Shown here in pieces: positions 1-26,593 of a stretch of 26,593 nucleotides of DNA. Origin of the DNA: a virus; UHGV virus genome UHGV-1483403. One strand, written 5' to 3'. The translations under genes and the position numbers were made by a program. Numbering within the stretch: the stretch's first letter is position 1; each line of letters opens with the position of its first letter. Below the pieces are notes generated by a model. The model worked only from the letters and a program-made list of their open reading frames with translations. It did no database searches and was not told where the DNA came from.

Positions 1-306
1 ATGAAATGACTGAGTCAGCCGAGAAGTATTTCCCCGCTTATTCGCACCTTCCCTAAGTGACATACCTAAAGTTTCGATATGCTGCTGAATATCCTGTAGC
101 GTCTGCGCCTGAGATAACAGGATTTCACGGTTGCATAACTCTTTAACCAGATGCTCAAACTTGCTGTAATAACCGATACGACTTAGTGTTTCTTTCCCTG
201 CATTCTCGCCTTCTTTGATAATTCCTCTTTCGCTAAGAATCAGATCGTGTTTGGTTCCGGTAATAACGTATTTTCCGAGGTCGATGTTTAGCTTCATTGT
301 TTTCAT
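1..306 (-). CDS. hypothetical protein, partial (ORF runs off the window start; N-terminus MKTMKLNIDLGKYVITG...)
   Basis: Open minus-strand frame from ATG at 304-306 to position 1 with no stop (102 codons); GAGG Shine-Dalgarno 8 nt upstream; starts 11 nt after the stop of the upstream gene. Not in the ORF track because it has no stop inside the window. Confidence 0.5.
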   Translation of the reverse strand, partial: MKTMKLNIDLGKYVITGTKHDLILSERGIIKEGENAGKETLSRIGYYSKFEHLVKELCNREILLSQAQTLQDIQQHIETLGMSLREGANKRGNTSRLTQSFH

Positions 307-316
307 TGTTAATTCC

Positions 317-613
317 TCAGTCATTACTGATAGCGCCATAGCGTGAGCGGTAATTACGCAGGCGAGGGTCGATATATTCAGGGAAGTGGGTATATGTGGC
401 TTTGCGGAATGGTCGGATTGATGTCTGGTAAATTCGCTCGCGTTCTTCTTTCTCTGCAAGCCATATACAATGGCGAAATTCCTTTTCCTCTTTCGTTTCC
501 TGCGGTAGCGACATTATCCGGTCGTAGTTTTTTCTGAATTTATCCAGCACCTCCGATACGGAATTGCCGGAACAGCGGCGCGGGTCATCCGCACCATACT
601 GAGGCGCTGGCAT
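317..613 (-). CDS. hypothetical early-operon protein (98 aa)
   Basis: Track ORF; AGGAG Shine-Dalgarno 6-7 nt upstream of the ATG; lies immediately downstream of ssb in the same operon. No family recognised. Confidence 0.6.
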   Translation of the reverse strand: MPAPQYGADDPRRCSGNSVSEVLDKFRKNYDRIMSLPQETKEEKEFRHCIWLAEKEERERIYQTSIRPFRKATYTHFPEYIDPRLRNYRSRYGAISND

Positions 614-626
614 GATTTTCTCCTGA

Positions 627-1133
627 TTAAATTGCGTGAATAGCGTGACGAGGGAAGGGGAGAGTTACTGGTGCAAAAGGTATATCGTCGTCAAAATCCA
701 TCGGAGGTTCGTTGTGTTGTGCTGGTGATGATTGCTGCTGTGGCTTCTGTGATTGCCTGCTGGCTGCTTGTTGTTTGCTGTCGCCAATGCCGCCAAGCAT
801 TTGCATCACGCCATTAATTCCGACATGAACCTCGGTTGTGTAACGGTCTTGCCCTGACTGGTCTTTCCACTTTCTGGTTCTCAGCATTCCCTCGAAATAA
901 ATCTGATCACCTTTTTTCACATACTGCCCCACGACCTCAGCCAGTTTCCCGGATACAGCAACACGATGCCATTCAGTCAATTCCTTTTGCTCGTCAGTAT
1001 TTTTATCTCGCCATTGTTCTGACGTGGCTATTGTCAGGTTAGCGAACGCTGTTCCTGATGGTGAGTATCGAACTTCCGGGTCTTGTCCTACCCGACCAAG
1101 GATAATCACCTTATTTACGCCTCTGCTTGCCAT
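627..1133 (-). CDS. ssb: single-stranded DNA-binding protein (SSB) with a 15-residue extension past the canonical DDDIPF tail
   Basis: Track ORF; OB-fold SSB N-terminal region ([23 protein letters not shown]...), Gln/Pro-rich linker, acidic tail ...[11 protein letters not shown] followed in frame by [15 protein letters not shown] before the TAA stop. Confidence 0.9.
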
Positions 1134-1841
1134 TTATGCCGCCTGTTTTAGTTCGTTAACTCTGATGTTCATTACCTGAACGCATTTAGCCTGCGCCTCC
1201 TCGTTGCCAGCCATTAATTGCCAGTCACGCTGATAACGCTCGATGAGTTTTTTCTTGTCAGTTTCTGTTGACGCATAATCGCTGAAGTCTTTCAGGATTT
1301 GTTCGCAGTCAACCGATGGAGATTTCTGGTTGGTATTTTCTGGTGATGGTTTGTTATCTGATGCTGGGATTGCCCATCCCGGCAGCGATGGAGGGAGCCA
1401 GTAAAATCCTGTTCCATCCTTCAGTTTTGCCCTGTGCCACCCCTGCTTTTTATCGAGAGATGTTTGTGCGAAACCTTCCTCAAGGTTATACAGATACCGA
1501 CCGATTCCCCATTGAACGGCAGCGCGCTTCATTGCACCGGAACGACCACCTTTGACGGCTTCTACCTGCGTGTTTTCAGCAGCATCCCATTTGGTTACCC
1601 ATTCGGAATCAATCTTTATTGATATGCCGCATTCAACTCCGCCGTTGTTGGGAATATCGCGGTATTCATTGCGCCATCCTGCTTTGCCGCAAACATCGTC
1701 CAGGCGTTTCATGATTGCCCGGTTCGTGACATAAGCCAGCACCATAGCCCACACCTTGCCATCGCGTGTTTTACCGCTTTGCTGTATTCGCCATTCGATA
1801 TCTTCAGGGCTGAATGGCTCATCGAATTTATTCAAATCCAT
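1134..1841 (-). CDS. single-strand annealing recombinase, Rad52/Rad22-like (SSAP)
   Basis: Track ORF; motif AMKRAAVQWGIGRYLY resembles the Rad52-family signature; sits directly upstream of ssb, a typical SSAP-SSB module; GAGGTGA Shine-Dalgarno upstream. Confidence 0.65.
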   Translation of the reverse strand: MDLNKFDEPFSPEDIEWRIQQSGKTRDGKVWAMVLAYVTNRAIMKRLDDVCGKAGWRNEYRDIPNNGGVECGISIKIDSEWVTKWDAAENTQVEAVKGGRSGAMKRAAVQWGIGRYLYNLEEGFAQTSLDKKQGWHRAKLKDGTGFYWLPPSLPGWAIPASDNKPSPENTNQKSPSVDCEQILKDFSDYASTETDKKKLIERYQRDWQLMAGNEEAQAKCVQVMNIRVNELKQAA

Positions 1842-1928
1842 AATTCACCTCAGAATGGACATGGCCCAAGGAAATAACGCTGATTTAATACTTCAGTCTT
1901 TGCCGCATTTAAAAATACGCGAACACCT

Positions 1929-2099
1929 TCACGATCTCCCTTCTGGCGATACATTAACGCCTGCTGCGTGTACATGCGTCTCTGTAACTTGCTCTCCTTC
2001 ACTGTGGTTGCAAGTGACATGCATATCTCCTTCGTTACCGATTAATTCTTTCATCTGACGAATGAATTCTTCGTCTGACCAGTTATCTGTAAAGCTCAT
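1929..2099 (-). CDS. small hypothetical protein (about 56 aa; the track ORF 1929..2114 begins at an upstream GTG)
   Basis: ATG at 2097-2099 overlaps the stop of the upstream small ORF (ATGA coupling); weak AGGA Shine-Dalgarno. Confidence 0.35.
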   Translation of the reverse strand: MSFTDNWSDEEFIRQMKELIGNEGDMHVTCNHSEGEQVTETHVHAAGVNVSPEGRS

Positions 2100-2248
2100 T
2101 TCCTGCGATACCACGGAAGGTTGATAGCTGATTTCATCGCTTTATTTGCTTCAAGCCACATTTTGGAATCACCAATAAATCTGGCTATTACTGCTTTGTT
2201 TTGTGCAGCACGAAGCATTTGGTGATTGATGGCTATTTCATTGCGCAT
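2096..2248 (-). CDS. small hypothetical protein (50 aa, MRNEIAINHQMLRAAQNKAV...)
   Basis: Hand-translated; below the track size cutoff; GGAGG Shine-Dalgarno 5 nt upstream of the ATG at 2246-2248; stop overlaps the next start. Confidence 0.45.
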   Translation of the reverse strand: MRNEIAINHQMLRAAQNKAVIARFIGDSKMWLEANKAMKSAINLPWYRRK

Positions 2249-2367
2249 AACGCCTCCAGTTGTTTCTTTGCTGCTCTGATTAATTGTTTAACTCGGCGTG
2301 ATAATTCAGATTCGTGCGGGTAGAAAGCGGACATGACGCCGCTACCCGCGAGCTGAAAGTGCATCAT
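2233..2367 (-). CDS. small hypothetical protein (44 aa, from the second in-frame start MMHFQLAGSG...)
   Basis: Track ORF 2233..2418; AAGGAG Shine-Dalgarno 6 nt upstream of the internal ATG at 2365-2367 makes this the likely start. Confidence 0.4.
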   Translation of the reverse strand: MMHFQLAGSGVMSAFYPHESELSRRVKQLIRAAKKQLEALCAMK

Positions 2368-2442
2368 GGGTGACTCCTTATATTTGATTGCATAACGAAA
2401 ATGCCTCTCGTGAAGCATTATTGGTATGCGGTAAAGCCGCGC

Positions 2443-2811
2443 TCAGGCGGCTTTGATAGTCATATCATCTGAATCAAATATTCCAGATGTGTCGATATCG
2501 GTAATTCTTATTCCTTCGCTACCATCCATTGAAGGCCATCCTTCCTGACCATTTCCATCATTCCAGTCGAACTCACACACAACACCATATGCATTTAAGT
2601 CGCTTGAAATTGCTATAAGCAGAGCATGTTGCGCTAGCATGATTAATACAGCATTTAATACAGAGCCGTGTTTTTTGAGTCTGTATTCAGAGTCTGACCA
2701 GAAATTATTAATCTGGTGAAGTTTTTCCTCTGTCATTACGTCATGGTCGATTTCAATTTCTATTGATGCTTTCCAGTCGTAATCAATGATGTATTTTTTG
2801 ATGTTTGACAT
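2443..2811 (-). CDS. hypothetical early-operon protein (122 aa, acidic C-terminal half)
   Basis: Track ORF; GAGGAAA Shine-Dalgarno upstream; lies just downstream of an intrinsic terminator. No family recognised. Confidence 0.65.
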   Translation of the reverse strand: MSNIKKYIIDYDWKASIEIEIDHDVMTEEKLHQINNFWSDSEYRLKKHGSVLNAVLIMLAQHALLIAISSDLNAYGVVCEFDWNDGNGQEGWPSMDGSEGIRITDIDTSGIFDSDDMTIKAA

Positions 2812-2831
2812 CTATTCATTTCCTCATAGAT

Positions 2832-2857
2832 AAAAAATCGCCCTCACATTGGAGGGC
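2832..2857 (-). terminator. rho-independent terminator (tL2-like) for leftward transcription
   Basis: Stem GCCCTC/GAGGGC (2840-2845 / 2852-2857) with a 6-nt loop; on the minus strand it is followed by a T6 run (plus-strand A6 at 2832-2837). Confidence 0.6.
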
Positions 2858-2952
2858 AAAGAAGATTTCCAATAATCAGAACAAGTCGGCTCCTGTTTAG
2901 TTACGAGCGACATTGCTCCGTGTATTCACTCGTTGGAATGAATACACAGTGC

Positions 2953-3138
2953 TTATTCGCGAGCTTTGAGCATTGCGTCTGCCATCGCATAAGCTTCTTT
3001 AGCAAGTGGTTCGTTGTCATAAAGCCTGTCTGGATTTGCACAAACTCCCTGCATGAACTTTGCTGCGAAGTAATCACGTAATGTCGCATCACTTGCCATT
3101 TCTGGGCGTTTGATATCTGCTTCATAAAACTCGCACAT
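2953..3138 (-). CDS. small hypothetical protein (61 aa from ATG; the track ORF begins one codon upstream at GTG)
   Basis: Track ORF 2953..3141; its ATG at 3136-3138 overlaps the TGA of the upstream small ORF by 1 nt. Confidence 0.5.
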   Translation of the reverse strand: MCEFYEADIKRPEMASDATLRDYFAAKFMQGVCANPDRLYDNEPLAKEAYAMADAMLKARE

Positions 3139-3272
3139 CACTCACCTCCAAGAGCATTTGCAGCCTCTTTTGCTTTGTGAATCCATAGCAGAGCCATGTA
3201 GTACACAGCCTTTTCGTCGGCTCCTGTGATATCTTGCTCTGCCATCCATTTTGTAAATTCAACTGCGTTCAT
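3138..3272 (-). CDS. small hypothetical protein (44 aa, MNAVEFTKWMAEQDITG...)
   Basis: Hand-translated; GAGGTG Shine-Dalgarno upstream of the ATG at 3270-3272; stop overlaps the next start (TGATG). Confidence 0.45.
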   Translation of the reverse strand: MNAVEFTKWMAEQDITGADEKAVYYMALLWIHKAKEAANALGGE

Positions 3273-3311
3273 ATTCACCTCTGTTGTTTATGCCAAAAAT
3301 AAAGGCCACCA

Positions 3312-3512
3312 TCAGGCAGCCTTGTTATTCTGTTTACCAAGTTCTCTGGCAATCATTGCCGTCGTTCGTATTGCCCATTTATCGACATATTTCCCATCTT
3401 CCATTACAGGAAACATTTCTTCAGGCTTAACCATGCATTCCGATTGCAGCTTGCATCCATTGCATCGCTTGAATTGTCCACACCATTGATTTTTATCAAT
3501 AGTCGTAGTCAT
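3312..3512 (-). CDS. ral: restriction-alleviation protein Ral-like (66 aa)
   Basis: Track ORF; sequence MTTTIDKNQWCGQFKRCNGCKLQSEC... matches my recollection of lambda Ral in length and sequence; expected position in the pL operon downstream of N. Confidence 0.7.
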   Translation of the reverse strand: MTTTIDKNQWCGQFKRCNGCKLQSECMVKPEEMFPVMEDGKYVDKWAIRTTAMIARELGKQNNKAA

Positions 3513-3582
3513 ACGGATAGTCCTGGTATTGTTCCATCACATCCTGAGGATGCTCTTCGAACTCTTCAAATTCTTCTTCCAT
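3496..3582 (-). CDS. micro-ORF / leader peptide (28 aa, MEEEFEEFEEHPQDVMEQYQDYPYDYDY) coupled to ral
   Basis: Hand-translated; GAGGTG Shine-Dalgarno upstream of the ATG at 3580-3582; its 3' end overlaps the ral start by 17 nt. Confidence 0.35.
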   Translation of the reverse strand: MEEEFEEFEEHPQDVMEQYQDYPYDYDY

Positions 3583-3694
3583 ATATCACCTCAAATAAGT
3601 GGTTTGCTGCCTAATTTCATTTTCTGGCGACCAACACAAGTCACACCCATTTCACTGCGTGGCTTGCGGTAGTAAATTAGGTTTGTTCAGACAA

Positions 3695-3716
3695 TAAAAA
3701 ACCCACCGAAGTGGGC
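3695..3716 (-). terminator. rho-independent terminator (tL1-like) directly after the N-coupled ORF
   Basis: Stem CCCAC/GTGGG (3702-3706 / 3711-3715) with a UUCG tetraloop on the minus transcript, followed by U6 (plus-strand A-run 3696-3701); abuts the TAG stop at 3716-3718. Confidence 0.6.
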
Positions 3717-4054
3717 TATGACCATTTTTTATTTGGATTTCGTTGGTGAGCGTGATTAACAACTCTGTGCATTACATCCTCATATTTTTCATCTTCAATT
3801 TTTTCGACATCGCGAGGAAATGGTGTTGCTAATGCTTTGTCAACTTTGTCCATTGGGTCTTCATTAATCTTATATTCAGGGCCATCATCTATAGCATTAA
3901 ATCCAGGTGTTACACCGTTTTTTAATGCATATGCTATCCTTTTTTCCCATCTCGCTATTCTCCTCCTGTCTCGAGATGTAAGACCTCTATCAGATACTTT
4001 TCTGTTTTGTCCGCGGTCAGGATTAACATAAATAGTCTTTTTCACCATAAGCAT
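3716..4054 (-). CDS. hypothetical basic protein coupled to N (about 112 aa), contains an Arg-rich segment SRDRRRIARWEKRIAYA
   Basis: Track ORF 3716..4060 (TTG at 4060); first ATG at 4052-4054 lies 2 nt after the N stop codon; followed immediately by a strong terminator. Confidence 0.55.
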   Translation of the reverse strand: MLMVKKTIYVNPDRGQNRKVSDRGLTSRDRRRIARWEKRIAYALKNGVTPGFNAIDDGPEYKINEDPMDKVDKALATPFPRDVEKIEDEKYEDVMHRVVNHAHQRNPNKKWS

Positions 4055-4056
4055 AC

Positions 4057-4362
4057 TCAATAAGCACCGTACGGTAGTTTACTGTACAATTTTATTTTTT
4101 GGACTGCATGTATTTTGTTTCCTAATGGGTTTGAATCTTTGTAATAAATACTTCTATTTTTTCGAACGACTTCTTCTTTCTTCTTGCAGCAAAGGCTTCC
4201 TAGCGATGCTGCTTTGTCTGCTCTGACGCAACCAGAGAGCTTTAGCGCAATTTTTCGCGCCAGTGCTTCATTACTGCGTCGCTCGGCAATAAGTTCTGCT
4301 CTGCGAGCTTTGTAGCGGCTTTTTGCCGTACCTTTGGATTCTTTCCAGACAATGGTTACCAT
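4057..4362 (-). CDS. N: transcription antiterminator N, phage-21 type
   Basis: Track ORF 4057..4392; true start is the ATG at 4360-4362 (MVTIVWKESKGTAKSRYKARRAELIAERR...), with AAGGAG Shine-Dalgarno 6 nt upstream. The arginine-rich motif GTAKSRYKARRAELIAERR matches the phi21 N boxB-binding peptide as I recall it. Confidence 0.85.
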   Translation of the reverse strand: MVTIVWKESKGTAKSRYKARRAELIAERRSNEALARKIALKLSGCVRADKAASLGSLCCKKKEEVVRKNRSIYYKDSNPLGNKIHAVQKIKLYSKLPYGAY

Positions 4363-4472
4363 GATGGTCTCCTTTAAGTGGCTTTGGCGCATGACGCGTC
4401 GAGGTGCTTATCTTCTCGATCGCTGTCTTGCAGCTGCAATTCGCGCCATCCCCAAAACCACTCAAGTTCTGG

Positions 4473-4512
4473 TCTCAACGGTTAGGTTGAGAGTCCGTCG
4501 ATGTTAAAGAGC
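4473..4512 (-). promoter_or_regulatory. nutL: boxA (GCTCTTTAACA, 4502-4512) and boxB hairpin (4473-4492)
   Basis: On the leftward transcript boxA GCUCUUUAACA is followed 9 nt later by hairpin UCUCAAC-CUAACC-GUUGAGA (7-bp stem, 6-nt loop); same boxA core and same loop as the nutR element. Confidence 0.7.
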
Positions 4513-4554
4513 CTGCCAATCTGTTCCGTTTGGCTTCCAGCGTCCTGCTGATGG

Positions 4555-4612
4555 CTTAAATTTAAGACTTCTTAATTTATTGGTCAAGTGCATTTTTGAA
4601 GAAAACTTAATT
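4555..4612 (-). promoter_or_regulatory. pL promoter with OL operators (P22-type 18-bp sites)
   Basis: Leftward -35 TTGACC (plus 4582-4587) and -10 TAAATT (plus 4559-4564) with 17-bp spacing; operator-like sites ATTTAAGACTTCTTAATT (4560-4577) and TTTGAAGAAAACTTAATT (4595-4612) fit the ANTNAAG-N4-CTTNANT pattern. Confidence 0.55.
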
Positions 4613-4651
4613 TTATGGGCGTGAATTTAGTTTGTCTTTGATTTTTAACGG

Positions 4652-4678
4652 GAAATAAAAAAGGGGCGAAAGCCCCTT
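4652..4678 (-). terminator. rho-independent terminator after the repressor gene
   Basis: Stem AAGGGGC/GCCCCTT (4661-4667 / 4672-4678) with a 4-nt loop, followed on the minus strand by UUUUAUUU; overlaps the c2 stop codon. Confidence 0.55.
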
Positions 4679-5327
4679 AAGGAAGGTTTGCTAGCTTGGC
4701 ATCAACGACAACGCCAATGATTTTACAGTTCCCATTGATTTCAATCATTGGGTATTGTGGATTGAGTGGTTTCAGGAATTTTCTACCGGCATCAATAACT
4801 AACTTTTTGAATGTCGCCTCGTTTTCTCCTTCAAGTTTGGCGACTACCAACTTTCCATTACGTGGTTCGACTTCTGGGTCGACGAGAATAATCATCCCCT
4901 CAGGAATACTCAGTCCTGCCGGGGCAGTCATTGAATCGCCTTTAACGTCGAGCCAAAAAGAGTCTTCAGAACAATCTACCGTTGTGTCGTACCAGTTATC
5001 TATTGCACGCCTATGATATGGCTCTACAGCTTCCATCCAACATCCTGCGCTTACCCAACTAATTAGAGGATACGAACCTCTTGGATCATGCCTGCTGTGA
5101 TAGGCAATGTTTGAAAGACTATCCTCTCCTTTCAACAGGTAATCAGGGGAGCACTGCAAAGCCTTGGCTAAGGCCAATAGGTTTTCGCCATTGGGCTCAG
5201 TTTCAGATCGCTCCCATTGGGAAATAGCAACATTAGACACGCCAACCATCTTGCCAAGGGCAGCCTGCCTAATCTTGAGTTCTTTTCTGCGAGCGCGAAT
5301 ACGCTCACCCATCAGTTGTGTATTCAT
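4677..5327 (-). CDS. c2: prophage repressor, P22 C2-like (HTH N-domain plus LexA/S24-like autocleavage C-domain)
   Basis: Track ORF; MNTQLMGERIRARRKELKIRQAALGKMVGVSNVAISQWERSE... matches my recollection of P22 c2; C-terminal S24 peptidase-like domain; flanked by P22-type operators. Confidence 0.9.
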   Translation of the reverse strand: MNTQLMGERIRARRKELKIRQAALGKMVGVSNVAISQWERSETEPNGENLLALAKALQCSPDYLLKGEDSLSNIAYHSRHDPRGSYPLISWVSAGCWMEAVEPYHRRAIDNWYDTTVDCSEDSFWLDVKGDSMTAPAGLSIPEGMIILVDPEVEPRNGKLVVAKLEGENEATFKKLVIDAGRKFLKPLNPQYPMIEINGNCKIIGVVVDAKLANLP

Positions 5328-5395
5328 AGTTAAGACATCTTAAATAAACTTGACTTAAGATTCCTTTGGTGGATAATTTAAGTGTTCTTTAATTT
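5328..5395. promoter_or_regulatory. OR operator triad with pR (rightward) and presumed pRM (leftward)
   Basis: Three 18-bp sites at 5328-5345 (AGTTAAGACATCTTAAAT), 5353-5370 and 5376-5393 (ATTTAAGTGTTCTTTAAT), 23-25 bp centre to centre; pR -35 TTGACT (5350-5355) and -10 GATAAT (5372-5377), 16-bp spacer. The site abutting the c2 start codon suggests a leaderless pRM transcript. No pRM hexamers were confidently identified. Confidence 0.7.
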
Positions 5396-5407
5396 CGGAG
5401 CGAGTCT

Positions 5408-5593
5408 ATGTACAAAAAAGATGTTATTGACCACTTCGGAACCCAGCGTGCTGTTGCTAAAGCACTAGGCATTAGCGATGCAGCAGTCTCTCAGTGGAAA
5501 GAAGTTATCCCAGAGAAAGACGCCTATCGATTGGAAATCGTTACAGCTGGCGCCCTGAAGTATCAAGAAAGTGCTTACCGCCAAGCGGCATAA
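5408..5593 (+). CDS. cro: Cro repressor, P22-type (61 aa)
   Basis: Track ORF; MYKKDVIDHFGTQRAVAKALGISDAAVSQWKEVIPEKDAYRLEIVTAGALKYQ... matches my recollection of P22 Cro; GGAG Shine-Dalgarno; downstream of pR. Confidence 0.9.
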   Translation: MYKKDVIDHFGTQRAVAKALGISDAAVSQWKEVIPEKDAYRLEIVTAGALKYQESAYRQAA

Positions 5594-5599
5594 GCAAAT

Positions 5600-5640
5600 T
5601 GCTCTTTAACAGTTCTGGCCTTTCACCTCTAACCGGGTGA
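5600..5640 (+). promoter_or_regulatory. nutR: boxA (TGCTCTTTAACA, 5600-5611) and boxB hairpin (5623-5640)
   Basis: boxA core identical to nutL; hairpin CACCU-CUAACC-GGGUG (one G-U pair) carries the same 6-nt loop CUAACC as nutL on a different stem. Confidence 0.7.
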
Positions 5641-5708
5641 GCAAACATCAGCGGCAAATCCATTGGGTGTGCCGCTATAACTCAATATCAATATAGGAAA
5701 ATTAACAA

Positions 5709-6005
5709 ATGGCACAAGCAAGCTACAGCAAGCCAACACAGCGAGAAATTGATCGCGCTGAAACTGATTTACTCATCAACCTGTCAACGCTTACCCAGCG
5801 CGGTCTGGCAAAGATGATTGGCTGTCATGAATCGAAGATAAGCAGAACGGACTGGAGATTTATTGCTTCGGTCTTGTGTGCTTTCGGAATGGCATCAGAC
5901 ATCAGTCCGATTAGCAGGGCTTTTAAGTATGCGCTTGATGAAATCACAAAGAAAAAATCCCCGGCCGCCACCGAGGATTTTAAGCAAATTGATATGCAAT
6001 TCTGA
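5709..6005 (+). CDS. cII: CII-like transcriptional activator (P22 C1 / lambda CII family)
   Basis: Track ORF; C-terminus [18 protein letters not shown] parallels lambda CII NKKRPAATERSEQIQMEF; HTH-like central region; position after cro and nutR. Confidence 0.75.
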
Positions 6006-6037
6006 GGGAATTACTGGATCAATCCACAGGAGTAATT

Positions 6038-6184
6038 ATGACAAAACAACTCAGTCCTTACCAGGACAAAATTCACAAACACATACTACGTGATCGCTTC
6101 CTGTCCAGCTTCAAGCCGCCTGGTCGATTCCGGGCTGAGTTGGAAAAAGTGAAGCTGATGCAGAAGGAGAAAGGTCATGAGTAA
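6038..6184 (+). CDS. small basic hypothetical protein (48 aa, [21 protein letters not shown]...)
   Basis: Hand-translated; AGGAG Shine-Dalgarno 6 nt upstream; 3' end overlaps the start of the O-like gene. Confidence 0.4.
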
Positions 6185-7076
6185 CATATCTAATCTAGCC
6201 GAAGCCAGAGAGGCCAGAAGGCTACAACAACCGCATCAAAGCAGCGGTAAGGGGTATGCCTTGCTGCACCGTAAAATTATGGATGTGCCGTTTTACAAGG
6301 ATGCAGAAGCAGCGCATCTGTGGGTTCACTTAATCCTCAAAGCAAAGCATACGCCTGAGTATGTAATGACTGACGCAGGAGAAATTCTGGTAGGCAGAGG
6401 GAAGCTACTTGGCGGTAGAAACTCTCTGGCGTTTGAAACAGGACTCAAACCAGATCGCGTTCAGTACCTGCTTAGAAAGTTCAAAAAACTCGGCATGATT
6501 GACTGGGTTTCACACGGTAAATTCTCAGTTTTCTCGGTAGAGAAATATGACGATTATCAGTCAAATTTTGTACCAGCAGATTACCAGCAAATTACCACCT
6601 CAAAGCCAGCAATACCAATGCCTGTAAGCAATGCTGTACCAGCAGATTACCAGCAAATTACCACAGATAAAGAATATAATAATATTATCTCTAATACTGA
6701 CGTATTAGAGAGTGCCACAGCAGACAAAAAGTCTGACAAGAAAAAACCTTCCGTCAGCTGTCAGGATGTTGTCGATGCTTACCACGAAATCCTTCCTGAA
6801 GCTCCAAGAATCCGCGCACTGAATGACAAGCGTAAAAACCAGATCCGAACGTTCTGGCGCAAAGCCGGAGTGATAACCCGCCAGCTTGACGGGCATGGGT
6901 TCACGATGCAGGACTGGAGAAATTATTTGAGCTACGTTGGCGAAAATTGCCGATGGATGTTCGAAGAGCGCCCAAACCATCAACGCGGAACCGTCTGGCA
7001 CAAAAAGGGATTTGATTTCCTGCTTAACGATAATACCTACCTGAAAGTTCGTGAGGGTGAACACGATGACCGATAA
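6177..7076 (+). CDS. replication initiator, O-like (phage 'replisome organiser')
   Basis: Track ORF; GGAGAAAGG Shine-Dalgarno; position before a DnaB-type helicase; contains an internal iteron plus AT-rich origin-like region encoding a duplicated [10 protein letters not shown] linker. Confidence 0.7.
6569..6700 (+). repeat. putative replication origin: two 30-bp direct repeats built of about 10-bp sub-iterons, followed by an AT-rich tract
   Basis: TGTACCAGCAGATTACCAGCAAATTACCAC at 6569-6598 and again at 6635-6664 (exact); each contains TACCAGCAGA / TTACCAGCAA / ATTACCAC at 10-bp phasing; 6665-6700 is about 80 percent AT. Confidence 0.55.
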
Positions 7077-8502
7077 TTTTTATGCGCCGCCCCATAGCAT
7101 CGAGGCAGAGCAGGCGGTGATTGGTGGATTGCTTCTGGATGATGACAGCAGTGAGCGCGTCCAGAAAGTTCTGGCGATGCTGAAGCCTGACTCATTTTAC
7201 AGCCGGCCACACAAAATCCTTTTCGAAGAAATAACCAGAATGCACCGGGAGCAAAAGCCAGTAGATGGCCTGACGCTTTTCGATGAACTGGAGCGTAAAT
7301 CGTTAATGGCGTCTGTTGGCGGTTTTGCTTATATCGCTGAGATCGCAAAGAACACGCCAAGCGCAGCAAACATCGTTGCCTATGCAATGCAGGTTCGTGA
7401 AACCGCAATGGAACGCTACGCCATCAACCGCATGACTGAAGCGACGGAATTGCTCTATTCCCGCAACGGAATGACTGCAACGCAGAAGTACGAAGCTATT
7501 CAGGCGATTTTCACGCAACTGACAGACCATGCAAAAACCGGATCGCGTCGCGGCCTTCGCTCATTTGGTGAGGTCATGGAAGACTGGGTTAGCGACCTTG
7601 AGAAGCGATTTGACCCGTCAGGCGAACAACGAGGAATGAGCACAGGGATCCCATCGCTGGACAGGATGCTGTCACCGAAAGGTCTGGTGAAAGGCTCTCT
7701 GTTTGTCATTGGCGCTCGCCCTAAGATGGGGAAAACGACGCTATACAGCCAGATGGCAATCAACTGCGCAGTGCATGAGAAAAAGCCCGCTCTGATGTTC
7801 AGCCTTGAAATGCCCGGTGACCAGATACTGGAAAAACTGGTAGGGCAGAAGTCTGGTGTTAACCCGAATATTTTTTACCTTCCGGCGACAAATGACGCTG
7901 ATGACGGCTATCAGGGTGATTACGATGGTGACTTCAACAGGGCGATCGAAACAGCCAATCGCTTGAGTGAAATCGACCTGCTTTACATCGACGACACGCC
8001 GGGATTATCTCTGGCTCAAATCGTCAGCGAAAGCCGTCGAATCAAGCGAGAAAAAGGATGTGTTGGCATGATTCTGGTCGATTACCTGACACTAATGACC
8101 GCTGAAAAGGCCGATCGCAACGACCTTGCTTACGGCATGATCACCAAAGGACTGAAGAACCTTGCCAAAGAGCTTGATTGCGTTGTTGTGCTTCTGACAC
8201 AGCTTAACCGCGCACTGGAAAGCCGAACCAATAAACGCCCATTACCAAGTGACTCACGAGATACAGGGCAGATTGAACAGGATTGCGATTATTGGGTGGG
8301 GATCCATCGTGAAGGTGCTTTTGATGACAGCGTTCCTCCTGGTGAAACCGAACTAATCCTTCGCCTCAATCGTCATGGCAATACCGGCACGGTGTATTGC
8401 ATTCAGGCAAATGGCGCTATTTATGACACAGACCAACAGTCTGCTGAAATGCGCCGCCGTGAACGTGAGGAACCGCAGTCCAAGAAGAAAGGAGGATTCT
8501 GA
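7066..8502 (+). CDS. replicative DNA helicase, DnaB-like (P22 gp12-type)
   Basis: Track ORF 7051..8502; likely ATG at 7066 ([21 protein letters not shown], DnaB N-terminal signature); Walker A GARPKMGKT; Walker B-like ILVDY. Confidence 0.9.
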   Translation: MTDNFYAPPHSIEAEQAVIGGLLLDDDSSERVQKVLAMLKPDSFYSRPHKILFEEITRMHREQKPVDGLTLFDELERKSLMASVGGFAYIAEIAKNTPSAANIVAYAMQVRETAMERYAINRMTEATELLYSRNGMTATQKYEAIQAIFTQLTDHAKTGSRRGLRSFGEVMEDWVSDLEKRFDPSGEQRGMSTGIPSLDRMLSPKGLVKGSLFVIGARPKMGKTTLYSQMAINCAVHEKKPALMFSLEMPGDQILEKLVGQKSGVNPNIFYLPATNDADDGYQGDYDGDFNRAIETANRLSEIDLLYIDDTPGLSLAQIVSESRRIKREKGCVGMILVDYLTLMTAEKADRNDLAYGMITKGLKNLAKELDCVVVLLTQLNRALESRTNKRPLPSDSRDTGQIEQDCDYWVGIHREGAFDDSVPPGETELILRLNRHGNTGTVYCIQANGAIYDTDQQSAEMRRREREEPQSKKKGGF

Positions 8503-8582
8503 TGACCATCTACATCACTGAGCTAATAACAGGCCTGCTGGTAATCGCAGGCCTTTTTATTTGGGGGAGAGGGAAGTCATGA
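8502..8582 (+). CDS. small hydrophobic peptide (26 aa, MTIYITELITGLLVIAGLFIWGRGKS), single predicted transmembrane helix
   Basis: Hand-translated; ATG overlaps the helicase TGA (TGATG) and its TGA overlaps the ninB ATG (ATGA), so it is coupled on both sides. Confidence 0.35.
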   Translation: MTIYITELITGLLVIAGLFIWGRGKS

Positions 8583-9019
8583 AAAAACTAACCTTTGAAA
8601 TTCGATCTCCGGCACATCAGCAAAACGCTATTCACGCAGTACAGCAAATCCTTCCAGACCCAACCAAACCAATCGTAGTAACCATTCAGGAACGCAACCG
8701 CAGCTTAGACCAAAACAGGAAACTATGGGCCTGCTTAGGTGACGTCTCTCGTCAGGTTGAATGGCATGGGCGCTGGCTGGATGCAGAAAGCTGGAAGTGT
8801 GTGTTTACAGCAGCATTAAAGCAGCAGGACGTTGTTCCTAACCTTGCCGGGAATGGCTTTGTGGTAATAGGCCAGTCAACCAGCAGGATGCGAGTAAGCG
8901 AATTTGCGGAGCTATTAGAGCTTATACAGGCATTCGGTACAGAACGTGGCGTTAAGTGGTCAGACGAAGCGCGACTGGCTCTGGAGTGGAAAGCAAGATG
9001 GGGAGATCGGGCTGCATGA
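8579..9019 (+). CDS. ninB: NinB (Orf-family recombination mediator)
   Basis: Track ORF 8561..9019; from the ATG at 8579 the sequence MKKLTFEIRSPAHQQNAIHAVQQILPDPTKPIVV... matches my recollection of lambda NinB. Confidence 0.85.
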   Translation: MKKLTFEIRSPAHQQNAIHAVQQILPDPTKPIVVTIQERNRSLDQNRKLWACLGDVSRQVEWHGRWLDAESWKCVFTAALKQQDVVPNLAGNGFVVIGQSTSRMRVSEFAELLELIQAFGTERGVKWSDEARLALEWKARWGDRAA

Positions 9020-9543
9020 CTATCAAATCAAATACGCCAGCACACGACAAGGACTGCTGGCAAACGCCGCTTTGGCTTTTTGATGCACTGGATATTGAGT
9101 TTGGATTCTGGCTGGATTCGGCAGCGAGCGACAAAAATGCTCTGTGTGCTCACTGGCTAACTGAGGCCGACGACGCGCTAAATTCTGAGTGGATAAGCCA
9201 CGGTGCAATCTGGAATAACCCACCGTACAGCAATATCAGGCCGTGGGTGGAAAAAGCCGCTGAGCAGTGCATACAACAGCGACAGACGGTAGTGATGCTT
9301 GTGCCAGAGGATATGTCAGTCGGATGGTTCAGCAAGGCTCTGGAGAGTATTGACGAAGTTCGCATCATTACTGATGGACGGATTAATTTTATCGAACCAT
9401 CGACAGGGCTGGAGAAGAAGGGAAACAGCAAAGGTTCCATGTTGCTGATTTGGCGACCGTTCATCAGTCCTCGACGGATGTTTACTACCGTATCCAAAGC
9501 GGCATTGATGGCGATCGGGCAGGGCGTCAGGAGGGCGGCATGA
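9016..9543 (+). CDS. DNA N6-adenine methyltransferase, phage Dam-like (orphan)
   Basis: Track ORF 8956..9543; likely ATG at 9016 overlapping the ninB stop; catalytic NPPY motif (IWNNPPYSN); no adjacent restriction endonuclease gene. Confidence 0.8.
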
Positions 9544-9716
9544 GGCGACAGCGACGAAGCATCACCGACATAATCTGCGAAAACTGCAAATACCTTCCAA
9601 CGAAACGCTCCAGAAATAAACGCAAGCCAATCCCAAAAGAATCTGACGTAAAAACCTTCAATTACACAGCTCACCTGTGGGATATCCGGTGGCTAAGATA
9701 TCGTGCGAGGAAATGA
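9540..9716 (+). CDS. ninE: NinE
   Basis: In-frame ATG at 9540 within track ORF 9450..9716; [23 protein letters not shown]... matches my recollection of lambda NinE; overlaps the methyltransferase stop. Confidence 0.8.
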
Positions 9717-10060
9717 CAATGGATTATTCACAGTTAAGTGATTTTGAAATTAACAGAATGGTAGGAGACATAATTTTTAAAGGCCTTTGGGCAAGTAAAC
9801 CGGAAACATCAGGGAATAACACCAACAAATGGTATTACGGAAATGCTGATACAACTTTTGAGCCATTAAATCATTTGCCTGACTACTGCAATGATCCGAG
9901 CGCTTCATGGCCGATTATTGAGAAATACAGGATTTCTATCTTAGACCAGTTAACTGAATGGTGTGTGGATGCAAAAGGCGTAAGCCCAATATTTGATACC
10001 AGACCTCTCCGCGCCGCCATGATTGTCTTTCTCCTGATGCAGGAGGCCAATAATGCTTAG
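9713..10060 (+). CDS. hypothetical nin-region protein (about 113-115 aa)
   Basis: Track ORF 9677..10060; ATG candidates at 9713 and 9719, the latter 8 nt after a GAGG. No family recognised. Confidence 0.6.
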
Positions 10061-10229
10061 CCCATCTCAATCCATTCAATACCAGAAAGAAAGCGTCGAG
10101 CGAGCTTTAACGTGCGCTAACTGCGGTCAGAAGCTGCATGTGCTGGAAGTTCACGTGTTCTCCGATTGCTGCGCAGAACTGATGAGCGATCCGAATAGCT
10201 CAATGTACGAGGAAGAAGACGATGAATGA
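10053..10229 (+). CDS. ninF: NinF (58 aa)
   Basis: Hand-translated, below the track cutoff: [35 protein letters not shown]... matches my recollection of lambda NinF; AGGAGG Shine-Dalgarno at 10041-10046. Confidence 0.75.
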
Positions 10230-10944
10230 GTTAATAAATGGCAATGCCATCAAAATGACAAGCATTGAAATCGCTGAGTTGGTGGGAAGTCGTCCAGATA
10301 ACGTAAAAATATCAATAGAGCGCCTGGCTAAATCTGGAGTTATTCAACTTCCTGCATTGCAGGTTTTCGAAAAAATCAATAACTTAGGACTGCGACGTAG
10401 TGTCGAGGCTTACGTCTTCGAAGGCGAACAAGGTAAGCGCGACAGCATTATTGTCGTCGCTCAGTTGTCGCCGGAATTCACCGCTCGTCTTGTTGACCGT
10501 TGGCGAGAGCTTGAAGAAGCTGCGGTTAATATCCCCAAAACGCTACCAGAAGCGTTGCGCCTTGCTGCTGATCTTGCTGAGCAGAAAATGCAACTGGAAA
10601 ACCAGCTCGCAATTGCCGCACCTAAAGTTGAGTTTGCCGATCGCGTTGGCGAGGCCAGCGGAATTTTGATTGGAAACTTTGCAAAGGTTGTTGGAATTGG
10701 TCCAAACAAACTGTTTGCGTGGATGCGCGATCACAAAATCCTTATTGCTTCAGGTTCCCGGCGCAATGTGCCAATGCAGGAATATATGGATCGCGGCTAT
10801 TTCACAGTGAAAGAAACAGCGGTCAACACAAATCACGGAATACAGATATCGTTCACCACAAAAATCACCGGGCGTGGTCAACAGTGGCTGACCAGAAAGC
10901 TGCTCGATAACGGAATGCTGAAAGTAACCGGGGAGGCTGCTTAA
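10222..10944 (+). CDS. phage antirepressor (Rha-like N-terminal region, KilA-C/Ant-like C-terminal domain)
   Basis: Track ORF; domain-level resemblance to Rha/Ant antirepressors; overlaps the ninF stop. Confidence 0.7.
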   Translation: MNELINGNAIKMTSIEIAELVGSRPDNVKISIERLAKSGVIQLPALQVFEKINNLGLRRSVEAYVFEGEQGKRDSIIVVAQLSPEFTARLVDRWRELEEAAVNIPKTLPEALRLAADLAEQKMQLENQLAIAAPKVEFADRVGEASGILIGNFAKVVGIGPNKLFAWMRDHKILIASGSRRNVPMQEYMDRGYFTVKETAVNTNHGIQISFTTKITGRGQQWLTRKLLDNGMLKVTGEAA

Positions 10945-11234
10945 TGGCTAACCTACGCAAAGAAGCGCGCGGCAGAGAATGCCAGGTACGTATTTACGGC
11001 GTATGCAATGGCAACCCTGAAACTACAGTTCTGGCACATTACCGGATGGCTGGAATTTGCGGAACGGGAATGAAGCCTGACGACCTGATCGGCGCATGGG
11101 CTTGTAGTGACTGCCACGCGGAGATCGACCGACGCACCCATAACCTCGACAACAAAGACGCCAGACTTTATCACCTCGAAGGCGTGATCAGGACGCAGGC
11201 GATCCTGCTGAAGGAGGGGAAGATTAAGCCATGA
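10944..11234 (+). CDS. YbcO-like protein (DUF1364), Cys-rich putative nuclease
   Basis: Track ORF; MANLRKEARGRECQVRIYGVCNGNPETTVLAH... resembles DLP12 YbcO; lies immediately upstream of rusA as in DLP12-type nin regions. Confidence 0.7.
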   Translation: MANLRKEARGRECQVRIYGVCNGNPETTVLAHYRMAGICGTGMKPDDLIGAWACSDCHAEIDRRTHNLDNKDARLYHLEGVIRTQAILLKEGKIKP

Positions 11235-11593
11235 ACGAATATCAGTTTGTGCTTCCTTACCCGCCGTCGGTGAACACCTACTGGCGAAGACGGGGAAGCC
11301 AATACTACATCAGCGATAAAGGCCAGAAATACCGAAAAGACGTTCAGAAAATCATCAACCAACTCAAGTTAGATATTTTCACCAAATCACGACTCCGCAT
11401 CAAAGTAATCGCAGACGTTCCAGACTCCCGCCGCCGCGACCTCGATAACATCCTGAAAGGTTTACTCGACTCCCTTATCCACGCCGGATTTGCGGAAGAC
11501 GACGAGCAATTCGATGACATTCGCGTAATTCGTGGTGTGAAAGTACCAGGCGGACGGCTTGGAATAAAAATCACCGAACTGGAGAACGTATGA
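11231..11593 (+). CDS. rusA: Holliday-junction resolvase RusA
   Basis: Track ORF; conserved RusA motifs (PPSVNTYW, RRRDLDN, GGRLGI...E); occupies the slot of lambda ninG/rap. Confidence 0.85.
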   Translation: MNEYQFVLPYPPSVNTYWRRRGSQYYISDKGQKYRKDVQKIINQLKLDIFTKSRLRIKVIADVPDSRRRDLDNILKGLLDSLIHAGFAEDDEQFDDIRVIRGVKVPGGRLGIKITELENV

Positions 11594-11778
11594 ACGCCAC
11601 AATTCAAACGATACCAGAGCTTCTTATCCAGACACGAGGCAATCAGACCGAAGTGGCGAGGATGCTTTCCTGTGCAAGAGGAACAGTGCTCAAGTACAAC
11701 CGAGACAGCAAAGGTGAGCGTCACGTAATAGTTAACGGCGTCCTGATGGTCAAACAGGGCAGGAGAGGAAGACGATGA
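11590..11778 (+). CDS. ninH: NinH-like protein
   Basis: Track ORF; ...GNQTEVARMLSCARGTVLKY...VNGVLMV parallels lambda NinH; overlaps rusA and Q boundaries. Confidence 0.75.
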   Translation: MNATIQTIPELLIQTRGNQTEVARMLSCARGTVLKYNRDSKGERHVIVNGVLMVKQGRRGRR

Positions 11779-12398
11779 GACTCGAAAGCGTAGCTAAATT
11801 TCATTCGCCAAAAAGCCCGATGATGAGTGACTCACCACGGGCTACGGCTTCTGACTCTCTTTCCGGTACCGATGTGATGGCTGCTATGGGGATGGCGCAA
11901 TCACAAGCAGGATTCGGAATGGCTGCATTCTGCGGTAAGCACGAACTCAGCCAGAACGACAAACAAAAGGCTATCAACTATCTGATGCAATTTGCACACA
12001 AGGTATCGGGGAAATACCGTGGTGTGGCAAAGCTCGAAGGAAATACTAAGGCAAAGGTACTGCAAGTGCTCGCAACATTCGCTTATGCGGATTATTGCCG
12101 TAGTGCCGCGACGCCGGGGGCAAGATGCAGAGATTGCCACGGTACAGGTCGTGCGGTTGATATAGCAAAAACAGAGCAGTGGGGGAGAGTTGTTGAGAAA
12201 GAGTGCGGAAGATGCAAAGGTGTCGGCTATTCAAGAATGCCAGCAAGCGCCGCATATCGCGCTGTAACGATGCTAATCCCAAACCTTACCCAACCCACCT
12301 GGTCACGCACTGTTAAGCCGCTGTATGACGCTCTGGTCGTGCAATGCCACAAGGAAGAGTCAATCGCAGACAACATTTTGAATGAGGTCACACGTTAA
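11775..12398 (+). CDS. Q: late-gene antiterminator Q, lambda type
   Basis: Track ORF; 207 aa, MRLESVAKFHSPKSPMMSDSPRATASDSLSGTDVMAAMG... is essentially identical to lambda Q as I recall it; zinc-binding Cys cluster. Confidence 0.9.
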   Translation: MRLESVAKFHSPKSPMMSDSPRATASDSLSGTDVMAAMGMAQSQAGFGMAAFCGKHELSQNDKQKAINYLMQFAHKVSGKYRGVAKLEGNTKAKVLQVLATFAYADYCRSAATPGARCRDCHGTGRAVDIAKTEQWGRVVEKECGRCKGVGYSRMPASAAYRAVTMLIPNLTQPTWSRTVKPLYDALVVQCHKEESIADNILNEVTR

Positions 12399-12440
12399 CA
12401 GCATGATTGCCACGGATGGCAACATCTTTACGGCATGATA

Positions 12441-12476
12441 TTGACTTTTTGAATGAAGTTGGGTAAATTTGACCCA
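12441..12476 (+). promoter_or_regulatory. late promoter pR' with the Q-utilisation region
   Basis: TTGACT (12441-12446), 17-bp spacer, TAAATT (12464-12469); TTGACTTTTTGAATGAAGTTGGGTAAATTTGAC closely resembles lambda pR'. Confidence 0.7.
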
Positions 12477-12504
12477 ACGATGGATAAATGCACTCGTTAA
12501 ATAA

Positions 12505-12533
12505 AGCCCTGAGTTAATAGCTCGGGGCTTTTT
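12505..12533 (+). terminator. rho-independent terminator about 30-60 nt downstream of the pR' start
   Basis: 8-bp stem GCCCTGAG/CTCGGGGC (one G-U pair) with loop TTAATAG, followed by TTTTT (12529-12533). Confidence 0.6.
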
Positions 12534-12676
12534 GCGTTTTAATCACGACCTTTCTGAAAGCACATCAAACCAAATACCAGACAGACAAAAATAATCACCT
12601 TATCCGCTGTGGCTACGGTGCGGTGTGCTTTGCATAAAAGAAAACCAGCGCAATGGCTGGCTTCGTGAAAGCGGGT

Positions 12677-12711
12677 GGCAAGAGGTTGCGCTAACAACCT
12701 CCTGCCGTTTT
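12677..12711 (+). terminator. second terminator-like hairpin upstream of S (lambda-conserved sequence)
   Basis: 11-bp stem GGCAAGAGGTT/AACCTCCTGCC with one A-C mismatch, followed by GTTTTGCCC; the surrounding sequence matches the lambda late leader from memory. Confidence 0.45.
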
Positions 12712-12810
12712 GCCCGTGCATATCGGTCACGAACAAATCTGATTACTAAACACAGTAGCCTGGATTTGTTCTATCAGTAATCGACCTTATTCCTAATTAA
12801 ATAGAGCAAA

Positions 12811-12831
12811 TCCCCTTATTGGGGGTAAGAC
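12811..12831 (+). promoter_or_regulatory. sdi-like stem-loop controlling the dual starts of S
   Basis: CCCC-TTATT-GGGG hairpin overlapping the Shine-Dalgarno, directly upstream of ATG-AAG-ATG (Met1-Lys2-Met3). Confidence 0.5.
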
Positions 12832-13155
12832 ATGAAGATGCCAGAAAAACATGACCTTTTAGCCGCCATTCTCGCGGCAAAGGAACAAGGCATCGGGGCA
12901 ATCCTTGCGTTTGCAATGGCGTACCTTCGCGGCAGATATAATGGCGGTGCGTTTACAAAAACAGTAATCGACGCAACGATGTGCGCCATTATCGCCTGGT
13001 TCATTCGTGACCTTCTCGACTTCGCCGGACTAAGTAGCAATCTCGCTTATATAACGAGCGTGTTCATCGGCTACATCGGTACTGACTCGATTGGTTCGCT
13101 TATCAAACGCTTCGCTGCTAAAAAAGCCGGAGTAGAAGATGGTGGAAATCAATAA
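12832..13155 (+). CDS. S: holin S (class I, dual-start holin/antiholin)
   Basis: Track ORF; essentially identical to lambda S107 as I recall it ([35 protein letters not shown]...). Confidence 0.9.
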
Positions 13156-13615
13156 TCAACGTAAGGCGTTCCTCGATATGCTGGCATGGTCAGAAGGAAC
13201 GGATAACGGGCGACAACCGACACGTAACCACGGTTATGATGTTATTGTTGGTGGCGAACTGTTCACTGATTACTCCGATCACCCTCGCAAACTTGTCACG
13301 CTAAACCCAAAACTCAAATCAACAGCCGCCGGACGTTACCAGCTTCTTTCACGCTGGTGGGATGCTTACCGTAAACAGCTTGGCCTGAAAGATTTTTCTC
13401 CAGAAAGCCAGGACGCTGTAGCTCTGCAGCAGATTAAAGAGCGTGGTGCTTTACCGATGATTGACCGCGGCAGTATTCGTCAGGCAATCGACCGTTGCAG
13501 CAATATCTGGGCGTCGTTACCTGGTGCAGGTTACGGTCAGTATGAACATAAAATCGGTGACCTGATTGCCCGATTTAAAAAAGCTGGTGGGGTAGTAAAT
13601 GAAGCTGAGATATAA
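13139..13615 (+). CDS. R: endolysin R (lytic transglycosylase), lambda-like
   Basis: Track ORF; [25 protein letters not shown]... roughly 90 percent identical to lambda R from memory; start overlaps the S stop. Confidence 0.9.
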
Positions 13616-13991
13616 GCTGGTTATTGTTGCCTTCGTTGTTACCGTCATTGGTTCCTTCATCTGGTCTGCTGGGCATTACTACAGCAAATATCAGCACGAA
13701 AAGGAGCGTGCTGATGAGGCTGTACGAAATGCTGAATCAGCAACTGCCATTACCCGTAACGTTCTGCAATCACTGCAAATCATCAATACAGTTATAGAGG
13801 CTAACCAGCATGCAAAAGAGCAGATCGCACTGGACGCATCGGGAGCCTCGGCTGATATCCGGGTTGCTGTTGCGAATGATGATTGCACTAATCGCCATGT
13901 CCCTGCTGGCGCAGTTAAGCGGCTGCAACAATTCGCGAACGGTCTACGTCAAAGTGCCGGTAGTCCCGTTACCGGCCAGCCTGACGGCTGA
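13599..13991 (+). CDS. Rz: i-spanin Rz (non-lambda family)
   Basis: Track ORF; N-terminal transmembrane segment LVIVAFVVTVIGSFIW followed by a coiled-coil-like periplasmic region; overlaps the R stop. Confidence 0.75.
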   Translation: MKLRYKLVIVAFVVTVIGSFIWSAGHYYSKYQHEKERADEAVRNAESATAITRNVLQSLQIINTVIEANQHAKEQIALDASGASADIRVAVANDDCTNRHVPAGAVKRLQQFANGLRQSAGSPVTGQPDG

Positions 13992-14133
13992 CACCCCGCA
14001 ACCGGAAATCCCTGACAACCTGACGTGGGGCCAGAGCCTAGATTTAAACGTCAGTCTCCTATCAGCGCTTGGGCAGTGCAACCGGGATAAGGCAGATATT
14101 AGGCAAGCTGTAAAGAAACAAGCGGGCCAATAA
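13876..14133 (+). CDS. Rz1: o-spanin Rz1 (lipoprotein) in the +1 frame, extending past the Rz stop
   Basis: In-frame ATG at 13876 within track ORF 13810..14133; signal peptide with lipobox LAQLSG|C; proline-rich mature region; ends 142 nt beyond Rz. Confidence 0.6.
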   Translation: MMIALIAMSLLAQLSGCNNSRTVYVKVPVVPLPASLTADTPQPEIPDNLTWGQSLDLNVSLLSALGQCNRDKADIRQAVKKQAGQ

Positions 14134-14155
14134 GCCCGCACTTATGGAGGATTCA
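14122..14155 (-). terminator. strand-specific terminator for the minus-strand moron gene
   Basis: Hairpin GCGGGC-CAATAA-GCCCGC (14122-14139). On the minus transcript it sits 22 nt after the ClpP-like stop and is followed by UUGUUUCUUUA; on the plus (late) transcript no U-run follows. Confidence 0.4.
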
Positions 14156-14160
14156 AAATG

Positions 14161-14721
14161 TTACAGAACCCACCACCTGATCGAATCTGTGGGTATGGTT
14201 GCAGCCTCGACATTCTGGATCATACCCAACTCGGTGGCCCTTCCCGGATCAATGATGGTTGCAGAAGTGATCAAATTAGCCCAGTCAATTTGCTCATCTG
14301 GGGCTACAGCGAGAGCCTCGATATTCATCACCTGCACAAATCTTTGCAAGTCGTCATCCAGACATGCCGCCCATTCCCTAAGCCTGAGGTGATCTGCTTG
14401 TGGGGCGGCAAATCCCCAATGTAAAGGATGTAATAAAAATCGCGAGAGAGGATTAGCAAACCGCTCAGATCCAGCCATGAAAATAACATTTGCTATAGAT
14501 TCCACGTTACTAAGGTTATGTGTCTTCACCTTTACAGGAAGAGACTTAAGAAAGTTGTATGCGGTAAAACCTGCAACGGTATCTCCACCTTTACTAGAGA
14601 TGTAAATCCTGATCTCAGAGGCTGGTTGGTTAGGGCTTGATATCGCTTTGAGGCAAACATCCATAAGGCTGGATACAGAAGCAACTGTCACATCTGTCAT
14701 GAAGTGTACGGTATGGATCAT
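14161..14721 (-). CDS. ClpP-fold (S14-like) serine peptidase homologue, stand-alone, lacking the N-terminal axial-loop region
   Basis: Track ORF; by-eye alignment to E. coli ClpP: IRIYISSKGGDTVAG vs IYLYINSPGGVITAG; NVESIANVIFMAG vs GQAASMGAFLLTAG (Ser aligned to the catalytic Ser); RFANPLSRFLLHPL vs RFCLPNSRVMIHQPL (His aligned to the catalytic His). Convergent to the late operon, between Rz1 and terminase. Confidence 0.65.
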   Translation of the reverse strand: MIHTVHFMTDVTVASVSSLMDVCLKAISSPNQPASEIRIYISSKGGDTVAGFTAYNFLKSLPVKVKTHNLSNVESIANVIFMAGSERFANPLSRFLLHPLHWGFAAPQADHLRLREWAACLDDDLQRFVQVMNIEALAVAPDEQIDWANLITSATIIDPGRATELGMIQNVEAATIPTDSIRWWVL

Positions 14722-14788
14722 TTAAGTTTCCCAGAGATATGCCGCAATTGGCATTTTCATAATGCACATAAAGTGAAAGGTTTTCTGC

Positions 14789-14803
14789 GTAAACCCGGAT
14801 GAA
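14789..14803. promoter_or_regulatory. 15-bp perfect palindrome ATGAAAT-T-ATTTCAT upstream of the ClpP-like gene
   Basis: Exact inverted repeat, about 70-80 bp upstream (minus-strand sense) of the ClpP-like start. Confidence 0.3.
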
Positions 14804-14823
14804 ATTATTTCATGAAGTAAGGC

Positions 14824-14858
14824 ATTACAGAAGCCCTTCATTGAGGGGCTTCGATAAT
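14824..14858 (-). other. conserved stem-loop element, copy 1 (7-bp stem GAAGCCC/GGGCTTC, 9-nt loop TTCATTGAG, 4-bp flanking helix)
   Basis: Same architecture and near-identical loop as copy 2 at 15019-15053; stems differ by compensatory changes; a G-U pair forms only on the minus-strand RNA. Confidence 0.5.
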
Positions 14859-15018
14859 GAAACCGGAATTTATTCTGGGTAACCAGTTACGGCAGTACAG
14901 CGAAACAACCCAAGCCAGTAAGTGGGGAAATAACACTGGCAGCCACTGAAAGATGAACCTCCTGCCTTATGGCAAAAAAGATTCTTTGTGGTGGCGGACT
15001 GATGGAAAGACATCGGTT

Positions 15019-15053
15019 ATTGCAGAGACCATTCAATGAGTGGTCTCGACAAT
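15019..15053 (-). other. conserved stem-loop element, copy 2 (7-bp stem GAGACCA/TGGTCTC, 9-nt loop TTCAATGAG, 4-bp flanking helix)
   Basis: See copy 1; three stem positions and one flank position differ between copies while keeping Watson-Crick pairing. Confidence 0.5.
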
Positions 15054-15183
15054 GGCTTATACCCTACACGGGATAACTTAACTGATATCCCCACAAGCGG
15101 ATAAAGAGATTCTCAATGTCAGGAATCTACTTTTAGTCCTAGTAATGATGAACTAGATATCAGCTGAGTCGCTTGGGTGGTGA

Positions 15184-15420
15184 TTACGATTCTGCTTCAA
15201 ACTCAGAAATTAGTTGATGAACACGTTCAGTATATGATGGGTTAGAACCTAGAAACTCTTCCACTGTCTGAATGGTTTCATCACCCTCCCATTCAAAATG
15301 GCTCACAGGTGACGAATGACCAGCCCTGACTTGGTAGGAGCCATTGTCCAATTTGTCCAGGAATATATAAGTTTCATTATCATGACCTGTATTTCGGTAA
15401 AAAATTTGCTTTGAGTTCAT
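15184..15420 (-). CDS. small acidic hypothetical protein (78 aa)
   Basis: Track ORF; AGGA Shine-Dalgarno 8 nt upstream of the ATG; only 24 bp separate its start from the divergent terminase small-subunit start, so its promoter would lie inside the terminase coding region. Confidence 0.45.
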   Translation of the reverse strand: MNSKQIFYRNTGHDNETYIFLDKLDNGSYQVRAGHSSPVSHFEWEGDETIQTVEEFLGSNPSYTERVHQLISEFEAES

Positions 15421-15444
15421 TAAAGAAATCCTCTAGAGAAAACT

Positions 15445-15996
15445 ATGGCACTCACCGACAAACAAGAGATGTTCTGTCGCGAGTACCTCATCGATTTAAA
15501 CGCCACACAAGCGGCTATTCGGGCGGGGTACAGCGCAAAGACAGCTAACCGTACCGCATCCGAAAACATGTCAAAACCTGACATCCAATTCAGAATCGCC
15601 GAACTGAAAGCGCAACGCAATGATCTTGTTGGTATTAATGCAGAATATGTGCTTAATCGCCTTATTGAAATCGACCAGATGGATGTGCTCGACATTCTCC
15701 TGCAAAACGGTGAGTTAAAGCCCATTAAAGACTGGCCTAAGGTATGGCGCACAACGTTATCAGGAATGGATGTTGTGGAGATGGTATCCGCAGATAGTGC
15801 TGCTCTCCTGAAGAAAATCAAATGGCCTGATAAGGTTAAAAACCTTGAGTTGCTCGGGCGTCATGTTTCTGTTCAGGCGTTTAAAGACAACGTCAAAAAT
15901 GAAGTGACTGGTGCTGACGGAGGACCAGTCAGAACAGAAATTACCAACTTAACGCCGGAGCAGGCTGCAGAGGCGTATAGAAAAATGATGGGCTAA
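15445..15996 (+). CDS. terminase small subunit (Terminase_2-like)
   Basis: Track ORF; N-terminal HTH-like segment ([24 protein letters not shown]) typical of small terminases; immediately upstream of the large subunit. Confidence 0.8.
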
Positions 15997-15998
15997 GT

Positions 15999-17621
15999 AT
16001 GCCGTTACCATTCCCCTTCGATTTTAAACATCCTGATTACCAGATGGTTTTTGAATGGCGGATGGAACGCTTACAGCGCATTCGCCAGAACCCTGAAATA
16101 TTGCCAGCACTAAAACAGTTTTACCGAACCAACCCGGCTCAGTTCATCATCGACTGGGGCATGACAACGGACCCGCGTAATATTGATTATGGCCTGCCGG
16201 TGACCATTCCGTTTTTACTCTTCCCTAAGCAGGAGGAGTGGATCCACTGGATTATGGAACGCTGGGGTAATCGGGAGAATGGTATTACCGAAAAATCCCG
16301 TGAAATGGGGCTCAGTTGGACCGCGATCGGACTGGCCTGCTCGCTTTGTCTCTTCAACAAAGAAATGGTTATCGGTTTCGGCTCCCGTAAAGAGGAATAC
16401 GTCGACAGCACCGGTGACCCGAAAGCATTGTTCTGGAAGGCGCGCAAGTTCGTGGAAACACTACCTGTAGAGTTTCGCGGTTCGTGGAGCGAGAAGAAGC
16501 ACGCGCCATATATGCGTGTTGAGTTTCCTGAAACTGGTGCCGTTATCAAAGGCGAGGCTGGCGATAATATTGGTCGTGGTGACCGTACCACGCTTTATCT
16601 GGTTGATGAGGCTGCATTCCTTCAGCGTCCTCTGCTGATTGATGCGGCGTTGTCACAAACGACGCGTTGCCGTATCGACCTGAGTTCGGTTAACGGCATG
16701 GCGAACCCGTTCGCGCAGAAGCGTCACGGCGGGAAGATACCGGTATTCACATTCCACTGGCGGGATGATCCTCGCAAGGATGAAGAGTGGTATCGCAGGG
16801 AATGCGAGAAAATCGATAATCCGGTGGTGGTGGCACAGGAACTTGATCTGAACTACAGCGCATCAGCGGAAGGCGTCCTGATTCCATCCGAATGGGTACA
16901 GGCTGCCGTTGATGCGCATATCAAACTGGGTATCCAGCCAACAGGCAAACGACTTGGCGCGATGGATGTCGCTGATGAAGGCAGGGACAAAAATGCCTTT
17001 TCCACCCGTCATGGCTTCCTCCTGGAAAATGTGCGGGAATGGTCTGGTGTGGGTAGCGACATTTATCAGTCCGTCGAGAAGGTCTTCGGTTTTTGCGAAC
17101 AGGACAACCTCGAAGAGTTTCGCTTTGACGAGGACGGGCTGGGCGCTGGCGTTCGCGGCGATGCACGCGCTATCAACGAACTGCGTAACGCTGCGCGCCG
17201 ACCGTCAATACTCGCCACACCGTTTCGAGGTAGTGGCGCGGTATTTGATCCGGACGACGAAGCGGTGCGCGGTGACAACGGACAGGCCGCCCGCCTGAAC
17301 AAGGACTTCTTCGCTAACGCCAAAGCCCAGAGCTGGTGGCGGTTACGTAAACTTTTTCAGAATACCTGGCGCGCCGTGGTTGAAGGTATGGATTACAACC
17401 CGGACGAAATCATCTCAATCAGCAGTAGCATGGCACTCAAAGATAAACTCATCATCGAGCTTTCGCAGCCGACCTATTCCATTAATGGTGTGGGGAAAAT
17501 CGTTATTGATAAACAGCCTGATGGAACCCGGTCGCCAAACCTTGCCGACTCGGTGATGATCAGCTACGCGCCAATGAATTCAGCCCTGAATATCTGGGAG
17601 CTGCTAGGGAGACAGGCCTGA
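15999..17621 (+). CDS. terminase large subunit (ATPase plus nuclease)
   Basis: Track ORF; 540 aa; Walker B-like [10 protein letters not shown]; deviant Walker A region around EKSREMGLS; position between the small subunit and portal. Confidence 0.8.
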
Positions 17622-19090
17622 TGGCACGAAACAAACAAGCCACGCGGCGAACGGCACAGGCCACCGCTGATGGATATGAGAACTTTGTCGCCCGCGTGGG
17701 GATGCAGACGCCTAACCAGCACTCAGCATCGACCTACCGGGCTAACTTCACCAGCCGCAACCGCATGCTGGTGGAATGGTCCTATCGTTCGTCCTGGATC
17801 ATCGGCGAAGCGGTCGACGCTATCCCGGATGATATGACCCGCAAAGGCATTCGCATCACTTCGGAAATTGATGCAAAAGATCGCGGCATTCTCGAATCAC
17901 AACTTGATGAGTTGCAGATCTGGGATGCGCTGAACGACGTGCTGAAATGGTCTCGCCTCTACGGCGGCGCGGTCGGCTTCATCATGATCGAGGGGCAGGC
18001 ACCAATGACCCCGCTGCGGCTCGAAACCATTGGAGAAGGCAAGTTTAAGGGCATTCTCCCGCTCGACCGCTGGATGATTAACCCGGCCCTGACCCGCCGC
18101 ATTAAAGAGATGGGGCCAGATCTCGGCAAACCTGAGTTTTACGACGTGGTGACCACTGCAACGGGCATCCCGGCCTGGCGCATCCATCACAGCCGCCTGA
18201 TTCGCTTCGATGGCGTCACGCTGCCATTCCAGCAGAAGATGACCGAGAACGAATGGGGAATGTCGGTTGTAGAGCGAATCTGGGATCGGCTTACTGCGTT
18301 CGACAGCGCCACTGTCGGCGCGGCTCAGCTGGTCTACAAAGCGCATCTGCGCACCTACAGCGTGGAGAAGCTGCGCGAGATTATCGCGCTTGGTGGCCCA
18401 GCTTTCGAAGCGTTGCTGAAGAACATCGACCTGATCCGCCAGTTCCAGAGCAATGAAGGCATGACGCTCATGGACTCGCGGGATAAGTTTGAAACGCATC
18501 AGTACAGCTTCAGTGGTCTGGATGACATCCTATCGCAGTTTGCAGAACAGATTAGTGGCGCTGTTGGTATTCCACTGGTGCGGTTGTTCGGACAGTCCCC
18601 GAAAGGATTTTCTACCGGTGATGCAGATCTTGCCAACTATTACGACCGGGTGAGCTCATTGCAGGAGCGCCGCTTACGGATGCCGATGCGCCGGATACTG
18701 GACATTATGCACCGCTCGGAACTCGGTAAGCCGCTGCCGGACGATTTCACGTTTGAGTTTAACCCGCTCTGGCAAATGTCTGATGTCGATCGCTCAACGG
18801 TGGCGTTAAACACTACCAACGCAATCAGTACGGCGCTGGGTGATGGTCTGATGACACTGAAAGCCGCTATGACCGATTTGCGCGAAAATTCTGACGTAAC
18901 CGGCATCGGGGCATCCATTACCGACGAGGACATAGAGAATGCCGAAGACGAAGCGCCGCCAGGCATCGGCGAACTTGGCGACAAACCGCCAGAGTCGCCA
19001 GGCGGAGATCCGATATCGAACGAGCCTACGGCAGATAGCGCGGGCGGTCGGGGATATCGTAAATGGGCGCTACGATGGTTCAAACGATAG
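17621..19090 (+). CDS. portal protein (DUF1073-type)
   Basis: Track ORF; 489 aa; directly follows the terminase large subunit; acidic, disordered C-terminal tail. Confidence 0.75.
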   Translation: MARNKQATRRTAQATADGYENFVARVGMQTPNQHSASTYRANFTSRNRMLVEWSYRSSWIIGEAVDAIPDDMTRKGIRITSEIDAKDRGILESQLDELQIWDALNDVLKWSRLYGGAVGFIMIEGQAPMTPLRLETIGEGKFKGILPLDRWMINPALTRRIKEMGPDLGKPEFYDVVTTATGIPAWRIHHSRLIRFDGVTLPFQQKMTENEWGMSVVERIWDRLTAFDSATVGAAQLVYKAHLRTYSVEKLREIIALGGPAFEALLKNIDLIRQFQSNEGMTLMDSRDKFETHQYSFSGLDDILSQFAEQISGAVGIPLVRLFGQSPKGFSTGDADLANYYDRVSSLQERRLRMPMRRILDIMHRSELGKPLPDDFTFEFNPLWQMSDVDRSTVALNTTNAISTALGDGLMTLKAAMTDLRENSDVTGIGASITDEDIENAEDEAPPGIGELGDKPPESPGGDPISNEPTADSAGGRGYRKWALRWFKR

Positions 19091-19712
19091 CGTAACCGAA
19101 ATAATGGATGCGCTGGAGCGCTACAGCGAAATCATCACCCCCTGGGCGACGAAGGTAGCTGAGAACTTTACCGCAGACATAGCGCGCCAGAATGAAAAGC
19201 AGTGGCGTCAACACAGCCGGAACATCAGTGCAGAGCTGCGCAACATGGTTGACTGCGCCCCGGTAGGCCAGGTGATGAAATCCATCGTTGCCGAGCAGAT
19301 TAAGTACATCAAATCGCTACCTCTTGAGGCCGCCGATCGGGTGTATGACATTCAGAACAAAGCCATCGAGGCAGTTGTGACTGGCGGGCGGGCTGAGTCA
19401 TTCGCGAAAGAGATAGCGGCGTCAGGTGACGTGTCACGCTTGCGAGCGAACCTTATCGCCCGTACCGAACTTGGACGCGCAACCGGCGCGCTCGATCAGG
19501 CGCGTGCGCTGTCAATTGGTTCGAATGGTTATATCTGGCGTACAGCCGAAGATGGCGATGTCCGGCACTCTCATCGTGAGATGGAGGGCAAGTTTGTCGA
19601 ATGGGGCCGACCTCCAACGCTTGACGGTATGACCGGTCACGCTGGTGAGCTGCCGAACTGCCGCTGTTACAAAGAAATCGTCTTCCCCAACCCTCATTCT
19701 TATCTCGCCTGA
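18939..19712 (+). CDS. head morphogenesis protein (SPP1 gp7 / Mu F-like)
   Basis: Track ORF; GAGGA Shine-Dalgarno 8 nt upstream of the ATG at 18939; overlaps the portal 3' end by 152 nt in another frame. Confidence 0.7.
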   Translation: MPKTKRRQASANLATNRQSRQAEIRYRTSLRQIARAVGDIVNGRYDGSNDSVTEIMDALERYSEIITPWATKVAENFTADIARQNEKQWRQHSRNISAELRNMVDCAPVGQVMKSIVAEQIKYIKSLPLEAADRVYDIQNKAIEAVVTGGRAESFAKEIAASGDVSRLRANLIARTELGRATGALDQARALSIGSNGYIWRTAEDGDVRHSHREMEGKFVEWGRPPTLDGMTGHAGELPNCRCYKEIVFPNPHSYLA

Positions 19713-19726
19713 ATCGCAGGTAAACC

Positions 19727-20947
19727 ATGAAATATTTTTTCAATACCCGGCTGGGGGAAACCCGCTATCAGCTGGCTGACGGCTCGCTGCTGTGCAAAGA
19801 CGTGCCGATAGGTCGAACGGGTAAGCAGCTCTACGGCGCTGCCGATCTGCCAAACCTCAAACCCGACAAGCTCGGTGAGATAGTCGTAACGCGTTCTCCT
19901 GAGCAGGTATTCAATCCGGCCACGCTCGCCTCATTCGAAGGGATGAGCATCACGATCCTGCATCCTGAAGATGAAAACGGGAATGTGCGGCTGGTAAATC
20001 CCGAGAACTGGAAAGAGCTTGCTGTCGGGCATCTTCAGAATGTGCGGCGCGGGACTGGTGACCAGTCTGATTTGATGCTGGCTGACCTTATCGTCAAAGA
20101 CGAAAACGCCATTCAGCTTATCGAAGATGGCCTGCGTGAAGTGTCGTGCGGCTATGACGCGGAGTACGAGCAGACCGAGCCAGGTAAAGCCGAGCAGGTC
20201 GATATTACCGGAAACCATGTGGCTCTTGTCCCCAAAGGCAGAGCCGGAAATCGTTGTGCAATTGGAGACAGAGACACAATGGCAAATCAAAAGAAAAACT
20301 GGTGGAACCGCATGCGTGCAGCCATCAAGACAGGAGATGCCGACACCATGAACGAACTGGTGGAGTCGGCTCCCGCATCGGTTACAGGAGATGAGGGGGA
20401 TTTGCCGCAGGGCGTTAATCTCAACATCAACCTGTCCCCGCAGCAACCACTACCGGACAAAGCACCAGAGATGGGTGGAGGTCCAACCGGCGACAGTGAT
20501 GATGACCTCAAAACATTACTGAAAGCCCTGCTGGCTAAGCTGGAAGGAAATGCCACGGGCGATAATGATAATAAGCCTGACGATAATCCGACCGGTGACG
20601 GCGAGGATGATGAAGAGGAAACCACGATTACTGGTGACTCAGCCTGGCGTGCCGAAGTTATCGTTCCGGGTATCGATCTGAGCCGTAAGATGAAACCGAC
20701 CGCGTTCAAACGCGAGGTTCTGGCTTCCGCTGACAAAACGCTGGTTCGCCAGATAGTCGGTGATGCGGATATCCGCAAATTACCGAAACAATCGGTCAAC
20801 ATGGCGTTTAATGCCGTGTCTGAGATTGCCAAAGGGCGAAACACCCGCGCCACCACCGGCGATGCACAGCGCCCAAACATGGGCATGACCAGTATCGCTT
20901 CCCTGAACAAACAAAACGCTGAATTCTGGGCAAACCGTAAAGGGTAA
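19727..20947 (+). CDS. putative scaffold / prohead core protein (DUF2213-like) with an acidic low-complexity linker
   Basis: Track ORF; 406 aa; central Asp/Glu/Gly-rich low-complexity region; position between the morphogenesis and capsid genes. Confidence 0.55.
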   Translation: MKYFFNTRLGETRYQLADGSLLCKDVPIGRTGKQLYGAADLPNLKPDKLGEIVVTRSPEQVFNPATLASFEGMSITILHPEDENGNVRLVNPENWKELAVGHLQNVRRGTGDQSDLMLADLIVKDENAIQLIEDGLREVSCGYDAEYEQTEPGKAEQVDITGNHVALVPKGRAGNRCAIGDRDTMANQKKNWWNRMRAAIKTGDADTMNELVESAPASVTGDEGDLPQGVNLNINLSPQQPLPDKAPEMGGGPTGDSDDDLKTLLKALLAKLEGNATGDNDNKPDDNPTGDGEDDEEETTITGDSAWRAEVIVPGIDLSRKMKPTAFKREVLASADKTLVRQIVGDADIRKLPKQSVNMAFNAVSEIAKGRNTRATTGDAQRPNMGMTSIASLNKQNAEFWANRKG

Positions 20948-20950
20948 AAA

Positions 20951-21457
20951 ATGAATAATGTATTTCTGTACCGGATGCCTGTTGGCATTGCCGGGGCTGT
21001 CTCTCGCCCGCAGGACTTAACCGTCGAACCGGTGGTCCTTAAATCCGATAACGCCTTTGCTGCCTATGGGCTGGCTGGTAAATACGATGCTGACGGTTTT
21101 TTCGTACCGCTGGCAGATGGTGATACCGCAGACAAGGTGAAGGGGATCTACGTGCGTCCTTATCCGACCACTTCGCAGCCGGACATGGTTCGCCAGGCGG
21201 GGAGTGGCAAGAACTTCCCGGGCGACGCCATGAAGCGTGGCTACGTGACCGTTAATCTCGGTTCTGATTTTGATGCCAGCACCATCAAAAAAGGCGACCC
21301 GGTATACGTTGTCGTCTCCACTGATGAATCCATCAAAGTGCCGCTGGGTGGATTCATGTCCACGTCAGTCAGTGGCAAAAACGTGGTGCTGACCAACGCT
21401 GAATTCACAGGTGCCGGTGATGCTAACGGCAATGCAGAAATTTCCTGGAAGATTTAA
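20951..21457 (+). CDS. head structural / decoration-like protein
   Basis: Track ORF; 168 aa; immediately upstream of the major capsid gene. Confidence 0.5.
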   Translation: MNNVFLYRMPVGIAGAVSRPQDLTVEPVVLKSDNAFAAYGLAGKYDADGFFVPLADGDTADKVKGIYVRPYPTTSQPDMVRQAGSGKNFPGDAMKRGYVTVNLGSDFDASTIKKGDPVYVVVSTDESIKVPLGGFMSTSVSGKNVVLTNAEFTGAGDANGNAEISWKI

Positions 21458-21468
21458 GGAACAGACGA

Positions 21469-22410
21469 ATGATTACTTTTGATCAGGCAACCGTTGACAG
21501 CTCTGGTGCCTTTCTCATCGGGGAGCTGGAGCGACTCGACCAGACGCTGAACCTGCCACTGGTGGGGTACACCTGGACCCGCGATATTCAGTTGCGTGAA
21601 GATGTCTCTATCGCAGATGACATTTCCAGCTGGACGAATACCAGCTTCGCCGCTGCGGGTACTGGTGCAAATCCGAATGGCAAAAACTGGGTAGGCAAAG
21701 ACTCAACCGCTATTGCTGGCGTAAACGTGGATATCGGCAAATCCGGTAACCCGCTGAATCTCTGGGGCATGGAACTGGGCTGGACCGTTGTAGAGCTGGC
21801 AGCAGCTCAGCAGGTAGGTCGCCCGATTGACACCCAGAAGTACGACGGGATGCAGCTCAAATGGCAGATGGACAACGACGAGCAGGTGTATGTTGGCGAT
21901 TCCGCATTAAACCTGAAAGGTCTTGTTACCCTGAACGGTGTTCCTGTCAACAACGCTGCCAAAACGTGGGCAACCTCAACACCGGACGAAATCCGCGCAA
22001 GCATTAACCAGGTGCTGTCTGATGCGTGGGCCGCTTCTGGTTACTCTGTGGTTCCGCGTGATTTGCTGATCCCGCCTGAGCAGTTTGCTCTGTTGTCCAG
22101 CATCATCGTTTCATCTGCGGGTAACCAGTCCCTGTTGACGTATCTTCAGACCAACACCATCAGCTATCACCAGAACGGTGTTCCGCTGAATATCCGCGCG
22201 GTTAAATGGCTGAAAGGCCGTGGTGTGGGGAATAAGGATCGCATGGTTGCGTACACCAACGACAAGAAATACGTGCGCTATCCGCTGGTGCCGTTGCAGA
22301 GCGTTCCTATCCAGTATCGTGGTCTGTATCAGATTGCGACCTACTACGGCAAGCTGGGTGCAGTCGAGCCAGTGTACAAAGAAACCATTTCGTACGTTGA
22401 TGGCATTTAA
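21469..22410 (+). CDS. major capsid protein (DUF2184-type)
   Basis: Track ORF; 313 aa; position and size in the head module. Confidence 0.7.
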   Translation: MITFDQATVDSSGAFLIGELERLDQTLNLPLVGYTWTRDIQLREDVSIADDISSWTNTSFAAAGTGANPNGKNWVGKDSTAIAGVNVDIGKSGNPLNLWGMELGWTVVELAAAQQVGRPIDTQKYDGMQLKWQMDNDEQVYVGDSALNLKGLVTLNGVPVNNAAKTWATSTPDEIRASINQVLSDAWAASGYSVVPRDLLIPPEQFALLSSIIVSSAGNQSLLTYLQTNTISYHQNGVPLNIRAVKWLKGRGVGNKDRMVAYTNDKKYVRYPLVPLQSVPIQYRGLYQIATYYGKLGAVEPVYKETISYVDGI

Positions 22411-22450
22411 CAGCCACATGGCCCCTGGCGGGGCCATTAAGGATGACCTG

Positions 22451-22672
22451 ATGGCAAAAAATAATGCAGTAATACACGTACATACCCCGTTTGTGCTCAC
22501 GCTTCCCGACGGTTCACGGCGCGAGTTTCTTAAAGGCCGTCATGCTGTGGAGGAAGACGTTGCCACGCACTGGTTCACTCGTGCGCACGCGGAGGTATCC
22601 GTTGGCAAAGCCACAGACGCGCGTAACGAGGTAAAAAATGCCAAAGAATCAAAGTCTGCCAGCGGTAAGTGA
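22451..22672 (+). CDS. small head-module hypothetical protein (73 aa)
   Basis: In-frame ATG at 22451 with AAGGA Shine-Dalgarno, within track ORF 22220..22672 whose 5' part overlaps the capsid gene. Confidence 0.45.
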
Positions 22673-23045
22673 TTTTCGCCGCGACTTCCCGCAGTTTGCT
22701 GACCCTGCCAAATATCCCGAAGCGCAAATCCAGTTTCGTCTGAATCTGGCCGATGAACTGCTGAGCGAAAACGTCACCGGAAAAAAGTTGTTTCCGTACT
22801 TTGCCGAGTTGTTCGTGGCTCACTACATGACGCTATGGGCGGCAGATAGTCGGGCAATGCTGGTTGGCGGCCCGGGCGGTTCAACCAATGGTGTTCAATC
22901 CTCCAAGTCTGTTGACAAGGTAAGCGTCAGCTATGACACCAGCGCGACGCTAAACCCTGACGCAGGCTTCTGGAATAACACCCGATATGGCGCTGAATTT
23001 TATCAGCTGATCACGATGTTCGGTGCGGGCGGTCGCCAGCTATGA
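22638..23045 (+). CDS. head-tail connector / head completion protein (DUF4054-like)
   Basis: Track ORF; GAGGT Shine-Dalgarno; position after the capsid gene. Confidence 0.5.
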
Positions 23046-23596
23046 GCTTCAAAAGCGGTGTAACAACGAGGGTGGATAACGCTCAGGCCATTCTGGATGC
23101 GCTCAAATCCATCAGTAAAAAAGAAGTGCTGGTGGGTATCCCGGAAGCAGACAGCGAGCGGGATGATGTTCCGTTTGGTAATGCCGGGATCGGTTACGTC
23201 AACGAATACGGCTCACCAGCGCAAAACATACCCCCACGCCCGCACCTGATCCCCGGCGTTAAATCCGTAGAGGAACAGACGGTGCCGCAGCTCAAAGCAG
23301 CGGCGCAGGCTGCGCTTGATGGAAATGCGGCGGGTGCGGAAAGAGCCCTCAACCAGGCTGGCACGCTGGCCGCTAATGGTGTCAGGCGGTACATGACCAT
23401 TACCGGCTTTACGCCGCTTGCTGACAGCACCGTTGAAGCCCGCGCGCGTCGAGGGCGTAAAGGGGCGAAAGCGGAGCTTGCCCGACGCGCTGCTGGCGAG
23501 TCCCCCGGAACCGATCTGGTGAAACCGCTAATCGACACCGGGCAATATCGCAGAGCCATTACCCATGTTGTGAGGGATAAAGATGCCTACTCTTGA
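23042..23596 (+). CDS. neck / head-tail adaptor protein (putative)
   Basis: Track ORF; chained by overlapping stop/start with both neighbours. Confidence 0.45.
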
Positions 23597-23972
23597 TGTA
23601 ACAGACGTGCTTTTTGACCCCGATTTTTGCGACTTCAATTTGTGGGTAACACGCCGAGTGCAAACGGTGGATGAGGACGGGATCGGCAGCGACAGTGAAG
23701 TTAAAAAGCAGTTTGCCGGAGTCGTAACTGTTGATCGCTCTCTGGAAAACCGCCGTATGCAGGCAGGGCAGGTAATCAGCGGTGCAATTCTGATTGTGAC
23801 GACTGAGCGACTGACGCAGGGACAGACTGGCCGTGATGCCGATATCGTGACGTATCAGGGCCGTGATTATCGTGTGACCTTCGTCGACCCGTATACAGCT
23901 TATGGGGCCGGATTCGTTCAGGCGCATTGTGAGTTGATGCCGTTTGATGGGGGAACTCCGGTTGAGCAATAA
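23583..23972 (+). CDS. head-tail joining / tail completion protein (putative)
   Basis: Track ORF; overlapping chain in the connector module. Confidence 0.45.
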   Translation: MPTLDVTDVLFDPDFCDFNLWVTRRVQTVDEDGIGSDSEVKKQFAGVVTVDRSLENRRMQAGQVISGAILIVTTERLTQGQTGRDADIVTYQGRDYRVTFVDPYTAYGAGFVQAHCELMPFDGGTPVEQ

Positions 23973-24510
23973 CACCAGTACAGAGCGCGGATGGTTAATA
24001 CCAACCAGTGGCGATCCGGATTATGACGAAGCGCTCGACAGGCTGTTAAGCCAGTGGATGCGTAACGTTTCCGGTCTGTCTGCCGGGATGGTTCGCCCGC
24101 GCTGGCAGAAAGAGCAGCCGCCACTGCTACCGGCTGAAACGAACTGGTGTGCGTTTGGGGTTATCGGATGGTCAGGTGATGACAGTCCGGCATTCACCAG
24201 ACAGACTGATGATGGCTCTCAGCTCTGGCGGCATGAAACGATTGAGTGTATGGCTTCGTTTTATGGACCGGCGGGGATGGTGTATGCGTCCCGGTTTCGT
24301 GACGGTATATCTGTGCCGCAGAACAATGCAGCACTGAATGCGCTGGGGCTGTCTCTTGGCGATTACACAGGTCTGACTCCCTTCCCTGAACTTATCAACC
24401 AGCAATGGGTTCGCCGCTACGATATGACGGTGCGTCTGCGCCGGAAGGTTGTGCGCGAGTACGGTATTAAATCGCTGGTGGAAGCACCAGTCATCTTTTT
24501 CGGAGATTAA
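23947..24510 (+). CDS. tail-associated hypothetical protein
   Basis: Track ORF 23944..24510 (TTG); first ATG at 23947; immediately upstream of the sheath gene. Confidence 0.45.
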   Translation: MGELRLSNNTSTERGWLIPTSGDPDYDEALDRLLSQWMRNVSGLSAGMVRPRWQKEQPPLLPAETNWCAFGVIGWSGDDSPAFTRQTDDGSQLWRHETIECMASFYGPAGMVYASRFRDGISVPQNNAALNALGLSLGDYTGLTPFPELINQQWVRRYDMTVRLRRKVVREYGIKSLVEAPVIFFGD

Positions 24511-24513
24511 GCT

Positions 24514-25659
24514 ATGGCACAGGGCTTGCCTGTATCAAACGTTGTTAATGTTGATGTGATCATGTCGCCGCGTGCAGCATCAGGGCGAAATTTTGGTGCA
24601 TTACTCATTCTCGGCCCGTCCACAATCATTCCGGTAAGTGAGCGCATTCGCCGTTATTCTGCCGCGGAAGATATTGGAAAAGATTTTGGCGTGGAATCAC
24701 CAGAATATAAGGCTGCGCAGGTGTTTTTCTCTCAATCACCGAAACCTCAGGAGGTTTTTGTTGGTCGTTGGGTGAAAACGAAGGGAGACAGCGAACAGGC
24801 CACGCCTGAGACGCTGGAGCAGGCTGTGAATGCCATGCTCGATTATACTTCATGGTATGGGCTGGGGATTGCAGACGATGCAGATATTCCGGATGCAGAC
24901 TGGCTGAAAGTGGCTGCGGCGATCGAATCCTCTTCTGTAAGCCGTATTCTGGCGATTACGACAAGCGATGAGAAATGCCTGCAGACTGCATCCAGCGATG
25001 ATTTGGCATCAAAACTGAAAACCGCCGGATATTCACGCAGTTTTATTCAGTATTCATCGGGTAATAAATACGCTGCGTTATCTGCATTTGGCCGGGCATT
25101 CACGGTTAATTTCAATGGCAGTAATACCGCGATTACGCTCAAGTTTAAGCAGGAGCCGGGTGTCGGGTATGAAACACTGACAGTCAGCCAGGCATCGGCA
25201 CTTGATGCAAAAAACTGCAATGTATTCGTGTACTACCAGAATGATACGGCTATCCTCCAGCAGGGAGTGATGGCTAACGGCGATTTCTTTGATGAACGCC
25301 ACGGCCTGGACTGGTTACAGAATTATGTGCAGACCAACCTCTATAACCTGCTTTATACCAGCACCACGAAAGTTCCCCAGACTGAAGCCGGTATTACCCG
25401 ACTGTTATCAAATGTAGAAAAATCACTGGATCAGGCCGTTCAGAATGGACTGATTGCTCCGGGCGTATGGAACGGTGGCGACCTTGGTCAGTTGTCATCA
25501 GGTGACACGCTGCCCAAAGGTTATTACGTATACGCACAGCCGCTGGATGAACAGGCACAATCAGAACGTGAAGCCCGTAAGGCTCCGGTGATTCAGGCTG
25601 CAATAAAACTTGCAGGCGCGGTTCATTACGCTGACGTACAGATTAACGTTGTTCGCTAA
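24514..25659 (+). CDS. contractile tail sheath protein (DUF3383-type)
   Basis: Track ORF; 381 aa; followed by a tube-sized gene, as in myovirus tail modules. Confidence 0.65.
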
Positions 25660-25669
25660 GGGGAAGTGA

Positions 25670-26110
25670 ATGTCTACCTATTCTTTTATGGATGTCACTG
25701 CGACGCTGACCGGGCCGACCGGTTCGATTGACCTCGGGTACGGTTCTGCAAGTTCTGAAGAGGGAATTGTGGTTGCGATGGGCGGCCCTAAAAACACCAT
25801 GACCATCGGTGCTGATGGCGAAGTGATGCACAGTCTCCATGCAGATAAAAGCGGGACGATTACCGTTAACCTTCTGAAGACATCACCGACAAATAAAAAA
25901 TTGTCGCTGGCGTATAACGCACAGAGCCAGTCTTCTGCCACATGGGGGAATAACGTTATTGTGATCCGAAACAAGGTCAGCGGCGACATCATCACGGCAC
26001 GTAGTGTTGCGTTCCAGAAACAACCGGATAATGCCAACGCTAAAACCGGTAATACGATGCCGTGGGTGTTTGACTGCGGCAAGATTGACCAGGTTCTCGG
26101 GGAGTTTTAA
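25670..26110 (+). CDS. tail tube protein
   Basis: Track ORF; 146 aa; directly after the sheath gene. Confidence 0.6.
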   Translation: MSTYSFMDVTATLTGPTGSIDLGYGSASSEEGIVVAMGGPKNTMTIGADGEVMHSLHADKSGTITVNLLKTSPTNKKLSLAYNAQSQSSATWGNNVIVIRNKVSGDIITARSVAFQKQPDNANAKTGNTMPWVFDCGKIDQVLGEF

Positions 26111-26113
26111 TAC

Positions 26114-26560
26114 ATGGAATTCGAAATCAAAGGCGTGAAATATCGCGCGGCAAAACTCAGCGTTTTTGATCAGCTGAAAGTGACCCGCAAACTTCTGCCG
26201 GTGCTGGCAGGAATGATGTCAGATTTCGGGAGCATTCGCTCCCGTTTGCCTGCTGATGGCAAAATCGACACCGTGAAATTCGAGCAGTTAAAACCGGTGT
26301 TTGAAACCATGCTCCCGCGTATAGCTGAGGAACTGTCTTCCCTGACCGAAGATGACACCAGTGCGATTATTCATCCCTGTCTTGCGGTGGTATCGCGGCG
26401 TCATATGGACGGATGGGTTCCGGTATTTACCCAGGGCGAACTGATGTTTGATGATATTGACTTGCTGGTCATGCTGCATCTGGTGGCGCGGGTGGTCGCC
26501 GACAGCCTGGGAAATTTTTTGAAAGAACTCCCCGGCAGCGGGACGCCTACCCAGCCATAG
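26114..26560 (+). CDS. tail assembly protein / chaperone (putative)
   Basis: Track ORF; position after sheath and tube. Confidence 0.45.
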   Translation: MEFEIKGVKYRAAKLSVFDQLKVTRKLLPVLAGMMSDFGSIRSRLPADGKIDTVKFEQLKPVFETMLPRIAEELSSLTEDDTSAIIHPCLAVVSRRHMDGWVPVFTQGELMFDDIDLLVMLHLVARVVADSLGNFLKELPGSGTPTQP

Positions 26561-26593
26561 GTCCTGTCCTCGAATCCATGCCAGAAGGTGAGG

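What the first reader, a model, noticed from the sequence alone, without database searches (positions are those of the whole stretch)
627..1133. SSB whose canonical C-terminal tip DDDIPF is followed by 15 extra residues
In bacterial and most phage SSBs the protein ends at ...DDDIPF and the free terminal Phe carboxylate is part of the docking motif for partner proteins (for example exonuclease I, RecQ, PriA, the chi subunit). Here the reading frame continues as [21 protein letters not shown] before the stop, so the tip would be internal. This could reflect a lost stop codon or assembly error, or a phage SSB that binds ssDNA but is uncoupled from host SSB-interactome partners.
Basis: partly seen in the sequence, partly recalled or inferred. 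Interest (0 to 1): 0.45.

Follow-up and report, generated by a model that had tools for sequence, protein, structure and literature searches.

The report
Phage SSB with a capped tip
This prophage's single-stranded-DNA-binding protein keeps the usual partner-docking tip (DDDIPF) but follows it with a conserved 15-residue "cap", a feature shared by many phage, plasmid and ICE replication proteins but rare in the chromosomal SSB genes sampled, so mobile elements probably use it to change which proteins their SSB recruits.

Summary
Window 627-1133 (-) encodes a 168-aa OB-fold SSB ending [21 protein letters not shown].

It is not a lost stop codon or an assembly error. The same junction occurs in 269 of 5,426 complete E. 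coli genomes and in many phages. Of the 120 closest SSB clusters, 112 carry an extension and 111 of those are exactly 15 aa. Codon analysis shows purifying selection on the cap (pN/pS 0.26, against 0.19 for the OB fold) and very strong selection on the now-internal tip (0.025).

A broader form, DDDIPF-AP[IV]GLQ[YH]..., ends unrelated SSB-like proteins and one primase/helicase of Vibrio, Klebsiella, Proteus and large E. coli phages, and of plasmids and ICEs. Of 80 SSB loci sampled one per species, 70 end at IPF.

In close relatives (Sf6, Huey) an HNH-type endonuclease cassette sits exactly at the tip|cap junction. There the SSB ends at IPF* and the nuclease carries the cap.

Published SSB+Gly and SSB-GFP data show that capping abolishes chi, DnaG and ExoI binding. 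My best reading is a composite docking peptide that blocks canonical host docking and creates a new, still unidentified, interaction. No description was found in the searchable literature.

The parts
627..1133 (-). ssb gene (168 aa plus stop) of a P22-like/lambdoid prophage recombination module
   Evidence: ORF. Pfam SSB E=3e-36. PHROG 44 'single strand DNA binding protein' E=9e-66. 56% identical to E. coli SSB. 100% identical DNA in E. coli BR1220, annotated ssb.
822..1118 (-). OB-fold ssDNA-binding/tetramerisation domain (residues 6-104)
   Evidence: Pfam match to residues 6-104. AF2 block-mean pLDDT is about 77-92 over residues 11-110, with the expected strands and one helix.
708..791 (-). 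Short Q/S/P-rich disordered linker (about residues 115-142)
   Evidence: AF2 pLDDT <50 for residues 115-160. The alignment to EcoSSB has a 25-residue gap in the linker.
675..707 (-). Canonical SSB-Ct tip [11 protein letters not shown] (residues 143-153), internal in this protein
   Evidence: Sequence. Identical to the EcoSSB tip. pN/pS = 0.025 across 84 unique capped genes, with pS = 0.69.
630..674 (-). The 15-residue cap [15 protein letters not shown] (residues 154-168)
   Evidence: 111 of 112 extended SSB clusters have exactly 15 residues. P2 and L5 are invariant; F/Y7, R9, H10 and I/L15 are nearly so. pN/pS = 0.26, and some alleles carry 5-7 synonymous and no non-synonymous changes. The broader form AP[IV]GLQ[YH]... 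occurs on other proteins.
672..677 (.). Tip|cap junction (TTT|GCA): the point where an HNH endonuclease cassette is inserted in close relatives (empty site here)
   Evidence: In Sf6, Huey, N7, CurroJimenez and IME10, ssb ends IPF* and is followed by an HNH gene ending ...[18 protein letters not shown]. 14 of 15 E. coli-type canonical-ending loci show this. 60 E. coli genomes carry the HNH|cap junction.
1134..1841 (-). Rad52/Rad22-like single-strand annealing protein; its stop overlaps the ssb start (TAAATG)
   Evidence: Pfam Rad52_Rad22 E=5e-26. PHROG 1097 E=3.5e-130.
317..613 (-). abc2 (P22-type anti-RecBCD protein 2), 13 nt downstream of ssb
   Evidence: Pfam Anti-RecBCD_p2 E=3.5e-61.

Best explanation
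The gene is an intact, functional phage SSB whose C-terminus is a two-part peptide: the canonical acidic tip ([11 protein letters not shown]), followed directly by a conserved 15-residue cap ([15 protein letters not shown]).

Shown: the cap is an old, selected feature. It is constant in length, always abuts the Phe, and is shared by SSBs of prophages, virulent phages, plasmids and ICEs of gamma-proteobacteria. In its more general form, DDDIPF-AP[IV]GLQ[YH]x3-4-hydrophobic end, it also ends unrelated SSB-like proteins and a phage primase/helicase. Among chromosomal SSB loci sampled one per species, it is essentially absent.

Inferred mechanism: the amide bond after Phe removes the free alpha-carboxylate that host SSB-interacting proteins (chi, DnaG, ExoI and others) need. 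The phage SSB can therefore coat ssDNA without recruiting host nucleases, helicases and restart proteins through the standard pocket. At the same time, tip plus cap together form a longer linear docking motif for a different, conserved partner. That partner is not identified. Candidates are a replisome hub such as the beta clamp or a polymerase, by analogy with T7, where the SSB and the helicase-primase share one C-terminal tail.

In some near-identical phages, a free-standing HNH-type endonuclease cassette has been inserted just 3' of the Phe codon. This gives the SSB a canonical free tip and leaves the cap codons as the 3' end of the nuclease ORF.
For: Real and widespread:
- Identical protein or junction in HK75, mEp235, mEpX2, epsilon34, g341c, CP-1639 and HZ41.
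- 269/5,426 E. coli genomes.
- 112/120 nearest SSB clusters from Klebsiella, Citrobacter, Enterobacter, Kluyvera, Pluralibacter, Phytobacter and Salmonella.
- Diverged caps in Tatumella, Mixta, Xenorhabdus, Brenneria, Providencia and others.

Protein-level selection:
- Tail pN/pS 0.26, OB fold 0.19, tip 0.025.
- Substitutions are conservative: V/I/L/A, F/Y, H/Y, R/K, I/L.

Modular unit:
- A tip+cap profile finds it on PHROG 44, 743, 2544, 4477 and 3284 proteins, and the PHROG matches to those proteins stop at IPF, before the cap.
- Read directly on vB_Ec-G1 and PHB05 SSB-like proteins, Vibrio phage and plasmid SSBs, and the Klebsiella phage VLCpiM5b primase/helicase, and on mEp554 and I29.
- 122 phage records and 62 plasmid records match >=80% of a consensus tip+cap.

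Mobile-element bias: 70 of 80 species-level SSB loci end canonically. The 8 capped ones have phage or ICE neighbours such as AAA_24, ERF and DUF3577.

Capping blocks canonical docking: SSB+Gly loses chi and DnaG binding and complements poorly. SSB-C-term-GFP loses ExoI binding and appeared dominant negative when expressed from a plasmid.

The cap belonged to ssb, not to the nuclease:
- HNH homologues elsewhere end just after ...NKPIY with unrelated tails.
- AF2 models the nuclease at pLDDT 94, but its last ~14 residues only at ~55.
- HNH ORFs at other ssb loci likewise run into whatever DNA follows the Phe codon.
Against: - No partner for the cap was identified, and no binding was tested.
- The cap is not essential. 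Close relatives do well with an uncapped SSB plus HNH (Sf6, Huey), and some related prophage SSBs have neither cap nor HNH (L203, L212, L237, L240).
- If the cap merely masked the tip, the extreme conservation of the tip would be unexplained. If the tip still works through the usual pockets, the SSB+Gly data say it should not.
- Synonymous diversity in the cap (pS 0.26) is lower than in the OB fold (0.60), so part of the conservation among E. coli phages reflects recent spread or a DNA-level constraint.
- AF2 gives the cap only low confidence, about 55, with two short strands.
- The pairwise pN/pS sums are not corrected for phylogeny.
Confidence: 0.55

Rival explanations
1. Cleavable pro-peptide or degron. 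The cap is removed, exposing a normal free DDDIPF tip at the right time, or it is a C-terminal degradation tag that keeps the phage SSB short-lived. The tip stays conserved because it is the active form.
For: The tip is under very strong purifying selection although internal (pN/pS 0.025). The cap always starts immediately after Phe with A/S-P. The cap ends in a hydrophobic C-terminus (...AIHAI...YAL...HCF) of the general kind recognised by C-terminal degron readers such as ClpX (MuA ...RRKKAI, ssrA ...LAA; my own knowledge, not tested). Phages tolerate the uncapped state.
Against: No protease site or processing is known for F|A-P. Processive AAA+ proteases would not stop precisely after Phe. 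A simple degron would not need the conserved N-terminal half of the cap (AP[IV][GT]L[QP][FY]), nor a fixed length of 15.
Confidence: 0.17
2. Intramolecular or inter-tetramer module. The cap folds as a small beta-hairpin that packs on the OB fold or on a neighbouring SSB tetramer. This would tune ssDNA-binding mode or cooperativity, or hold the tip in an autoinhibited state until ssDNA is bound.
For: AF2 predicts two short strands (156-159 and 164-167) with higher pLDDT (~55) than the linker (~32-44). The residue pattern alternates hydrophobic and polar. [quoted passage not shown]
Against: The same cap is attached to proteins with quite different bodies: PHROG 2544, 4477 and 3284 proteins and a primase/helicase. 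That is hard to reconcile with docking on one particular OB surface. The AF2 confidence is low.
Confidence: 0.13
3. Neutral scar. The extension arose when an HNH endonuclease gene between ssb and abc2 was deleted, fusing ssb in frame to the last 14 codons of that gene. It persists only because it is harmless.
For: The 14 residues are identical to the C-terminus of the Sf6/Huey HNH protein. Deletion products of this region are common: SSB-HNH chimeras P0011 and P0014, HNH-exonuclease chimeras, and the phiKp_30 remnant. The junction is identical in all capped E. coli-phage alleles, which fits a single event.
Against: HNH homologues outside this site lack the tail. The cap exists, in diverged form but at the same length, in genera and protein families where no such HNH is adjacent. 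pN/pS is 0.26, with alleles that differ only synonymously. HNH ORFs elsewhere also read into the local flank.
Confidence: 0.04
4. DNA-level element. The 45 nt are conserved as a nucleic-acid signal (homing-endonuclease target, recombination linker between modules, or leader for abc2), and the peptide is incidental.
For: The 46-nt block is 100% identical in 24 of 26 phage records although the flanks differ by 10-25%. pS in the cap is less than half that of the OB fold. Endonuclease genes cluster at this site.
Against: Outside the E. coli/Salmonella phage pool the DNA varies freely at synonymous sites while the peptide is kept. No Rfam, promoter or terminator signal overlaps it. In epsilon34 and mEp235 the block is followed by an exonuclease gene, not abc2.
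Confidence: 0.06
5. Sequencing or assembly artefact, or a private mutation that destroyed the stop codon.
For: None beyond the unusual end of the protein.
Against: Identical sequence in independent complete genomes and isolated phages.
Confidence: 0.01

Closest known systems
E. coli SSB and its SSB-Ct interaction hub (PF00436 family)
   Same: OB fold, disordered linker and an identical [11 protein letters not shown] element. 56% identity overall.
   Different: The tip is not C-terminal: 15 conserved residues follow it. The linker is 25 residues shorter, and F60 of the OB fold is replaced. It is encoded in a phage recombination module next to a Rad52-like annealase and Abc2.
Engineered SSB+Gly and SSB-C-terminal-GFP (Naue et al. 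2011, 2013; Dubiel et al. 2020)
   Same: The Phe177 carboxylate is blocked by added residues. Those proteins lose chi, DnaG and ExoI binding and are impaired or dominant negative in vivo.
   Different: Those are laboratory constructs with arbitrary additions. Here the addition is natural, sequence-conserved, fixed in length and under selection.
Phage T7 gp2.5 (SSB) and gp4 (helicase-primase) acidic C-terminal tails ending in Phe, which both bind T7 DNA polymerase (own knowledge)
   Same: One C-terminal peptide type shared by a phage SSB and a phage primase/helicase. Here tip+cap ends SSBs and the VLCpiM5b primase/helicase.
   Different: In T7 the aromatic residue is the last residue. There is no sequence similarity to the cap. 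The partner here is unknown, and lambdoid phages have no polymerase of their own.
HK620 SSB-Sak4 pair (Hutinet et al. 2018, PMC5928155)
   Same: A phage SSB in a lambdoid Rec module whose last residues dock the cognate annealase.
   Different: The HK620 SSB ends NDYPPF, with a free Phe and no cap. Capped SSBs occur next to at least three different recombinase families (Rad52-like, ERF, AAA_24), so one cognate annealase is unlikely to be the partner.
Free-standing homing endonuclease genes of phages (for example T4 seg/mob genes; own knowledge). This applies to the HNH cassette in relatives.
   Same: Presence/absence polymorphism at one precise site between otherwise near-identical genomes. Sequence changes in the flanking target on the cassette-bearing allele. 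Frequent decay and chimeras. Other nuclease families at the same hotspot.
   Different: Cleavage and homing were not demonstrated. The ORF has no Pfam model. It ends in codons taken from the target gene. The Genome Res 2025 survey treats such nuclease genes as possible Rec-module members.

Membership tests
Bacterial-type SSB (PF00436) | OB-fold ssDNA-binding domain | tested here: met
   Pfam E=3e-36 over residues 6-104. Confident AF2 OB fold.
Bacterial-type SSB (PF00436) | Conserved aromatic ssDNA-contact residues (EcoSSB W40, W54, F60, W88) | tested here: inconclusive
   The alignment keeps the three Trp (W41, W55, W89), but F60 aligns with Ser61. Which residues contact ssDNA is from my own knowledge.
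Bacterial-type SSB (PF00436) | Disordered linker followed by the acidic DDDIPF motif | tested here: met
   Residues 115-142 have low pLDDT. [11 protein letters not shown] is identical to EcoSSB.
Bacterial-type SSB (PF00436) | DDDIPF is the extreme C-terminus, with a free Phe carboxylate | tested here: not met
   15 residues follow Phe153. The same holds in 112 of the 120 nearest clusters.
SSB-interactome hub (binding of chi, DnaG, ExoI, PriA, RecQ through the tip) | Partner binding through the tip pocket | not testable with these tools
   Only precedent is available: SSB+Gly and SSB-GFP lose binding.
Free-standing HNH homing endonuclease (cassette in relatives, absent from the window) | beta-beta-alpha-Me / HNH catalytic fold | tested here: inconclusive
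Free-standing HNH homing endonuclease (cassette in relatives, absent from the window) | Insertion polymorphism at a defined site, with an altered target on the cassette-bearing allele | tested here: met
   Junction counts are 269 (empty) against 60 (filled) E. coli genomes.
Free-standing HNH homing endonuclease (cassette in relatives, absent from the window) | Cleaves the cassette-less allele and is copied into it | not testable with these tools
   Needs in vitro cleavage and co-infection assays.
Beta-clamp-binding motif (QL[SD]LF / QLxLx[LF]; own knowledge) | Gln at position 1; hydrophobic at 2; Leu at 4; Leu/Phe at the last position | tested here: inconclusive
   P-[VI]-[TG]-L-[PQ]-[FY] fits positions 2, 4 and 6, but position 1 is an invariant Pro, not Gln. 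This is pattern resemblance only; no binding test was possible.
T7-type shared C-terminal tail on SSB and helicase-primase | The same terminal peptide on both proteins of one phage, binding one partner | tested here: inconclusive
   Tip+cap is found on SSB-like proteins and on one primase/helicase, but both were not shown in the same genome and the partner is unknown.

The most novel reading that the evidence does not exclude
DDDIPF-AP[IV/VT][G/T]L[Q/P][Y/F]...hydrophobic-COOH is a previously unrecognised linear motif, specific to mobile elements, that converts the universal SSB-Ct tip into a different docking signal. Phages, plasmids and ICEs would attach it to their SSBs, SSB analogues and primase-helicases for two purposes: to keep host SSB-dependent nucleases and helicases off their ssDNA, and to recruit one conserved host replisome or recombination hub (for example the beta clamp). 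A family of endonuclease cassettes that home to the tip-coding DNA would toggle the SSB between capped and uncapped states.
Probability: 0.3. Interest if true: 0.85.

Novelty: new variant of a known kind. Interest (0 to 1): 0.68.

Why it matters
The free C-terminal Phe of SSB is treated as a fixed rule of bacterial DNA metabolism and is a drug target. A large, naturally selected class of SSBs that keep the tip perfectly conserved but bury it under a conserved cap raises several concrete questions:

- It would show how mobile elements separate their own ssDNA transactions from the host's SSB interactome.
- It predicts at least one unknown cap-binding partner or a processing step.
- It gives a simple sequence marker that helps tell mobile-element SSBs from chromosomal ones.
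- It bears on recombineering, where phage annealases are paired with SSBs.

The capped and uncapped states occur naturally in near-isogenic phages (HK75 against Huey; HZ41 or CP-1639 against Sf6), so the question can be tested directly.

Tried and rejected
- Searching with a 40-aa C-terminal query in the search for homologous proteins returned only fragments. It showed other linkers carrying the same tail but was not useful for measuring distribution.
- The genome-contig scan returned mostly chromosomal ssb genes. These served as the canonical-tip control rather than as relatives.
- I considered that the cap's partner is the adjacent annealase. I rejected this as the general answer because capped SSBs sit next to Rad52-like, ERF and AAA_24 recombinases and also in ICE contexts.
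- I considered Abc2 as the partner. Abc2-like genes often follow ssb, but only one of six divergent downstream proteins scanned gave even a weak Abc2 hit, below Pfam's cut-off. Virulent phages and plasmids with the cap were not seen to carry abc2 next to the capped gene.
The RF01097 hit at 925-950 is far below threshold.
- Literature searches for the peptide strings and for C-terminally extended phage SSBs found no description. The library lacks most subscription papers, including Casjens et al. 2004 on Sf6. That record's note on gene 26 ('14 contiguous amino acids identical to E. coli SSB') shows the shared 14-mer was seen but not interpreted.
- AF2 complex prediction of the cap with candidate partners was not possible with the tools.

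Full report
**1. The observation**

The window holds one ORF at 627..1133 on the minus strand (ATG start, 168 aa, stop TAA at 627-629). It ends ...[28 protein letters not shown]. Pfam SSB matches residues 6-104 at E=3e-36. The gene upstream (1134-1841) is a Rad52/Rad22-type annealase and the gene downstream (317-613) is P22-type Abc2. The tip DDDIPF is residues 148-153 (window 675-692) and the extension is residues 154-168 (window 630-674). The protein is 56% identical to E. coli SSB, with an identical [11 protein letters not shown] element and a linker 25 residues shorter. The region is the early-left recombination module of a lambdoid/P22-like prophage. The DNA is 100% identical to a prophage of E. 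coli BR1220.

**2. It is not an artefact**

- The same extended SSB is annotated in isolated phages HK75, mEp235 and mEpX2, in epsilon34 and g341c (about 90% nucleotide identity), and in CP-1639, HZ41 and ECP1 (76-79% identity).
- A 30-mer spanning the Phe|Ala junction is present in 269 of 5,426 complete E. coli genomes.
- Of the 120 closest 90%-identity SSB clusters in a 5.8-billion-protein collection, 112 carry an extension and 111 of those are exactly 15 residues, in 28 sequence variants. They come from Klebsiella, Citrobacter, Enterobacter, Kluyvera, Pluralibacter, Phytobacter and Salmonella.
- P2 and L5 of the cap are invariant. F/Y7, R9, H10 and I/L15 are nearly invariant, and the other changes are conservative.
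- More distant 15-16-residue versions occur in Tatumella, Mixta, Xenorhabdus, Brenneria, Scandinavium, Chimaeribacter and Providencia elements.

**3. Selection**

I compared 84 unique capped genes by pairwise Nei-Gojobori counts.

| Region | pN/pS | pS | pN |
|---|---|---|---|
| Cap | 0.26 | 0.26 | 0.07 |
| OB fold | 0.19 | 0.60 | 0.11 |
| Eight tip codons | 0.025 | 0.69 | 0.017 |

Some alleles encode the identical cap with 5-7 synonymous substitutions and no replacements. So the cap is kept as a peptide, and the tip, although internal, is the most constrained part of the protein. These pairwise sums are not corrected for phylogeny. The lower pS of the cap reflects the near-clonal 46-nt block shared by E. 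coli and Salmonella phages, which is 100% identical in 24 of 26 phage records.

**4. The link with an endonuclease gene**

- In Sf6, Huey, N7, IME10 and CurroJimenez the SSB ends canonically (DDEIPF* or DSDIPF*). It is followed by a 155-159-aa Cys/His-rich gene whose last 14 residues are [14 protein letters not shown], encoded by the same 46 nt.
- Two SSB lineages each exist in both states. In the IMG/VR relatives, 14 of 15 E. coli-type canonical-ending loci with downstream sequence have this gene with the tail, and every SSB without it carries the tail itself.
- The HNH|cap junction is present in 60 E. coli genomes, where PGAP leaves the gene unannotated.

The direction of the event can be inferred from four observations:

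- The nuclease family has 77 hits. Outside this site its members end soon after ...NKPIY with unrelated short tails.
- AF2 models the protein at pLDDT 94, except for the last ~14 residues at ~55.
- Family members without the tail also sit immediately after a canonical-tip ssb (P0056 and P0004). Their 3' ends are the DNA that follows the ssb stop codon in cassette-free relatives (L212 and L203).
- Cassette-bearing alleles carry a distinct haplotype over the last ~27 nt of ssb.

Other nuclease families occupy neighbouring junctions. In mEp554 and the Vequintavirus I29, related nucleases follow capped genes. The tip-coding DNA therefore looks like a homing hotspot. Decay products are common: SSB-HNH and HNH-exonuclease chimeras, and the phiKp_30 remnant.

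**5. The cap is a general mobile-element module**

- A 34-column profile of tip+cap, searched against 1.84 billion representative proteins, found 34 hits. Several are proteins with other bodies, ending ...DDDIPF-AP[IV]GLQ[YH]....
- The carriers belong to PHROG 44 and 743 (SSBs) and to PHROG 2544, 4477 and 3284 (function unknown). In the PHROG matches to those carriers, the aligned stretch stops at IPF and the cap lies beyond it.
- A tblastn search with a consensus tip+cap matched 122 phage records and 62 plasmid records over >=80% of its length. The matching records as a whole come from Escherichia, Vibrio, Salmonella, Klebsiella, Yersinia, Aeromonas, Erwinia, Proteus, Providencia and others.
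- Read directly from the DNA:
  - Stephanstirmvirinae SSB-like proteins end [23 protein letters not shown].
  - A Vibrio phage SSB ends ...IPFAPIGLQYPALLNCM*.
  - A Vibrio plasmid SSB ends ...IPFAPIGLQHPALVHCMG*.
  - The 687-aa primase/helicase of Klebsiella phage VLCpiM5b ends ...DDDTPFAPIGLQYAKHAIYVI*.
- By contrast, 70 of 80 SSB loci sampled one per species end at IPF. The 8 capped ones lie in phage or ICE contexts.

[15 protein letters not shown] is thus the enterobacterial-prophage variant of a wider motif.

**6. How it probably works**

Shown experimentally by others:
- One extra glycine after Phe177 of EcoSSB abolishes detectable binding to chi and to DnaG, and the mutant complements only under slow growth (PMC3045619, PMC3632105).
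- GFP fused to the C-terminus abolishes ExoI binding, and the fusion appeared dominant negative when expressed from a plasmid (PMC7293020).

Inferred: the 15-residue cap prevents docking of the tip in the standard pockets.

A bare mask does not explain four facts: the sequence conservation of the cap, its fixed length, its strict adjacency to Phe, and the extreme constraint on the tip. I therefore favour a composite linear motif read by some other conserved partner.

The partner is unlikely to be the cognate annealase. Capped SSBs sit beside Rad52-like, ERF and AAA_24 recombinases and also in ICEs. The presence of the module on a primase/helicase recalls T7, where gp2.5 and gp4 share an acidic C-terminal tail that binds the polymerase (own knowledge).

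The segment P-[VI]-[TG]-L-[PQ]-[FY] resembles the hexameric beta-clamp-binding motif QLxLx[LF] at positions 2, 4 and 6 but not at position 1. This is a lead recalled from memory, not a test.

AF2 leaves the linker disordered and gives the cap two short strands at low confidence.

The rivals are a cleavable pro-peptide or degron, an intramolecular or cooperativity module, a neutral deletion scar and a DNA-level element. They are weighed in the rivals section; the last two are largely excluded.

**7. What is known**

- The 2025 survey of lambdoid Rec modules defines an 'HK75' module type (anti-RecBCD + SSB + annealase). It states that these SSB-1 proteins have not been studied experimentally, and the passages returned by my search of it do not mention the extension (PMC12315714).
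- The HK620 SSB, whose last six residues dock Sak4, ends with a free Phe (PMC5928155).
- The Sf6 GenBank record notes that gene 26 shares 14 contiguous residues with an 'E. coli SSB', so the shared 14-mer was seen but not interpreted.
- Full-text searches for the peptide strings found nothing. The library is incomplete for subscription journals.

**8. Verdict**

The artefact reading is refuted. The 'uncoupling' reading is plausible but incomplete.

What is there is a conserved cap on the SSB tip that is strongly biased towards mobile elements, plus an endonuclease cassette that toggles it in close relatives. I class it as a new variant of a known kind. Interest is fairly high because it contradicts a textbook rule for SSB tips and can be tested directly with natural near-isogenic phages.

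Noticed in passing
L005:2051-2530 (Sf6 gp26), L002:2045-2512 (Huey); absent from the window (empty site at window 672-677): A 155-159-aa Cys4/His nuclease family (PHROG 2340, no Pfam model) sits immediately 3' of the ssb tip in many lambdoid phages. Its ORF ends in whatever DNA follows the Phe codon. PGAP leaves it unannotated in 60 complete E. coli genomes.
   Followed up: yes
L246:518-2581 (Klebsiella phage VLCpiM5b): A 687-aa DNA primase/helicase ends ...DDDTPFAPIGLQYAKHAIYVI*, the same tip+cap module as on SSBs. The next gene is a DNA polymerase.
   Followed up: partly
L173:2068-2595, L174:1068-1535, L171 (downstream of ssb): Unrelated HNH_3-type endonuclease genes are inserted between the Rad52-like gene and ssb, or after ssb. 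The recombination module is a hotspot for several nuclease families.
   Followed up: partly
P0011, P0014, P0024, P0053, P0060, P0063; L010:1442-1546 (phiKp_30): There are chimeric ORFs (SSB N-terminus fused to the HNH C-terminus; HNH fused to the exonuclease) and a 34-codon HNH remnant that still carries the tail. These point to recurrent deletions in this region.
   Followed up: partly
window 627-674 and the same block in L001-L012: The 46 nt encoding the cap are 100% identical in 24 of 26 phage records although the flanking ssb, HNH and downstream genes differ by 10-25%. Synonymous diversity in the cap is less than half that of the OB fold. This could reflect co-conversion around the cassette site or recent spread.
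   Followed up: partly
window 951-953 (residue 61): EcoSSB Phe60, an ssDNA-contact residue (own knowledge), aligns with Ser in this SSB and with Ser in most related prophage SSBs (...HRVVISGKLAE...).
   Followed up: no
window 1131-1139; L196, L172 upstream genes: The genes upstream of ssb (Rad52-like, ERF, AAA_24) all end ...AA* with the stop overlapping the ssb start (TAAATG). Several HNH family members also end ...AA*, but in the one such member whose locus was read (P0056, L237) the gene lies downstream of ssb, so the shared ending is unexplained.
   Followed up: no
L242:11732-12641 (E. coli BR1220): In the genome that matches the window exactly, the prophage integrase lies next to sbcB (exonuclease I, an SSB-tip binder). 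This is probably coincidental.
   Followed up: no
window 925-950 (-): A weak Rfam hit to RF01097 (frameshift site) scores 21.6 bits against a gathering score of 43, E=0.4. I treated it as chance.
   Followed up: no
window 1134-1841 (-): The epsilon34 genome paper notes that the equivalent annealase shares only its C-terminal 56 residues (86% identity) with P22 Erf. That is a domain swap which may mark a shared interaction domain in this module.
   Followed up: no

Follow-up and report, generated by a model that had tools for sequence, protein, structure and literature searches.

The 81-bp segment that joins the helicase gene to ninB in the virus genome UHGV-1483403 (the window, 26,593 nucleotides) is identified by sequence as the lambdoid ninA/tR2 junction element, and its 26-codon ORF as ninA (lambda Orf26). 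We propose, with a probability of about 0.85, that the tR2 terminator gates the nin and Q genes from within this short translated ORF, which would bridge the terminator and preserve the chain of translational coupling. All conclusions on this prophage rest on identity to lambda and on comparison, and the comparative set comprised about 350 related loci. The element lies in the PR operon with the replication genes on one side and the nin and Q genes on the other. Gene order runs cro, cII, an O-like gene, the helicase, the ninA/tR2 element, ninB and further genes to ninH, and Q, with a Q-like gene at 11775-12263. The features on which the argument depends are as follows.

4057-4362, minus strand: N-like antitermination protein (PHROG 271, E = 4.6e-31).
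5600-5640, plus strand: nutR-like site, with boxA TGCTCTTTA at 5600-5608 and a boxB-like hairpin, TCACC-TCTAACCG-GGTGA, at 5623-5640.
7051-8502, plus strand: DnaB-like replicative helicase gene, the last replication gene of the PR operon (PGAP: DnaB-like helicase C-terminal domain-containing protein).
8490-8495, plus strand: Shine-Dalgarno sequence AGGAGG for the ninA ORF, strong and 6 nt upstream of the ATG (direct reading).
8502-8582, plus strand: predicted ninA (lambda Orf26) mini-ORF of 26 codons, also a 'boundary sequence' between the replication and nin modules (exact peptide match to 'NinA protein'; PHROG 5907).
8502-8530, plus strand: 5' part of ninA (codons 1-10, MTIYITELIT), an A/U-rich, unstructured initiation and spacer segment.
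8531-8554, plus strand: predicted tR2 hairpin, with 5' arm AGGCCTGC (8531-8538), loop TGGTAATC (8539-8546) and 3' arm GCAGGCCT (8547-8554), from terminator scan and fold.
8555-8562, plus strand: predicted tR2 U-tract TTTTATTT (TTTTTATTT with T8554), from direct reading and terminator scan.
8563-8576, plus strand: purine-rich Shine-Dalgarno region for ninB, GGGGGAGAGGGAAG, which in the ninA frame reads as the 'basic tail' GRGK.
8579-9019, plus strand: ninB (lambda Orf recombination mediator), the first gene past tR2.

The ORF extends from the ATG at 8502 to the TGA at 8580-8582, encodes MTIYITELITGLLVIAGLFIWGRGKS and is real as originally predicted. Both predicted overlaps are also present: the ninA ATG shares one base with the helicase stop codon (TGATG; helicase TGA at 8500-8502), and the ninA stop overlaps the ninB start (ATGA; ninB ATG at 8579-8581). 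An ORF of 26 codons is uninformative on its own, as 99 ORFs of at least 20 amino acids occur in 6 kb. Of 120 IMG/VR loci anchored on the terminator, 112 have the same ORF, as do most of 428 matches among phage records; at least six unrelated contexts precede it, and about 13 different ones follow. This recurrence across loci and flanking contexts argues that ninA is not a chance ORF. The junction has 3,107 matches in E. coli genomes, and a 701-bp query (8200-8900) matched the prophage of E. coli BR1220 at 100%. A purine-rich motif precedes the ATG by 6-12 nt in every other left-hand context too, and the GGGGGAGAGGGAAG region stays before ninB even where the terminator is missing. PGAP did not call the ninA ORF.

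The name of the ORF goes back to the early sequence papers on lambda and P22; the ninA/tR2 feature is real, ordinary and previously described. The exact peptide is listed as 'NinA protein' in NCBI/UniRef (UniRef K7PHM1) and matches PHROG 5907 (E = 1.6e-19, 26 of 27 positions). The P22 record (X78401) annotates a 'ninA protein' and 'terminator tR2', Lahn3 carries 'ninA' and 'tR2, early terminator', and phage 434 carries 'lambda Orf26' and a terminator. Sf6 is annotated with 'similar to phage 21 NinA', 'bsq6; boundary sequence' and 'terminator... tR2'. The product is the same 26 amino acids in lambda, 434 and HK106, with the same start and stop overlaps, although in lambda the upstream stop overlaps the ATG by 4 nt (ATGA) rather than by 1 nt (TGATG). 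P22 NinA differs at two residues (I9V, S26T), and the NinA proteins of 933W and Sf6 (gp45) differ in the last one to three. Pfam returned no match for the 26-residue peptide, PHROG 5907 is without known function, and the literature searched yielded no function for ninA.

tR2 is a standard model terminator and among the best-studied in molecular biology. Codons 10-21 of ninA form an intrinsic terminator, a perfect GC-rich hairpin followed by a T-tract. A terminator scan placed it at 8531-8562, with an 8-bp stem (six GC pairs), an 8-nt loop and a T-tract; the hairpin folds with a dG of -15.7 kcal/mol (z = -3.6), and 0 of 200 shuffles were as stable. Compared with lambda (NC_001416, 40567-40647), the 81 bp contain a single difference, which is synonymous and lies upstream of the hairpin. 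Hairpin, loop and U-tract are thus base-for-base those of lambda tR2. The sequence also equals the 'TR2-cut' oligonucleotide and the native lambda upstream sequence given in PMC4824070, and the hairpin is the same as the terminator of transcription templates in 15 papers. The lambda tR2 U-tract has been rated 'near-perfect', with 53% termination in vitro (10.1101/453969). In vivo, tR2 efficiency is about 0.9 once an upstream stop codon is at least 30 bp away, and ribosomes near tR2 can repress the terminator almost fully (PMC4824070). We therefore assign 8531-8562, on sequence, to the lambda tR2 Rho-independent terminator. The original prediction had overlooked the hairpin and T-tract within the ORF.

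In lambda, RNA polymerase that has not been modified by N mostly stops at tR2, and expression of ninB through Q stays low. The operon described here resembles that of lambda in having the same hairpin, loop and U-tract at the same place, after the replication genes and before ninB, and in having an N-like antiterminator and a nut-like site; it differs in the upstream gene, which is a DnaB-like helicase gene (as in P22, HK022 and Sf6) rather than the P-ren region of lambda. We take the nutR-like site to lie just after cro and its boxB-like hairpin to resemble the phage 21-type boxB. By analogy with lambda, unmodified polymerase would stop at tR2 in this prophage. The N-like gene together with the boxA and boxB sequences suggests that N-modified polymerase, loaded at the nutR-like site, should pass tR2, and that the N-like protein is the probable factor permitting read-through.

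Across the roughly 350 loci, the hairpin and U-tract are kept, even where the hairpin has been exchanged for another, and so is the ORF start. Changes in the tR2-type stem preserve pairing through G-U; the one exception is a mismatch at its foot. In about 11 of 13 downstream contexts, no more than about 14 nt separate the ninA-frame stop from the start of the following gene, and the two often overlap as ATGA or GTGA. The exchanged hairpin is found in loci of the HK97 gp56 type (32 amino acids; many copies are misnamed 'histone H1'). These resemble the element described here in the first 32 nt, in position, and in the frame and overall length of the hairpin and U-tract, and differ in core, tail and the hairpin itself, which has a 10-bp stem (GGGGCUAUU.../...AGUAGCCCUU, dG -12.6 kcal/mol) with variants running from UA through UG to CG. 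In HK022-type loci, the hairpin directly follows the TAA of another gene, with no ninA start ahead of it. A NinB-anchored scan of species genomes mostly matched lambda DNA contaminating unrelated assemblies; the informative loci were L019, L023, L024 and L027. One of these, the Enterobacter adelaidei prophage (L023), had no plus-strand terminator-like site in the approximately 2.4 kb directly upstream of ninB (the only plus-strand candidates were at 80-98), and the element is therefore not universal.

Covariation is not a basis for the terminator assignment, which draws instead on identity to lambda tR2 and on the replacement of one hairpin by another. The HK97-type hairpin shows one double-sided change, which is not significant (equaled in 269 of 500 shuffles), and the tR2-type hairpin shows none. 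An Rfam search of 8300-8800 returned no family even at E <= 1, a result that says little because single terminators are not Rfam families.

What is conserved is not the sequence of the peptide, of which only the N-terminal 10 residues are kept; MT(I/A)YITELITG is retained in a Pseudocitrobacter prophage. Translation of the tR2 hairpin and U-tract in the ninA frame yields the hydrophobic core, GLLVIAGLFIW, which becomes GAIYTVALFYW or GATYTVAFLFE where a different terminator hairpin is present. The commonest non-synonymous variant, L13Q, places a glutamine in the middle of the core; it falls in the hairpin loop and is therefore neutral for the RNA. The basic C-terminus noted in the original prediction is present as GRGK, but it reads the ninB Shine-Dalgarno sequence and changes along with the downstream gene. 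In relatives the tail may be longer, frameshifted or acidic (as in L024, DEDINQRLREAGYL); in L203 the peptide is truncated at W21 by a stop codon directly after the U-tract, and in L248 ninA is fused in frame to the next gene. Loss of the frame in relatives that keep the helicase-ninB junction had been named as a refutation of the original prediction; it is seen for the tail only, where 1-bp deletions in complete E. coli genomes shift the last ninA codons. Codons 2-10 carry seq­uence variation with an excess of synonymous alleles, seven against five conservative non-synonymous ones (7/12 versus 26% expected, binomial P about 0.017). Selection may therefore have acted to some degree on the N-terminal amino acids or on their codons.

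These observations are best accommodated if ninA is a translated bridge. The first 28-29 nt or so would hold the upstream stop codon far enough away that a terminating ribosome spares hairpin folding; we assign them this spacer role because of the published distance-efficiency curve (PMC4824070), and the 5' part of ninA puts the upstream stop about 28 nt before the hairpin. On read-through transcripts, ribosomes translating ninA would pass the terminator gap of roughly 76 nt and would melt the hairpin that immediately precedes the ribosome-binding site of ninB. In lambda, the NinA initiation site is 'not weak', and tR2 loses only about 10% of its efficiency when the ORF is translated (PMC4824070). 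A bridging role is suggested because the start is conserved and the stop is kept near the start of the next gene, and it is further favored by the HK97-type loci, in which a different hairpin follows the same 5' part in the same frame. The weak covariation statistics, the synonymous excess in codons 2-10 and the placement of both hairpin types in a hydrophobic-peptide frame count against it. The original prediction had offered a 'pure coupling spacer' as its fallback, and this comes close to the best-supported reading, as almost all genomic contexts retain both overlaps and the lambda start site is used (PMC4824070).

A more elaborate version, which we regard as doubtful, holds that translation of ninA is itself a selected device, in which MTIYITELIT loads ribosomes both to bridge the terminator and to trigger non-stop decay, yielding a combined transcriptional and post-transcriptional switch. 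On N-antiterminated transcripts, ribosomes would then reach whichever gene recombination had put downstream. On tR2-terminated transcripts they would run off the end, recruit tmRNA and non-stop decay, and lower the level of replication-gene mRNA. An action of the peptide itself in the membrane is more remote than this.

The post-transcriptional half of that idea may also be considered by itself: ribosomes that run off the tR2-terminated 3' end would elicit tmRNA rescue and non-stop decay and thereby reduce replication-gene expression. The ninA stop codon lies 18 nt past the T-tract (8563-8580; PMC4824070 counts 16 bp), and every terminated transcript is therefore without a stop codon. In a plasmid assay, expression of the upstream reporter fell by half when the NinA start was present and was restored by mutating the Shine-Dalgarno sequence or AUG, an effect that the authors attributed to non-stop decay (PMC4824070). 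This is a single reporter result, however, and what it shows could be a side effect on which selection does not act. The L203 stop directly after the U-tract and the absence of any ORF across the terminator in HK022-type phages also argue against such a role, which we consider improbable. Nothing usable emerged from a literature search for a connection of ninA/tR2 with the requirement of lambda-immP22 hybrids for tmRNA.

The segment may also be viewed as a boundary element, a conserved stretch between non-homologous modules with left breakpoints at 8501/8502 and right breakpoints at 8571-8581. We suggest that the 81 bp serve as a recombination joint ('boundary sequence') for module swapping, because they are nearly identical across phages. 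Like the lambdoid bsq elements, the segment is short, more than 95% identical, flanked by unrelated genes and bounded by breakpoints at both ends; it differs from them in also being a defined terminator and in containing an ORF. That it might be nothing else, a terminator and conserved recombination linker in which the ORF is an untranslated coincidence, would fit the hundreds of records with homology breakpoints exactly at the ATG and at 8571-8581, the bsq6 label in Sf6 and the omission of the ORF by PGAP. Such a coincidence is nevertheless quite improbable given the active lambda start site (PMC4824070), the Shine-Dalgarno motif before the ATG in every left-hand context, a stop that in about 13 right-hand contexts, and also in a second genus, usually remains near the start that follows, and the retention of frame across a replaced hairpin of equal length.

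A hairpin enclosed entirely by an ORF that has a strong Shine-Dalgarno sequence recalls the leader-peptide attenuators (trp, his, pyrBI), in which a short ORF likewise overlaps an intrinsic terminator. Ribosomes on ninA might in this way melt or mask tR2, so that translation status would set read-through, and ribosomes near tR2 can repress the terminator almost completely (PMC4824070). In the exact arrangement found here, however, silencing the NinA Shine-Dalgarno sequence or AUG changes termination by just 10% or so, since a ribosome that initiates 30 nt upstream is too late to catch up with the polymerase (PMC4824070). ninA also differs from the attenuators in having no anti-terminator structure and no runs of regulatory codons. 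No alternative pairing that would stably engage the 5' arm of the terminator was found in the upstream RNA (8440-8538), which has unusually little structure (z = +2.26; 199 of 200 shuffles have more). We rejected the attenuator model on the absence of an anti-terminator structure and the small published effect of translation, and judge regulation of this type very unlikely.

The lambda nin5 deletion, which removes the ninA region, is viable. The original prediction had described a single transmembrane helix, and had raised the possibility of a toxin, an exclusion factor or an inhibitor of host membrane proteins. The uncharged run spans only 15 residues (L8-G22, between E7 and R23), short of the roughly 18-20 that a transmembrane helix needs. 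A functional small membrane peptide co-encoded with the terminator might be argued from an ORF that is open in nearly all relatives, from the synonymous excess in the N-terminal codons, from translation of both hairpin types in the one hydrophobic-peptide frame, from the active lambda start site, and from an HK022 ORF that uses the ninA start and is again hydrophobic, though it has no hairpin. Against this stand the viable nin5 deletion, the short hydrophobic run, a core that is replaced with the hairpin and interrupted by L13Q, a tail that ranges from basic to acidic and may be frameshifted, truncated or fused, a terminator retained in HK022-type phages without the surrounding ORF, and the lack of a Pfam family or a functionally assigned PHROG; the membrane-peptide role is unsupported and the least probable of the readings considered. 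The literature searched held no data on membrane localization or on a growth or exclusion phenotype of NinA. Most likely the peptide as such serves no function, the hydrophobic core being a by-product of the hairpin and U-tract and its basic tail a by-product of the ninB Shine-Dalgarno sequence.

As a discovery the element has little value, since the terminator is well studied and the ORF long named. It does carry a caution for genome scans, in that a terminator lying in frame mimics a short, hydrophobic, transmembrane-like peptide. The U-tract reads as Phe, Ile and Leu, the GC-rich stem as Gly, Leu and Ala, and the Shine-Dalgarno sequence as a 'basic tail' of Gly, Arg and Lys. Before a function is proposed for a small 'membrane peptide' encoded exactly between two coupled genes, its coding sequence should be searched for a hairpin and T-tract.

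We found a 26-codon ORF at the position claimed by the original prediction, between the genes for a DnaB-like helicase and NinB, and confirmed its overlaps with both neighbors:

7051..8502, + strand, DnaB-like helicase ORF, stop codon TGA at 8500-8502
8502-8582, + strand, ninA ORF, ATG at 8502 to TGA at 8580-8582, 26 aa (MTIYITELITGLLVIAGLFIWGRGKS)
8579, + strand, ATG start of ninB, overlapping the ninA stop as ATGA

The helicase stop and ninA start overlap as TGATG, and the ninA ATG is preceded, at a distance of 6 nt, by a consensus Shine-Dalgarno sequence (AGGAGG). Small ORFs are frequent by chance (99 ORFs of at least 20 aa in a 6-kb part of the window), and ninA stands out among them because of its conservation.

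The original prediction overlooked the key feature of this ORF, an intrinsic terminator within it. Codons 10-21 form, on the sense strand, the hairpin AGGCCTGC / TGGTAATC / GCAGGCCT (8531-8554), followed by the U-tract TTTTATTT. The hairpin RNA alone has a predicted folding energy of -15.7 kcal/mol, equalled by none of 200 shuffled sequences. From position 8501 onward, the window is 98-100% identical to the DNA downstream of ren in lambda, 434, 21, and 933W, and to that downstream of the helicase gene in P22, HK022, Sf6, and HK106. Direct alignment to lambda (NC_001416) reveals one difference in 81 bp, a synonymous change in codon 5 (ATC versus ATT). Positions 8527-8560 exactly match the oligonucleotide ‘TR2-cut’ (aacaggcctgctggtaatcgcaggcctttttatt) in the supplement of Li et al. 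(PMC4824070), which also gives the native lambda upstream sequence (aaagatgaccatctacattactgagctaataacaggcc), and transcription templates printed in 15 papers use the same hairpin as a terminator. Sequence identity thus establishes the element as lambda tR2.

ninA is itself a known feature, annotated in several public phage records. The P22 record X78401 has an 81-nt CDS, ‘ninA protein’, enclosing ‘terminator tR2’; Lahn3 has ‘ninA’ and ‘tR2, early terminator’; Sf6 has gene 45 (‘similar to phage 21 NinA’), ‘bsq6; boundary sequence’, and ‘terminator, homology to phage lambda; tR2’; and the curated 434 record has a CDS ‘similar to lambda Orf26’ with a terminator within. In the phage L genome paper (PMC8022706), ninA is one of the nin genes named for lambda and P22, and these genes are described as chained by ATGA stop/start motifs. 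PGAP leaves ninA without annotation in E. coli genomes. The peptide exactly matches a deposited ‘NinA protein’ and matches PHROG 5907, a family without known function; there was no Pfam match for the peptide and no Rfam entry for the element.

We compared four sets of related loci, anchored on NinB, the terminator, the 5′ part of ninA, and an alternative hairpin. NinB matches at 99% identity also occur in Pseudomonas, Oceanobacillus, Shewanella, Bradyrhizobium, Psychrobacter, Paenibacillus, and other assemblies (loci L005-L018 and others); these contigs are ~48.4 kb or tiny and low-coverage, and look like contamination with phage lambda control DNA. Across 24 haplotypes of tR2-type hairpins, stem changes are C-to-T transitions facing G that retain a G-U pair, the sole exception being a mismatch at the second pair from the stem foot, and the six inner pairs are intact in all 24.

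An equally common junction element, the HK97 gp56 type (e.g., loci L039, L057, L240, and L024 1234-1340), keeps the first 32 nt and then carries a different hairpin (GGGGCUAUU-UACAC-AGUAGCCCUU; -12.6 kcal/mol) with its own U-tract. Its variants run from U-A through U-G to C-G at one pair and from U-G to C-G at another, with 100% of cells paired; with so few counts, this covariation is not significant (269 of 500 shuffles match it). HK97 gp56 (32 aa) is named ‘histone H1’ in many NCBI records, evidently a mis-annotation.

HK022-type loci (HK022 itself, 811-1530 of locus L115; also L052, L121, L173, L183, and L192) carry, precisely between ninA codon 9 and the hairpin, an inserted gene for a 203-aa HNH_3+AP2 protein, apparently a homing endonuclease. 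In these loci the hairpin comes immediately after the TAA of the endonuclease gene, without a preceding ninA start, and the ninA start begins a 34-aa hydrophobic ORF.

The proposal that ninA encodes a functional membrane peptide is not supported, as the core, the tail, and the frame after the U-tract vary among relatives. The core changes with the hairpin (GLLVIAGLFIW, GAIYTVALFYW, or GATYTVAFLFE), and the most frequent replacement, L13Q, falls on the first loop base. Tails include WGRGKS, WGRGK, WGRVNRG, CGRGKCG, WGRGKHG, CGGEK, and, in a Pseudocitrobacter prophage, the acidic LDEDINQRLREAGYL. Locus L203 has a stop at W21, L243 has an additional T in the U-tract, and in L248 the ninA ORF is in frame with the following gene.

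Across the loci compared, the frame is conserved at its start and usually at its stop. Its end is shifted in 14EC047 and MLI121, two complete E. coli genomes that retain the helicase-ninB junction. Here, independent 1-bp deletions downstream of the U-tract yield an ORF of 31 codons that extends into ninB out of frame. The deletions in these genomes (L260 and L261) and in locus L035 affect G/A runs in the stretch from the U-tract to the ninB ATG (GGGGG to GGGG, GGGAAG to GGGAG) and bring the ninB Shine-Dalgarno sequence one base nearer its start codon. They could be either genuine variants or sequencing errors in homopolymers.

On these comparisons the peptide is not conserved, unlike the hairpin and the translational frame at both ends. 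The hydrophobic core and basic tail are most simply read as an in-frame translation of the hairpin, U-tract, and ninB Shine-Dalgarno sequence. A hydrophobic reading of the hairpin is not inevitable, since one of the three frames across it contains a stop and another is polar. Nor does in-frame reading explain the conservation of the N-terminal ten codons: codons 2-10 have 7 synonymous versus 5 conservative non-synonymous alleles, against an expected synonymous share of 26% (binomial P ~0.017).

The alternative of a pure coupling spacer is broadly right in that the start and stop frame is kept. The left-hand contexts (helicase, ren, P22 gene 12, and several others) all end on or beside the ninA ATG, each with a purine-rich motif 6-12 nt upstream of it. 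On the right, the next gene starts no more than ~14 nt from the ninA-frame stop in about 11 of 13 contexts, often with an exact ATGA/GTGA overlap. The ninA ORF is most plausibly the first link in the nin ‘chain of interlinked genes’, through which ribosomes would be handed from the replication gene over the terminator to the next start.

In vivo, lambda tR2 terminates ~90% of transcripts when the upstream stop codon is at least 30 bp away, and far fewer at shorter distances (PMC4824070). The lambda NinA start site is active, and silencing it changes termination by only ~10%, because a ribosome initiating 30 nt upstream cannot catch the polymerase (PMC4824070). NinA ribosomes on transcripts ended at tR2 meet no stop codon; expression of an upstream reporter was halved, for which the authors invoke non-stop decay (PMC4824070). 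In the window, the hairpin begins 28 nt downstream of the helicase stop. The RNA of 8440-8538 (+ strand; helicase 3′ end and 5′ part of ninA) has unusually little structure (z = +2.26; 199 of 200 shuffled versions are at least as stable), which points to selection to keep a translation-initiation or hairpin-nucleation region open, and folding of this segment revealed no anti-terminator alternative upstream of the hairpin.

The window also encodes a Q-like antiterminator and the following elements:

3716-4054, - strand, Nun-like transcription termination factor gene (PHROG 5632, E = 4.5e-71), directly downstream of the N-like gene
4057-4362, - strand, N-like antiterminator gene (PHROG 271, E = 4.6e-31)
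5600-5640, + strand, nutR-like site just downstream of cro: boxA TGCTCTTTA, then a boxB-like hairpin, TCACC-TCTAACCG-GGTGA

The boxB-like loop presumably resembles the phage 21 type. Genes for tRNA-Asn and tRNA-Thr lie between the Q-like and holin genes (17156-17311 of locus L262; approximately 12355-12510 in the window). As the Nun-like gene adjoins the N-like gene, the prophage may combine an antiterminator with a terminator protein of the exclusion type. Given the N-like gene, the boxA/boxB-like site, and the Q-like gene, the logic of lambda most likely applies here by analogy: early transcripts would stop at tR2, and N-modified polymerase would read past it into ninB through Q.

Follow-up and report, generated by a model that had tools for sequence, protein, structure and literature searches.

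Between its lysis genes and its terminase genes, and antisense to both, the 26,593-nt stretch of phage DNA analysed here (the window) carries a gene for a 186-aa protein that has the ClpP fold and the Ser and His of the ClpP active site, without the N-terminal gate. The probable explanation, in our view, is a mobile and compact moron with a single gene, whose product is a short ClpP of the type represented by ClpP1 of Pseudomonas plecoglossicida (PpClpP1). Short, N-terminally truncated ClpP paralogues were first characterised in 2026, as a chromosomal feature of one Pseudomonas species; the enzyme type is already known, and what appears new is its mobile, lysogen-side deployment by a sister clade that moves as cargo between prophages of Escherichia, Klebsiella, Citrobacter, Pectobacterium, Pantoea, Proteus and others.

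Locus and gene model

The window is a mosaic lambdoid prophage, the left half of which resembles mEp235/HK97-like phages and the packaging and head genes of which resemble those of vB_EcoM-606R2/689R2 (Table 1). An open reading frame survey of the window recovers the 186-aa minus-strand frame, beginning with ATG, that had been singled out in the original prediction, and confirms its antisense position between the Rz/Rz1 genes that end the lysis cassette and the small terminase gene, both of which lie on the plus strand. We take this ATG as the real start, because most homologues in the alignment of close relatives share the same MxHTxxF beginning. Longer N-terminal forms (199 and 238 aa), annotated elsewhere by genome pipelines that sometimes lengthen the N-terminus by 13-52 residues, were considered and rejected, since in the window an in-frame TAA (14722-14724) stands immediately 5' of the ATG and most homologues begin MxHT. 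No conserved partner gene was found among the contexts compared: a 78-aa antisense ORF at 15184..15420 has no match in Pfam, PHROG, PADLOC or phage-database searches, and a 182-aa ORF upstream of a 78%-identical allele is clade-specific and without matches in profile and PADLOC searches.

Table 1. Features of the window around the ClpP-like gene, in order of position.
Feature	Position	Strand	Remarks
Q antiterminator	11775..12398	+	Pfam Antiterm
Holin, endolysin, Rz/Rz1	12832..14133	+	lysis genes
Rz/Rz1 spanin genes	13599..14133	+	end of lysis cassette, convergent with ClpP-like gene; homologous loci annotated DUF2570, Rz1, LysC
Intrinsic terminator	14112..14139	-	stem-loop 14139..14122, then TTGTTTCTTT; overlaps 3' end of Rz1
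Inserted cassette	14134..14821		~690 bp; blastn boundaries against phages without the insert
Short ClpP-like serine peptidase CDS	14161..14721	-	186 aa; profiles, alignments, AF2 model
Cassette 5' region	14722..14821	-	weak candidate promoter and palindrome, read from sequence; conserved in locus L001
Inverted repeat (hairpin) at right cassette edge	14823..14859		recipient phage backbone, not cassette
Small terminase	15445..15996	+	start of packaging/head module
Large terminase	15999..17621	+	packaging/head module
Portal, Mu F-like protein, protease/scaffold candidate (next row), major capsid protein	after large terminase	+	head module
Protease/scaffold candidate	19727..20947	+	head module; DUF2213, phrog_530, phrog_12864

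ClpP fold and active site

Profile searches place the protein among ClpP-type peptidases. The Pfam CLP_protease model (PF00574) matches at E 4.9e-12, with 46.5 bits against a gathering cutoff of 20.2; the best PHROGs match is phrog_94, 'head maturation protease' (E 5.7e-22), with several other ClpP-type families matching too; and in NCBIfam both the canonical-ClpP and the ClpP-related prohead protease models match too, far under their curated cutoffs. An AF2 model built with 38 homologues has a mean pLDDT of 91.5 and a pTM of 0.87, and a Foldseek search of the PDB aligns it, with probability 1.00 and over 175-185 columns, with dozens of solved ClpPs (TM 0.73-0.79, 18-23% identity). The ClpP-fold homology proposed from reading the translation alone is thus borne out by the Pfam and PHROG matches and by the AF2 model with its Foldseek neighbours.

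Conserved positions were read from an alignment of 38 close relatives and from alignments of 39-41 distant family members, the latter including a comparison with E. coli ClpP. Ser75 and His98 are in register with Ser97 and His122 of ClpP, the catalytic positions at which the original prediction had seen a Ser and a His, and both are invariant across close and distant relatives. The pair G45-G46 is in register with Gly67-Gly68, and the residues invariant in the alignments are G45, G46, S75, R87 and H98; the Ser, the His and the glycine pair stay invariant down to 25% identity. The Asp of the triad is missing: the column of Asp171 holds Ala154 in the window protein and is variable family-wide (Pro, Ala, Gly, Glu, Ser, Thr). 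Nothing in the 186-aa protein corresponds to residues 1-26 of mature E. coli ClpP (axial loop and helix A), in agreement with the expectation that some 25-40 N-terminal residues would be absent.

Comparison with canonical ClpP

By sequence, the protein is not a canonical ClpP (MEROPS S14; TIGR00493), because it scores far below the equivalog cutoffs (TIGR00493, 26.1 bits vs 308.6; PRK00277, 35.4 vs 249) and lacks the triad Asp (Ala154), the N-terminus with its axial loop, and the hydrophobic docking pocket. It has in common with canonical ClpP the fold, including the handle helix, and the Ser, His and Gly-Gly in register; identity to E. coli ClpP is only ~18-21%, within the 18-23% seen for solved ClpPs. 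The residues that we take to line the ClpX/ClpA/ADEP hydrophobic docking pocket of E. coli ClpP (Y60, Y62, F82, I90, M92, F112, L114) align with R38, Y40, S60, H68, L70, F88 and N90; polar residues hold four of these seven positions, at which Y60, F82, I90 and L114 give way to R38, S60, H68 and N90. A pocket so polar is consistent with a protein that does not dock ClpX. Just ahead of the missing triad Asp, the Glu/Arg pair E169-R170, presumably the inter-ring 'oligomerisation sensor' of E. coli ClpP, is replaced by T152 and S153.

PpClpP1, the nearest characterised relative

The best PDB match, by a wide margin, is entry 9uxt, ClpP1 of Pseudomonas plecoglossicida (Foldseek TM 0.90, rmsd 1.7 A, 33% identity), and phmmer aligns the two proteins over residues 3-185, essentially full length, at E 2.3e-30. 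They are of similar size (183 aa in PpClpP1, 186 aa in the window protein), equally truncated at the N-terminus, and both without the C-terminal extension of canonical ClpP; both keep the Ser and the His and have a non-acidic third residue, Pro in PpClpP1 and Ala in the window protein. By these comparisons of sequence and modelled structure, the window protein fits the PpClpP1-type short ClpP.

PpClpP1 is an N-terminally truncated ClpP in which Ser-His-Pro replaces the triad (PMC12900304, PLoS Pathog, February 2026). It forms a homotetradecamer whose axial pore, at 42.7 A, is unusually wide (the model of the canonical paralogue has 25.2 A), and its peptidase activity is ~13-fold lower; exchange of the Ser or the His for Ala abolishes that activity, and exchange of the Pro for Ala or Asp leaves ~60% (PMC12900304). 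The protein showed no stabilisation by ADEP and no pull-down of ClpX, yet with the canonical paralogue it co-purifies as a heterotetradecamer that has higher activity and on which ClpX acts via the canonical ring; none of the ClpP assemblies alone degraded casein or GFP-ssrA (PMC12900304). Deletion of PpClpP1 gives growth and motility defects, and phages go unmentioned in the paper (PMC12900304). A role for the window protein as a paralogue that co-assembles with host ClpP, one of the candidate functions named in the original prediction, would thus have an experimental precedent in PpClpP1.

The two clades differ in where their genes reside. PpClpP1 is encoded on the chromosome and outside prophages, as are some 200 relatives in Pseudomonas, Stutzerimonas and Azotobacter, with KGG stress-protein genes and DUF6555 as conserved neighbours, whereas the window protein belongs to an enterobacterial clade that only prophages carry, as an antisense moron; the biology of PpClpP1 may not transfer, because the Pseudomonas clade is chromosomal and lies beside KGG stress genes. 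Oligomer, activity and hybrid formation have been measured for PpClpP1, whereas the window clade is known from sequence and a monomer model.

Limits and content of the inserted cassette

Phage vB_EcoM-689R2, with lysis and head genes 86-97% identical to those of the window, lacks the insert, and the gap between its Rz and small terminase genes is only 62 bp. Its 39 bp following Rz match window positions 14822-14860, the hairpin, by blastn, and the cassette boundaries of Table 1 follow from this match. Within those boundaries the cassette consists of a terminator, the ORF and a 5' region of ~100 bp, and its GC content (0.448) is below that of the window as a whole (0.494) and of the head genes (0.53-0.57). 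The ClpP-like gene is dispensable for a closely related phage, as its absence from vB_EcoM-689R2 shows.

The same cassette occurs in a contractile-tailed (myovirus-type) prophage of E. coli W21, which encodes an S49 prohead protease and is unrelated to the window phage. There the CDS is 100% identical to that of the window, and identity of 98.7% extends from 13797 to 14859, with divergence beyond. Strain ECCTRSRTH03 carries the identical allele as well. The cassette is therefore a discrete insert, absent from a similar phage, that moves between unrelated phage backbones, as a moron does.

On the minus strand the ORF is followed, 22 nt past its stop codon, by GCGGGCTTATTGGCCCGC and then TTGTTTCTTT, which bears out the predicted strand-specific terminator; its sequence is unchanged in the second prophage carrying the cassette. 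Because a strict sigma-70 promoter scan upstream of the ORF found no sites, the cassette promoter is a putative one, read by eye as weak promoter-like hexamers on the minus strand (TTTACG, 14793..14788, and TATGTG, 14770..14765, with a 17-nt spacer) just downstream of a 7-1-7 palindrome, ATGAAAT-N-ATTTCAT (14799..14813). A 79%-identical allele has a similar palindrome and a better promoter-like hexamer pair upstream, and the genes of the Pantoea clade have in common a conserved upstream motif of their own. The TAA at 14722-14724 of the window reads GAA in the other copy of the cassette.

Distribution and genomic contexts

Short ClpPs form a broad cellular family of which the window protein represents one clade, since distant members, from candidate phyla and from delta- and alpha-proteobacteria, occur in assorted chromosomal contexts. 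With a profile built from the enterobacterial clade, 201 cluster representatives match at E <= 1e-30 and 3145 at E <= 1e-10, mostly with lengths of 180-200 aa. A word-indexed search found 63 proteins 46-99% identical to the window protein, the full-length ones mostly of 178-187 aa, in Klebsiella, Escherichia, Citrobacter, Pectobacterium, Pantoea, Erwinia, Serratia, Leclercia and Proteus, with one in Chromobacterium. Detectable relatives are present in 174 of 5426 complete E. coli genomes (~3%), always on the chromosome and never on a plasmid, and in 6 of 50,697 phage records.

Every locus of the enterobacterial clade with classifiable neighbours (~20 contexts) is a prophage or phage, where the gene is almost always an antisense singleton in one of at least seven different accessory slots. 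It is opposite in strand to both flanking phage genes in all contexts except one, L004, which is ambiguous for its mixed-strand neighbourhood. The lysis-terminase junction, the slot that the original prediction proposed to survey for recurring homologues, is occupied antisense in several prophages: between Rz/Rz1 and the terminase genes the gene is found in the window, in E. coli W21, in five metagenomic or isolate contigs with differing holins, Q proteins and terminases, and in an HK97-like prophage with an HK97-type prohead protease. Elsewhere it lies antisense between Q (with an nSTAND NTPase gene) and the holin of a prophage whose own head protease, also ClpP-type, has 285 aa; after tail-fibre genes, beside a DNA invertase at a prophage end; in Proteus prophages, between N and erf of the early-left operon; and between tail fibre and lysis genes in Chromobacterium. 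In Pantoea and relatives it lies inside Mu-like tail/baseplate modules. One further clade occupies immI, downstream of mnt in P22-like prophages and, in a lambda-like phage, as an immI cassette between tail genes; here the gene is translationally coupled to a gene for a Mnt-like ribbon-helix-helix (RHH) repressor and divergent from arc-ant, and the RHH partner is limited to this clade. Strain ATCC 11775 carries such an mnt-linked allele. None of the ~20 contexts has a homologue inside a head module.

These contexts, together with the discrete insert, strongly support the reading of the cassette as a moron. The lambda bor slot is the Rz-cos/terminase junction, and P22 mnt is a prophage-expressed repressor gene. 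Like lambda bor and P22 sieA, the ClpP-like gene stands by itself with a terminator of its own, antisense to late genes at the Rz-cos/terminase junction or downstream of mnt, in a cassette with a GC content under that of its neighbours; it differs from them in its unrelated product, a cytoplasmic, predicted self-compartmentalising peptidase, whereas bor encodes a lipoprotein and sieA a protein of the inner membrane.

Selection

Alleles 72-80% identical in DNA have pN of 0.14-0.15 and pS of 0.70-0.83, with dN/dS of ~0.08 where it is computable; the gene is under strong purifying selection. The low dN/dS and the invariance of Ser, His and G45-G46 argue for an active enzyme and not a catalytically dead poison subunit, and by the same reasoning a decaying remnant is disfavoured.

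Interpretation and possible roles

The protein is not a prohead protease, because its match to NF045542 stays below the cutoff of that model (48.2 bits vs 120) and its gene does not lie in a head module. That recombination displaced an ordinary prohead protease of the ClpP type to this place, or that the gene is a decaying remnant of such a protease, we therefore hold to be very improbable, even though the best profile matches of the protein are to phage head-maturation families (phrog_94, 5.7e-22; NF045542, 1e-12) and one phage record labels a homologue 'head maturation protease'. Those families resemble it in that they too are phage-borne ClpP-fold domains of similar size, without the N-terminal gate and with comparable scores. 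However, neither in the window nor in ~20 homologous loci is the ClpP-like gene co-oriented within a head module, and it is neither fused nor adjacent to scaffold or capsid genes; carriers have S49, HK97-type or ClpP-type prohead proteases of their own, the window phage among them with a candidate in its head module (Table 1), and a close relative manages without the gene. The ORF is intact, under strong purifying selection and kept at 178-187 aa, and it is found antisense, with its own terminator, at many slots. A fold search of BFVD found no viral relative nearer than PpClpP1 (TM <=0.79 vs 0.90). The original prediction had named lack of support for the ClpP fold, or homologues co-oriented in head-gene clusters, as findings that would overturn it; given the fold support and the absence of head-module homologues, neither is the case, and its reading of the gene as a moron stands, the more so as vB_EcoM-689R2 does without the insert.

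On the preferred reading, a mobile moron for a PpClpP1-type short ClpP, the product would, by extrapolation from PpClpP1, form a tetradecamer of two rings, its axial pore always open, and have a modest, Ser/His-dependent peptidase activity; it would not itself dock ClpX or ClpA, and it may stack on a host ClpP ring to give hybrid ClpXP/ClpAP with altered output. From its genome position the gene would be transcribed in the lysogen from its own putative promoter, and in P22-like prophages from the mnt promoter; the operon shared with mnt in those prophages is the strongest argument that expression in the lysogen occurs. The protein thus probably changes protein degradation in the lysogen, and the pay-off may be that the lysogen is protected from other phages or that lysogeny or proteostasis is made more stable. 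This reading must be tempered by the extrapolation, over 33% identity, of oligomeric state, activity and contact with enterobacterial ClpP, by the replacement of E169-R170 with T152 and S153, by the empty strict promoter scan, by the lack of a PADLOC match for any clade member tested and by the mixed-strand neighbourhood of L004.

Two roles seem possible, though each taken alone is unlikely, and as roles that the short ClpP moron could play they are not strict alternatives. An effector of anti-phage defence or superinfection exclusion would use its open pore to degrade unfolded or newly made proteins of an incoming phage (ejection proteins, scaffolds, early proteins) or would trigger abortive infection. 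The gene occupies classic prophage defence and moron slots, its neighbours are sometimes nSTAND, KAP NTPase, AbiTii or YafO genes, its distribution is patchy (~3% of E. coli genomes), and in P22-like prophages it lies downstream of mnt, at the position of P22 sieA, P22 having sieA, orf59a and mnt adjacent (PMC10883804). Yet no PADLOC-DB v2 model matches the window protein or four other members of the clade, literature searches on prophage- or phage-encoded ClpP-like morons or defence proteins returned nothing relevant, the paper on P22 SieA mentions neither a protease nor Clp (PMC10883804), moron slots hold non-defence cargo too, and the related chromosomal clades have stress or proteostasis genes around them and no defence islands. 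Such surroundings fit a factor for host fitness or lysogeny maintenance, a reading we hold as tentatively as that of defence, in which the gene would add ATP-independent peptidase capacity or retune host ClpXP/ClpAP through hybrid barrels; cells would then survive stress or stationary phase better, or phage regulators (Ant, O-like proteins, repressors) would be turned over at a different rate. The PpClpP1P2 hybrid is more active, and loss of PpClpP1 impairs growth and motility (PMC12900304); genes of the Pseudomonas clade have KGG stress-protein genes on their flanks, one distant member seems to follow grpE-dnaK (read from ORF translations only), and one clade has the gene in an operon with mnt, beside arc-ant. 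Most carrier prophages, however, have no immI region, and sequence identity to the enterobacterial ClpP with which hybrids would form is low. Slot placement, in sum, fits defence or exclusion, and the chromosomal relatives and PpClpP1 data fit tuning of proteostasis or ClpXP. The RHH coupling could also be read as a toxin-antitoxin-like pair, with the ClpP-like protein as toxin and the upstream RHH protein as antitoxin, since one clade has the ClpP-like gene overlapping the stop codon of an RHH gene whose product, of 82-84 aa, matches Arc, FitA-like and HicB families in Pfam; we give this little credence, for that protein matches Repressor_Mnt inside a canonical arc-ant immI cassette, and the gene is solitary in the window and in most other contexts.

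More specific, and rather doubtful in our judgement, is the proposal that an always-open, ClpX-independent ClpP barrel serves the lysogen as a weapon or a rewiring device, destroying unfolded proteins of superinfecting phages or capping host ClpP on one face to reprogram ClpXP/ClpAP. If true, it would make the short ClpP moron a new single-gene class of prophage immunity or host takeover, built on a self-compartmentalised protease. The 690-bp cassette offers a simple system in E. coli for the effects of an ungated ClpP in the cell and for the manipulation of host ClpP by a phage. In current annotation, relatives are labelled 'ATP-dependent Clp protease proteolytic subunit' by genome pipelines and, in the one phage record, 'head maturation protease'; as descriptions of function, neither label is likely to be right.

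Sequences flanking the ClpP-like gene

Right of the cassette, positions 14814-15105 of the window share ~90-96% identity with DNA close to the right end of HK97, HK022 and mEp-type phages, where the counterpart lies 3' of the KilA-N gene and HK97p61. With the ClpP cassette on one side of it and a non-HK97 terminase on the other, this stranded HK97-type stretch is, on sequence comparison, the mark of a mosaic joint. Two similar inverted repeats occur here (arms ATTaCAGAaGCCcTTCA/TGAGgGGcTTCGAtAAT on the left and ATTGCAGAGACCATTCA/TGAGTGGTCTCGACAAT on the right), the left one matching the hairpin 3' of Rz in vB_EcoM-689R2, a phage with similar lysis and head genes that does not carry the cassette; the repeats might be terminators or protein-binding sites. 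The second antisense ORF matched nothing in Pfam, PHROG, PADLOC or the phage database, and could be either another small moron or spurious.

The perfect palindrome ATGAAATTATTTCAT upstream of the ClpP-like gene, a possible operator or activator site, is kept in the identical gene's E. coli W21 prophage copy, where its central base alone differs, and a similar sequence, CATGAGAATATTTCATG, occurs 5' of the 79%-identical allele. Directly 5' of the start codon, the W21 copy (L001) has GAA in place of the TAA of the window, the two copies of the gene being otherwise identical, and because of this replacement PGAP calls a 199-aa protein in W21. The 99% cluster is headed by a still longer form (P0001, 238 aa). 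Since most homologues begin at MxHT, both N-terminal extensions are probably annotation artefacts.

Coordinates of features at the ClpP-like gene and its homologues
Feature	Location	Strand	Remarks
Codon directly 5' of start ATG	window 14722-14724; L001 15723-15725		TAA in window, GAA in E. coli W21
7-1-7 palindrome	window 14799-14813		just 5' of candidate -35 of ClpP-like gene
Two inverted repeats	window 14823-14859 and 15019-15053		17-18-nt arms; ~200 bp apart
Second antisense ORF	window 15184-15420	-	78 aa; GC 0.39; directly 5' of small terminase gene
ClpP-like gene with Mnt-like RHH repressor gene	L047 4753-5537; L048 4753-5537; L061 4776-5560; L044 5747-6537		
Other moron-type genes near ClpP-like gene, related prophages	L062 2011-3342; L046 6722-8113		

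Genomic neighbourhoods of homologues

One subclade of homologues is linked to the P22-like immI region: there, the stop codon of an Mnt-like RHH repressor gene and the ClpP-like gene overlap, and the ClpP-like gene moves together with arc-ant in the form of an immI cassette. In the lambda-like phages PhiR12_1, PhiR12_4 and PhiR12_5, such a cassette lies between tail genes L and K. In the chromosomal clade of PpClpP1, the characterised short ClpP of Pseudomonas plecoglossicida, the flanking genes consistently encode KGG-repeat stress proteins and a DUF6555 protein (Pseudomonas loci L049-L054). This association, which the PpClpP1 paper does not discuss (PMC12900304), is a hint of a role under stress or in stationary phase.

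Among related prophages, E. coli M11957 carries an antisense KAP-family NTPase gene between Q and holin, and an nSTAND1 NTPase gene elsewhere separates Q from the ClpP-like gene and is oriented like the phage late genes; both NTPases are likely defence candidates.

Follow-up and report, generated by a model that had tools for sequence, protein, structure and literature searches.

The two stem-loops at 14823..14859 and 15018..15054 of UHGV-1483403 are members of a large and widespread family of RNA hairpins that has apparently not been filed so far. The window, to which all positions and strand signs given here refer, is the whole 26,593-nt stretch analysed. Rfam 15 yielded zero matches across the entire window at gathering thresholds, and a search of 14700-15200 with E-values up to 10 returned only chance-level matches, the best of them to sar (16.3 bits, gathering threshold 43) and Proteo-phage-1 (16.8 bits, gathering threshold 42). 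Because nothing in Rfam matches, the family is a candidate new RNA motif for annotation. Literature searches, whose coverage did not extend to Clark et al. 2001 and Juhala et al. 2000, returned no description of the hairpins or of the conserved core that lies between them, and the window contains no tRNA or tmRNA.

Re-reading of the window confirmed the sequences and coordinates that an initial annotation had given for both stem-loops: copy 1 (14824-14858) reads ATTA CA GAAGCCC TTCATTGAG GGGCTTC GA TAAT, and copy 2 (15019-15053) reads ATTG CA GAGACCA TTCAATGAG TGGTCTC GA CAAT. The three compensated differences between the main stems are real, as is the covarying outer helix, in which an A-T pair is replaced by G-C. 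The stems extend as described, with one further outer pair per helix, which brings each hairpin to 37 nt. What had been called a 9-nt loop has the reported sequence but forms U.G, U-A and C-G pairs around a triloop, giving an upper stem of 10 bp. From base to tip, each hairpin therefore has 5 bp of lower stem, a CA/GA internal loop, 10 bp of upper stem and a triloop. In boundary hairpin 1 (14823..14859, + strand), a class A allele, these elements correspond to 14823-14827/14855-14859 (lower stem), 14828-14829/14853-14854 (internal loop), 14830-14839/14843-14852 (upper stem, including the U.G pair) and 14840-14842 (triloop AUU). Boundary hairpin 2 (15018..15054, + strand) shares this architecture, with lower stem UAUUG/CAAUG, upper stem GAGACCAUUC/GAGUGGUCUC and triloop AAU.

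On the + strand, the minimum free energies are -19.7 kcal/mol for hairpin 1 and -18.5 kcal/mol for hairpin 2 (z-scores of -6.5 and -5.8). A covariance model built from the hairpins of relatives, R1, scored them at 57.8 bits (E 1.7e-14) and 55.6 bits (E 7.6e-14) on this strand, compared with 20.2 and 13.5 bits on the minus strand, and found no third copy across the 26.6-kb window. Similarly, the pattern ATTRCAG-N21-CGAYAAT matches the window exactly twice, each time on its + strand, compared with an expectation of 0.00 from 100 shuffles. The similarity of the copies does not reflect a recent 35-bp duplication, since they represent two distinct alleles, each recurring in many phages. For instance, the relative L013 carries a hairpin identical to hairpin 1 between different flanks, while the commonest allele of hairpin 2 among relatives is GAGGCCA/TGGTCTC, whose G.U pair exists on the + strand only, and P22 carries GAGGCCA/TGGCCTC, with the G-C pair restored. 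Kissing of the two loops was also considered and rejected: UCAUUGA and UCAAUGA are exactly complementary here, but this is not conserved, and in relatives hairpin 1 is usually a UACG-tetraloop allele.

Pairing is kept throughout the family, in agreement with the earlier proposal of a selected structure. Across 42 distinct hairpins, retrieved with only the flanks fixed, 12 of the 15 pairs have changed on both sides while 98.6% of the cells remain paired; slid controls reach 34-50%, and none of 500 shuffles attains the pairing of the family. For most members, the retrieval pattern kept either the flanks or the upper stem constant, which makes the conservation of the fixed part partly circular, a concern mitigated by the complementary scan and by GC-rich members. 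Family members measure 35-40 nt and combine a conserved AU-rich lower stem (CAUUR/YAAUG), an invariant 2x2 CA/GA internal loop and a freely covarying upper stem of 9-10 bp. The upper stem is capped either by a triloop closed by U.G, U-A and C-G pairs or by a UNCG tetraloop, and the loops include ACT, TACG, TTCG and CAG, among others. Class A stems contain a GAA/UUC pair block, while class B upper stems look like ordinary terminator hairpins, as in HK97 at 13799-13818 (AAACCACCUACGGGUGGUUU), which is annotated as a putative terminator. The flank motif appears again in two GC-rich phage contigs (L143 and L171, with 59% and 64% GC), with a stop codon 0-2 nt upstream. A flank-only match in HK97 at 27564-27590 lies inside a coding sequence and was dismissed as chance.

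Several features of the family indicate which strand carries the structure. Under a strand-symmetric filter, the non-Watson-Crick pairs of the upper stems comprise 73 G.T and 3 A.C; many members are capped on the + strand by a C(UACG)G or C(UUCG)G loop, and the lower-stem variants are mostly + strand wobbles (CGTTA in 8 cases, TATTA in 5). The hairpin is co-oriented with long ORFs in 81 of 85 contexts. A sense ORF of at least 50 aa ends no more than 4 nt upstream in 38 of the 85 unique contexts, compared with 1 in the antisense control, and no more than 15 nt upstream in 53, compared with 9. Judged from these wobble pairs, UNCG tetraloops, gene orientation and abutting sense-strand stop codons, the structure belongs to the + strand, which would be the late-operon mRNA. 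This is opposite to the minus strand favored initially, and the single G-U asymmetry in the internal loop on which that choice rested is outweighed by the family-wide evidence. The minus strand does fold (-16.8 kcal/mol for hairpin 1 and -15.3 kcal/mol for hairpin 2), although less stably than the + strand. A separate observation is that the G.T pairs and the co-orientation would also be compatible with a single-stranded DNA structure of the + strand.

The family occupies a characteristic genomic position, in which a hairpin directly follows the stop codon of a cistron and the next ribosome-binding site lies a few to tens of nucleotides further on; at many loci, including those of TerS and HNH genes, a ribosome-binding site and ATG follow 8-21 nt downstream of the hairpin. 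The typical site is the junction of the lysis module, with its accessory genes, and the packaging module. The window follows this plan, with Q, holin, endolysin, Rz/Rz1, the element, the small terminase gene TerS (15445-15996) and TerL in that order, all on the + strand. HK97 and HK022 contain exactly two copies each, both between the lysis genes and cos/terminase. Scanning HK022 with the model gave no copy outside the lysis-packaging junction, including the early regions that hold the put sites, and an identity with nut/boxB or HK022 put antitermination RNA was rejected because the model has no matches beyond that junction. The hairpin-bearing phages are lambdoid, P22-like and HK97-like and include both cos and headful packaging types. 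No copies were found in lambda or in the K-12 prophages DLP12 and Qin, and their absence from the latter two makes K-12 transcript datasets unusable for this question. In the P22-like prophage BTP1, the lytic genes form a single polycistronic operon (PMC7067206).

The contexts of these hairpins are reticulate. Among 114 occurrences of one upper-stem allele, the left flanks fall into 32 clusters and the right flanks into 29, joined in 59 combinations that include 10 four-gamete squares; one allele has 50 distinct left and 40 distinct right 10-nt flanks. Homology between contexts starts exactly at CATTACA and ends at GATAATGA. Chimeric hairpins, such as CATCACA...GACAATG, also occur, and some hairpins flank single-gene cassettes, as with an HNH gene (L093, 5093-5611) and a Gp49-like gene (L026, 429-809). 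The association of one allele with many left and right flank families implies that the hairpin is a probable crossover point of module exchange. The sequence data thus imply that the hairpins serve as probable crossover sites for the exchange of left and right modules and of single-gene cassettes.

In the window, the two hairpins bracket a conserved, noncoding segment of about 160 nt. It begins with a variable linker (14860..14888, + strand) that contains a small predicted hairpin (CCGGAAUUUAUUCUGG) and is one of at least four alternatives joining the core near 14889; in the alignment (A4), four unrelated upstream contexts converge at ACGGCAG. The core itself (14889..15014, + strand) is a highly conserved noncoding stretch of 126 nt with almost no variation among 50-55 distinct sequences. 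Its mean pairwise identity is 97.3%, compared with 96.8% at codon positions 1+2 and 88.6% at position 3 of the adjacent orf80. Coding on either strand was rejected, as relatives show 1-nt indels, a TAT to TAA change and a lost ATG, which together break every small ORF. Taken alone, the core folds weakly (z-scores of -2.0 on the + strand and -1.6 on the minus strand), and one of its 34 predicted pairs shows a double change, in a near-invariant alignment that leaves little covariation signal. Hairpins 1 and 2 are present at both core ends in this window, HK97, HK022 and HK620, while P22-type phages carry the core without hairpin 1, and hairpins without the core are far commoner than hairpins with it. 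The hairpins are therefore not the terminal inverted repeats of a 230-bp MITE, as each is found alone in many other contexts. The core is strongly conserved, and its near-invariance goes beyond what a punctuation role for the hairpins explains.

Our preferred reading, to which we assign a probability of about 0.5, is that the hairpins act as intercistronic mRNA punctuation, through processing, 3'-end protection or insulation, and double as a recombination linker. They would punctuate the long polycistronic late mRNA, with the stable upper stem-loop shielding the 3' end of the upstream segment and/or insulating the ribosome-binding site downstream of it. Recognition would depend on the conserved lower stem and internal loop, most plausibly as an endonuclease processing site of the type of the phage T7 RNase III signals. 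Because about 37 bp are conserved at gene boundaries, the same sequences could double as homologous crossover points between phages. The T7 signals of the R1.1 type, reportedly described by Dunn & Studier in 1983 and by the Nicholson laboratory, are intercistronic hairpins of a long polycistronic phage mRNA, built from a lower stem, an internal loop and an upper stem of roughly 10 bp, or about one helical turn. When a T7 signal is cut within its internal loop, the upstream message keeps a 3' hairpin that protects it, and RNase III signals contain a CUU/GAA element. By analogy, the intercistronic placement, the 10-bp upper stem and the internal loop of our hairpins suggest a similar arrangement, and the GAA/UUC block of class A stems may be reminiscent of the CUU/GAA element. 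The family differs from these signals in its symmetric 2x2 internal loop and in a lower stem of 5 bp, unextended by the flanks, as against about 8-10 bp and roughly two helical turns overall in the T7 type. This sets a limit on the punctuation reading, as the whole helix, at about 17 bp-equivalents, falls short of classical RNase III signals and has no U-tract for termination.

The conservation of the core raises the possibility, which we consider real but rather unlikely, that hairpin 1, core and hairpin 2 (about 230 nt) are excised from the late transcript as a processed noncoding RNA, whose end hairpins would block 5'- and 3'-end-dependent decay and whose core would pair with RNA or bind protein, with an effect on the host in trans or on packaging genes in cis. 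The core is more conserved than the amino-acid-determining positions of its neighbor gene, is noncoding, every frame being interrupted by indels and stop codons, folds weakly alone, and is capped at both ends in the window and the three named phages. It has no promoter of its own, as fits release by processing; in this respect it would resemble DicF, which is processed out of a prophage operon. Against this stand the many hairpins that lack the core and the P22-type phages in which the core lacks hairpin 1. Furthermore, the transcriptome of the BTP1 lysogen has no noncoding RNA annotated in the interval from rha to pid, although this is a weak test, as the cells were mostly uninduced, with about 0.2% spontaneous induction. 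A bolder version, which we also regard as doubtful, would make the block a self-contained, hairpin-capped noncoding RNA whose core has an undescribed function in trans (host takeover or anti-defence) or in cis (packaging-gene control), with the hairpins as a dedicated RNA-level signal of cassette boundaries that drives the modular evolution of temperate phages.

Other explanations dispense with an RNA function. The palindromes could act as DNA, as a site for a dimeric protein, as a cruciform or nuclease target that stimulates recombination, or as a + strand single-stranded hairpin in rolling-circle replication or packaging, with the RNA fold being incidental. Near-perfect 37-bp palindromes located at recombination junctions would suit such a role, as would the 5-bp CATTA direct repeat flanking a 50-nt insertion beside a hairpin of an O157 prophage. 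DNA hairpins also tolerate G.T pairs, and packaging proceeds in the direction of late transcription, so that co-orientation cannot separate RNA from single-stranded DNA. We nevertheless find a DNA element unlikely, since a duplex site or cruciform predicts no strand bias, yet G.T far exceeds A.C, and A.C mismatches would destabilize the other arm of a cruciform. An upper stem that is free in sequence while its pairing is kept is atypical of a protein operator, UNCG tetraloops are a motif of RNA stability, the tight register with sense stop codons is a trait of the transcript or of translation, and the hairpins occur regardless of packaging type. It is likewise improbable that they are decayed intrinsic terminators from the 3' ends of inserted moron genes, carried along with cassettes, which have neither a U-tract nor a function any longer, do no harm under Q antitermination and have spread by hitch-hiking. 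Their location directly 3' of genes and the terminator-like class B upper stems, with the HK97 annotation as an example, are compatible with such an origin. However, neutral remnants would lose the observed level of pairing, and the flank motif and CA/GA loop are conserved alongside a covarying stem even in GC-rich phages. In addition, no member has retained a U-tract, and several lie directly behind a canonical T-run terminator and are thus not the terminator of that gene. The terminator scan reported neither hairpin in the window, where the U-tract is absent; the 3' flank is GAUAAUGA in essentially all family members.

The initial annotation had proposed instead that the hairpins regulate a minus-strand transcript joining a small acidic ORF to a ClpP-like gene, with uORFs that start in the loops and are coupled to the ClpP-like start. 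The ORF list does contain the elements it named, namely the gap between the flanking minus-strand ORFs (14722-15183), a TTG-start ORF beginning at 15036, and a 39-codon ORF (14722-14841) whose TAA immediately precedes the ATG of the ClpP-like gene. The ability of the minus strand to fold also speaks for this model, as does the lack of a predicted promoter from the hairpins to the ClpP-like gene, which leaves upstream read-in possible in this window; the promoter scan gave no promoter-like sites on either strand between 13500 and 16100. Nonetheless, we consider the model very improbable, given the + strand evidence across the family and the hundreds of phages, including HK97, HK022, P22 and HK620, that carry the element without these genes. 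Loop sequences differ between family members and, read on the minus strand, mostly contain neither ATG nor TTG; the loop AUG of the window has no Shine-Dalgarno sequence ahead of it, and the minus-strand ORFs across the core are broken by 1-nt indels in relatives. The ClpP-like moron (14161..14721, minus strand; Pfam CLP_protease, E 4.9e-12), followed by a terminator-like hairpin of its own (14122-14139, minus strand), lies outside the element. An association with the hairpins was rejected for this gene, which is absent from element-bearing phages and whose closest homologue, in Proteus (51% identity), has no hairpin nearby. The 78-aa ORFan between the element and TerS (15184..15420, minus strand) matches no family of Pfam or PHROG, and the region upstream of it is part of the TerS gene; it was discarded as a Pid homologue for lack of a family match and because it is unlike P22 Pid by inspection. 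The analogous minus-strand moron of P22, pid, is autonomous, with its own promoter and terminator, and its transcript ends before the hairpin (PMC8835761).

Returning to punctuation and linkage, a useful parallel is provided by the PeSL (promoter-early stem-loop) cassettes of T4-type phages, in which a short conserved intergenic motif with a stem-loop flanks genes that are variable or non-essential, and modules are shuffled, inserted and lost when copies recombine with each other (Arbiol et al. 2010, PMC2839356; Comeau et al. 2014, PMC4122927). A PeSL combines a strong sigma-70 promoter with a stem-loop that acts as an effective terminator (PMC2839356, PMC4122927). Our hairpins also flank single variable genes and show reticulate flank combinations, but they have neither a predicted promoter nor a U-tract and share no sequence similarity with PeSLs. 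They lie inside a Q-antiterminated late operon, and their hallmark is the conserved lower stem with the CA/GA loop. They can also be compared with the intrinsic terminators at moron 3' ends, as annotated in HK97, since they too are GC-rich hairpins right behind a gene, sometimes with a UNCG loop; they differ in lacking a U-tract, in their conserved flanks and in sometimes following a genuine terminator. REP/BIME elements of enterobacteria are imperfect palindromes of about 35-40 nt that follow genes in transcribed intergenic DNA, with a conserved foot and a variable stem, and REPs stabilize mRNA 3' ends. REPs are chromosomal, number hundreds of copies, have a GTAG foot and are associated with RAYT transposases. 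The hairpins described here resemble them as palindromes of 35-40 nt just past genes, with conserved feet and variable stems, but are confined to phage late operons at 1-3 copies per genome with no associated transposase. Dispersal of the REP/BIME or MITE type was not seen in the regions scanned, which gave two copies each in the window, HK97 and HK022 and none in lambda, DLP12 and Qin.

The exchange of modules at gene boundaries of lambdoid phages has been debated since the 1970s, with targeted recombination at linkers on one side and random illegitimate recombination followed by selection on the other. The idea of boundary sequences or linkers is said to go back to Susskind & Botstein in 1978 and to have been taken up by Clark et al. 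in 2001 on HK620. In its published form, the model holds that homologous recombination is targeted to short conserved sequences that separate neighbouring genes and are themselves bordered by unrelated DNA (PMC3233612). The hairpins are such sequences, and HK620 has both of them. The published concept is one of DNA homology, whereas the linker found here is a covarying, strand-specific hairpin in stop-codon register, which implies a function at the level of the transcript. The family therefore supplies a concrete, sequence-defined linker that is common, with hundreds of phages and thousands of E. coli prophages carrying it, and for which evidence of reticulate exchange coexists with an independent reason for conservation. 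The question of linkers thereby becomes experimentally testable in the classic systems HK97, HK022, P22 and HK620.

The 126-nt core, in turn, offers a lead towards an uncharacterized RNA or DNA function in the late operon. The noncoding block of about 280 bp to which it belongs, with the hairpins, occurs in about 200 phage records of the lambdoid, P22-like and HK97-like kinds, and at least part of it in 2278 of 5426 complete E. coli genomes, or about 40%. Among E. coli prophages, the piece with the widest distribution is the 3' tail of the block (15055..15095, + strand), as positions 225-278 of the query dominate the 2278 genome matches. The tail contains a small predicted hairpin at 15070-15091, GGGAUA-N10-UAUCCC, with a minimum free energy of -8.0 kcal/mol and a z-score of -4.0, and in a prophage of O157:H7 it is present behind a different hairpin allele.

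The two stem-loops described in the initial annotation were confirmed in the window sequence and are best drawn as 37-nt units on the + strand, with hairpin 1 at 14823-14859 and hairpin 2 at 15018-15054. In each unit, a lower stem of 5 bp is separated by a 2x2 internal loop, with CA facing GA, from an upper stem of 10 bp that is capped by a triloop, and the top three upper-stem pairs are U.G, U-A, and C-G in both. The window contains two occurrences of the pattern ATTRCAG-N21-CGAYAAT, both on the + strand, versus 0.00 expected from 100 shuffles. As + strand RNA, hairpin 1 folds at -19.7 kcal/mol (z -6.5) and hairpin 2 at -18.5 kcal/mol (z -5.8), and the minus-strand RNAs fold more weakly, at -16.8 and -15.3 kcal/mol. 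The loops UCAUUGA (14838-14844) and UCAAUGA (15033-15039) are exact complements over 7 nt, and a kissing interaction between them is possible. We rejected it as a conserved feature because relatives usually carry a UACG-tetraloop allele at hairpin 1.

All members of the hairpin family came from pattern-seeded scans, and the family counts, which refer to the matches listed, are inflated by related sequences. Scanning viral contigs with fixed flanks and a free interior (CATTACA-N20-26-GATAATGA and ATTGCAG-N19-25-CGACAATG) returned, besides random matches, numerous genuine hairpins with stems unlike one another at nearly all positions. When 42 distinct family hairpins among the matches listed were aligned, standard pairs filled 98.6% of cells and 12 of the 15 pairs had changed on both sides. 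None of 500 shuffles reached these values, and pairing fell to 34-50% when the partner was shifted by 1-3 columns. The covariation previously taken as a mark of selected structure thus extends beyond the two copies in the window. Two loop classes were found, UUC-NNN-GAG and the tetraloops C(UACG)G or C(UUCG)G. A covariance model built from relatives gave at least 138 matches across at least 90 loci, at least 45 of which carry two or three copies, all in the same orientation; the window has two copies only, HK97 and HK022 exactly two each, and the P22 segment examined has one, while no copies were found in lambda or the K-12 prophages DLP12 and Qin. A complementary scan, with one upper stem fixed and the flanks free, yielded at least 118 instances, 96 of them with CATTA/TAATG; the lower-stem variants were mostly + strand wobbles (CGTTA in 8, TATTA in 5). 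The same flank motif surrounds unrelated stems in two phage contigs of 59% and 64% GC (L143 and L171). Together, the free-flank scan and these GC-rich members argue that the flanks are under constraint of their own, with some sampling bias remaining.

The initial annotation had assigned the structure to a minus-strand RNA; across the family, the G.T and A.C counts, the UNCG loops, gene orientation, and sense stops agree in placing it on the + strand. When G.T and A.C were filtered symmetrically, the upper-stem positions came to 345 Watson-Crick, 73 G.T, and 3 A.C, an excess of G.T that indicates a + strand structure, since the minus strand would have mismatches at these pairs. The commonest hairpin 2 allele, GAGGCCA/TGGTCTC, has a G.U pair at a position that is A-U in the window and G-C in P22, and UNCG tetraloops read correctly on the + strand only. 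Among the matches listed, long ORFs within 3 kb share the strand of the hairpin in 81 of 85 unique contexts. A sense ORF of at least 50 aa stops no more than 4 nt before the hairpin in 38 of the 85 (antisense control, 1) and no more than 15 nt before it in 53 (control, 9), and a ribosome-binding site and start codon often lie 8-21 nt downstream. We consider the family, strand, and junction claims, taken jointly, highly probable. The hairpins are restricted to late operons, chiefly at the junction of the lysis and packaging modules. Other phage types have a family hairpin right behind a major tail protein gene (L015, at the 3' end, and L103, at 13516-13549 as oriented), with stop codons 2-4 nt upstream, so the motif is not confined to that junction.

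The late genes of the window all lie on the + strand: the Q antiterminator (11775-12398), holin (12832-13155), endolysin (13139-13615), Rz-like (13599-13991), Rz1-like (13810-14133), small terminase (TerS, 15445-15996), and large terminase (15999-17621) genes. Only PHROG 2 recognizes the large terminase (1.1e-32); Pfam gave nothing for it up to E 0.01. The gene arrangement puts the hairpins on the sense strand within the late operon. Rz1 is followed by a minus-strand ClpP-like gene (14161-14721; terminator-like hairpin at 14122-14139, minus strand), the hairpin element, a minus-strand ORF for a 78-aa acidic ORFan (15184-15420; no Pfam or PHROG family), and TerS. The ORFan is only a putative gene, since its upstream region falls within TerS. 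The ClpP-like gene, which matches Pfam CLP_protease and PHROG head-maturation-protease families, is rare and has no DNA-level match in phage records. Its proposed link to the hairpins was not borne out: all relatives examined carry the element without any ClpP-like gene, and the nearest homologue among species-representative genomes (Proteus mirabilis, 51% identical) has no hairpin nearby. In P22, pid is a minus-strand moron with its own weak promoter (TSS at 40,880), its own Rho-independent terminator, and a 476-nt transcript (PMC8835761). It adjoins hairpin 2, and its transcript ends short of the hairpin. The lytic genes of BTP1 form one large polycistronic operon (PMC7067206). Any minus-strand read-through that may occur in this prophage did not shape the hairpins.

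The conserved block to which the hairpins belong (14814-15095) matches about 200 phage records at 87-99% identity, including HK97 (38655-38931), HK022, mEp234, HK140, HK620, Sf6, CUS-3, epsilon34, and P22, and the matching DNA is always noncoding or dubiously annotated. Stx2 phages carry it only from hairpin 2 onward. At least part of the block is present in 2278 of 5426 complete E. coli genomes, and at least 80% of it in 357. The block is mosaic: hairpin 1, the core, and hairpin 2 plus tail each occur alone in other phages, and genes such as a Gp49-family gene are inserted within it in some. Just 3' of hairpin 2 is a small hairpin (GGGAUA-N10-UAUCCC, 15070-15091); no other piece of the block is as widespread as this small hairpin plus the 3' arm of hairpin 2, which together account for most of the 2278 E. 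coli matches.

Homology between loci starts sharply at CATTACA and ends at GATAATGA, and one and the same hairpin adjoins many different, unrelated sequences on either side. For instance, a single upper-stem allele has at least 114 instances, with 32 left-flank and 29 right-flank clusters in 59 combinations among the instances listed; in 10 cases, two left types are each paired with the same two right types. Such reticulate combinations imply exchange at or within the 37 bp. Some hairpins are chimeric, their 5' and 3' flanks being of different types, and by these sequence comparisons the hairpin is a probable crossover point. Hairpins also bracket single genes, an HNH endonuclease-like ORF in one phage sequence (L093, within 5007-5663) and a Gp49-like gene in two others (L026, within 147-850, and L027); the L093 and L026 genes look like one-gene cassettes.

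The hairpin is strand-specific, covarying, and intercistronic, it abuts stop codons, and exchange at the site is reticulate. As an overall explanation, we propose, with a probability of about 0.5, a late-mRNA punctuation hairpin that doubles as exchange homology. The hairpins would punctuate the late polycistronic mRNA, and the unit, because it is conserved at gene ends, would supply homology for module exchange. A stable stem-loop ending the upstream cistron is a classic 3' protective structure, and the 10-bp upper stem-loop would serve as one; candidates for the part that is recognized or cleaved are the CA/GA loop, which is invariant, and the AU-rich lower stem. In T7 RNase III signals, a cut in the internal loop leaves the upstream RNA ending in the upper hairpin, and cleavage would proceed likewise here. 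A specific role in processing or stability is, on our analysis, tentative. Alternatively, the hairpin may shield the ribosome-binding site of the following gene from what lies upstream, an arrangement that would suit constantly re-assorted genes.

The 126-nt core between the hairpins (14889-15014) is near-invariant across 50-55 distinct sequences, with a mean pairwise identity of 97.3%. At the same loci the adjacent orf80 has 96.8% over codon positions 1+2 and 88.6% over position 3, and the identity of the core stays level as orf80 diverges. A coding role for the core was rejected, as relatives have 1-nt indels, a stop in one + strand frame, and a lost start in another. The core alone is weakly structured (z -2.0 and -1.6), the z of -5.8 for the whole block being owed mainly to the hairpins; no promoter was predicted for it, and the BTP1 lysogen transcriptome has no ncRNA annotated between rha and pid, where it lies. 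Among other explanations, a processed noncoding RNA capped by the hairpins is unlikely. An element acting as DNA or single-stranded DNA is quite unlikely. Decayed terminators are very unlikely; the hairpins differ from terminators in having no U-tract. The minus-strand model in which the loop AUG and UUG open uORFs is extremely improbable, these codons being peculiar to the alleles of the window.

The hairpins are closest in form to T7 RNase III signals and REP elements. They match no Rfam family, and we found no description of them in the literature searched; Clark et al. 2001 and Juhala et al. 2000, which lie outside it, are to our knowledge the likeliest places for a mention. They have no promoter, unlike PeSLs, a lower stem of 5 bp, unlike full-length RNase III signals, and a location that is wrong for nut or put sites. 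In behavior, they most resemble the PeSL cassettes that T4-type phages carry (PMC2839356) and the "boundary sequences" that have been put forward for lambdoid phages, as summarized in PMC3233612.

In an E. coli O157:H7 WS4202 prophage (L243, 2414-2517), a stretch of about 50 nt with a canonical terminator lies directly 5' of the boundary hairpin and is flanked by the 5-bp direct repeat CATTA, possibly the scar of a recombination or insertion event at the foot of the hairpin. HK97 (38957-39060) retains only the 5' part of an orf80 homologue (MAEIILMTEEQKFQLEIYKLVMNQNAA...), and this part runs on into the beginning of gp74, the HNH endonuclease gene, a junction that suggests an insertion of gp74 into orf80. 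A + strand ORF of P22 (40744-40932; 2245-2433 in our segment, L242) looks like the N-terminal part of a small terminase of the Terminase_2 type. It sits upstream of orf80 in a gap without annotation, where the pid 5' UTR region overlaps it on the opposite strand, and it is probably left over from an earlier packaging module.

Follow-up and report, generated by a model that had tools for sequence, protein, structure and literature searches.

A small acidic gene head-to-head with terS is a likely accessory gene in a hypervariable cargo slot of enterobacterial lambdoid prophages

We analyzed ORF78, a 78-aa open reading frame encoded on the minus strand of a virus genome of 26,593 nucleotides (UHGV-1483403; this whole stretch is referred to as the window). 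We consider it likely that ORF78 is an independent accessory gene (a "moron") residing in a hypervariable cargo slot, head-to-head with the small terminase gene (terS) of one Terminase_2 lineage in enterobacterial lambdoid prophages. The narrower statement that it is an independent moron in a cargo slot is the part of this explanation that we hold to be highly probable. The chances that ORF78 plays a role in phage–phage or phage–host conflict are about even, and no specific target rises above unlikely; those considered are a terminase, a regulator of the host and a defence protein that binds nucleic acid.

The gene content of the window is that of a lambdoid prophage. The features that frame ORF78 are the following:

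11775-12398: Q antiterminator gene
12832-13991: holin, lysozyme and Rz genes
14161-14721, minus strand: ClpP-like gene
14814-15091: 278-nt conserved non-coding block, the left flank of the slot (phage-record matches)
15184-15420, minus strand: ORF78 coding sequence, 78-aa acidic protein (homologues, dN/dS and AlphaFold2 model)
15445-15996, plus strand: terS, Terminase_2 small terminase subunit gene (Pfam PF03592, E = 2.7e-39)

ORF78 starts with an ATG at 15420-15418 and ends with a stop codon at 15186-15184. The protein contains 14 acidic and 5 basic residues (pI 4.6; charge −9) and the G+C-content of its gene is 39%, relative to 49% for the window. A sequence-only reading of the window had described an acidic 78-aa minus-strand ORF with a plausible Shine-Dalgarno sequence and a start codon 24 bp away from that of terS. 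Both statements are confirmed: the motif GAGGA lies 8 nt before the ATG and the spacer between the two start codons spans 24 bp (15421-15444). The neighboring terS, labeled "terminase small subunit" in E. coli genome annotation, is followed on its 3' side by TerL and then by a DUF1073 portal gene, both on the plus strand. On the other side, about 460 nt without any long ORF separate ORF78 from the ClpP-like gene.

The length of ORF78 is not by itself beyond chance, because an ORF count for the surrounding 6.5 kb gives 56 overlapping ORFs with 40 aa or more. Its homologues and its substitution pattern indicate that it is a real gene under strong purifying selection. A word-indexed search with ORF78 returned 13 protein clusters, an exhaustive profile search returned 16 proteins at E ≤ 0.001, roughly a dozen of which are small relatives of full length, and a second profile search returned 27 proteins. 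The relatives include proteins that are 76–86 aa long, present ~30–50% identity and originate from Serratia, a Thiodiazotropha MAG and metagenomes; their alignment shows the common motif D-x-E-x-Y-I-F-L-D ... V-R-x-G-x-S ... E-F-L. In codon alignments of five diverged ORF78 copies, synonymous sites are saturated (pS 0.69–0.95) relative to nonsynonymous sites (pN 0.09–0.30), and dN/dS is 0.05–0.09 where it is computable. In the alignment, every diverged homologue presents a Shine-Dalgarno-like purine run at the corresponding position.

The sequence-only reading had allowed for codon usage and conservation of the kind expected from a chance ORF, and what we found is a conserved protein encoded by a gene with saturated synonymous sites. 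If ORF78 were a chance ORF, the locus would function only in antisense RNA or DNA signals. ORFs of this size are indeed common by chance and a consensus promoter scan gave no match, but the substitution pattern contradicts this possibility, and so do the conserved Shine-Dalgarno sequence, the ~30–50% identical homologues in other genera and a confident AlphaFold2 model. We regard it as extremely improbable. Truncated, frameshifted or IS-interrupted alleles of ORF78 do occur (P0010, P0011, P0013 and P0036), and they show that ORF78 is dispensable, as accessory genes are.

We further compared the surroundings of ORF78 across loci. Where the flanks were long enough, ORF78 was found to start 24–27 bp from a Terminase_2 terS, and the TerL behind the linked terS varies, being of the type of the window, Terminase_3 or Terminase_6C. 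The 62 nt antisense to terS codons 1–21 are 87–97% identical in all ORF78 copies but one; in the same copies, the synonymous sites of ORF78 are saturated and the spacer is only 30–45% identical. In locus L028, where the small terminase is of an unrelated kind, a 96-nt terS remnant derived from the 5' end still precedes the ORF78 homologue. The terS remnant is about 75 nt long in L014, and in L027 it has decayed to 65% identity and is no longer coding ("MSITEK*"). These comparisons indicate that ORF78 is physically linked to the first ~60–95 nt of terS. We also considered a fixed partner gene for ORF78 and rejected it, as the downstream neighbors differ in every diverged locus. Three distant homologues are located away from any Terminase_2 terS, likewise in accessory zones of mobile elements: L233 is antisense between Rz and a Nu1 terminase in a Serratia prophage, and L234 and L235 neighbor a defence-like island and an integrase.

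The linkage to terS is shared by many other genes. An exact 29-mer from the conserved terS block matched at least 120 IMG/VR stretches, and nearly all of the stretches listed carry, on the opposite strand, an ORF with its own Shine-Dalgarno sequence, typically 14–33 nt from the terS ATG (median 24). Clustering of the 111 cargo proteins among the matches listed separated them into 36 groups that are unrelated to one another. The largest cluster is YodC/DUF2158-like (21 of the 111); the next in size are a 111-aa family (11 members), a 92-aa membrane protein (9 members), a family of roughly 200 aa with a 217-aa representative (9 members) and a 77-aa family (8 members), and ORF78 itself accounts for 2 of the 111. 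Recognizable cargo includes TIR/ThsB-like (E = 2.5e-44), PDC-S66 (E = 1.6e-109), DUF4145 and DUF6173 proteins. The cargo genes present a mean G+C-content of 41.6%, relative to 49.5% for terS, and the value is lower for the cargo in 111 of 115 loci (among the matches listed). A second sample of terS genes was gathered by peptide patterns and not by nucleotide identity: a divergent gene was present in 34 of the 35 distinct upstream contexts, the exception being a broken copy of one.

The terS block was detected in 194 of 5426 complete E. coli genomes, as well as in hundreds of IMG/VR contigs, with at least 580 terS loci of this lineage in IMG/VR. ORF78 is the cargo in 12 of these 194 genomes. 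E. coli B laboratory strains and EPEC E2348/69 carry the block with a 182-aa cargo, and other cargo occupies the slot next to closely related terS genes (about 88–98% identical). A DNA search found the block in only one isolated phage record; in Cronobacter phage phiES15, it is accompanied by an unannotated 72-aa divergent ORF. The right boundary of the slot is conserved (terS codons 1–30) and its left boundary is variable. The 278-nt block was tried as a universal left anchor and rejected, being present in only 16 of 120 slot loci (among the matches listed).

These observations give the slot the marks of a hotspot, namely a fixed position and many unrelated cargos, some of them of defence type. 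ORF78 in turn presents the marks of a moron, since most relatives lack it and carry other genes at the same site, and since it deviates in composition. The bor and lom morons of lambda are likewise extra genes of the late region with deviant composition; they are expressed independently of the late operon, as ORF78 would be. Both encode envelope proteins with signal sequences, and they differ in this respect from ORF78, which is predicted to be cytoplasmic, with no signal peptide or membrane segment recognizable in its sequence. Known hotspots offer a second comparison: the hotspots of P2 and P4 provide a general model for the position of accessory and defence genes (PMC9122126), and the Tai defence genes are described "upstream of the packaging module" in lambdoid phages (PMC11364771). 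As in these systems, conserved genes bound variable cargo that includes anti-phage systems. The slot differs from them in that the median distance between its start and an essential structural gene is 24 nt, that its conserved boundary lies inside a coding sequence with suppressed synonymous change and that most of its cargo is very small and unannotated. Our literature search returned no description of the head-to-head slot or of the frozen terS stretch presented below. The sigma-S-dependent coding sRNA IsrI of Gifsy-1 (PMC5437024) was considered as a lead and dropped: when 12 cargo loci were scanned with Rfam for sRNAs of the IsrI type, only unrelated matches came up, so that no tie to the slot emerged.

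The proximity to terS raises the possibility that ORF78 acts on DNA packaging, either by inhibiting the terminase of an incoming phage or by modulating the TerS of its own phage. ORF78 remains tightly linked to terS across three TerL types, it is small, acidic and without enzymatic motif, and a precedent exists in Listeria comK prophages, where TERi consists of a conserved promoter (in 96% of prophages) followed by alternating unrelated small defence genes, and where TerI titrates the terminase and blocks packaging (bioRxiv 10.1101/2025.02.27.640495). The slot resembles TERi in its conserved upstream segment followed by alternating, mostly small and unrelated genes that oppose the lytic module. 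TERi differs in its host and in the early lytic module that it faces; its promoter has been mapped and mutated, whereas the promoter of the slot is only inferred, and TerI has dedicated self-immunity genes, none of which was seen at ORF78. Because 35 other unrelated cargo families (among the matches listed) share the slot, the linkage to terS belongs to the slot and not to ORF78. The distant homologues found away from Terminase_2 terS (L233 with Nu1, L234 and L235), together with the lack of sequence or fold similarity between ORF78 and known packaging inhibitors, also argue against a role in packaging, which we regard as improbable.

The sequence-only reading had grouped ORF78, a downstream structured RNA and the ClpP-like gene into one minus-strand unit of effector and regulator. 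In the window, the two genes are indeed neighbors with the same orientation, no strong terminator separates them (a weak candidate lies at 14979-14958) and the same arrangement is repeated in two IMG/VR contigs. Of the 14 IMG/VR loci with ORF78, only these two (L018 and L019) also contain the ClpP-like gene. Five proteins between lysozyme and terS were compared, and in both contigs all five match those of the window at 100% identity. The suggested synteny check thus returned no co-occurrence beyond these two loci, identical to the window across the tested proteins. Among complete E. coli genomes, the ClpP-like gene is present in 7 and ORF78 in 12, and no accession occurs in both lists.

A megablast search of positions 14100-15500 against the 5426 complete E. 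coli genomes gave no genome covering 80% of the query. It matched 2389 E. coli records, most of them via the 278-nt block. One group of genomes matches 14100-14859 (Rz1 and the ClpP-like gene), and a different group matches from ~14813-14892 onward (the conserved block, ORF78 and terS), which places a module junction at 14813-14859. Elsewhere, the ClpP-like gene follows the Rz1 lysis module and precedes a different terminase, and it possesses its own strong terminator-like site at 14139-14122. The supposed structured region consists mostly of the 278-nt block, a common lambdoid sequence found at 91–97% identity in HK97, HK022, mEp and P22-like phages (190 phage records) and unannotated in HK97. 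An Rfam scan of 13500-16000 at E ≤ 1 gave no match, and the part of it that we folded, together with the 3' flank of ORF78 (15040-15186), presents no significant folding signal (z = −1.0). Disjoint gene sets, a module junction and an intervening block that is common among lambdoid phages make the three-part unit very improbable, and we conclude from these genome comparisons that ORF78 is independent of the ClpP-like gene.

The conserved side of the slot extends into terS, where the following feature was identified:

15469-15534: terS codons 9-30, 66-nt block near-invariant at synonymous sites (codon comparison)

We compared 31 terS representatives sharing <97% nucleotide identity, with amino-acid identity down to 62%. 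The synonymous codon-pair difference is 0.04–0.08 in codons 11–30 versus 0.35–0.49 in the rest of terS, and the latter range also holds in stretches whose amino acids are equally conserved (e.g., codons 121–140). The codons of Arg12 (CGC), Arg26 (CGG), Gly28 (GGG) and Ser30 (AGC) are invariant in all 31 genes, codons 4, 6 and 8 vary freely, and the frozen block presents at most three mismatches across the 35 contexts. For comparison, the more distant terS of E. coli phage vB_EcoM-683R1, which lies directly after Rz and faces no divergent gene, encodes the same amino-acid motif but lacks the frozen block, with synonymous differences at 8 of 19 shared codons. The constraint therefore acts on the nucleotides of the block and goes with either the slot architecture or the terS lineage.

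Several readings fit this pattern. The frozen block could serve the divergent cargo as a promoter or a regulatory region: terS remnants stay with ORF78 homologues where terS has been lost, and the pattern TGnNATnnT of a candidate extended −10 is kept in seven of the eight diverged ORF78 loci, one of which is L027 with its decayed remnant. This promoter reading is at odds with the consensus scan of 14100-16100, which found no sigma-70-like promoter, and with the position weight matrix (PWM), whose best promoter matches fall within the range of shuffles. Moreover, the T of the would-be −7 position is not enriched across other cargos, and the part that is frozen most strongly is situated farther upstream than a −35 belonging to the candidate −10 would be. 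We also read the block by eye on both strands and saw no convincing sigma-70 or sigma-54 element. Pac sites are commonly located inside terS genes (P22, P1 and SPP1), and a pac element would also fit the data, as the frozen stretch encodes the invariant N-terminal DNA-binding motif. Finally, the block may be a homology anchor that is kept uniform by frequent exchange of cargo. RNA folding of the terS 5' region was non-significant (z = −1.6).

The question of a promoter can be approached from the geometry of the locus, which involves four elements:

15421-15444: spacer TAAAGAAATCCTCTAGAGAAAACT, containing both ribosome-binding sites (sequence)
15429-15433, minus strand: Shine-Dalgarno GAGGA of ORF78 (sequence; kept in diverged homologues)
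15442-15450, minus strand: tentative candidate extended −10, TGcCATAGT
15078-15166, minus strand: long imperfect hairpin just 3' of the ORF78 stop codon, a possible transcript 3' end (folding)

A weak Shine-Dalgarno sequence of terS, GAGA, is located on the plus strand at 15436-15439, and the palindrome CTCTAGAG (15431-15438) underlies the two opposed Shine-Dalgarno sequences, which are 2 nt apart. The spacer measures a median of 24 nt, and mostly 17–30 nt, in 115 related loci (among the matches listed). Since the two opposed Shine-Dalgarno sequences use up the spacer, the promoter of ORF78 would have to overlap terS: a transcript that includes the ORF78 Shine-Dalgarno sequence would have to start at or above 15434. 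Its −10 would then coincide with the start codon of terS or lie farther into the gene, and its −35 would be entirely within terS. The earlier claim that the promoter overlaps the terminase coding sequence therefore follows from the spacer geometry, with a position that is predicted only. We consider this argument sound but unproven.

The CAT of the candidate −10 is the complement of the terS start codon, and the predicted transcription start is at ~15434-15436. Its PWM score is 3.8, versus a mean of 8.7 for the best matches in shuffled sequences. Two other candidates were rejected. A TTGACA-15-TACGGT promoter at 15574-15548 scored within the shuffled range, and a "CATnnT" −10 over the terS ATG common to all cargos was not upheld, since 35 of 74 junctions present a T at −7 and the T background is 43%.

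At the 3' end of ORF78, the arms of the hairpin are CTGATATC (15082-15089) and GATATCAG (15156-15163), with no U-tract. Folding of this flank (15040-15186) gave −33.9 kcal/mol but a non-significant z. Among six diverged copies that were folded, L004, L012, L013 and L014 present a G+C-rich hairpin ~10–12 nt after the stop codon, and L027 and L028 present no comparable hairpin. No U-tract terminator was found 3' of ORF78.

Database comparisons indicate that ORF78 belongs to no described family. Pfam gave nothing at E ≤ 1 for 18 family members, PHROG gave nothing below E = 0.01 for ORF78 and no PADLOC model of defence or anti-defence matched it. A tblastn search against 50,697 phage records and a literature search by protein accession returned no match, a scan of genome contigs yielded no confirmed relative and the RefSeq label is "hypothetical protein". 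No enzyme or catalytic motif was recognized.

An AlphaFold2 model built from a 10-sequence alignment (pLDDT 84.7; pTM 0.69) predicts four antiparallel strands followed by two C-terminal helices. A BFVD fold search recovered uncharacterised proteins only, with no relevant fold match. The nearest structural neighbors of the model are the ssDNA/RNA-binding PUR, Whirly and PC4 domains, whose beta-beta-beta-beta-alpha topology it presents, and the acidic Mam33/p32. The scores against this class (Borrelia Pur-alpha 3n8b, Drosophila Pur-alpha 3k44 and BPSL1147 5a4o) remain at the level of shared topology. The family profile searched against PDB sequences gave noise only, with no PUR, Whirly or PC4 chain. 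Moreover, these domains bind nucleic acid, whereas ORF78 is strongly acidic, with a net charge that argues against a binding surface. Because profile similarity is lacking and the net charge is −9, the likeness to Whirly and PUR is one of resemblance and not of membership. We also considered that ORF78 might mimic nucleic acid or act as a decoy and so inhibit a host or defence protein that binds DNA or RNA, a role of the anti-restriction or anti-defence type that is consistent with a small, stand-alone protein carrying such a charge on a fold near those of PUR, Whirly, PC4 and the acidic Mam33/p32. We consider this role to be as improbable as one in packaging.

The closest analogue of ORF78 that we identified is the moron pid of P22. 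This antisense moron encodes Pid, a protein of 86 aa with a pI of 4.7, which derepresses the host dgo operon via DgoR and is expressed in the carrier state and not in stable lysogens (PMC3573128, Cenens et al. 2013). Like ORF78, pid encodes a small acidic protein antisense to the late operon, between lysis and packaging genes, and it directly follows the same conserved block (14889-15075 of the window corresponds to 40180-40368 of P22 at 93% identity). The analogy stops at several points: Pid and ORF78 share no sequence similarity, pid is not head-to-head with terS, as orf80 and orf59c lie between it and a terS of a different family, and pid has a Rho-independent terminator, none of which was found at ORF78.

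By analogy with Pid and DgoR, ORF78 might titrate a host regulator, possibly in stationary phase or in the carrier state. The candidate −10 presents a C at −13, a feature favored by sigma-S. The position, orientation, size and acidity of ORF78 match those of pid (PMC3573128), and the commonest slot cargo (21 of 111 among the matches listed) is similar to YodC, whose chromosomal gene is sigma-S dependent (PMC5437024). ORF78 and Pid are nevertheless unrelated in sequence and the sigma-S interpretation rests on a weak motif. A host regulator is an unlikely target in our view, although slightly less so than the terminase or a nucleic-acid-binding protein.

The mechanism that we propose for ORF78 as an independent moron is the following. 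Transcription would begin at the terS 5' end or within it and proceed against the late operon. ORF78 would be on when late transcription is off, that is, during lysogeny, in the carrier state or in early infection, and it would be silenced by collision with Q-antiterminated late transcription. Expression in lysogens should not be assumed, however, because P22 Pid is not expressed in stable lysogens. The product would be a cytoplasmic, strongly acidic and probably dimeric beta-beta-beta-beta-alpha protein. It would most likely act stoichiometrically, binding a host protein or one from a competing phage and thereby titrating it; this is expected because ORF78 has no catalytic motif, membrane segment or constant neighbor and because its compact, very acidic fold belongs to a type in which dimers are usual.

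A bolder interpretation is that the frozen 66 nt and the short spacer (median 24 nt) form a portable expression dock, embedded in an essential packaging gene and driving any of at least 36 unrelated cargos; the locus would then be a previously undescribed hotspot and ORF78 a new family of acidic inhibitors with a PUR-like fold. We give this combined proposal an appreciable but clearly minor chance of being correct. If true, the dock would mark a hotspot that is easy to search for small proteins with anti-phage, anti-defence or host-modulating roles.

Taken alone, ORF78 is an ordinary accessory gene of a prophage, and it is the context that gives it value, the slot being of greater interest than the gene. 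The slot holds a few recognizable defence proteins and a majority of small proteins without known function, and the divergent gene is often left unannotated, as in phiES15. It therefore offers a cheap and well-defined place to seek small effectors of phage–phage and phage–host conflict. Finally, the frozen synonymous sites of terS constitute a testable case of a second function laid over an essential coding sequence, which may be a promoter, a pac signal or a recombination anchor.

The ClpP-like gene, which the sequence-only reading had tentatively joined to the acidic 78-aa protein gene (ORF78; 15184-15420, minus strand) in one minus-strand unit, is an antisense moron separate from ORF78, with its own terminator-like site. 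The features at this end of the region are as follows.

14161-14721, minus strand: ClpP-like gene (Pfam CLP_protease, E 4.9e-12; best PHROG, head maturation protease)
14139-14122: strong terminator-like hairpin belonging to the ClpP-like gene (sequence scan)
14830-14852: hairpin GAAGCCCTTCATTGAGGGGCTTC, in a 37-44-nt element within 14819-14862
14814-15091: conserved non-coding block of 278 nt (91-97% identity across 190 phage records)

Judged by eye, the protein seems to have kept two ClpP triad residues, Ser (VESIA) and His (SRFLLHPL), and it was matched by none of the PADLOC models. Only seven complete E. coli genomes carry the gene, in every case preceded by an Rz1 module. In the window, the junction between the ClpP and ORF78 modules is the site of the hairpin element at 14819-14862. 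The same element stands alone in several otherwise unrelated loci of the slot facing the small terminase gene terS (L092, L100, L103, L125, L130 and L141), and it lies directly 3' of Rz in phage vB_EcoM-683R1.

The 278-nt block to the left of ORF78 is shared by HK97, HK022, mEp phages and P22-like Salmonella phages, and a query that includes it (14100-15500) matched 2389 E. coli records. It carries no annotation in HK97 and just tiny predicted ORFs in phage Dewey. Its copies stop at break points that recur, lying at about 15010, 15060, 15100 and 15130. On the other side of ORF78, terS codons 9-30 (15469-15534), which are frozen at synonymous sites, contain three neighboring 6-bp palindromes (TCGCGA, ATCGAT and TTTAAA); this trio may reflect chance or be a component of a protein-binding or pac signal.

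At three loci (L007-L009; 5498-5698 and equivalents), the ORF78 homologue is split after about codon 32 by an IS3-family element carrying HTH_Tnp_1 and rve genes, yielding a 66-aa chimeric product (P0013), and a SIR2_2-domain gene lies 2.6 kb beyond. Another homologue is distant.

5001-5231 of a Candidatus Thiodiazotropha MAG contig (L234): P0033, distant ORF78 homologue

Its gene lies 335 nt 3' of a same-strand cluster (1-4666) encoding an N6_N4 methyltransferase, PRTase-CE and ORC-CDC6-like proteins, a domain set that is typical of conflict systems.

In E. coli B C2566, a truncated DUF1073 portal-like gene 3' of TerL (L231, 5177-5935) is named 'anti-CBASS protein Acb1 family protein' by PGAP. 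Because the intact homologue is named DUF1073 elsewhere, this name seems to be either an artefact of annotation or a matter of domain sharing. Cronobacter phage phiES15 carries another slot cargo.

About 1700-1780 of JQ780327.1, minus strand: 72-aa divergent ORF, MSDEYKKRIGIP...

This ORF, whose start lies 22 nt away from the terS ATG, is missing from the GenBank annotation; in E. coli strain 1223 the slot is occupied by cargo of the same family. Cargo genes of the terS slot are easily overlooked by annotation.

What the first reader, a model, noticed from the sequence alone, without database searches (positions are those of the whole stretch)
18939..19090. 152-nt out-of-frame overlap between the portal 3' end and the head morphogenesis gene
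The gp7/F-like gene has a good Shine-Dalgarno and ATG at 18939, well inside the portal C-terminal coding region, which encodes an acidic, probably disordered tail. Overlaps of this length are unusual and may indicate coupled expression, or that one of the two annotated ends is wrong.
Basis: seen in the sequence. Interest (0 to 1): 0.22.

Follow-up and report, generated by a model that had tools for sequence, protein, structure and literature searches.

The report
Conserved portal / minor-head-protein gene overlap
The last 50 codons of a prophage portal gene and the first 50 codons of the next gene (a MuF/SPP1-gp7-like minor head protein) are read from the same DNA in two frames; the arrangement is real, kept across many bacterial genera, and mis-annotated in public records, but it is a further example of a known phenomenon.

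Summary
Portal ORF 17621-19090 and MuF/gp7-like ORF 18939-19712 overlap by 152 nt, with gp7 one base ahead in frame.

Neither end is wrong.
- **gp7 start:** gp7 residues about 20-55 are conserved in homologues down to 46% identity. The downstream ATG 19104, which SEN34, yong1 and RefSeq use, therefore cannot be the start.
- **Start signals:** an ATG sits at the 18939 column in 65 of 77 species-level relatives, preceded by GAGG made from the portal's D-E-D codons. Synonymous codon choice in the portal preserves both signals.
- **Portal tail:** the portal frame stays open for 134-179 nt into gp7 in 73 of 77 loci. That has about a 4% chance per sequence if only gp7 were constrained.
- **Selection:** both frames show purifying selection. 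Near-fixed synonymous codons in gp7's Y-D-G keep the portal's terminal L-R-W-F.
- **Origin:** outgroups keep the gp7 helix but end the portal earlier. The portal tail, which AlphaFold2 leaves unstructured at low confidence, is therefore probably the younger, overprinted part.

I found no significant RNA structure and no common frameshift site, and termination-reinitiation coupling is implausible at this distance. gp7 most likely initiates on its own inside the portal gene. This is a new member of a known kind, of modest interest.

The parts
17621..19090 (+). Portal gene (489 aa, Phage_portal_3 / DUF1073 / TIGR01555). Its last 50 sense codons and its stop lie inside the next gene.
   Evidence: PDB relatives are the Pam3 portal 8hds and E217 gp19 8fvh.
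18939..19712 (+). MuF / SPP1-gp7-like minor head (head morphogenesis) protein, 257 aa, starting at ATG 18939.
   Evidence: PF04233 covers residues 137-243 and TIGR01641 also matches. phrog_324 covers residues 5-255. The N-terminal 55 aa are conserved in distant homologues.
18939..19090 (+). Dual-coding overlap of 152 nt, with gp7 frame = portal frame +1.
   Evidence: A 134-179 nt overlap is present in 73 of 77 relatives. Both frames are under purifying selection.
18926..18930 (+). Shine-Dalgarno GAGGA for gp7, 8 nt before the ATG, made of portal codons E436-D437 within the D-E-D motif.
   Evidence: GAGG lies at -13 in most loci. The E436 codon is GAG in 59 loci and GAA in 10, against a gene-wide GAG fraction of 0.52. 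9 of the 10 GAA cases are loci that start gp7 elsewhere.
18939..18941 (+). gp7 start codon ATG, spanning portal codons N440 and A441 (AAT GCC).
   Evidence: The column is ATG in 65 of 77 loci, plus 3 GTG and 1 TTG. Portal codon 440 is NAT in 62 loci and NAC in 1, although AAT makes up only 0.30 of Asn codons gene-wide.
18933..18935 (+). In-frame TAG in the gp7 frame, one codon upstream of the ATG. It sets the 5' limit of the gp7 ORF.
18917..18946 (+). Portal motif I-T-D-E-D-I-E-N-A-E, the last predicted helix of the portal. It holds the gp7 SD and start codon.
   Evidence: The motif is conserved in all portal relatives, including those without the long overlap. Predicted helix 435-443.
19070..19081 (+). 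CTACGATGGTTC, which encodes portal L-R-W-F and gp7 Y-D-G-S at once.
   Evidence: gp7 codons are TAC in 70 of 70, GAT in 67 of 70 and GGT in 68 of 75, far from the downstream codon usage. These choices give portal R in 71 of 77 loci and W in 72 of 77.
19088..19090 (+). Portal stop codon TAG, formed by gp7 codons D50-S51 (GAT AGC).
   Evidence: The portal stop lies 80-116 nt past the gp7 E23 codon in about 70 loci.
18975..18977 (+). Alternative start TTG, which PGAP uses for the 245-aa versions. Judged unlikely.
   Evidence: This column holds a start codon in only 17 of 77 loci and is gapped in 33. The 245-aa clusters are listed.
19104..19106 (+). Downstream ATG used by the SEN34, yong1 and RefSeq annotations (202 aa). 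Rejected as the start.
   Evidence: The column is ATG in only 36 of 77 loci, and is ATT in phage vB_EcoM-606R2. Conserved coding sequence lies upstream of it.

Best explanation
This is a genuine, evolutionarily maintained out-of-frame gene overlap in the head module of a SEN34-like (Brunovirus-type) prophage.

The portal protein is translated through to TAG 19090. The MuF/gp7-like minor head protein is translated from ATG 18939, 149 nt upstream of that stop and one base ahead in frame. It uses a Shine-Dalgarno sequence (GAGGA) spelled by the portal's conserved Asp-Glu-Asp codons. About 50 codons are therefore read in two frames:
- In the portal frame they give a low-confidence, apparently unstructured acidic/Pro-rich tail that ends in a conserved basic-aromatic ...LRWF(K/T).. 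motif.
- In the gp7 frame they give a basic leader followed by the conserved helix AE..Y..SL..IA..VG.IV.G.YDGS.

Shown here: conservation of both ORFs, of the start signals and of the stop position, and purifying selection in both frames.

Inferred:
1. gp7's N-terminal region is ancestral, and the portal's last roughly 40 residues arose by 3' extension (overprinting) in the lineage leading to the Enterobacterales and Cupriavidus/Ralstonia prophages.
2. gp7 is initiated independently at its own RBS rather than by termination-reinitiation.
3. Ribosomes reading the portal tail run across that RBS. This may help keep gp7 sub-stoichiometric to the 12-mer portal, as for SPP1 gp7, which is present at 1-2 copies per capsid.
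For: **The gp7 N-terminus is real coding sequence.**
- Residues about 20-55 are strongly conserved in homologues of 46-73% identity.
- phrog_324 aligns from residue 5, and three other PHROG profiles align from residues 21-25.

**The start site.**
- The 18939 column is ATG in 65 of 77 loci, the 19104 column in 36 of 77, and the 18975 column holds a start codon in 17 of 77.
- In the window, TAG lies one codon upstream.
- Portal codon 440 is NAT in 62 loci and NAC in 1. Portal E436 is GAG in 59 loci and GAA in 10, and 9 of the 10 GAA cases are loci that start gp7 elsewhere.

**The overlap is conserved.**
- It measures 134-179 nt in 73 of 77 loci, with a median of 149.
- The portal stop falls 80-116 nt past gp7 E23 in about 70 loci.

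**Selection acts on both frames** (OLGenie-like counts on 84 pairs from 43 sequences).
- gp7 dNN/dSN is 0.16 (0.10-0.26).
- Portal dNN/dNS is 0.51 (0.32-0.85), against 1.33 (1.03-1.77) for a phantom frame downstream.
- Changes that are synonymous in gp7 and non-synonymous in the portal run at 0.50 (0.36-0.68) of the downstream rate.

**The portal frame is kept open.**
- The chance of an open frame with the gp7 protein fixed is a median of 0.04.
- Stop-creating T-ending codons are 20 of 780 in the overlap, against 31% downstream.
- gp7 Y45, D46 and G47 codons are TAC 70/70, GAT 67/70 and GGT 68/75, which preserves portal L-R-W-F.
- Xenorhabdus portals with a ~75-aa in-frame insertion still read into the same tail.

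**Polarity.** Eight outgroup loci keep the gp7 helix, but their portals end between -100 and +29 nt relative to E23.

**Disorder of the tail.** Residues 444-489 have pLDDT 26-46. Solved portal relatives align only as far as residues 413-451.
Against: - There is no direct protein or ribosome evidence for either end.
- The pairwise comparisons are not phylogenetically independent, and the bootstrap resamples codons only.
- NN and NS (or SN) sites sit at different codon positions. Part of the ratio could reflect position effects, and for gp7 residues 2-12 the test cannot fully separate the two frames.
- Lower synonymous rates near 5' ends can have other causes.
- Both AlphaFold2 models are of low confidence (mean pLDDT 57 and 63).
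- Curated pipelines chose other starts.
- The direction of overprinting rests on eight outgroup loci without a rooted tree.
- The idea that the overlap sets stoichiometry by RBS occlusion is untested.
Confidence: 0.8

Rival explanations
1. No real overlap: gp7 starts at the downstream ATG 19104 (202 aa), as annotated for SEN34, yong1 and RefSeq E. coli. On this view the upstream ORF extension is accidental.
For: GenBank and RefSeq annotations use this start. Palleja et al. 2008 found that most annotated co-directional overlaps above 60 bp are 5'-extension errors.
Against: - Residues 20-55 upstream of M56 are among the best-conserved parts of the protein in homologues down to 46% identity, including loci with no overlap.
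- The column is ATG in only 36 of 77 loci, and is ATT in phage vB_EcoM-606R2.
- gp7-frame dNN/dSN is 0.07-0.13 over residues 22-49.
- PHROG profiles cover the region.
Confidence: 0.03
2. The overlap is real but shorter: gp7 initiates at an internal codon such as TTG 18975 (the PGAP 245-aa model, giving a 116-nt overlap). On this view the first 12 codons are not translated.
For: Many NCBI clusters are 244-245 aa. Several distant homologues are annotated with M at that column. The selection test for residues 2-12 is confounded by portal constraint.
Against: - That column holds a start codon in only 17 of 77 loci and is gapped in 33, whereas ATG plus GAGG at the 18939 column is near-universal.
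- Synonymous portal codons are biased to keep that ATG and SD, and they lose the bias exactly where gp7 starts elsewhere.
- A basic N-terminal leader is also present in outgroups without the overlap.
Confidence: 0.1
3. The portal tail is a functionless read-through. The portal frame merely happens to be open over gp7's 5' region, and the apparent conservation of the tail is a by-product of selection on gp7.
For: - The tail is predicted to be disordered and is partly low-complexity.
- Portal dNN/dNS is not below 1 in the 3' half of the overlap (0.73-1.23 with wide intervals).
- Solved relatives lack the tail.
Against: - The chance of an open frame is about 0.04 per sequence, yet the frame is open in 73 of 77 lineages.
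- gp7-synonymous changes are halved in both halves of the overlap.
- gp7 synonymous codons at Y45, D46 and G47 are nearly fixed in the forms that give portal R-W-F.
- An in-frame 75-aa insertion in Xenorhabdus portals keeps the tail.
Confidence: 0.06
4. The overlap serves a programmed +1 (or -2) ribosomal frameshift, so that a fraction of ribosomes make a portal-MuF fusion of about 696 aa alongside the two separate proteins.
For: - gp7 lies in the +1 frame of the portal.
- PHROG 'portal protein' profiles phrog_2662 and phrog_859 contain a MuF-like C-terminal part, so natural fusions exist in other phages.
- 696-697-aa fusion ORFs occur in public assemblies.
- SPP1 gp7 binds the portal (PMC6316719).
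Against: - The four fusion ORFs are singletons and switch frame at four different places, as random indels would.
- gp7 has its own conserved SD and ATG.
- No significant RNA structure was found.
- The portal stop position varies by several codons between clades, so a stop-dependent +1 site is not conserved.
- I did not run a dedicated search for shift-prone motifs.
Confidence: 0.04
5. The nucleotide conservation in 18939-19090 reflects a DNA or RNA element, such as a packaging site or a regulatory structure, rather than dual coding.
For: The region is more conserved than its flanks. The packaging site of SEN34-type phages is unidentified (PMC5261728).
Against: - The substitution pattern follows the codon structure of both frames.
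- Folding z-scores are -1.25 and -0.91, which are not significant.
- Both ORFs stay open across indels.
Confidence: 0.02

Closest known systems
Portal / MuF gene pairs of tailed phages (SPP1 gene 6 / gene 7; Mu portal / F)
   Same: The MuF-domain gene lies immediately downstream of the portal gene, as described for the superfamily (PMC5576092). The Pfam PF04233 and TIGR01641 domains are present. By analogy with SPP1 gp7, the expected role is a low-copy, portal-bound internal head protein.
   Different: Here the two genes share about 150 nt in different frames, and this is conserved. No such overlap is mentioned in the MuF survey or the SPP1 genome paper that I read, though I did not inspect the SPP1 or Mu sequences myself. 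Portal binding and copy number are not known for this protein.
Out-of-frame overlapping (overprinted) genes of phages and viruses, such as lambda Rz/Rz1, the phiX174 overlaps and the MS2 lysis gene (from general knowledge; reviews PMC8227390 and PMC6195259 appeared but were not read)
   Same: One DNA stretch is read in two frames and both products are under selection. The younger frame encodes a region that AlphaFold2 leaves unstructured at low confidence and that is compositionally biased.
   Different: This is a terminal overlap between two old, conserved structural genes, with a 3' extension of one running over the 5' end of the other. It is not a small novel gene embedded in another. It lies in a large dsDNA temperate phage, where genome compression is a weak argument.
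holD/rimI overlap of Enterobacteria, the longest genuine co-directional overlap found by Palleja et al. 2008
   Same: It is co-directional, conserved among genera, and both protein ends are conserved.
   Different: holD/rimI overlap by 32-56 bp. This overlap is 134-179 nt, about three times longer, and it lies in a prophage.
Programmed-frameshift gene pairs of phage morphogenesis modules (lambda G/GT-type tail chaperones; SPP1 17.1/17.1*)
   Same: Two overlapping frames in a late structural operon. The SPP1 example is a +1 shift.
   Different: Those pairs share an N-terminus and have no independent start for the second frame. Here the second frame has its own conserved SD and ATG, and no conserved shift site was seen.
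Natural portal-MuF fusion proteins (phrog_2662, phrog_859)
   Same: The MuF part, from about gp7 residue 25 onward, follows the portal's C-terminus, so the same two modules sit next to each other.
   Different: In those phages there is one polypeptide. Here there are two proteins, with the junction region encoded twice in different frames.

Membership tests
MuF / SPP1 gp7 minor head protein family (PF04233, TIGR01641) | Significant match to the family domain above the curated threshold | tested here: met
   PF04233 scores 64.0 bits against a cut-off of 29.6, over residues 137-243. TIGR01641 scores 42.9 against 39.65. phrog_324 'head morphogenesis' has E = 1.9e-88.
MuF / SPP1 gp7 minor head protein family (PF04233, TIGR01641) | Gene located immediately downstream of the portal gene in the packaging/head module | tested here: met
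   The gene order is TerL, portal, gp7, DUF2213, cement protein, major capsid protein. The same order is seen in SEN34, yong1 and the E. coli prophage. The context criterion comes from PMC5576092.
MuF / SPP1 gp7 minor head protein family (PF04233, TIGR01641) | Binds the portal and is packaged in a few copies inside the capsid | not testable with these tools
   This is known only for SPP1 gp7. No structure of a relative has been solved.
Phage portal protein, Phage_portal_3 / DUF1073 / HI1409 family | Significant match to the family profile and to solved portal structures | tested here: met
   PF06381 scores 354.8 bits and TIGR01555 scores 246 bits. PDB matches are the Pam3 portal 8hds at E = 1e-35 and E217 gp19 8fvh at E = 1e-13.
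Genuine dual-coding (overprinted) gene overlap | Both ORFs and their overlap are conserved in diverged relatives | tested here: met
   The overlap is 134-179 nt in 73 of 77 species-level loci spanning 46-98% gp7 identity.
Genuine dual-coding (overprinted) gene overlap | Purifying selection detectable in both frames within the overlap | tested here: met
   gp7 dNN/dSN is 0.16. Portal dNN/dNS is 0.51 against a control of 1.33. dSN is halved. Site-specific synonymous-codon fixation is seen in both directions.
Genuine dual-coding (overprinted) gene overlap | Both products shown to be translated from the overlap by proteomics or ribosome profiling | not testable with these tools
   I found no such data. 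The SEN34 paper contains no mass spectrometry.
Translational coupling by termination-reinitiation | The stop codon of the upstream gene overlaps or lies within a few nucleotides of the downstream start (ATGA or TGATG type) | tested here: not met
   The portal stop (19088-19090) lies 149 nt downstream of the gp7 ATG. By contrast the TerL/portal junction is TGATG.
Programmed ribosomal frameshift pair | A conserved shift-prone site, usually with a stimulatory element, and no independent start for the second frame | tested here: not met
   A conserved independent SD and ATG are present. Fusion ORFs in databases switch frame at four different sites. No significant structure was found. I did not run a dedicated motif search.

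The most novel reading that the evidence does not exclude
The shared 150 nt may encode the two halves of one interface. On this reading the portal's acidic tail, with its LRWF end, and the basic N-terminal leader and helix of gp7 contact each other, or compete for the same partner or DNA, inside the procapsid. Encoding both in one stretch of DNA would lock their co-evolution and set the gp7:portal ratio through ribosome traffic over the gp7 RBS. A variant of the idea is that a small fraction of ribosomes shift +1 in the overlap to make a portal-MuF fusion, like the natural fusions seen in other phages.
Probability: 0.08. Interest if true: 0.6.

Novelty: new member of a known kind. Interest (0 to 1): 0.33.

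Why it matters
- **Annotation.** Near-identical copies of this minor head protein are annotated with four different starts (257, 244-245, 202 and 176 aa). The RefSeq and phage-record versions that avoid the overlap cut off a conserved N-terminal helix of about 55 residues. The module occurs in 382 of 5,426 complete E. coli genomes. It also occurs in many other Enterobacterales, so the error has spread widely.
- **Structural work.** Cryo-EM of SEN34-, Pam3- or E217-like heads needs the correct ends of both proteins to assign density inside the portal vertex.
- **Overlapping genes.** This is a clear, deeply conserved co-directional overlap about three times longer than the longest genuine one accepted in the classic survey of prokaryotic genomes (56 bp). 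It shows measurable selection in both frames and a probable direction of overprinting.
- **Experimental use.** The overlap allows clean genetics. Single-base changes that are silent in one frame can knock out the other product.

Tried and rejected
- **RNA structure masking the gp7 RBS** (a coupling model). Folding 121 nt and 261 nt gave z = -1.25 and -0.91, which are not significant. I did not pursue covariation, because dual coding leaves little free variation.
- **Programmed frameshift.** Portal-MuF fusion ORFs in databases looked suggestive, but they are singletons with four different junctions.
- **Structure prediction of gp7**, to ask whether the N-terminal helix packs on the MuF domain. 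Mean pLDDT was 57, too low to use. I therefore ran no fold searches. gp7 has no solved relative by sequence.
- **Naive portal dN/dS in the overlap** (0.93). This is meaningless, because portal third positions are gp7 second positions. I replaced it with NN/NS/SN/SS counts and a phantom-frame control.
- **First stop-avoidance count.** It flagged 28 loci as having a stop, mostly because their native portal stop falls a codon or more inside my fixed test range; four (L052, L062, L082, L083) are the short-overlap outgroups. I used the per-locus overlap lengths instead.
- **Minus-strand ORF 18640..19083.** It is not conserved.
- **Literature searches.** I found no description of this overlap.
Full report
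**1. The observation**

The six-frame ORF list shows two ORFs on the + strand.
- The first is 17621..19090 (489 aa). It is a portal protein: Pfam Phage_portal_3 scores 354.8 bits over residues 55-402. TIGR01555 also matches. The solved relatives are the Pam3 portal 8hds and E217 gp19 8fvh.
- The second is 18939..19712 (257 aa). It is a MuF / SPP1-gp7-like minor head protein, matching PF04233 over residues 137-243, TIGR01641 and phrog_324 over residues 5-255.

They share 18939-19090 (152 nt), and gp7 is one base ahead of the portal frame. The sequence shows GAGGA at 18926-18930, then 8 nt, then ATG 18939. An in-frame TAG at 18933-18935 means 18939 is the first possible start. The description is therefore accurate, with one correction. 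The portal tail is acidic and Pro/Gly-rich only in its first part. Its last 18 residues (ADSAGGRGYRKWALRWFK) are basic and aromatic.

**2. Context and annotation**

The window is a SEN34-like (genus Brunovirus) prophage head module, in the order TerL, portal, gp7, DUF2213, cement protein, major capsid protein.
- Nine phage records match the query region (17621-19712) at 82-93% nucleotide identity.
- 382 of 5,426 complete E. coli genomes match the query region, 338 of them over at least 80% of it, and the best match is 99.8% identical.

Public annotation of the gp7 start is inconsistent.
- SEN34, yong1 and RefSeq E. coli use the ATG equivalent to 19104, giving 202 aa.
- Phage vB_EcoM-606R2 uses an ATG still further down, giving 176 aa, because its 19104 codon is ATT.
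- Many PGAP proteins are 244-245 aa, which corresponds to the 18975 position.
- Prodigal-type calls in metagenome assemblies are 257 aa.

**3. Where gp7 starts**

An alignment with homologues of 61-73% identity (Xenorhabdus, Arsenophonus, Morganella, Providencia, Pantoea) shows strong conservation well upstream of M56. The conserved stretch is AE.RYRTSL..IA..VG.IV.G.YDGSNDSV.EI, and YDGSNDS is nearly invariant.

I fetched 80 species-representative genome loci spanning 98-46% gp7 identity. tblastn matches begin at query residue 1-23 in all but the frameshifted L016.

In a codon alignment of 77 usable sequences:
- The 18939 column is ATG in 65, GTG in 3 and TTG in 1.
- The 19104 column is ATG in only 36.
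- The 18975 column holds a start codon in 17 and is gapped in 33.
- GAGG lies 13 nt upstream of the ATG in most loci.

A sharper test uses the portal's own synonymous choices.
- The ATG spans portal codons 440-441 (AAT GCC). Codon 440 is NAT in 62 loci and NAC in 1, although AAT makes up only 30% of Asn codons and GAT 49% of Asp codons in these portal genes.
- The SD comes from portal Glu436. That codon is GAG in 59 loci and GAA in 10, against a gene-wide 52% GAG.
- The GAA cases are, with one exception (L027), loci where gp7 starts elsewhere. These are Photorhabdus, which uses an ATG a few codons upstream, and outgroups.

The SD and ATG therefore co-vary as a unit. I conclude that gp7 starts at 18939. 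The residual uncertainty is that residues 2-12 cannot be cleanly separated from portal constraint. Even the TTG 18975 alternative would leave a 116-nt overlap.

**4. Is the portal tail real?**

With the 18939-type start, the overlap is 134-179 nt (median 149) in 73 of 77 loci. The portal stop falls 80-116 nt past the codon for gp7 Glu23 in about 70 loci.

Several tests argue that the open frame is maintained by selection.
- With each gp7 protein held fixed and synonymous codons resampled from the gene's own usage, the portal frame stays open in a median of 4% of simulations.
- Codons ending in T before AA/AG/GA would create portal-frame stops. They are 20 of 780 in the overlap against 31% downstream.
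- Near the portal's C-terminus, the 12 nt CTACGATGGTTC (19070-19081) encode portal L-R-W-F and gp7 Y-D-G-S together.
- The gp7 codons there are TAC in 70 of 70, GAT in 67 of 70 and GGT in 68 of 75. Downstream usage is 40% TAT and 53% GAT. These are exactly the choices that give portal Arg, Trp and Phe and avoid a TGA.
- Xenorhabdus portals carry an in-frame ~75-aa insertion upstream of a relocated gp7 ATG, yet they still read into the same tail...PIPNQSTKDSAGG..LRWFK.

**5. Selection in both frames**

I implemented OLGenie-style counts, using Nei-Gojobori sites split into NN, NS, SN and SS with gp7 as the reference frame and the portal as the alternate. The data were 84 sequence pairs from 43 sequences with downstream dS between 0.05 and 1. 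The bootstrap resampled codons.

| Measure | Overlap | Control or comparison |
|---|---|---|
| gp7 dNN/dSN | 0.16 (0.10-0.26) | 0.10 downstream |
| Portal dNN/dNS | 0.51 (0.32-0.85) | 1.33 (1.03-1.77) for a phantom frame in downstream gp7 |
| dSN relative to downstream | 0.50 (0.36-0.68) | similar in both halves of the overlap |

Both frames are under purifying selection. The portal tail is constrained more weakly (omega of the order of 0.5) than gp7.

The caveats are these. Pairs are not independent. NN, NS and SN sites sit at different codon positions. The portal signal from dNN/dNS is concentrated in the 5' half of the overlap, whereas in the 3' half it comes from the halved dSN and the fixed codons of section 4.

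**6. Origin**

Eight outgroup loci retain the gp7 basic leader and the helix motif (K/R)AE..Y...L(R/K).(I/V)A. They are Ochrobactrum, Chelatococcus, Chitiniphilus, Aquaspirillum, two Rhizobiales, Oxalobacter and Alkanindiges. Their portals end soon after the conserved ITD(E/D)(D/Q)I..A..PPP motif, between -100 and +29 nt relative to Glu23. Their overlaps are 0-92 nt.

The gp7 N-terminus is therefore the older reading frame. The portal's last roughly 40 residues are most simply a 3' extension printed over it. They are shared by the Enterobacterales and Cupriavidus/Ralstonia prophages. AlphaFold2 is consistent with this, though the model has low overall confidence. It gives the portal a last helix at 435-443 (DEDIENAED) and then pLDDT 26-46 with no secondary structure for 444-489. 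Solved relatives align only as far as residues 413-451. I did not build a rooted tree, so the polarity is inferred.

**7. How it probably works**

- **Shown:** two conserved ORFs, conserved start signals embedded in portal codons, a conserved stop position, and dual selection.
- **Inferred:** gp7 initiates on its own RBS inside the portal message.

Termination-reinitiation coupling is unlikely, because the portal stop lies 149 nt downstream of the gp7 ATG. The neighbouring TerL/portal junction is a classic TGATG. Folding of the region is not better than shuffled controls, with z = -1.25 and -0.91, so there is no support for an RBS-masking hairpin.

Ribosomes finishing the portal must pass over the gp7 RBS. 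This could lower gp7 initiation and fit a low copy number. SPP1 gp7 binds the portal and is present at 1-2 copies per capsid (PMC5576092 and PMC6316719). That link is speculation.

The overlapping code also ties the two compositions together. Lys and Thr codons (AAG, ACG) after G-ending codons in the gp7 frame read as GAA and GAC (Glu, Asp) in the portal frame. The basic gp7 leader and the acidic portal tail are therefore two readings of one sequence.

**8. Frameshift rival**

The portal search returned four portal-MuF fusion ORFs: P0121, P0125 and P0127 at 696-697 aa, and P0131 at 655 aa. A length of 696 aa is exactly 439 portal residues plus 257 gp7 residues. However, each is a singleton, and they change frame at four different places. 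One arises from a ~124-nt deletion. This is what random indels or assembly errors would produce.

PHROG 'portal protein' profiles phrog_2662 and phrog_859 do match gp7 from residues 25 (phrog_2662) and 50 (phrog_859) onward, so natural portal-MuF fusions exist in other phages. That keeps a low-probability +1 frameshift reading alive, but nothing here supports it.

**9. Comparison with what is known**

- The gene pair belongs to the well-known portal/MuF arrangement.
- The overlap belongs to the known class of out-of-frame dual-coding regions that arise by overprinting.
- It is unusual in length for a co-directional pair. Palleja et al. 2008 found no genuine case above 60 bp among 338 prokaryotic genomes, and their longest real one was holD/rimI at 32-56 bp.
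- I found no description of this overlap in the SEN34 paper or in full-text searches.

**10. Verdict**

The suggestion that one end is wrong is rejected, and coupled expression is unsupported. This is a real, deeply conserved 150-nt dual-coding junction between the portal and the MuF-like protein, probably created by extension of the portal over the 5' end of gp7. It is a new, well-supported member of a known kind. Its practical consequence is that many database entries truncate the minor head protein. Interest is modest (0.33).

Noticed in passing
window 17619-17623: The TerL stop and the portal start share one base (TGATG). This is the classic arrangement for termination-reinitiation coupling, in contrast with the 152-nt portal/gp7 overlap.
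   Followed up: partly
window 18640-19083 (- strand): A 147-aa antisense ORF spans the dual-coding region. In relatives all three minus-strand frames usually carry stops, so it is not a conserved gene.
   Followed up: yes
P0121, P0125, P0127 (696-697 aa) and P0131 (655 aa), relatives of window 17621-19712: Public assemblies contain singleton portal-MuF fusion ORFs produced by indels in the overlap. The frame switch is at four different positions, and one arises from a ~124-nt deletion.
   Followed up: yes
L022, L024, L025, L027, L031 (Xenorhabdus); protein P0163 (560 aa): These portals carry a ~75-aa in-frame insertion between the DEDI..PP motif and the tail. The gp7 ATG has moved behind the insertion and has a new GGGGAG-type SD. 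The 134-149-nt overlap and the LRWF end are kept.
   Followed up: partly
L016 (Apirhabdus apintestini), about 3000-3200: The gp7 homologue matches only from residue 68 and sits in the portal's frame. An indel has broken its 5' part, so it is either a pseudogene or a sequencing error.
   Followed up: no
window 18939-19712 against PHROGs: The 'portal protein' profiles phrog_2662 (positions 495-708 of 717) and phrog_859 match the MuF-like protein. Some phages therefore encode portal and MuF as one polypeptide.
   Followed up: no
window 19727-20947: The DUF2213 protein (406 aa) has a long acidic, Gly/Asp/Pro-rich middle region with repeated (A/P)TGD motifs after its N-terminal domain. It may be a scaffold- or protease-like head protein. 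I did not examine it.
   Followed up: no
portal homologues P0165 and P0239: UniRef names some of these DUF1073 portals 'Anti-CBASS protein Acb1-like N-...', which looks like a name carried over from a shared domain. I did not check it.
   Followed up: no
L059, L060, L068 (Cupriavidus/Ralstonia): In these loci gp7 lacks YDGS (it has GFPPGDP), and the portal tail ends ...GGR.GQWLSAWRS(K/R)...DD. That end is again basic with two Trp residues, which hints at a conserved tail property beyond what the gp7 frame forces. I saw this by eye only.
   Followed up: no
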